Virus record (IMG/VR): IMGVR_UViG_3300045988_063681
Coordinates: 1 to 13,084 of that record
Reading direction: 5' to 3' (one strand)
Length of the DNA: 13,084 nt
Source: a virus
Shown: positions 1 to 13,084 of the stretch, one piece after another
Position numbering within the stretch: the stretch's first letter is position 1
Layout: each line of letters begins with the position of its first letter
Notes under the pieces: generated by a model
Told to the model about the DNA's origin: nothing
Databases searched by the model: none
What the model saw: only the letters and a program-made list of their open reading frames with translations
Position numbers and translations under genes: made by a program

Positions 1-222
1 AAACTTGGCAAGACAAACCTGTGAACAAATTGTTAACATTTCCCCAATCTGTTCATATTTCGTTCATAATTGTAAAACTGGCATGAATCTTGCTAGGCAA
101 CTATAACATTAAATTGTCTGACAATATCATATAAAGTCTGTCACTTATTCTGTTGACATTTAGTTCAAATGAACTATAATAGACTTATCAAATAAATCAA
201 GCAACAGCCATAAGGTAGGAGG
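1..222. repeat. Left inverted terminal repeat (ITR-L), 222 bp
   Basis: 1-222 is the reverse complement of 12863-13084, checked block by block, with one mismatch (A173 vs the equivalent G, C12912 on the + strand). The window begins 5'-AAA. Identity stops directly after the AGGAGG SD at 217-222. No ORF lies in 1-150. Confidence 0.95.
153..180 (+). promoter_or_regulatory. Early promoter inside ITR-L, sigma-A type
   Basis: TTGACA (153-158), 16-nt spacer, TATAAT (175-180). Predicted +1 is near 187. It is followed by a ~30-nt leader and AGGAGG (217-222). The palindrome AGTTCA-AA-TGAACT (162-175) fills the spacer. Confidence 0.7.
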
Positions 223-231
223 GTGAATGAT

Positions 232-474
232 ATGAGAAAAGGAATGATTTTAAATGGACGATATAGAGTATATGTTGGAAAAGAAATCATAACTATTGAA
301 ACAAGTTGGGGGTGTTCATACACACTTTATAAGGAGTATAATGGAACAAGATACTTTGCTGATGCTTCTGACGGGTTTGATGAAGTTGAGGAAATCAATG
401 CATCAAGTGATCAGGAAGCTATTGAGTTATTTAAAGAGATTATGAGATTAAAAGAGGATGAACAGGAGCAGTAA
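232..474 (+). CDS. Hypothetical early protein (80 aa, acidic C-terminus)
   Basis: The ORF track gives 223-474 with a GTG start. I prefer in-frame ATG232, 9 nt after AGGAGG 217-222, because GTG223 abuts the SD. It is the first gene after the ITR promoter. The C-terminal tail is acidic (...KEDEQEQ). I recognise no family. Confidence 0.6.
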   Translation: MRKGMILNGRYRVYVGKEIITIETSWGCSYTLYKEYNGTRYFADASDGFDEVEEINASSDQEAIELFKEIMRLKEDEQEQ

Positions 475-849
475 ATGAAATCAAAATACAAAAAAATTAA
501 GTACACAAACACCGGGGTAAAAGCCCCGGTAGTTATTATTAAAAAATCCAACCCAGATCTTAATAGGTCTGACATGTTAGAAGTTAACTACCCAGAAATG
601 ATAATAACTATACGTAGAATGTTGAGAAAAACTATGTACAATCGTGCAAAATCTTTAATAACTGTTGAATCAGATCATTTTATTGCTTCTTTTCATGTTT
701 ACGATACTATTAATGATGCAAGAGTTGTGTGTGAAAATCTTTACTTAATTATTAAAAAACCAGAATTAGATTTCCGCATAACAACTAGGGAATATGATAG
801 CATTTATGATTATATGAAGGAAGTGATATACAATGCCAAAGAATCCTAA
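475..849 (+). CDS. Hypothetical early protein (124 aa, very basic N-terminus)
   Basis: ATG475 immediately follows the TAA of the previous ORF, with AGGAG 7 nt upstream. The N-terminus MKSKYKKIKYTNTGVK...IIKK is lysine-rich. By position it corresponds to the phi29 early DNA-binding or SSB genes, but I recognise no sequence similarity. Confidence 0.55.
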   Translation: MKSKYKKIKYTNTGVKAPVVIIKKSNPDLNRSDMLEVNYPEMIITIRRMLRKTMYNRAKSLITVESDHFIASFHVYDTINDARVVCENLYLIIKKPELDFRITTREYDSIYDYMKEVIYNAKES

Positions 850-1453
850 AATTCCAACCACCTCAAAGGGTTTGAATACCAACCCAAAAATGCTTACTAC
901 GCTGGAAGCTTTACAGCTCCGCAGACAGCTTGCAAAACGCCTAAATCAGCGTATGCGTAGGTTAAAAGCAAAAGGTTTTGATGCAGAAGTCGGCGGAGCT
1001 TATGCAGACTATCAGGACTTGCTTGCAAGATTTTTCCCGGGTAGATCAACAATCCCGGAAAACTTGGAAAATGAAAAATACAAGGGATTGCCTAGAACTC
1101 AGGTAAAAGCCATACAAAAAATACTGAAAGAAAAAAGCAGCACTGTGCAAGGCTGGCGTGAGATCATAGATAAGCGCCAAAAGGTCCTCAGTGATAAATA
1201 TGGCATTACATTTAAGTCAAAAGCAGAAATGAAACTTTTTTTCAAGTCTGAGGTCTGGAAGTGGATGCAGACTTTTTATGACAGCAAGCAAACTATGAGG
1301 ATAATAAGTCATAAACTTGATAAATCTACAGTCAAAAAAATAATAGAGGACTTAGAGCAGTTCAGGGAGCGTACAGATGAGGAAATGGCTGATGTGATTG
1401 CGAAACGTCTTGGTTTTTCTGGCGAAGCAGAAGCTTTGAAGTATAGACCATAG
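833..1453 (+). CDS. Candidate terminal (priming) protein, 206 aa
   Basis: The ORF overlaps the upstream ORF by 17 nt and ends 15 nt before the polymerase start. The order terminal protein then polymerase is conserved in phi29, Cp-1 and PRD1. The protein is basic and predicted helical (RRQLAKRLNQRMRRLKAKG). The call rests on synteny only, because terminal proteins diverge beyond recognition. Confidence 0.45.
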   Translation: MPKNPKIPTTSKGLNTNPKMLTTLEALQLRRQLAKRLNQRMRRLKAKGFDAEVGGAYADYQDLLARFFPGRSTIPENLENEKYKGLPRTQVKAIQKILKEKSSTVQGWREIIDKRQKVLSDKYGITFKSKAEMKLFFKSEVWKWMQTFYDSKQTMRIISHKLDKSTVKKIIEDLEQFRERTDEEMADVIAKRLGFSGEAEALKYRP

Positions 1454-1468
1454 CAGGGAGGTAAAGTA

Positions 1469-3592
1469 ATGGTAGTCGCAGGATATCCGGTTATTTATTT
1501 CAAAAACTATGATTATATGCGACTGTTCAATGCTGATTTTATCCGGCGATCCAACGCAGGGCATTATCTAGGTGTCTATGAAAAAATAATAACTGTAGAT
1601 ACAGAAACTTTCGTTTATCTCAATAAAGATATCGGTTTTGTAACAGACTGGACAATCACCATAGAGGATGATTGCTGTATTTACGGCAATCATGTTTCTG
1701 ATCTGATTGATACGATAGACAGGATCTGTACAACTTTACATGCTGACGATAGCCACCTTGTGAGGTTTTATGTGCATAACTTCCCTTATGACTATGTGTT
1801 TCTCCGAAATCATTTTTTCCAAAAATGGGGGAACCCTGACAAATCATTAGCTGCTAAAACACATAAGTATATTTTTATGAAATGGACAGGTCAAGGCATT
1901 GAGTTCCGGGACAGCCTTATCTTGACACAGCGATCATTAGAGAAGTTGTGTAAAGACATGGGAACAACTGAAAAAGCTGTCGGAACATGGGACTATAAGA
2001 AATTCCGAACGCCAGCAAGTCCACGTACAGCAAAAGAAATAGCATACGTTTGCACAGATACAATCAGTCTATGCAAGGCATTACGCAAATACATAGATCA
2101 GAGAGGATTCAACGTGGCAAATTGTCCGTTGACAAATACAGGGTTTATCCGGATGAACGCCCGCAGGAGAGCAAGAAAAGACAAGAAATGGAGAAAGCAA
2201 TTTGAGCAAATGGCTCTGACGTTAGAACAGTATGACCAGATGCTTGATTGCTATCATGGTGGCTATACTCATGCAAACAGGTATTATGTTAACCAACTGA
2301 TAAAAGACCCTGTTGAGTGCTATGATTTTGTAAGCTCATACATTGCCTGGATGTGCTATTGTAAGTTTCCAATGACTAGGTTTTGTTATACTAACAGTAT
2401 CACATTAAAAGACATCATGGAGCTTAAGGAAGAGTATGCTTTTTCCGGCTATATAAGATTAAAAAATCTGAGACTGAAAAAAGACTGCCCTATGCCCCCG
2501 CTTGCTTTTTCAAAAGCAAAAGTTTGCATTTTTCCGGAAGCCAAAAGCAAAAAGGAACAGTTCCATGACAACTTGGATAATGGAAAGATCGTTAATGCTG
2601 ATCTTGTCATATATCCATTTACTGACCCGGATTTAGAGGTCATTCTGTCAACTTATGAATACGAGTGGGCTGACGTGTCAAAAGTCATGAGGGCTACAAA
2701 AGACTACTTGCCGCAGTGGTTTACTGATTACTTGATGGAATTATTTTTTAAAAAATGTACACTTAAGGGTTTGGATGAAGCAAACTACATGATATCAAAA
2801 GGTGAGTTAAATGGCATGTACGGAATGACTGTACAAAGAATTATACAGATTTTATGCACTGAGTTAATGGAGTCCGGAGAGTGGGAAGCAAAAGAACCGG
2901 AGGACAGAGAAAAGGAACTTGAAAAGTTTTATAAGAATAAGAATAGCTTTATGCCCTATCAGTGGGGTGTATGGATCACAGCGTATGCACAAGCTTATTT
3001 GTTCCGGTTGGGTTCCTGTTGCCGGAAGTGGTTATACTCTGACACAGATTCCGTAAAAGGGACAGATTGGGATCATGATAAACTGGATGAGTTTAATCAA
3101 TCCATCATTTGTATGTCACAAAAGAGAAACATTGGAGTGGTAGAGTATAAAGGAAAAACCTTTCGGCTTGGAATTGCTGAGTTTGATGGACTATATTCAG
3201 AGTTTAAAACGATGGGTAGCAAGCGTTATTGCTATAGATTGAAAAAAGATGAATCCTTGCATCTGACGGTCGCAGGAGTTCCAAAAGAGGGTGTCTATTG
3301 TCTTGATGATGAGATCACAAATTTTCGAAAAGGGTTTGTTTTCAAAAATGATTTGATCTTCCGCAGGAACTACCGCAGATCAAATGACTGGCAGGATCCC
3401 AAATGGAAGATGAAGACGGAATATATATTTCATGATGGTGTCAATGAATTAACAATTGACGGATGCAAGATTGAATATGCATGTGCCATACGCTTGAGTG
3501 ATACAGAGTATGAGCTAGATCACACAATTCCATATGACAAGGAAACAGGACTGCCGCTGCCGTTTGAGATGGAAGATACCGTATACGGATAA
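1469..3592 (+). CDS. Protein-primed family-B DNA polymerase (phi29 gp2-like), 707 aa
   Basis: SD GGGAGG lies upstream of ATG1469. Motifs found: ExoI VDTETF (D44 at 1598-1600); ExoII HNFPYDYVF; ExoIII YVCTDTISL; motif A YDFVSSY; motif B KGELNGMYG (Kx3NSxYG type); motif C YSDTDS (3035-3052); KxY motif SKRYCY. Confidence 0.95.
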   Translation: MVVAGYPVIYFKNYDYMRLFNADFIRRSNAGHYLGVYEKIITVDTETFVYLNKDIGFVTDWTITIEDDCCIYGNHVSDLIDTIDRICTTLHADDSHLVRFYVHNFPYDYVFLRNHFFQKWGNPDKSLAAKTHKYIFMKWTGQGIEFRDSLILTQRSLEKLCKDMGTTEKAVGTWDYKKFRTPASPRTAKEIAYVCTDTISLCKALRKYIDQRGFNVANCPLTNTGFIRMNARRRARKDKKWRKQFEQMALTLEQYDQMLDCYHGGYTHANRYYVNQLIKDPVECYDFVSSYIAWMCYCKFPMTRFCYTNSITLKDIMELKEEYAFSGYIRLKNLRLKKDCPMPPLAFSKAKVCIFPEAKSKKEQFHDNLDNGKIVNADLVIYPFTDPDLEVILSTYEYEWADVSKVMRATKDYLPQWFTDYLMELFFKKCTLKGLDEANYMISKGELNGMYGMTVQRIIQILCTELMESGEWEAKEPEDREKELEKFYKNKNSFMPYQWGVWITAYAQAYLFRLGSCCRKWLYSDTDSVKGTDWDHDKLDEFNQSIICMSQKRNIGVVEYKGKTFRLGIAEFDGLYSEFKTMGSKRYCYRLKKDESLHLTVAGVPKEGVYCLDDEITNFRKGFVFKNDLIFRRNYRRSNDWQDPKWKMKTEYIFHDGVNELTIDGCKIEYACAIRLSDTEYELDHTIPYDKETGLPLPFEMEDTVYG

Positions 3593-3615
3593 AATGTTAT
3601 AAATCTGTAATAGTT

Positions 3616-3643
3616 TTGTAACATAAATAATTTACAATATAAA
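3616..3643 (+). promoter_or_regulatory. Possible internal promoter for the micro-ORF/SpoVG/ATPase block
   Basis: TTGTAA (3616-3621), 16 nt, TATAAA (3638-3643), in the 67-nt gap after the polymerase stop. The -35 element is also one arm of an inverted repeat, TTGTAA-N10-TTACAA (3616-3637). The match to consensus is weak. Confidence 0.3.
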
Positions 3644-3659
3644 CAGGAGGTGTAAAACT

Positions 3660-3773
3660 ATGAAAAAATTCTGGAGGGAAAATAAAGAAGATTTAAGTAC
3701 CCTTTTCTGGACTTGCGTTACTTTTGCTTGCATGTTTGCAAGCTGTCAGGTATGGTTATTGTTAGGTGATTAA
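3660..3773 (+). CDS. Small hydrophobic protein, 37 aa (below the ORF-track cutoff)
   Basis: ATG3660 is 8 nt after AGGAGGTG (3645-3652). Hand translation gives MKKFWRENKEDLSTLFWTCVTFACMFASCQVWLLLGD, a charged N-terminus followed by one likely transmembrane segment. TAA is at 3771-3773. Confidence 0.5.
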   Translation: MKKFWRENKEDLSTLFWTCVTFACMFASCQVWLLLGD

Positions 3774-3948
3774 ATTAGTAGATTCAGCAAACAAAGATTT
3801 TAATAATGGATTTACTAGTTTATATGATTTGAAAATCTATGTATCAAAAGTATTGTTTTCCTATTTAGAGGATTTAGTATGTGAACCAGAAACATGGGAG
3901 GACAATATGTTTCGTCTGAATGAGTGGATGGATTCATTAAGACATTAA
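3766..3948 (+). CDS. Hypothetical protein, 60 aa
   Basis: Track ORF. GTG3766 is the first codon after an in-frame TAG and overlaps the stop of the preceding micro-ORF (GTGATTAA), so reinitiation is plausible. The SD is poor. I recognise no family. Confidence 0.35.
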   Translation: MIKLVDSANKDFNNGFTSLYDLKIYVSKVLFSYLEDLVCEPETWEDNMFRLNEWMDSLRH

Positions 3949-3962
3949 GGAGGTGAAGAAAA

Positions 3963-4100
3963 TTGGTTGATATGTCTGAAATCTATGAAACATTGCGGAC
4001 AAGCAGCCTGAGAAAAGTAACCTATGAAGATGATGAGATCACTATCGTAGCTTACAAGGTGGGAAAAATCATTAGAATTGATGTAAAGGAGATTAAATAA
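3963..4100 (+). CDS. Hypothetical protein, 45 aa (42 aa if ATG3972 is used)
   Basis: AAGGAGGTG (3948-3956) is followed 6 nt later by TTG3963, which is in frame with ATG3972. Hand translation gives (MVD)MSEIYETLRTSSLRKVTYEDDEITIVAYKVGKIIRIDVKEIK, with TAA at 4098-4100. It is preferred over the antisense track ORF 3945-4127, which has no SD. Confidence 0.5.
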   Translation: MVDMSEIYETLRTSSLRKVTYEDDEITIVAYKVGKIIRIDVKEIK

Positions 4101-4101
4101 A

Positions 4102-4401
4102 ATGTTGAAATCAAATGTAAAAATCACATGCAGAGCTTATAATGGAAACTCAAAAACAAAAGCTTTTATTGATCTGGAAATGGATGAGACCCTTGTAATT
4201 AAAGGACTTACATTGGTTGAGGGAAAAAATGGTCTGTTCCTGACATTCCCAAGCACAAAGGGAAAAAAGGGAAAATATTATAATTCCGTGTATTCAATTG
4301 ATAAAGAATGGAAAGAGTCTCTTCAGGATGCTTGCATCAAAAAATACAATGAATGTAACCCGGCTAAGCAGCCAACATCCTCTGGGGGTGGATTTCAATA
4401 A
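4102..4401 (+). CDS. spoVG: SpoVG-family DNA/RNA-binding protein, 99 aa
   Basis: KAFIDLEMDETLVIKGLTLVEGKNGLFLTFPSTKGKKGKYYNSVYSIDKEWKESLQDACIKKY aligns with the SpoVG core as I recall it ([43 protein letters not shown].HPIN....KIQDAVL.EY). AAGGAG lies upstream. Its stop overlaps the ATPase start (TAATG, 4399-4403). Confidence 0.85.
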   Translation: MLKSNVKITCRAYNGNSKTKAFIDLEMDETLVIKGLTLVEGKNGLFLTFPSTKGKKGKYYNSVYSIDKEWKESLQDACIKKYNECNPAKQPTSSGGGFQ

Positions 4402-5447
4402 TGAACATCTATGATAGAAATGGCTGGCTGGACGTTCCAAGGATCGTCCAGCTGGCTGATAAAAATAAAATTAACTTTATCTTTATCATTGGGGCACGAC
4501 GAACTGGAAAAACGTATGGTATTTTCCAGCACTTCATCAATGATATTTTTTCCAAAAATGAGAAGATCATTTACATGCGTCGGACCAAAGAGCAGCTAAC
4601 AAAAGTTTTTCTTCCGGAGTTTGATCCATGGCTGGACATAAACAAAGACATGAACAGATTTTTTCACTTCGAGAAACCAAGAGGTGAATACGGACGTATT
4701 AAAATAATGGAACAAACAGAGGATGAAGAAGTTTATAGAGGTGAGGCTTTTTGTCTTACTTCCATGCATAACAACCGTGGTTTCTCCGGATCTGATTTTT
4801 CGGAGGGGATTTATGATGAGTTTATTCCGGAGAAGATTGCCAAGTCAATCAGTGGGGAAGATGATGCTTTTTTGAACGCTGTCGAAACAATCTCTGCAAA
4901 CAGGGAGTTGCAAGGAAAGAAACCGTTCCGCTGGTGGTTGGCTTCCAACTCGAACACATTGGATAACGCAATTGTGCAGGCTTTCGGACTGTTGCCAATC
5001 TTGGAGCGAATGAAAAAGAACAAGCAGGAGTTTTCTTTACTCAAAGAGCGAGGAATCATACTTGTATTAATTAATGATTCACCAATTTCTGAGAAGAAGA
5101 AAAACACTGCCCTTTATCGTGCATTATCCAACGATACAGACTTTGCAAAGATGGCATTATCGAATGAATTTGCATATGATGATACCTCAGCTGTCAAATC
5201 AGAGGACATCCGGCAATACAAGCTAATTTGTGTGATCGGAAAAGTGGCTATTTATGAGCATAAGTCAAAGGCACACTTGTATGTGTCAGATCATATATCG
5301 GGATCTTGCAAGGATGTATTTGAAGATAGTCAGCATGGTAAAGATCAATTTAGGTGCTTTTATAGCTGGATTGAGAGCTATCGTCTGACAAATAGAATCA
5401 GCTACCAGAATATTTCGGTAAAATTCTATATTGACAAACTATTTTAA
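4401..5447 (+). CDS. DNA packaging (encapsidation) ATPase, phi29 gp16-like, 348 aa
   Basis: Walker A is IIGARRTGKTY (G31-T38, 4491-4514), followed by IIYMRRTKEQL; compare phi29 gp16 VIGARGIGKSY...FIYVRRYKPEL as recalled. Walker B is GIYDEFIPEK (phi29 IVFDEFIREK). WWLASNSN matches CICLSNA. The size matches gp16. Confidence 0.93.
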   Translation: MNIYDRNGWLDVPRIVQLADKNKINFIFIIGARRTGKTYGIFQHFINDIFSKNEKIIYMRRTKEQLTKVFLPEFDPWLDINKDMNRFFHFEKPRGEYGRIKIMEQTEDEEVYRGEAFCLTSMHNNRGFSGSDFSEGIYDEFIPEKIAKSISGEDDAFLNAVETISANRELQGKKPFRWWLASNSNTLDNAIVQAFGLLPILERMKKNKQEFSLLKERGIILVLINDSPISEKKKNTALYRALSNDTDFAKMALSNEFAYDDTSAVKSEDIRQYKLICVIGKVAIYEHKSKAHLYVSDHISGSCKDVFEDSQHGKDQFRCFYSWIESYRLTNRISYQNISVKFYIDKLF

Positions 5448-5459
5448 AAATAGTATATT
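5431..5459 (+). promoter_or_regulatory. Near-consensus promoter within the 3' end of the ATPase gene (candidate late or small-RNA promoter)
   Basis: TTGACA (5431-5436), 17 nt, TATATT (5454-5459). Predicted +1 is near 5466-5467. The spacer contains the 15-nt palindrome CTATTTTAAAAATAG (5439-5453). Confidence 0.55.
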
Positions 5460-5466
5460 TTATATA

Positions 5467-5544
5467 GGTCAACGTGGCTACATCGACCGTCGGAAGCGGA
5501 TGCCGTGGGATGATTACCCGGAAGCGTTGACCTATTTTAATTTT
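5467..5544 (+). ncRNA. Candidate structured RNA: GC-rich three-way junction closed by an 8-bp stem and followed by a U-tract
   Basis: GGTCAACG (5467-5474) is perfectly complementary to CGTTGACC (5525-5532), followed by TATTTTAATTTT (5533-5544). Hand folding gives two internal hairpins (about 5481-5502 and 5503-5521). 5467-5532 is 40/66 G+C by hand count within an AT-rich genome. It starts at the predicted +1 of the 5431 promoter. Function is unknown. Confidence 0.35.
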
Positions 5545-5577
5545 CACTTCCGGCAGAAAAGGAGAAAAAAGAAAAAA

Positions 5578-5892
5578 ATGAAAGTAGATCAGATTTTAGA
5601 ACTGGGAAAACTTGGATTTACGAAAAATGAAATTTTAGGGATTCTGAACGCCCAGAACATGACTGGGCTTAATCAGATCACAAGCTCACAGGGTACAGAA
5701 CAGATTGTAAATACTCCACTGAATCTGACAGCACAGACAGGACAGGATACAACCAATGCAGCATTGCTGACAGCAATCAATACTTTGACTGCTACGTTAC
5801 AGGCTGGGAACCTGTCAGCATCCGGAAAAACTGGAACTACTCAGCGTACTTCCGACAATGTGGCAGAAGATTTAATGAAACTCATGAACTAA
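5578..5892 (+). CDS. Putative scaffolding protein, 104 aa
   Basis: The track ORF 5431-5892 starts at a TTG inside the ATPase gene and reads through the structured region. I prefer ATG5578 (MKVDQILELGKLGF...) downstream of AAAGGAG, although the 13-nt spacing is long. It is a small helical T/Q-rich protein directly upstream of the capsid gene, like phi29 gp7. The call rests on position only. Confidence 0.5.
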   Translation: MKVDQILELGKLGFTKNEILGILNAQNMTGLNQITSSQGTEQIVNTPLNLTAQTGQDTTNAALLTAINTLTATLQAGNLSASGKTGTTQRTSDNVAEDLMKLMN

Positions 5893-5905
5893 GGAGGTGT
5901 AAATA

Positions 5906-7102
5906 ATGGCAAACAGTTTAGTAGTCCAGGATGCATATTTGATCATTAATGATCTGTACAAGATGGCTACCGGACGGGAGAATATCAAGGCAATAGATAC
6001 AAGTTCTTTTGTAGCTGTGGGTGAAACCATGCTTCGGACAGGTGTAGAACCTACACTGAAAGCACTCAGCCAGTGGTGTGGACGAACCTATTTTGAGATG
6101 GAAAAATACAGATCCGGAGTGTTCCGGTCAATCATTGAGAATAATGAACGCTGGGGAGCTATCACACGTGAGATCATTTCACTTCCGCTGGATGCAGAGG
6201 CATCACAGGATTGGAATACAGACTTGAATGATAAACAGCTTGCCGATGGTCAGTCAGTTGATATGTACAAAATCAACGCTCCAAAAGTAGTGGAGTTGAA
6301 ATTCTATGGTTCAAAAGTTTTACAGTCTCATATAACACGTTTTCGCGACCAGCTGGCACTTGCTTTTTCCAATGAAGCAGAGTTTCTTATGTTTGTAAGC
6401 TCATACATGACAGCATATTACAACGATATTGAATCCAGAAATGAAGCAAAGCGCAGACTGACGGTGCTTAACTTTATGGCGGGTATTTCCTCACTGGGAA
6501 CAAATGAGGTAGATCTTGTAAAGGAATACAATGCATCATACGGTACAGAACTTACAAGAAAGCAACTTTTAAGTCCTGAGCATCACAGGGATTTCATGGC
6601 TTTTGTAGTTGCAAGAATCAAGAAAGATTCAAAGAAGATGCAGGACAGAACTACAAAGTATCATATGAATCTGACTGGAAAAGATATTTTGAGATTCACT
6701 CGACCAGAGAATCAGAAGTTGCTCATGTACACAGATTTCTGGATTGATTCTGAAACACAGGTATTCCCGACAGTCTTTTCTGATGAGCAGCTTAAAATCG
6801 CTGACAAAGAGTTAGTAAACGGCTGGCAGGAGTTCGACAGTCCGGCTATCAATATCACACCTAACATCATTGGTGCTGACGGAGTTTCAAAAACAGCCAC
6901 GAAAGCGGTAACTCTGTCATATGTACTTGGTCTTTTATATGATCGTAGAGCTATGGGGGTTAATAATCAATGGATGTATTCTGCTGTTACCCCATTCAAT
7001 GCGGCAGGTGGCTATTACAATATCTTTGACCACTACCGCTTTAATGCATGGAACAACTTCACACACAATGCAATTCTTTATGTGCTGGGGGAGGGAGTAT
7101 AA
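5906..7102 (+). CDS. Major capsid protein, phi29 gp8-like (HK97 fold), 398 aa
   Basis: A strong SD, AAGGAGGTG, lies 7 nt upstream. EFLMFVSSYMTAYYNDIE resembles phi29 gp8 NFESFVSSIINAIYNSAE as recalled. Size and position (after scaffold, in the structural block) fit. Confidence 0.85.
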   Translation: MANSLVVQDAYLIINDLYKMATGRENIKAIDTSSFVAVGETMLRTGVEPTLKALSQWCGRTYFEMEKYRSGVFRSIIENNERWGAITREIISLPLDAEASQDWNTDLNDKQLADGQSVDMYKINAPKVVELKFYGSKVLQSHITRFRDQLALAFSNEAEFLMFVSSYMTAYYNDIESRNEAKRRLTVLNFMAGISSLGTNEVDLVKEYNASYGTELTRKQLLSPEHHRDFMAFVVARIKKDSKKMQDRTTKYHMNLTGKDILRFTRPENQKLLMYTDFWIDSETQVFPTVFSDEQLKIADKELVNGWQEFDSPAINITPNIIGADGVSKTATKAVTLSYVLGLLYDRRAMGVNNQWMYSAVTPFNAAGGYYNIFDHYRFNAWNNFTHNAILYVLGEGV

Positions 7103-7422
7103 TGTTAACAACAAACATAAAAGTACCTGCTGGTGGTTCAATAGTAGTTTCACTTCCTTTTGAATCTGTTTCGGTGAGAAGACTTTTAATGAATGTGGCA
7201 GCTACTGATGTAGTATTGTATTATGACAATATTCCCTTAATAAATACAAGTTTATACACCGCATTGTATGAATTAAAATTTGAATCGTATTATGGTTTCC
7301 CTGATGCATCACACTTTAAACTCGTAAATAACACAAACAATACTACATATGTGAAAGTATTAATTGATACAGTACCCAGCACACAAATTAATGAGAATTA
7401 TTTTACGGAGGTTACAATATGA
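7102..7422 (+). CDS. Hypothetical small structural protein, 106 aa (in the position of a head decoration or fibre protein)
   Basis: The track ORF starts at 7048, inside the capsid gene. ATG7102 overlaps the capsid stop (TAATG) with GGAGGGAG upstream. The sequence looks beta-rich and N/T-rich. The functional call rests only on synteny with phi29 gp8.5. Confidence 0.5.
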   Translation: MLTTNIKVPAGGSIVVSLPFESVSVRRLLMNVAATDVVLYYDNIPLINTSLYTALYELKFESYYGFPDASHFKLVNNTNNTTYVKVLIDTVPSTQINENYFTEVTI

Positions 7423-7643
7423 TGGACACATTTTTGACAATTCTTGGCAACTATGCTTTTCCAATCGTATGCTGTTGTGTTATGGCATACTTTGTCAAAT
7501 ACATGTACGATCAGACCAATCAGAGAGTTGACAAACTCAACGAGGAACACAAAAATGAAGTTGATACACTTTCTGAAGTTATTAAAAATAACACGCTTGC
7601 GATTGAAAAAATGAACTCTTTAATCGAACACTTGGGAAAGTAG
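7419..7643 (+). CDS. Holin, BhlA/UviB-like, 74 aa
   Basis: It has an N-terminal transmembrane segment (FLTILGNYAFPIVCCCVMAYFVKY) followed by a charged coiled-coil tail (DKLNEEHKNEVDTLSEVIKNNTLAIEKMNSLIEHL). This is the architecture of BhlA/UviB holin-like proteins. It lies directly upstream of the lysin. Confidence 0.7.
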   Translation: MMDTFLTILGNYAFPIVCCCVMAYFVKYMYDQTNQRVDKLNEEHKNEVDTLSEVIKNNTLAIEKMNSLIEHLGK

Positions 7644-7653
7644 GGATGATAAA

Positions 7654-8310
7654 ATGACAGCGAACGAACTTGTCGAAAATGCAAAGGAATTACTTGGAGT
7701 TAGATATGTGTGGGGTGGTTCAACCCCCACACAAGGACTTGATTGTTCTGGATTGCTTTACTGGATCCAGAAAAAAGCAGGGTCAAATGTTGGAAGACTG
7801 ACGGCATCAAGCTATTCAAAGCTTGGAACAAAGGTTCCGATTGGAGAGCAAAAAGTAGGTGATTTTCTTTTTTTCGGTACTCCAGTAACTCATTGTGCCA
7901 TTTTCATAGGATACGGATATATGATTGAAGCTAGAGGTGGCAGAAAAAACACTGCTGACAATCCAGGTGTTGGTGTAGTCAAAAGCCTTGTAACTCGTAG
8001 GTCTGACTTATCCTGCATCCGCAGGGTATGGGATGAATATAATGAAGCATTGACCTATTCGATTGGAAAAACATATACAACCAGAGTCGATCATTTACAT
8101 GTTCGTTATTCAGTATGGGGTCAGATCAAAGAATATGGACAGCTGACACGGGACGGCATGAAACATGCCTATTCTGATGGATGCTTGAAAAAAGGAACCA
8201 CAGTTACTGTAAAAGATATCAAAAAGGATGAAACCGGAGCAACGTGGGTCAAGATTCCATCTGGTTGGATCTGTGCCATCACGGCAAAAGGGAATGTTTA
8301 TTTATCATGA
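7654..8310 (+). CDS. Endolysin: NlpC/P60 cysteine endopeptidase with a C-terminal SH3-like wall-binding domain, 218 aa
   Basis: GVRYVWGGSTPTQGLDCSGLLYWI contains the catalytic Cys motif, and THCAIFIGYGYMIEA carries the His. The C-terminal segment KKGTTVTVKDIKKDETGATWVKIPSGWICA is typical of bacterial SH3 domains. Confidence 0.9.
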   Translation: MTANELVENAKELLGVRYVWGGSTPTQGLDCSGLLYWIQKKAGSNVGRLTASSYSKLGTKVPIGEQKVGDFLFFGTPVTHCAIFIGYGYMIEARGGRKNTADNPGVGVVKSLVTRRSDLSCIRRVWDEYNEALTYSIGKTYTTRVDHLHVRYSVWGQIKEYGQLTRDGMKHAYSDGCLKKGTTVTVKDIKKDETGATWVKIPSGWICAITAKGNVYLS

Positions 8311-9650
8311 CAGAGATTATCTTATTTCATTTTTCAAAACGAAAAAATAGTACAAAAAGACCAACAGAACAGGGAACTGCGGTTCCCTGTCTTTTAAAAT
8401 CAAATACAACTTTTCAAAATCCAGTGTTCAAATTAAAATTATCATTAGATAATGCATTGCAATATAATTATCTGAAATGGGCTGACCATTACTATTTTAT
8501 CAGCTCAACGGTATCATTAAATACTGACATGGTTGAGATTTCAGCGAGTGAGGATGTGCTGGCAACTTACCGGACAGAGATCAACAACTATACATGCTTC
8601 ATTGAGAGATCCAGTAAGCAGACTACGCTTGCAAATGATTCCATGTATATTCCGACAAATGACTGGGTTAGTCAGTCTACGATAGTCGGACAGCCGATAA
8701 ACACGTTTGTGAATGGGTATGCCAGAAACTATCTGTTGCGGACTATTTCACTAGATGGAATAAGCACTTATTATGTGACAGGGAGACAATTAGATGATCT
8801 GATGCAATTCATGTACACATTTGGATCAATTCCAGACGTGATTGAGTCAGCACTTACACGTTTACTTTTCAATCCATTTCAGTATATCGTAGATTTAAAA
8901 TGGCTACCATTCCGATTAAGCTCATTCTTGAATATTGCCGATAATATCAAGCTTGGCTACTGGGATAGCAATGTAACTGCGGCATTAATTAATGATGCAA
9001 CATGTACTTTTTCCTACGATTTAACCCTTGGGAATCCCTTATACGCTGATACTGATTTCAGATTTTACAATCCTGCTTTTTCAAAGTATAGTGTTAAGCT
9101 TCCATTTGTGGGGGTTATTCCTGTCAATCCAACAAAGACCCATAAGGGACAGTTAAAAGCTACTTATAACTTTGATGCTGTTTCCGGAATGGCTGACGTT
9201 TGGCTCACTTCCGGATCAGATGAATATGCACATTTCCAATGTCAGCTTGCCGTTCCAGTGCAAATTGGATATGCCACAACAAACATTGGTCACCTTACGA
9301 CAAGCTTGATAGACGTTGGCACAAGCCTTGCTTCTGGTAACCCGATTGGAGCTGTCACAAATACATTGGGTGCTTTCCAGAGTGTGACCTCACCAGAACC
9401 TAACATGGTAGGAACTGTTGGAAATATCAGCAATATACTTAATAACATGGATGCAAACAGTATCTGCTATGCCTGCACAAGCATAGATCCAGATAGAGCA
9501 AGTGAGGGTTATATAGATGGGACTATCCGGTCTATATCTGCACTGAGTGGTTTTGTAAAGTGCAGGAATGCATCTATCCAGATTGCAGGATTCGAGGGGG
9601 ATCAGGAACAGGTAAATAGTTATCTTAACAATGGATTCTATTTTGAATAA
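8307..9650 (+). CDS. Tail knob / major tail protein, phi29 gp9-like, 447 aa
   Basis: The track start at 8244 lies inside the lysin gene. ATG8307 overlaps the lysin stop (ATGA). The N-terminal region (MTEIILFHFSKRKNSTKRP...YNYLKWADHYYFISSTVSLNTDMVEISASEDVLATY) resembles the N-terminal domain of phi29 gp9-type tail proteins (...YIMFQNADYGNKWFYAFVTELEF...VHFEIDVLQTW, as recalled). It lies directly upstream of the portal, as gp9 does. Confidence 0.65.
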   Translation: MTEIILFHFSKRKNSTKRPTEQGTAVPCLLKSNTTFQNPVFKLKLSLDNALQYNYLKWADHYYFISSTVSLNTDMVEISASEDVLATYRTEINNYTCFIERSSKQTTLANDSMYIPTNDWVSQSTIVGQPINTFVNGYARNYLLRTISLDGISTYYVTGRQLDDLMQFMYTFGSIPDVIESALTRLLFNPFQYIVDLKWLPFRLSSFLNIADNIKLGYWDSNVTAALINDATCTFSYDLTLGNPLYADTDFRFYNPAFSKYSVKLPFVGVIPVNPTKTHKGQLKATYNFDAVSGMADVWLTSGSDEYAHFQCQLAVPVQIGYATTNIGHLTTSLIDVGTSLASGNPIGAVTNTLGAFQSVTSPEPNMVGTVGNISNILNNMDANSICYACTSIDPDRASEGYIDGTIRSISALSGFVKCRNASIQIAGFEGDQEQVNSYLNNGFYFE

Positions 9651-9665
9651 AGGAGGGATGAAAAC

Positions 9666-10586
9666 ATGTGGGCACCTATGAATTTTGACAAGATCAATAT
9701 ATGTACAAATTACTTCCAGCCGTCCGGAATAAAAGTAAGCAGCATTTATACAGATATTTTTGATCGCATGCTTTATGAGCGTGTATGCTCTGTACTTGAG
9801 ATTAAATATAACGCAAACATTGACATTGATTACTTCAAATATTGCTTACTGTTCGGTGGCTATATTTCCATCACAAAGACAGATCTTTATGGACATATTG
9901 CACAGTATCCAACATTGACAGGCTATAGCATTTATTTTAAGCCTACAAGAGCAAGTATACACACATATGCAAGCAATGCCACGATTGAGATTGAGGACAT
10001 GGAGATTGGAAAAGACTGTTCTGTCATCTATCTCAGACCTACATTCTGCGGAATTGGGGATATCATTGGATTTTATAGTTATAAATTAGCATTGGTAGCA
10101 AGTGCTTTTGACATGAATGTTTTTAATTCAAAACTTGCTTTTCTGATAGCTGCGAAAAACAAGGCGTCAGCTCAGACATTGAAAAAAATCTATGATAGCA
10201 TACAGGCTGGTAATCCAGTTGAAGCTTTTGACGTATCCATAAAAACAGAAGATAGACAAGGAAGCAAGCAGGATGCATGGGAGAGCTTCAACAAAGATTT
10301 AAAACAAAATTTCATAGCACCGGAGCTGATTGAGGTTTTTGAAAAACTTCTGGATCAGTTCGATACAGAGGTGGGGATCCCATCTGTCGGATCTGATAAA
10401 AAAGAACGTCTGAATGTACTTGAAACAAGCAAAAATGATGCAGAATCCGTGACACGGTTAACTACTTGGCTTGAGACAATGCAAGTAGGAGTGGATATGA
10501 CAAACAGGCTTTACCCGGAGATGAATCTGTCAATCAAGATCAGAAGCTATGAAACTGCGGAGGTGAAAAGTTATGGGACTTTATAA
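9666..10586 (+). CDS. Portal / upper collar connector, phi29 gp10-like, 306 aa
   Basis: AGGAGG lies upstream. KKERLNVLETSKNDAES matches phi29 gp10 KKERMVTDEVSSNDEQ; LKKIYDSIQAGNPVEAF matches LKQVYNQYEGNAPVIF; CSVIYLR matches GVVIYNN (as recalled). The size is close to gp10 (309 aa). Confidence 0.88.
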   Translation: MWAPMNFDKINICTNYFQPSGIKVSSIYTDIFDRMLYERVCSVLEIKYNANIDIDYFKYCLLFGGYISITKTDLYGHIAQYPTLTGYSIYFKPTRASIHTYASNATIEIEDMEIGKDCSVIYLRPTFCGIGDIIGFYSYKLALVASAFDMNVFNSKLAFLIAAKNKASAQTLKKIYDSIQAGNPVEAFDVSIKTEDRQGSKQDAWESFNKDLKQNFIAPELIEVFEKLLDQFDTEVGIPSVGSDKKERLNVLETSKNDAESVTRLTTWLETMQVGVDMTNRLYPEMNLSIKIRSYETAEVKSYGTL

Positions 10587-11262
10587 GGTTACGATAGCAG
10601 GACTTTATGAATGGAACAATAGTCTGTTTGACAAGATGGAGTTCCCAGAATCAGCATACAGACAGAACTTTATCGACAGCTTGCTTCTGTCATATGGCGA
10701 TTGTGAACCACTTTATCCGGACTGGGATTTCATGCATGAGAGTGCTATTCCAGCATGGAGTAGGAAATGGAAAAGCAGCATTGACAAGGTTTATAAAGTG
10801 TTAGACTTACTTAACTATGAACCAATTGAAAACTATGACCGCTATGAAGAATGGACAGATAGCCCGGATATGACACGAACAAGTCAAACTTACGGGCAGG
10901 ATGTAAACAGGGCAGAAGCTGGACAGGGAACCACTACGACCAACTCCGGGGCAGATACAGCTACCAATGATGTCAGTGCTTTTAATGATGCAAGCTATAG
11001 CCCAAACGAAAAAACAACTACAGAGTACGGCGGTAGCACAATGGTGCAAAGCTCCGGTGAAAATAAAAACACGTTTGAATATGGCAAGGGTGAAACAAGC
11101 AAAGAGACAGGACAGAATAAGCACTCCGGGCGTATTCATGGCAATATTGGTGTAACTACATCACAGCAAATGATCCAGTCAGAGCTTGAGCTGAGGAAGC
11201 AAAGCTTTATTGATTATTGCACCGGACTTTTTGCACAGGATCTTCTTTTATTAACTTATTAA
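10573..11262 (+). CDS. Lower collar protein, phi29 gp11-like, 229 aa
   Basis: GGAGGTG lies 7 nt upstream, and the ORF overlaps the portal gene by 14 nt. It sits directly after the portal, as gp11 does. The HGNIGVTTSQQMIQSELELR motif recurs in small-podovirus collar proteins as I recall. The central region is low-complexity and G/T/N-rich. Confidence 0.55.
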   Translation: MGLYKVTIAGLYEWNNSLFDKMEFPESAYRQNFIDSLLLSYGDCEPLYPDWDFMHESAIPAWSRKWKSSIDKVYKVLDLLNYEPIENYDRYEEWTDSPDMTRTSQTYGQDVNRAEAGQGTTTTNSGADTATNDVSAFNDASYSPNEKTTTEYGGSTMVQSSGENKNTFEYGKGETSKETGQNKHSGRIHGNIGVTTSQQMIQSELELRKQSFIDYCTGLFAQDLLLLTY

Positions 11263-11275
11263 GGAGGAATAAATT

Positions 11276-12532
11276 ATGTATTTCAGATACCCACACAGTG
11301 GATCACAAGATATGAACTTAGACTGGTTGCTTAAAGTTGGCAAACAGGCTGACAAGGATCATGAGGAATGGACGCATATAAAAGATACTGCACAAACTAT
11401 GATTGATGATGCAATTCAGAAAAGTCTGGATGATGGAGAGATCGGAAAAGTAGTAAATGATGCCACTACAAAAGTAATCAACGAACAGATTGACCCATTA
11501 AAAGAACAGGTTGGAACAAATACAACTGAAATAACAAAGTTACAAAAAAGAGAAGGACTTTTTGACCATTCCGGGAAAACTATCATCATCGGAGACAGCT
11601 ACACCGTTGGTTATACTCCGGAGGGTAACATAACGCCTTGGACTACTAACTTTATCAAGTATACCGGACTTGAGAATGTCACAATCTCCGCAAATGGTGG
11701 GGCATCTTTCTCAACAGCTGATAACTCATTTCTTATGCTGTTAAATGCCGTACCAGCTTCTAATGAGGTCAAACAGATCCTCGTTGTAGGTGGATTTAAT
11801 GAGTTCGGAACCTATTCAGAAATTGAAAATGGAATCAATAGTTTTATGGGAGTGGCAGAAGCGAGATTTCCGAACGCAAAAGTATTTTCTGCTATGGTTG
11901 CATGGTCAGTAGATCGGACGGATGATCCAACTGTACAGAATAGAATTAAGATTGCAAAATCTGTATATAACACCCAGAGAAAGAATTGGCGATATCTGGC
12001 AGGCTCAGACTATATTCTTCATGCTGATGGCTTTCTCGCTTCTGATGGCTTCCATCCAAACATAACCGGACAGGAGAGGCTTGCAAGCTATCTTGCTACC
12101 GCTGTTGAAACAGGGGCTTGCAGTCCATCATTTTATGAAGTCGTTGCAAACTTTGAAGCTGGTGACTTTGCACCTGCTCCGGGATCAAGTTGGACGTTTA
12201 TAAGTTCCTACAATGAGAGCACAAGCACTCTTATCTGGAGCAACTATGTTTGCCTCCCAAACAGCGGAACACTTACCTGTGATGGCACTGAGTATCGTTT
12301 GGGGCGTATTTTCTCAACGTCATTTATTGGAGATAATAACGGTTATACCTGTTATCCAACAACTGTGATCGTTAAGTCTGTCAGTGACTTCTATCATATC
12401 CCTGCACAGCTTAACTTCCGAGGTCGACATATTTATTTGAGCTTGTATGATGTTTCTGATGACAAGCACAACTACCGGACGTTGACAGAGGTCACACAGG
12501 TACAGATTCATAGAGGTTCTATCACGATGTAA
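11276..12532 (+). CDS. Tail appendage or fibre with an SGNH/GDSL hydrolase (esterase) domain, 418 aa
   Basis: AAGGAGG lies upstream. The N-terminal region includes a coiled-coil segment (INEQIDPLKEQVGTNTTEITKLQKR). SGNH blocks: I IIIGDSYTVGY (G106-D107-S108, 11591-11599); II SANGGASF; III VVGGFNEF; V SDGFHPN. There is a C-terminal domain of about 130 aa. It is the last gene of the structural operon, in the gp12 position. Confidence 0.8.
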   Translation: MYFRYPHSGSQDMNLDWLLKVGKQADKDHEEWTHIKDTAQTMIDDAIQKSLDDGEIGKVVNDATTKVINEQIDPLKEQVGTNTTEITKLQKREGLFDHSGKTIIIGDSYTVGYTPEGNITPWTTNFIKYTGLENVTISANGGASFSTADNSFLMLLNAVPASNEVKQILVVGGFNEFGTYSEIENGINSFMGVAEARFPNAKVFSAMVAWSVDRTDDPTVQNRIKIAKSVYNTQRKNWRYLAGSDYILHADGFLASDGFHPNITGQERLASYLATAVETGACSPSFYEVVANFEAGDFAPAPGSSWTFISSYNESTSTLIWSNYVCLPNSGTLTCDGTEYRLGRIFSTSFIGDNNGYTCYPTTVIVKSVSDFYHIPAQLNFRGRHIYLSLYDVSDDKHNYRTLTEVTQVQIHRGSITM

Positions 12533-12855
12533 AAATAAAAAAACGGTAGCCCAGCATTCGCTGGGCTACCGTTTTTATTTTTTGCATCTGCCAAAAGCTT
12601 TCTGAGTAGCTTGATTACTGACCAATTTGTTGATGCTTTGTAGATTTCAAGGCCTTTAAATGGGTGATAGTGAGCTACAGACCAATCTTTAAATCCTGTC
12701 AAAGCTATTTCGACATAATCTAAATAGCAAAGATAGTATACTGACATATATTCCTCATCTTCGGATAGTTCACAGATAAAGCCTTGCTTTTCAAGGTCTT
12801 TAGCAAGCTGTTTGAAATTCATTGTGTCCTTATTGTAATATTGATTGTATTTCAT
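12508..12855 (-). CDS. Hypothetical right-end early protein, 115 aa as read (folded part probably about 90 aa)
   Basis: ATG12855 is 7 nt after the ITR-borne AGGAGG and is driven by the ITR-R promoter. The last ~25 codons are encoded by the terminator hairpin, its U-tract and the 3' end of the convergent gene; the stop is at 12510-12508. I recognise no family. Confidence 0.6.
   Translation of the reverse strand: MKYNQYYNKDTMNFKQLAKDLEKQGFICELSEDEEYMSVYYLCYLDYVEIALTGFKDWSVAHYHPFKGLEIYKASTNWSVIKLLRKLLADAKNKNGSPANAGLPFFYFYIVIEPL
12539..12583. terminator. Bidirectional rho-independent terminator
   Basis: A 12-bp GC-rich stem, CGGTAGCCCAGC (12544-12555) pairing with GCTGGGCTACCG (12560-12571), has loop ATTC. 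It is extended by A5/T5 pairs, preceded by AAAAATAAAAAAA and followed by TTTTTATTTTTT, so a U-tract is present in both orientations. It lies between the convergent genes. Confidence 0.9.
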
Positions 12856-12862
12856 GTTTCAT

Positions 12863-13084
12863 CCTCCTACCTTATGGCTGTTGCTTGATTTATTTGATAA
12901 GTCTATTATAGCTCATTTGAACTAAATGTCAACAGAATAAGTGACAGACTTTATATGATATTGTCAGACAATTTAATGTTATAGTTGCCTAGCAAGATTC
13001 ATGCCAGTTTTACAATTATGAACGAAATATGAACAGATTGGGGAAATGTTAACAATTTGTTCACAGGTTTGTCTTGCCAAGTTT
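12863..13084. repeat. Right inverted terminal repeat (ITR-R), 222 bp
   Basis: Reverse complement of 1-222 with one mismatch at 12912. The window ends TTT-3'. CCTCCT at 12863-12868 is the SD for the leftward gene that starts at 12855. Confidence 0.95.
12905..12932 (-). promoter_or_regulatory. Early promoter inside ITR-R, mirror copy firing leftward
   Basis: On the minus strand, TTGACA (12932-12927), 16 nt, TATAAT (12910-12905). It is the same cassette as 153-180 except for the substitution at 12912 in the spacer. It drives the ORF at 12855..12508. Confidence 0.7.

Follow-up and report, generated by a model that had tools for sequence, protein, structure and literature searches.

Inverted terminal repeats carry promoter, leader and Shine-Dalgarno signals up to unrelated genes at both ends of a small phi29/Cp-1-like gut phage

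The inverted terminal repeat (ITR) of the phage DNA analysed here (13,084 nt, positions 1–13,084 of IMG/VR record IMGVR_UViG_3300045988_063681; hereafter the window) extends at each end through an inward-reading promoter, its leader and an AGGAGG Shine-Dalgarno (SD) sequence, and it stops within a few nucleotides of the start codons of two unrelated genes. Both copies of the repeat are probably active as immediate-early promoters, such that the ITR would serve as a replication origin and as a shared expression module whose inner edge is set by concerted evolution and by cassette exchange at the SD. An earlier note on this DNA had read promoter, leader and AGGAGG as parts of the repeat, had let the repeat end a few nucleotides from the ATGs, and had taken the genes behind the identical signals to be unrelated ORFs of 80 and 115 aa. 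Alignment of the arms confirmed these coordinates, sequence and relatives agree that each arm holds the full set of inward-reading signals, and the two products have no detectable protein similarity. The length given for the repeat required correction from 222 to 227 nt, since identity between the arms runs to nt 227.

Over these 227 nt the arms are 99% complementary. They disagree at nt 173 (A on the left, G on the right), which lies in the promoter spacer, and at nt 223 (G on the left, A on the right), just past AGGAGG. Identity is lost at a distance of 5 nt from ATG232 in the left arm and of 3 nt from ATG12855 in the right arm. The outermost 12 nt, AAACTTGGCAAG, carry an AAA reiteration; in L053 and L054 the termini read AAACTAGGCAAG (L numbers denote related contigs). 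Protein-primed initiation by sliding back requires a 3′-TTT reiteration (PMC4974454), and the terminal AAA would be the reiteration expected for this mode of initiation.

To judge from its gene content, gene layout and the relatives found, the window is the complete linear genome of a small protein-primed podovirus of the phi29/Cp-1 type from the human gut. The linear genome has an ITR and terminal base reiteration, the combination that marks phi29/Cp-1-like podoviruses, and phi29-type morphogenesis genes are present (gp16 ATPase, major capsid protein and connector: PF05894, PF25622, PF05352). All plus-strand genes lie between 232 and 12532, the minus strand carries one gene (12855–12508, termed R115), and a bidirectional terminator stands between the two sets (Table 1). 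A match to RF02621 at 12521–12590 (26.5 bits against a gathering score of 114) was rejected as the terminator hairpin. Among GenBank phage records, nucleotide similarity was found only to MT836115, an unannotated human-faecal scaffold (86% identity), and IMG/VR yielded 55 related contigs of ~12–13.8 kb. The nearest isolates by PolB, at ~30% identity, are Clostridium phage HM2 (32%) and Amedibacillus phages AD70P2/P3. Pfam and PHROG returned no family matches for A80 or B124, or for E60, D70, F9 and u13, which are small genes of the relatives.

R115, the gene behind the right-hand signals, is conserved and adjoins the right arm in 41 contig copies. Its homologues make up 120 database clusters, all from the same ~13-kb phage clade and none of them annotated; there was no Pfam or PHROG match, and an AF2 model (alpha-beta5-alpha, pLDDT 71.7) gave no significant fold match in the PDB (best E 0.34). 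Nearly all homologues are 91–92 aa long and end ...LLIDAK. The R115 of the window, whose protein is identical on 4 contigs, has lost this stop and reads through the terminator to a stop ~20 nt past the T-run, so that terminated transcripts would carry no stop codon.

Table 1. Positions of the terminal repeats, their internal elements and the main genes in the window.
Feature	Position	Strand	Remarks
Left ITR arm	1–227	+	227 nt; 2 mismatches against the right arm
Right ITR arm	12858–13084	−	reverse complement of 1–227
Genome terminus	1–12	+	AAACTTGGCAAG; terminal AAA reiteration
Direct repeats, 11 nt	50–72	+	TGTTCATATTTC / GTTCATAATTG; outer, origin half of the ITR
Palindrome (6-1-6)	113–125	+	ATTGTCTGACAAT; centre ~−68 from the predicted start; mirror copy 12960–12972
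GTCTGTC	137–143	+	GTCnGAC dyad in several relatives
Left early promoter	153–180	+	TTGACA-16-TATAAT; inward-reading
Right early promoter	12905–12932	−	TTGACA-16-TATAAT; inward-reading
Spacer dyad (7-2-7)	163–178	+	TAGTTCA-AA-TGAACTA; perfect on the left arm, broken on the right arm by A173G
Predicted leader	187–231	+	45 nt
Shine-Dalgarno AGGAGG	217–222	+	12863–12868 on the right arm; last conserved ITR element
A80	232–474	+	80 aa; variable-slot gene at the left ITR; ~17 relatives, left end only
B124	475–849	+	first conserved core gene of the left operon; TAAATG stop/start overlap with A80
Putative terminal protein (TP) gene	833–1453	+	directly upstream of PolB, the usual TP position; no family match
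PolB, protein-primed-type family-B	1469–3592	+	PF03175 DNA_pol_B_2, E 3.7e-12; PHROG 1907, E 1.8e-50
gp16-like packaging ATPase	4401–5447	+	Pfam/PHROG
phi29-type major capsid protein	5906–7102	+	Pfam/PHROG
NlpC/P60 lysin	7654–8310	+	family match
GP10 connector	9666–10586	+	family match
R115	12508–12855	−	115 aa; conserved gene behind the right ITR signals
Bidirectional intrinsic terminator	12539–12576	.	17-bp stem; ends the plus-strand gene set and the short right-end transcript

The two promoters are the only 12/12 matches to the promoter sequence in the window, where 0.01 would be expected, and two or more such matches occurred in 0 of 200 shuffles. Conservation was assessed by aligning 19 full-length arms of different genomes, two of them from relatives with no more than 68% PolB identity. 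The −35 element is invariant in these 19 arms, as are T175, A176 and T180 of the −10 element and G218–G222 of the SD. The leader between the −10 and the SD is variable and falls into two main sequence types, and the sequence of the promoter spacer varies too. The predicted start of the leader, placed from the −10, lies near an invariant A187. No stable structure was predicted in the leader (z = 0.04) and the ITR had no Rfam match, ruling out a structured leader or riboswitch; an unstructured leader would leave the SD accessible.

Several further elements of the ITR could be sites of regulation. Exact copies of the palindrome ATTGTCTGACAAT are confined to the two arms; T115–A126 (TGTCTGACAATA) is nearly all invariant in the 19 arms, A113–T114 not fully, and the palindrome is a candidate regulator-binding site. 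A 15-nt duplication in L004 has produced a second copy of it. A further copy with 2 mismatches at 5380–5392, upstream of an internal promoter, was not above chance (expected 1.15) and was discarded. The sequence at 137–143 is represented by GTCCGAC, GTCTGAC or GTCAGAC in L004, L026, L039 and L053 and is possibly a second operator half. The spacer dyad may likewise be an operator; in L020 it reads TAGTCCA-AT-TGGACTA, a compensatory change that preserves pairing. Farther out, the 11-nt repeat TGTTCATATTT(C/T) is present in 2–3 copies among relatives, with an extra copy in L026, L034, L044 and L020. A SpoVG-like protein (PF04026, E 8e-18; 4102–4401, +) is encoded just upstream of the packaging ATPase gene; as a member of a family that binds nucleic acids, it is a candidate for a regulator acting at the ITR dyads. 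Although these promoter dyads are present, no HTH (Aca-type) repressor domain was found in the proteins scanned.

The earlier note had proposed that ITR boundaries be compared in related genomes, and this was done for 37 related contigs in which a terminal inverted repeat could be detected at both ends. The boundary keeps its position at the SD and ATG in 27 of the 37, in addition to the window, and these include L053 and L054, the relatives with 68% PolB identity. In the 27 it falls 0–19 nt after the SD core and between −10 and +11 nt from the first ATG, and the genes that adjoin it are of at least 8 kinds on the left and 4 on the right. The other 10 relatives are off-pattern, some of them probably through mis-assembly (a repeat of 1430 nt in L040 and one of 557 nt in L002). 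Because many of the relatives are close kin (92–96% PolB identity) they are not independent, although their junction sequences nonetheless differ. The same junction position beside many genes, with spacers that differ, points to many separate junction events. For most of the relatives, which were assembled from metagenomes, one collapsed assembly-graph node may have given rise to both ITR copies, and the 100% identity of their arms therefore says little in favour of homogenisation.

Gene order in the relatives runs from the left ITR through a slot of 0–2 small genes to B124, the putative TP gene, PolB and onward to a 418-aa gene, followed by the terminator, R115, a second slot and the right ITR. 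The left slot is either empty or occupied by A80, D70, E60, F9, T60 or a 255-aa PAPS-reductase-domain protein; the right slot is empty or contains E60, T60, both E60 and T60, or u13. The PAPS-reductase-domain protein (PF01507, E 1.3e-7; 231–255 aa) was observed in the left slot of L009, L011 and L025 (86–853 in L011).

Comparison of the slots indicated that the same genes occur at either end. Of 11 genomes with E60, 4 have it on the left and 7 on the right, and the right end is also where T60 lies in 8 of 9. E60 proteins from opposite ends share 98% identity between L017 (left) and L052 (right) and 95% between L041 (left) and L011 (right). Both E60 and T60 almost always end in TAGGAGG, which merges their stop codon with the SD of the following gene, and the ITR's own AGGAGG precedes them; the left-only genes A80 and D70 end in TAAATG, overlapping the B124 start. 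Enlarged ITRs were found in L013 (1–334), L017 (~1–487, at least 487 nt) and L020 (1–442 nt). All three carry E60 or T60, whole or as a remnant, at the two ends, and each time the enlarged ITR stops at 'aggagg|', the SD of the gene that follows. Thus, the boundary shifts with a gene copied to both ends and looks more like a movable limit of homology than a fixed design, one that tends to be reset at an SD. In L008, a second copy of B124 stands at the right end and is 80% identical to the left copy.

These SD-anchored junctions may arise either because recombination or template switching uses the SD as microhomology, or because only such junctions stay expressible; selection to keep one SD could explain them without SD-mediated recombination. 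No integrase or recombinase domain was found in any scanned ORF, and the cassettes are bounded by AGGAGG only. The likeness to an integron-like platform is functional, in that one promoter serves swappable cassettes, here without an integrase or recombinase domain.

T60 is an acidic protein of ~62 aa whose gene adjoins the ITR in L028 (297–485 from the right end), L043, L046, L032, L037, L021, L035 and L020. All 7 distinct members matched the Pfam family AcrIC5 (PF22147) above the curated cut-off (best E 2.6e-9), and T60 gave a weak alignment to PDB 7yhr (AcrIC5; E 0.62). Membership of T60 in the AcrIC5 family would fit a slot that serves anti-defence genes expressed immediate-early. No T60 gene is present in the window, where neither A80 nor R115 has a family match. 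Of an acr-aca type anti-defence operon, which joins a strong promoter and a palindromic operator to an Acr gene and an HTH Aca repressor, the anti-CRISPR-family gene directly behind the promoter is seen only in relatives. A more ambitious extension, which we regard as tentative and rather doubtful, is that the ITR and its terminal SD form a two-ended capture-and-express platform. AGGAGG-bounded cassettes would move between the ends through recombination or template switching at the SD, the ITR would change in whole-gene steps, and whichever end enters the cell first would deliver anti-defence expression.

Shortened repeats were also found. At the right ends of L018, L026 and L050, R115 is deleted and an ITR fragment is fused to the terminator region, the trimmed ITRs ending at window-equivalent nt 114, 106 and 181, respectively, through three different junctions. 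These right ends imply that promoter half and origin half of the ITR can be separated. If the trimmed contigs are genuine, the origin would need at most ~106 nt and the promoter half would be dispensable at the right end; if L018, L026 and L050 are viable phages, both the right promoter and R115 would be dispensable.

The suggestion that this arrangement was an undescribed design did not withstand comparison with known phages: the same layout is present in Cp-1 and asccphi28, and HM2 and MT835998 are similar. For Cp-1 and asccphi28, the ITR promoters are those annotated in the GenBank records, and full-text literature searches found no paper discussing ITR-embedded promoters in phages. Cp-1 (Z47794) is, like the window, a protein-primed podovirus with replication genes reading inward from the left and small genes from the right. 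Its ITR is annotated as 1–236 (236 bp), with promoter signals at mirrored positions on both ends. When the Cp-1 ends were aligned, inverted homology extended to nt 352 (1–352 and 18992–19343; 97.7% overall, 8 mismatches beyond 236), being perfect only to nt 236 and ~90% over nt 237–352. Within the Cp-1 homology lie two tandem TTGACA-17-TATAAT promoters, against one per arm in the window. The homology breaks off ~8 nt short of the RBS of two unrelated genes, orf1 (ATG at nt 376) and orfa (ATG at 375 nt, counted from the right end), so that each Cp-1 arm has its own SD. The Cp-1 terminus opens with AAA, as does that of the window, but the ITR sequences lack similarity.

Lactococcus phage asccphi28 (EU438902) has a 577-bp ITR with putative inward promoters P2/P7 annotated in both copies, and imperfect homology continues to nt 609, reaching an SD-like GAAAGTGAGA just before the first ATGs. 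Its ITR differs from that of the window in being much longer and in having annotated outward promoters P1/P8 and terminators, and structural genes read from its right end. In Clostridium phage HM2 (LT600745), an ITR of ~170 nt carries an inward TTGACA-17-GATAAT at both ends and stops right after the −10, leaving leader and SD arm-specific. The repeat of the gut scaffold MT835998 covers a promoter-like site, leader, SD and the first three codons. In phi29, the very early promoter C2 reads inward near the right end, and origin and early transcription are physically coupled (PMC4974454). Since the phi29 ITR is only 6 bp long, the end-proximal promoters of this phage are unrelated at its two ends. 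The layout is absent from PRD1 (110-nt ITR), AD70P2 (55-nt ITR), astrithr (18-nt ITR), MT836125 and MT835901. In adenoviruses, poxviruses and linear Streptomyces replicons, too, the ITRs hold transcription signals or whole genes besides origin functions, and their boundaries move as genes are copied between ends; these systems are eukaryotic or actinobacterial, with other replication proteins and promoter types, and serve as analogies only. From this comparison the architecture recurs among long-ITR protein-primed phages without being universal, and it was already annotated in records of 1996 and 2008. The clade of the window is a case with the SD itself inside the repeat and is perhaps the cleanest example of a known architecture.

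We propose that the ITR is composed of two modules. The outer ~110 bp would constitute the replication-origin module, comprising the AAA reiteration, a conserved terminal block and the 11-nt repeats, and the inner ~115 bp would constitute the shared immediate-early expression module, comprising the dyads, the sigma-A promoter, the unstructured 45-nt leader and AGGAGG. According to the model both promoters would fire, the left copy driving A80, B124, the putative TP gene, PolB and downstream genes, and the right copy driving R115 as far as the bidirectional terminator. The ITR would end in the spacer between SD and ATG because the two ends share all sequence upstream of the first codon. Sequence correction from end to end, acting during replication or repair, would keep the shared stretch nearly identical, with identity decaying toward the inner edge. 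Mismatches between arms are indeed concentrated near the inner edge, both in the window (173, 223) and in Cp-1 (237–352), asccphi28 (578–609) and HM2, as might be expected from end-initiated correction with variable tract length. The genes adjoining the ITR would form a variable slot, and their cassettes would be exchanged by recombination at or next to the SD, which may provide the microhomology for crossover.

Long repeats at contig ends, or the position at which they stop, can be assembly artefacts generated by a fold-back or a graph-collapsed repeat, and the implausible repeats of L040 and L002, both 100% identical between arms, speak for such a reading. The arms of the window, however, differ at two positions, and the independent ENA/MEGAHIT contig L074 matches the window without a difference over 10,577 nt, which take in an identical right arm with its arm-specific bases. 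The terminal 12-mer opens at least 15 related contigs, and Cp-1, asccphi28 and HM2, which are isolated and finished phages, show the same layout. Thus, we take the termini to be true genome ends and no assembly duplication, and the artefact reading, rejected on the L074 match and the shared termini, is extremely improbable. For a genuine ITR it could still be that only the left copy matters, its promoter, leader and SD having evolved for the replication operon, while the right copy is a passenger of terminal correction whose genes are expressed opportunistically. This would account for the absence of R115 and of part or all of the right promoter half from L018, L026 and L050, for an R115 without recognisable function, and for an R115 ORF in the window that lacks the usual stop and continues across the terminator. 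We nevertheless consider it unlikely, given that R115 is maintained beside the right arm across so many contig copies and database clusters, and that genes stand behind both arms in Cp-1, asccphi28, HM2 and MT835998 too. Moreover, the preference of AcrIC5-like T60 (8/9) and of E60 (7/11) for the right end makes the right signals the usual expression site for accessory genes.

Alternatively, the inner half of the ITR might be mainly a replication element, concerned with nucleation of a p6-like protein or with transcriptional activation of the origin and not with gene expression. The precedent is p6 of phi29: nucleating 46–125 bp from the genome ends, this protein stimulates initiation and also silences C2, a very early promoter (PMC4974454). 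The dyads and 11-nt repeats of the ITR could be protein-binding sites of this kind; no p6 homologue was identified in the window. Against this reading, the TTGACA/TATAAT match is perfect, correctly spaced and hardly expected by chance, and an SD and an ORF follow the promoter at the proper distance in both arms and in every relative. Right-end variants with only ~106–114 nt of ITR further suggest that the origin needs no inner half. We consider a mainly replicative inner half quite improbable, although replication and expression roles are not mutually exclusive.

In long-ITR protein-primed phages, the terminal repeat would then be an origin and an immediate-early control region duplicated at both ends. 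To this the clade comparison adds an inner ITR edge that is a recombination-prone slot, in which accessory genes, including one of an anti-CRISPR family, are swapped between ends under a ready-made promoter and SD. Current understanding of these phages is unchanged, and the cassette swapping and ITR expansion are the most interesting by-product of the analysis. The results may be of use in annotating the many ~13-kb phi29-like genomes from the gut, in which early and anti-defence genes can be sought beside the ITR, and in designing protein-primed linear replicons or vectors that would draw both replication and expression signals from a 227-bp end.

Three observations were made elsewhere in the window. 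A GC-rich hairpin of 8 bp (ACCGGGGTAAAAGCCCCGGT; 511–530, +) with a weak T-tail lies within the 5′ part of B124 and may attenuate the left early transcript. The last plus-strand gene (11276–12532, +; 418 aa) gave a weak GDSL-lipase/acylhydrolase match (28.6 bits against a cut-off of 32.9), and its product may be a tail-associated esterase. Finally, the 130-nt gap after the packaging ATPase gene (5431–5545, +) contains an 11/12 promoter match, TTGACA-17-TATATT, at 5431–5459, followed by a conserved candidate RNA of ~70 nt (~5465–5534) with a three-way junction and then a U-rich tail. The candidate had no match in Rfam, pRNA included; three of its base pairs show compensatory double changes across 14 relatives, and it may be the pRNA of this clade.

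Follow-up and report, generated by a model that had tools for sequence, protein, structure and literature searches.

A predicted pseudoknotted three-way-junction RNA at the start of the late operon in phi29-like phages of the human gut

The DNA analysed here (IMG/VR record IMGVR_UViG_3300045988_063681; the window, which is the whole stretch of 13,084 nt) is the complete 13-kb genome of a gut phi29-like phage related to the Guelinviridae, and carries a gene for a packaging ATPase of the gp16 type and a late operon of 7.5 kb. Phages of this kind, with genomes of 12–15 kb, are abundant in human gut metagenomes. A sigma-70/sigma-A-type promoter occupies positions 5431–5459 of the + strand (TTGACA at 5431–5436, a 17-nt spacer, TATATT at 5454–5459), with its -35 box inside the 3' end of the ATPase gene and a predicted +1 at about 5466–5467. 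Immediately downstream, positions 5467–5532 form the most G+C-rich 66-nt segment of the genome (40/66 G+C), which begins with GGTCAACG (5467–5474), ends with its complement CGTTGACC (5525–5532), and is followed by TATTTTAATTTT, a U-rich, terminator-like tract on the same strand (5533–5544). The first late gene, which encodes a scaffold-like protein of 104 aa, has the Shine-Dalgarno (SD) sequence GGAG at 5561–5564 and its ATG at 5578 (5561–5580, + strand). Every coordinate and string that the preliminary description had given for the region 5431–5577, the G+C count included, was correct on re-checking. The promoter described there scores 11/12, third best among the 62 consensus matches in the window, and is conserved: in 21 of 21 clade representatives a promoter scoring 9–11/12 has its -10 box ending 4–10 nt 5' of the closing helix (P1) of the element, and P1 begins at +1 to +3 in all clades.

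The region is non-coding. An extension of the scaffold ORF from TTG5431 or ATG5500, raised earlier as a coding explanation, was rejected, as in 61 of 80 relatives a stop codon interrupts this frame between element and ATG; indels, and changes that are compensatory and not synonymous, also contradict it. A search for tRNA or tmRNA (ARAGORN, Rfam tRNA model) found no cloverleaf, and Rfam 15 returned nothing at the element even at E<=10, with pRNA, hammerhead, twister and riboswitches covered. Our covariance model R1 places a single copy of the element in the genome, with no second copy and no other pRNA candidate; the remaining gaps are ITRs or bear small ORFs, in line with the earlier remark that no pRNA-like gene is evident elsewhere. 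Taken on this sequence alone, the structure is unproven, since the single-sequence fold was not significant against 200 shuffles (z -1.33, with 21/200 shuffles equally good), and it is the comparative data that provide the proof of the fold.

The element recurs in more than 100 related gut phage contigs, spread over at least 10 clades, with packaging ATPase identity down to 37%, and P1 occurs among these relatives in more than 15 different yet complementary versions. In alignment A1, 97.3% of cells pair, compared with 30–43% in slid registers, and double changes occur at 14 pairs; in alignment A3, 91% are paired, compared with 31–48% for slid registers, and 20 of 28 pairs, including two tertiary pairs, show double compensatory changes (alignment A2 was left out, as it contained reverse-strand partial hits). 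RNAalifold on the alignment returned the same junction as the covariation fold. Owing to the G-U pairs 16-69, 26-56 and 31-37 of alignment A1, only the sense strand can form the structure, which is thus a feature of the RNA. Searches with the covariance models gave no match in phi29, Enterococcus phage vB_EfaP_2/Chl-5, Eggerthella phage LE1-1 and three more distant gut contigs; at about 6478–6400 on the minus strand of the cultured Amedibacillus phage AD70P2 (OP172638) the element is apparent by manual parsing only, neither model detecting it. When 185,579 species genomes of bacteria and archaea were scanned for the motif, the only copy lay on a phage contig binned in a metagenome-assembled genome (MAG), and a host-derived riboswitch was rejected on this ground. 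The motif is real and appears to be previously undescribed: neither Rfam 15 nor the literature searched has a counterpart, though one of the published large-scale catalogues of structured phage RNAs may list it anonymously.

The comparisons describe a 66-base RNA with a predicted three-armed, pseudoknotted fold, which would form the first part of the late (head-gene) transcript. The discrete, closed, promoter-proximal three-way-junction RNA proposed in the preliminary description is supported, with promoter and P1 conserved, and both of the hairpins drawn by hand in it need correction. All strands that follow are on the + strand. P1 pairs 5464–5475 (core GGUCAACGU at 5467–5475, with an A/U extension at 5464–5466) with 5524–5535; double compensatory changes support 11 of its 12 pairs, and RNAalifold predicts it independently. 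The first arm starts with P2a, in which GGC (5476–5478) pairs with GCC (5502–5504), with GC, AU, GU, CG and GC/AU as the types observed at the three pairs. An 8-nt 5' bulge, the CE-like loop UACAUCGA (5479–5486), leads into hairpin P2b (5487–5499; CCGU, loop CGGAA, GCGG, pairing 5487–5490 with 5496–5499), and a 2-nt 3' bulge, AU (5500–5501), leads back to P2a. Every alignment cell of P2b is paired (100%), with pair 29-39 as CG or UA, and pair 31-37 as CG, UA or UG. The first hairpin had been drawn before as CAU/AUG plus CCG/CGG, which is wrong. The second arm, P3 (5507–5519; GGG, loop AUGAUUA, CCC), had been recognized correctly as to its GGG/CCC stem and loop, and the CC that had been paired there belongs to the first arm. 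The P3 stem is near-invariant, with one GC-to-AU double change (in L171), and the junction segment J3/1, GGAA (5520–5523), has an AA that is invariant in the alignment columns. A kink-turn in the P2 internal loop was rejected on its short strand, which lacks tandem G-A pairs.

Absent from the earlier fold was a tertiary pairing between the bulge and the P3 loop, in which AUCG (5482–5485) pairs with UGAU (5511–5514). Loop and bulge covary, with 23-58 as AU in 38 and GC in 4 sequences, 24-57 as UA in 31 and CG in 11, 25-56 as CG in 42, and 26-55 as AU in 26 and GU in 15; the bulge/loop combinations include AUCA/UGAU, ACCA/UGGU, GCCA/UGGC and GUCA/UGAC, the last of these in L161, with AUCC/GGAU in AD70P2. 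The P2b loop reads YNGAA in every clade (CGGAA, CAGAA, UGGAA, UCGAA) and this distal hairpin loop is the most conserved part of the element, while the junction nucleotides, i.e. J2/3 and those of J3/1 other than its AA, vary. A CsrA-type GGA loop was rejected, as some clades have CAGAA or UCGAA at this place, and a GNRA tetraloop register for the same loop (the E loop) is contradicted by the covariation of pair 31-37. The loops are near-invariant across clades in which phage proteins diverge to 37–42% identity (structural proteins to about 40%), which points to a conserved partner. The direct repeat CGGAAGCG that had been pointed out at 5491–5498 and 5519–5526 is present and is conserved in the closest subclade only.

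Downstream of the closed structure, the U-tract that had been seen in this genome is a conserved feature of most clades, with 6–9 U in the first 10 nt; L063, L154, L156 and L165 have only 4–5, and in L162 it is essentially absent as judged by eye. Beyond it, 6 nt before the GGAG core of the SD sequence, lies a leader segment, CUUCCGGC (5547–5554, + strand), that is complementary to 5489–5496 (GUCGGAAG, with one G-U) and that we term the anti-element. The complementarity of CTTCCGG (5547–5553) had been pointed out previously, and it is conserved, but CCGGAAG at 5518–5524, which had been taken as its partner, is not the consistent one; in this clade that is the P2b/E-loop site at 5489–5496. Most clades have such a complementary leader segment, in lineage-specific registers with matching changes, so that target and anti-element covary as GUCACGGG/CCCGUGAC, GCCACGG/CCGUGGC, GUCAUGGGA/UCCCAUGAC, GCCGUGG/CCACGGC, GGCGCGC/GCGCGCC, GCGGCGGC/GCCGCCGC and GCCGGAAG/CUUCCGGC. 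It is present in most collinear clades as well as in L161 and L164, and missing in the L170 clade, L162 and AD70P2; in the middle clade it gives near-perfect alternative duplexes of 20–25 bp. The element fold and the anti-element fold are modelled as 0–8 kcal/mol apart. Pairing of the anti-element raises the modelled probability of an unpaired SD from 0.09 to 0.99 here, and from 0.02–0.6 to 0.87–1.0 across clades, the masking being weak in these models, which use nearest-neighbour energies and leave the pseudoknot out. Lying downstream of the U-tract, the anti-element cannot serve as a classical antiterminator, and as anti-element and U-tract are each missing or weak in some clades, neither part of this platform is universal.

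Position ties the element to the late operon. It is always on the same strand, about 20–110 nt upstream of the first late gene in all clades, and it stays in front of the late/head operon when the ATPase gene is at another site, as in the convergent genomes of L161, the L170-L186 clade (where the element matches at 50–60 bits) and L189, which have their ATPase gene kilobases away. Immediately downstream comes a scaffold-like gene in most clades and, in L161 and L162, one for a small YvrJ-like membrane protein; the association is thus with the operon and not with one protein, and autoregulation by the scaffold protein is unlikely, given that the first gene of L161 and L162 is not the scaffold gene.

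We regard the element as most likely controlling late-gene expression rather than packaging DNA, and we put at slightly better than even the chance that it works as a leader switch, a structured RNA acting in cis from the 5' end of the late (lysis/head/tail) operon. A late-operon leader, attenuator or translational control element had been listed among the alternatives in the preliminary description, and of these it fits best. The promoter, the fold with its tertiary pairing, the position and the alternative pairing are established by the comparisons above; from them we infer termination, switching and the kind of effector involved. Host sigma-A RNA polymerase would initiate at the base of P1, and the nascent 66 nt would collapse into a compact three-way junction, locked by the 4–5-bp pairing between P2 bulge and P3 loop, presumably within one molecule. 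P1, closed against the U-rich tract, would then act as a terminator-like or attenuating structure, and with the element folded in this way, the leader further downstream would be available for a weak masking of the ribosome-binding site. After read-through, the SD-adjacent leader segment of the transcript could pair with the junction interior, so that P2a/P3 or P2b would unfold and the ribosome-binding site would be exposed. The near-invariant, exposed YNGAA loop and the junction adenines are a probable docking site for a conserved macromolecular effector, which would set the balance between the folded and the anti-element states. This effector might come from the host, as its RNA polymerase or some other factor, or from the phage, as an early protein of which the SpoVG-like protein is an example. 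Counting against this model are the incomplete spread of anti-element and U-tract, the weak modelled masking and the site of the anti-element downstream of the U-tract; a +1 and a 3' U-tract that meet at the base of a single closing helix would, moreover, equally mark a small-RNA gene in its own right.

The universal features, promoter and fold, are all that would be required if the element were instead a processive antitermination RNA like put, EAR or canT, in which the nascent fold binds its own polymerase, and makes it resistant to P1/U-tract and downstream termination across the 7.5-kb late operon. We consider this unlikely. In its favour, a promoter-proximal, compact tertiary fold of about 70 nt, with invariant loops in divergent phages, fits host RNA polymerase as the partner, and there are precedents in HK022 putL, an RNA of about 70 nt encoded directly after PL (PMC9378689), and in the cis-acting antiterminator RNA canT of the Gram-positive mobile element Tn916 (PMC11658703). 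Speaking against it, put RNA consists of two adjacent, V-shaped stem-loops without a closing helix (PMC9378689), whereas P1 closes the fold here and abuts the U-tract; an RNA that stays bound is hard to reconcile with a conserved anti-element that would unfold it after read-through; and strong internal terminators are not evident in the late operon of this genome.

About equally unlikely, in our estimate, is the reading that attracted attention to the locus, in which the element would be a miniature prohead RNA (pRNA): an RNA of about 75 nt, released by termination or processing at the U-tract, that acts in trans, oligomerises on the portal via intermolecular pairing of bulge and hairpin loop, and helps to dock the gp16-type ATPase as phi29 pRNA does, with read-through yielding late mRNA and the anti-element inactivating the copy embedded in it. 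In favour of such a role, the ATPase encoded here is of the gp16 type, promoter +1 and U-tract bracket the RNA, the genome has no other non-coding gap or known pRNA, and the element is kept in every clade examined, down to 37% ATPase identity. RAGATH-8 RNA was rejected as an alternative packaging RNA, as L158 is the only relative in which it occurs, and searches of the window and of 21 other relatives did not find it. The pRNA of Bacillus phages is a separate RNA gene at the left genome end, whereas the element invariably sits in the 5' UTR of the late genes and, where head operon and ATPase gene are apart, accompanies the former. The phi29 connector gp10 binds pRNA with a basic N-terminal segment (MARKRS...), whereas the connector N-termini of nine clades are not basic (e.g. 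MWAPMNFDKINIC...). The U-tract, moreover, is not universal among clades. P2a and P3 are equally short (3–5 bp), which would set the two loops side by side and favours intramolecular pairing, and a ring of such short arms would probably be too small for the portal. P1 has 9–12 freely covarying bp, and no conserved bulge for ATPase docking, whereas packaging in phi29 needs the A-helix (bases 1–28 with 92–117, about 25 bp) and its CCA bulge (PMC5066667). The Rfam pRNA model, RF00044, with which the preliminary description had proposed to search, gave no match on the window even at E<=10, with phi29 as positive control at 145 bits, and model R1 did not match phi29 pRNA (only 5.7 bits); this kind of test is weak, as pRNAs themselves are only about 12% similar to each other, a divergence that contrasts in turn with the near-invariant loops of the element (PMC5066667). 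On the other side, the order of elements (closing helix, an arm of C helix, CE bulge and E hairpin, and D hairpin) equals that of the Rfam consensus of the pRNA core, with bulge and hairpin loop complementary and covarying (PMC5066667). The pRNA analogue suggested earlier is therefore not supported as family membership, given the RF00044 result, the short P1, the fusion to the late operon, the non-basic connectors and the near-invariant loops; most features expected of a pRNA are lacking, yet the pRNA-like topology, with its complementary bulge and hairpin loop, is real and leaves a pRNA-like function a small probability.

Two further readings are improbable. A small-molecule riboswitch, in which the junction would be the aptamer for a metabolite or signalling nucleotide, and the ligand would stabilise P1 and so bring about termination or SD masking, has the right anatomy (three-way junction, loop-loop tertiary pairing, mutually exclusive alternative pairing, terminator-like tail), but the junction nucleotides vary apart from the AA of J3/1, conservation is highest in the distal hairpin loop, no copy exists in any bacterial genome or upstream of metabolic genes in the scan of 185,579 genomes, no Rfam riboswitch matches, and the platform is not universal. 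Just as improbably, the element may serve only as a 5'-terminal mRNA stabiliser and/or RNase processing module, where a structure at +1 (P1 begins there, or within 2 nt, in all clades) would shield late mRNA from 5' exonuclease, and the long middle-clade duplex would be an RNase III site, but a simple hairpin would be enough for this, and the invariant loops, the covarying tertiary pairing and the three-way architecture would be left unexplained.

The motif is phage-specific and strongly supported by covariation, with a defined tertiary contact and a conserved alternative fold, and its apparent presence in the cultured phage AD70P2 would open it to experiment. As a leader switch, it would be a new class of regulatory RNA, controlling an entire late operon from +1. 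Should it, against the odds, be a drastically miniaturised counterpart of phi29 pRNA (about 70 nt, co-transcribed with the head genes, assembling on the portal via bulge/loop kissing), RNA-dependent DNA packaging would reach beyond Bacillus phages to a large set of phages from the human gut, and the minimal packaging RNA would be redefined, in a form useful for RNA nanotechnology. The equally long shot of a new polymerase-binding antitermination class would make that class universal in these phages. On either reading, the element serves as a diagnostic marker of where the late operon begins in these phages.

Several known systems invite comparison. Three-way-junction riboswitches (purine, THF-I) resemble the element in their 5'-UTR location and loop-loop or loop-bulge pairing, and resemble its copies in most clades in a mutually exclusive alternative pairing and a terminator-like tail, with SD effects that for the element are modelled; in the element, the U-tract directly adjoins P1 itself, the competing strand comes only after that tract, conservation resides in an exposed hairpin loop and not in the junction, and neither a known ligand nor bacterial copies go with it. 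Phi29 pRNA (RF00044, "3WJ core of Phi29 bacteriophage pRNA") is likewise found in a phage with protein-primed replication and a gp16-type ATPase, and likewise has a strong promoter of its own, a three-way junction whose closing helix joins the 5' and 3' ends, a first arm of helix, 8–9-nt 5' bulge, 4-bp helix and hairpin, a short hairpin as second arm, and a covarying 4-nt Watson-Crick complementarity between the bulge and the loop of the second hairpin. Sequence or profile similarity is undetectable in either direction, and the element is smaller (66 nt, against 117–174 nt), with a closing helix of 9–12 bp that lacks the CCA bulge of pRNA and arms of 3–5 bp, against 9 and 6 bp; it lies in sense orientation in the late-operon 5' UTR and not as a separate early gene at the genome end, and, unlike phi29 pRNA, it has a leader anti-element, loops that are near-invariant across clades, and a connector without a basic N-terminus. 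PyrR/TRAP-type attenuators and phage translational operators are alike in that a leader fold fixed by a trans-acting protein sets read-through or translation, with an unrelated architecture, and with a binding protein that is for the element a candidate only. Compared with HK022 put, to which it has no known sequence relation, the element has a three-way junction and a closing helix, followed by a U-tract and an unfolding anti-element; with HK022 put, EAR and Tn916 canT it shares a size of about 70 nt, a promoter-proximal site, a place as the first part of a long phage or mobile-element operon, and a function that would require no dedicated phage protein.

Comparison of the window with related phages reveals a conserved, folded RNA between the ATPase gene and the head genes. 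Relatives (L numbers denote compared loci and contigs) were recovered through the ATPase as 80 IMG/VR loci, one GenBank record and 14 further contigs, and wherever ATPase identity is 63% or more the element comes after the stop codon of the ATPase gene. On recheck against the window sequence every string and coordinate of the preliminary description was correct, and its compositional claims stood, 5467-5532 being the single richest 66-nt window (40/66 G+C) of a 38.5% G+C genome, between flanks of 19% and 26%. Taken alone, the window sequence has a fold no better than that of shuffled versions (MFE -23.8, z -1.33), and neither ARAGORN nor Rfam, including its model of phi29 prohead RNA (pRNA, RF00044), returned anything at the element, so that the case rests on comparison. 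In alignment A1 (60 distinct sequences) 97.3% of cells are paired, versus 30-43% with the 3' partners slid, two-sided changes occur at 14 pairs, and the covariation score was reached by 0 of 500 shuffles, while RNAalifold independently yields the same three-way junction. The broader alignment A3 (42 sequences) holds double changes at 20 of 28 pairs, and these abundant compensatory changes bear out the junction that had been proposed by hand-folding. The closing helix, P1, takes more than 15 different complementary versions, with 5' strands including GGUCAACG, GGUCAGAG, GGGAAAAC, GGGGAAGC, GGAAGCG, GGAAAGCA, GGGAAACG, GGCAGUG, GGCAGGA, GGCGGG, GGGCGGGG and UGAGGG, and conserved G-U pairs make the structure sense-strand specific, and hence an RNA feature. 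The region is non-coding, as had been supposed: 61 of the 80 relatives have an in-frame stop, and an upstream start of the scaffold ORF was not borne out.

P1 (5464-5475 with 5524-5535) encloses two arms. The first consists of P2a (5476-5478 with 5502-5504), an 8-nt 5' bulge (5479-5486), P2b (5487-5490 with 5496-5499; loop CGGAA, of the form YNGAA in all clades) and a 2-nt 3' bulge between P2b and the 3' strand of P2a; the second is the hairpin P3 (5507-5509 with 5517-5519; loop AUGAUUA), joined to P1 by the strand J3/1 (GGAA, with invariant AA). The hand-fold was therefore right about the overall architecture, but not about the pairing of its first hairpin or the extra CC/GG of its second. 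It also lacked a tertiary pairing of the bulge (5482-5485) with the P3 loop (5511-5514), which covaries at two positions (AUCR/UGAU, ACCA/UGGU and GCCA/UGGC in A3) and has the variants GUCA/UGAC in L161 and AUCC/GGAU in the cultured Amedibacillus phage AD70P2.

The 13,084 bases of the window make up the complete linear genome of a phage. Its inverted terminal repeats (1-232 and 12853-13084) measure about 230 bp, far more than the 6 bp of those in phi29, and each has a Shine-Dalgarno sequence (SD) and an inward-facing perfect TTGACA-16-TATAAT promoter (153-180, + strand; 12932-12905, - strand). All major genes lie on the + strand: a protein-primed family-B DNA polymerase (1469-3592), a SpoVG-like protein (4102-4401; Pfam 8e-18) directly 5' of the gp16-type encapsidation ATPase (4401-5447) and overlapping its start, a 104-aa scaffold-like gene (5578-5892), the Phi29_MCP major capsid protein (5906-7102), an NlpC/P60 tail lysin, the connector (9666-10586) and a GDSL hydrolase. 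The sole classical strong terminator of this genome, bidirectional, intrinsic and with a perfect 17 bp (12539-12576), stands between the end of the late operon and a converging right-end ORF of 115 aa (12508-12855, - strand; no Pfam match). Small right-end ORFs with precomputed Pfam matches to the anti-CRISPR AcrIC5 occur in L154 (12773-12961, -), L156 (11068-11256, -) and L158 (13070-13246, +). L158 (ENA ERZ28661661 scaffold_1785; 63% ATPase identity) also carries, between its lysozyme and SpoVG-like genes, a full-length 276-nt RAGATH-8 RNA (RF02687, 203 bits; 3587-3859, +), which was not found in the window or in 21 other relatives searched. The window's relatives come from human faecal metagenomes, and the nearest cultured ones are the Amedibacillus phages AD70P2 and AD70P3 (Guelinviridae), at 32% ATPase identity.

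The promoter noted before the element scores 11/12, ranking third among 62 consensus matches in the window, and all 21 clade representatives have a promoter close to the TTGACA-16/18-TATAAT consensus (9-11/12), in many cases with an extended -10 TG. The distance from promoter end to the first G of P1 is 4-10 nt in 21/21, which places the transcript start at the base of P1. In L036 (about 4040-4090) the late promoter is tandemly duplicated (TTGACAAATTATTCAAATAATCTTATATT twice), directly 5' of the element. The element always lies on the same strand as, and just 5' of, the first late gene, which varies by clade; it is scaffold-like in most, and in L161 and L162 it encodes a small membrane protein resembling YvrJ, and lysis genes come next. 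In genomes of convergent layout (L161, L170-L186, L189) the ATPase gene is closed by an ordinary terminator and the element lies kilobases away, heading an operon with the scaffold and capsid genes. The element tracks the late operon, not the ATPase gene.

Downstream of P1 most clades have a U-rich tract, with U at 6-9 of the first 10 positions; in L063, L154, L156 and L165 the tract is weak, and L162 has essentially none. In most clades an anti-element complementary to the element interior lies after the tract and before the SD, in a lineage-specific register with matching changes on both sides. Target and leader are, respectively, GCCGGAAG and CUUCCGGC in the window clade (window 5489-5496 with 5547-5554), GAAACGGAU... 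and ...AUCCGUUUC in the middle clade (up to about 25 bp), GUCACGGG and CCCGUGAC in L063, GCCACGG and CCGUGGC in L072, GUCAUGGGA and UCCCAUGAC in L158, GCCGUGG and CCACGGC in L154, GGCGCGC and GCGCGCC in L161, and GCGGCGGC and GCCGCCGC in L164. This pairing and P2a/P3 or P2b are mutually exclusive. By constrained folding the two states lie 0-8 kcal/mol apart, the pseudoknot not being counted; when the junction is formed, the U-tract and anti-element are left free and fold onto the SD and its A-rich spacer, and the probability of an unpaired SD is 0.02-0.6 (window 0.09), against 0.87-1.0 (window 0.99) in the alternative state. The anti-element is absent from the L170 clade, L162 and AD70P2, so that what all clades share is a promoter, a common fold and placement at the 5' end of the late operon.

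The covariance model R1, and R2 built from its matches, detected the element in clades at only 37-42% ATPase identity (L161, 27 bits; L162, 34; L163, 29; L164, 24; L189, 33; L190, 32; the L170-L186 clade, 50-60). The AD70P2 version was parsed by hand and reproduced by RNAfold (z -2.0). The search gave no match in phi29, an Enterococcus salasmavirus, Eggerthella phage LE1-1 or three more distant gut contigs. One more distant gut phi29-like contig in which no element was detected, L193 (MT836587), has a tRNA at 8491-8563 (-; Rfam 64.8 bits). The salasmavirus Enterococcus phage vB_EfaP_2/Chl-5 (L195) has a 268-nt non-coding gap (4572-4838) directly 5' of its annotated scaffolding gene, with only a 13-bit partial R2 match (4730-4775); another kind of leader, or a pRNA, may reside in this gap. 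When 185,579 prokaryotic species, one genome each, were scanned with a degenerate motif, the sole match was a phage contig of 12.6 kb that had been binned in an Odoribacter MAG, and the motif is thus, as judged from genome sequences, phage-specific. Rfam 15 has no matching family, and in the papers searched neither the motif nor its pseudoknot or late-operon link is described. A 2023 catalogue of over ten thousand anonymous candidate structured RNAs in phages (PMC10690425) may include it without a name.

We give about an even chance to the element being a cis-acting leader of the late operon, in which an attenuating fold and its refolding to expose the SD are balanced by a trans factor. The nascent RNA would fold co-transcriptionally into the pseudoknotted junction, closing P1 against the U-tract, so that transcription would be attenuated, a short RNA made and the SD left weakly masked; read-through transcripts would refold via the anti-element and expose the SD. 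A factor that recognises the adenines of the junction together with the YNGAA loop, which is exposed, would set the balance. Of this scheme the promoter, the fold with its tertiary contact, the genomic position and the alternative pairing are established by the comparison, whereas termination, switching and the effector are inferred. SpoVG proteins bind nucleic acids, which makes the SpoVG-like protein a candidate for this role; its gene is kept in many clades, not all. A polymerase-modifying antitermination RNA of the put/EAR/canT kind would require the universal features only, but is at odds with the closing helix and the anti-element, and we consider it unlikely; a mini-pRNA or other trans-acting small RNA is improbable to a similar degree. 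A small-molecule riboswitch is harder still to credit, given that the junction varies and that bacteria have no copies, and we think it very improbable that the element does no more than stabilise the 5' end or serve as an RNase III module.

The pRNA core comprises a closing A-helix, a first arm in which a C-helix is followed by a CE bulge of 8-9 nt and by an E-helix of 4 bp with its E loop, and a D hairpin as second arm (PMC5066667; Rfam consensus), and the CE and D loops of phi29 pRNA pair intermolecularly (PMC5066667). According to reviews, the only known pRNAs are those of phi29-like phages of Bacillus (PMC11476376); a putative one exists in Cp-1 (PMC6266182), and pRNAs are only 12% similar to one another (PMC5066667). 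The preliminary description had suggested a pRNA analogue, and the resemblance is real and striking, the parts of the element following one another in exactly the same order and its bulge and loop being complementary and covarying; in most respects that could be tested, however, the element does not qualify as a pRNA. Profiles match in neither direction (RF00044 on the window, R1 on phi29 pRNA), P1 has 9-12 bp and lacks a conserved bulge, the element forms part of the late operon whereas pRNA is a separate gene, and the connector N-termini of nine clades are non-basic. pRNAs co-evolve with fast-evolving phage structural proteins, whereas the element's loops are near invariant across clades of about 40% protein identity, which points to a conserved partner that may be a ligand or come from the host, as its polymerase or another factor. 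Both arms are short alike (3-5 bp), setting bulge and loop side by side, which favours a contact that is probably intramolecular, as in purine riboswitches or natural hammerheads. We regard the element as a new family of a kind already known, the structured regulatory leader or phage small RNA, and one that should be open to experiment through the cultured Amedibacillus phage.
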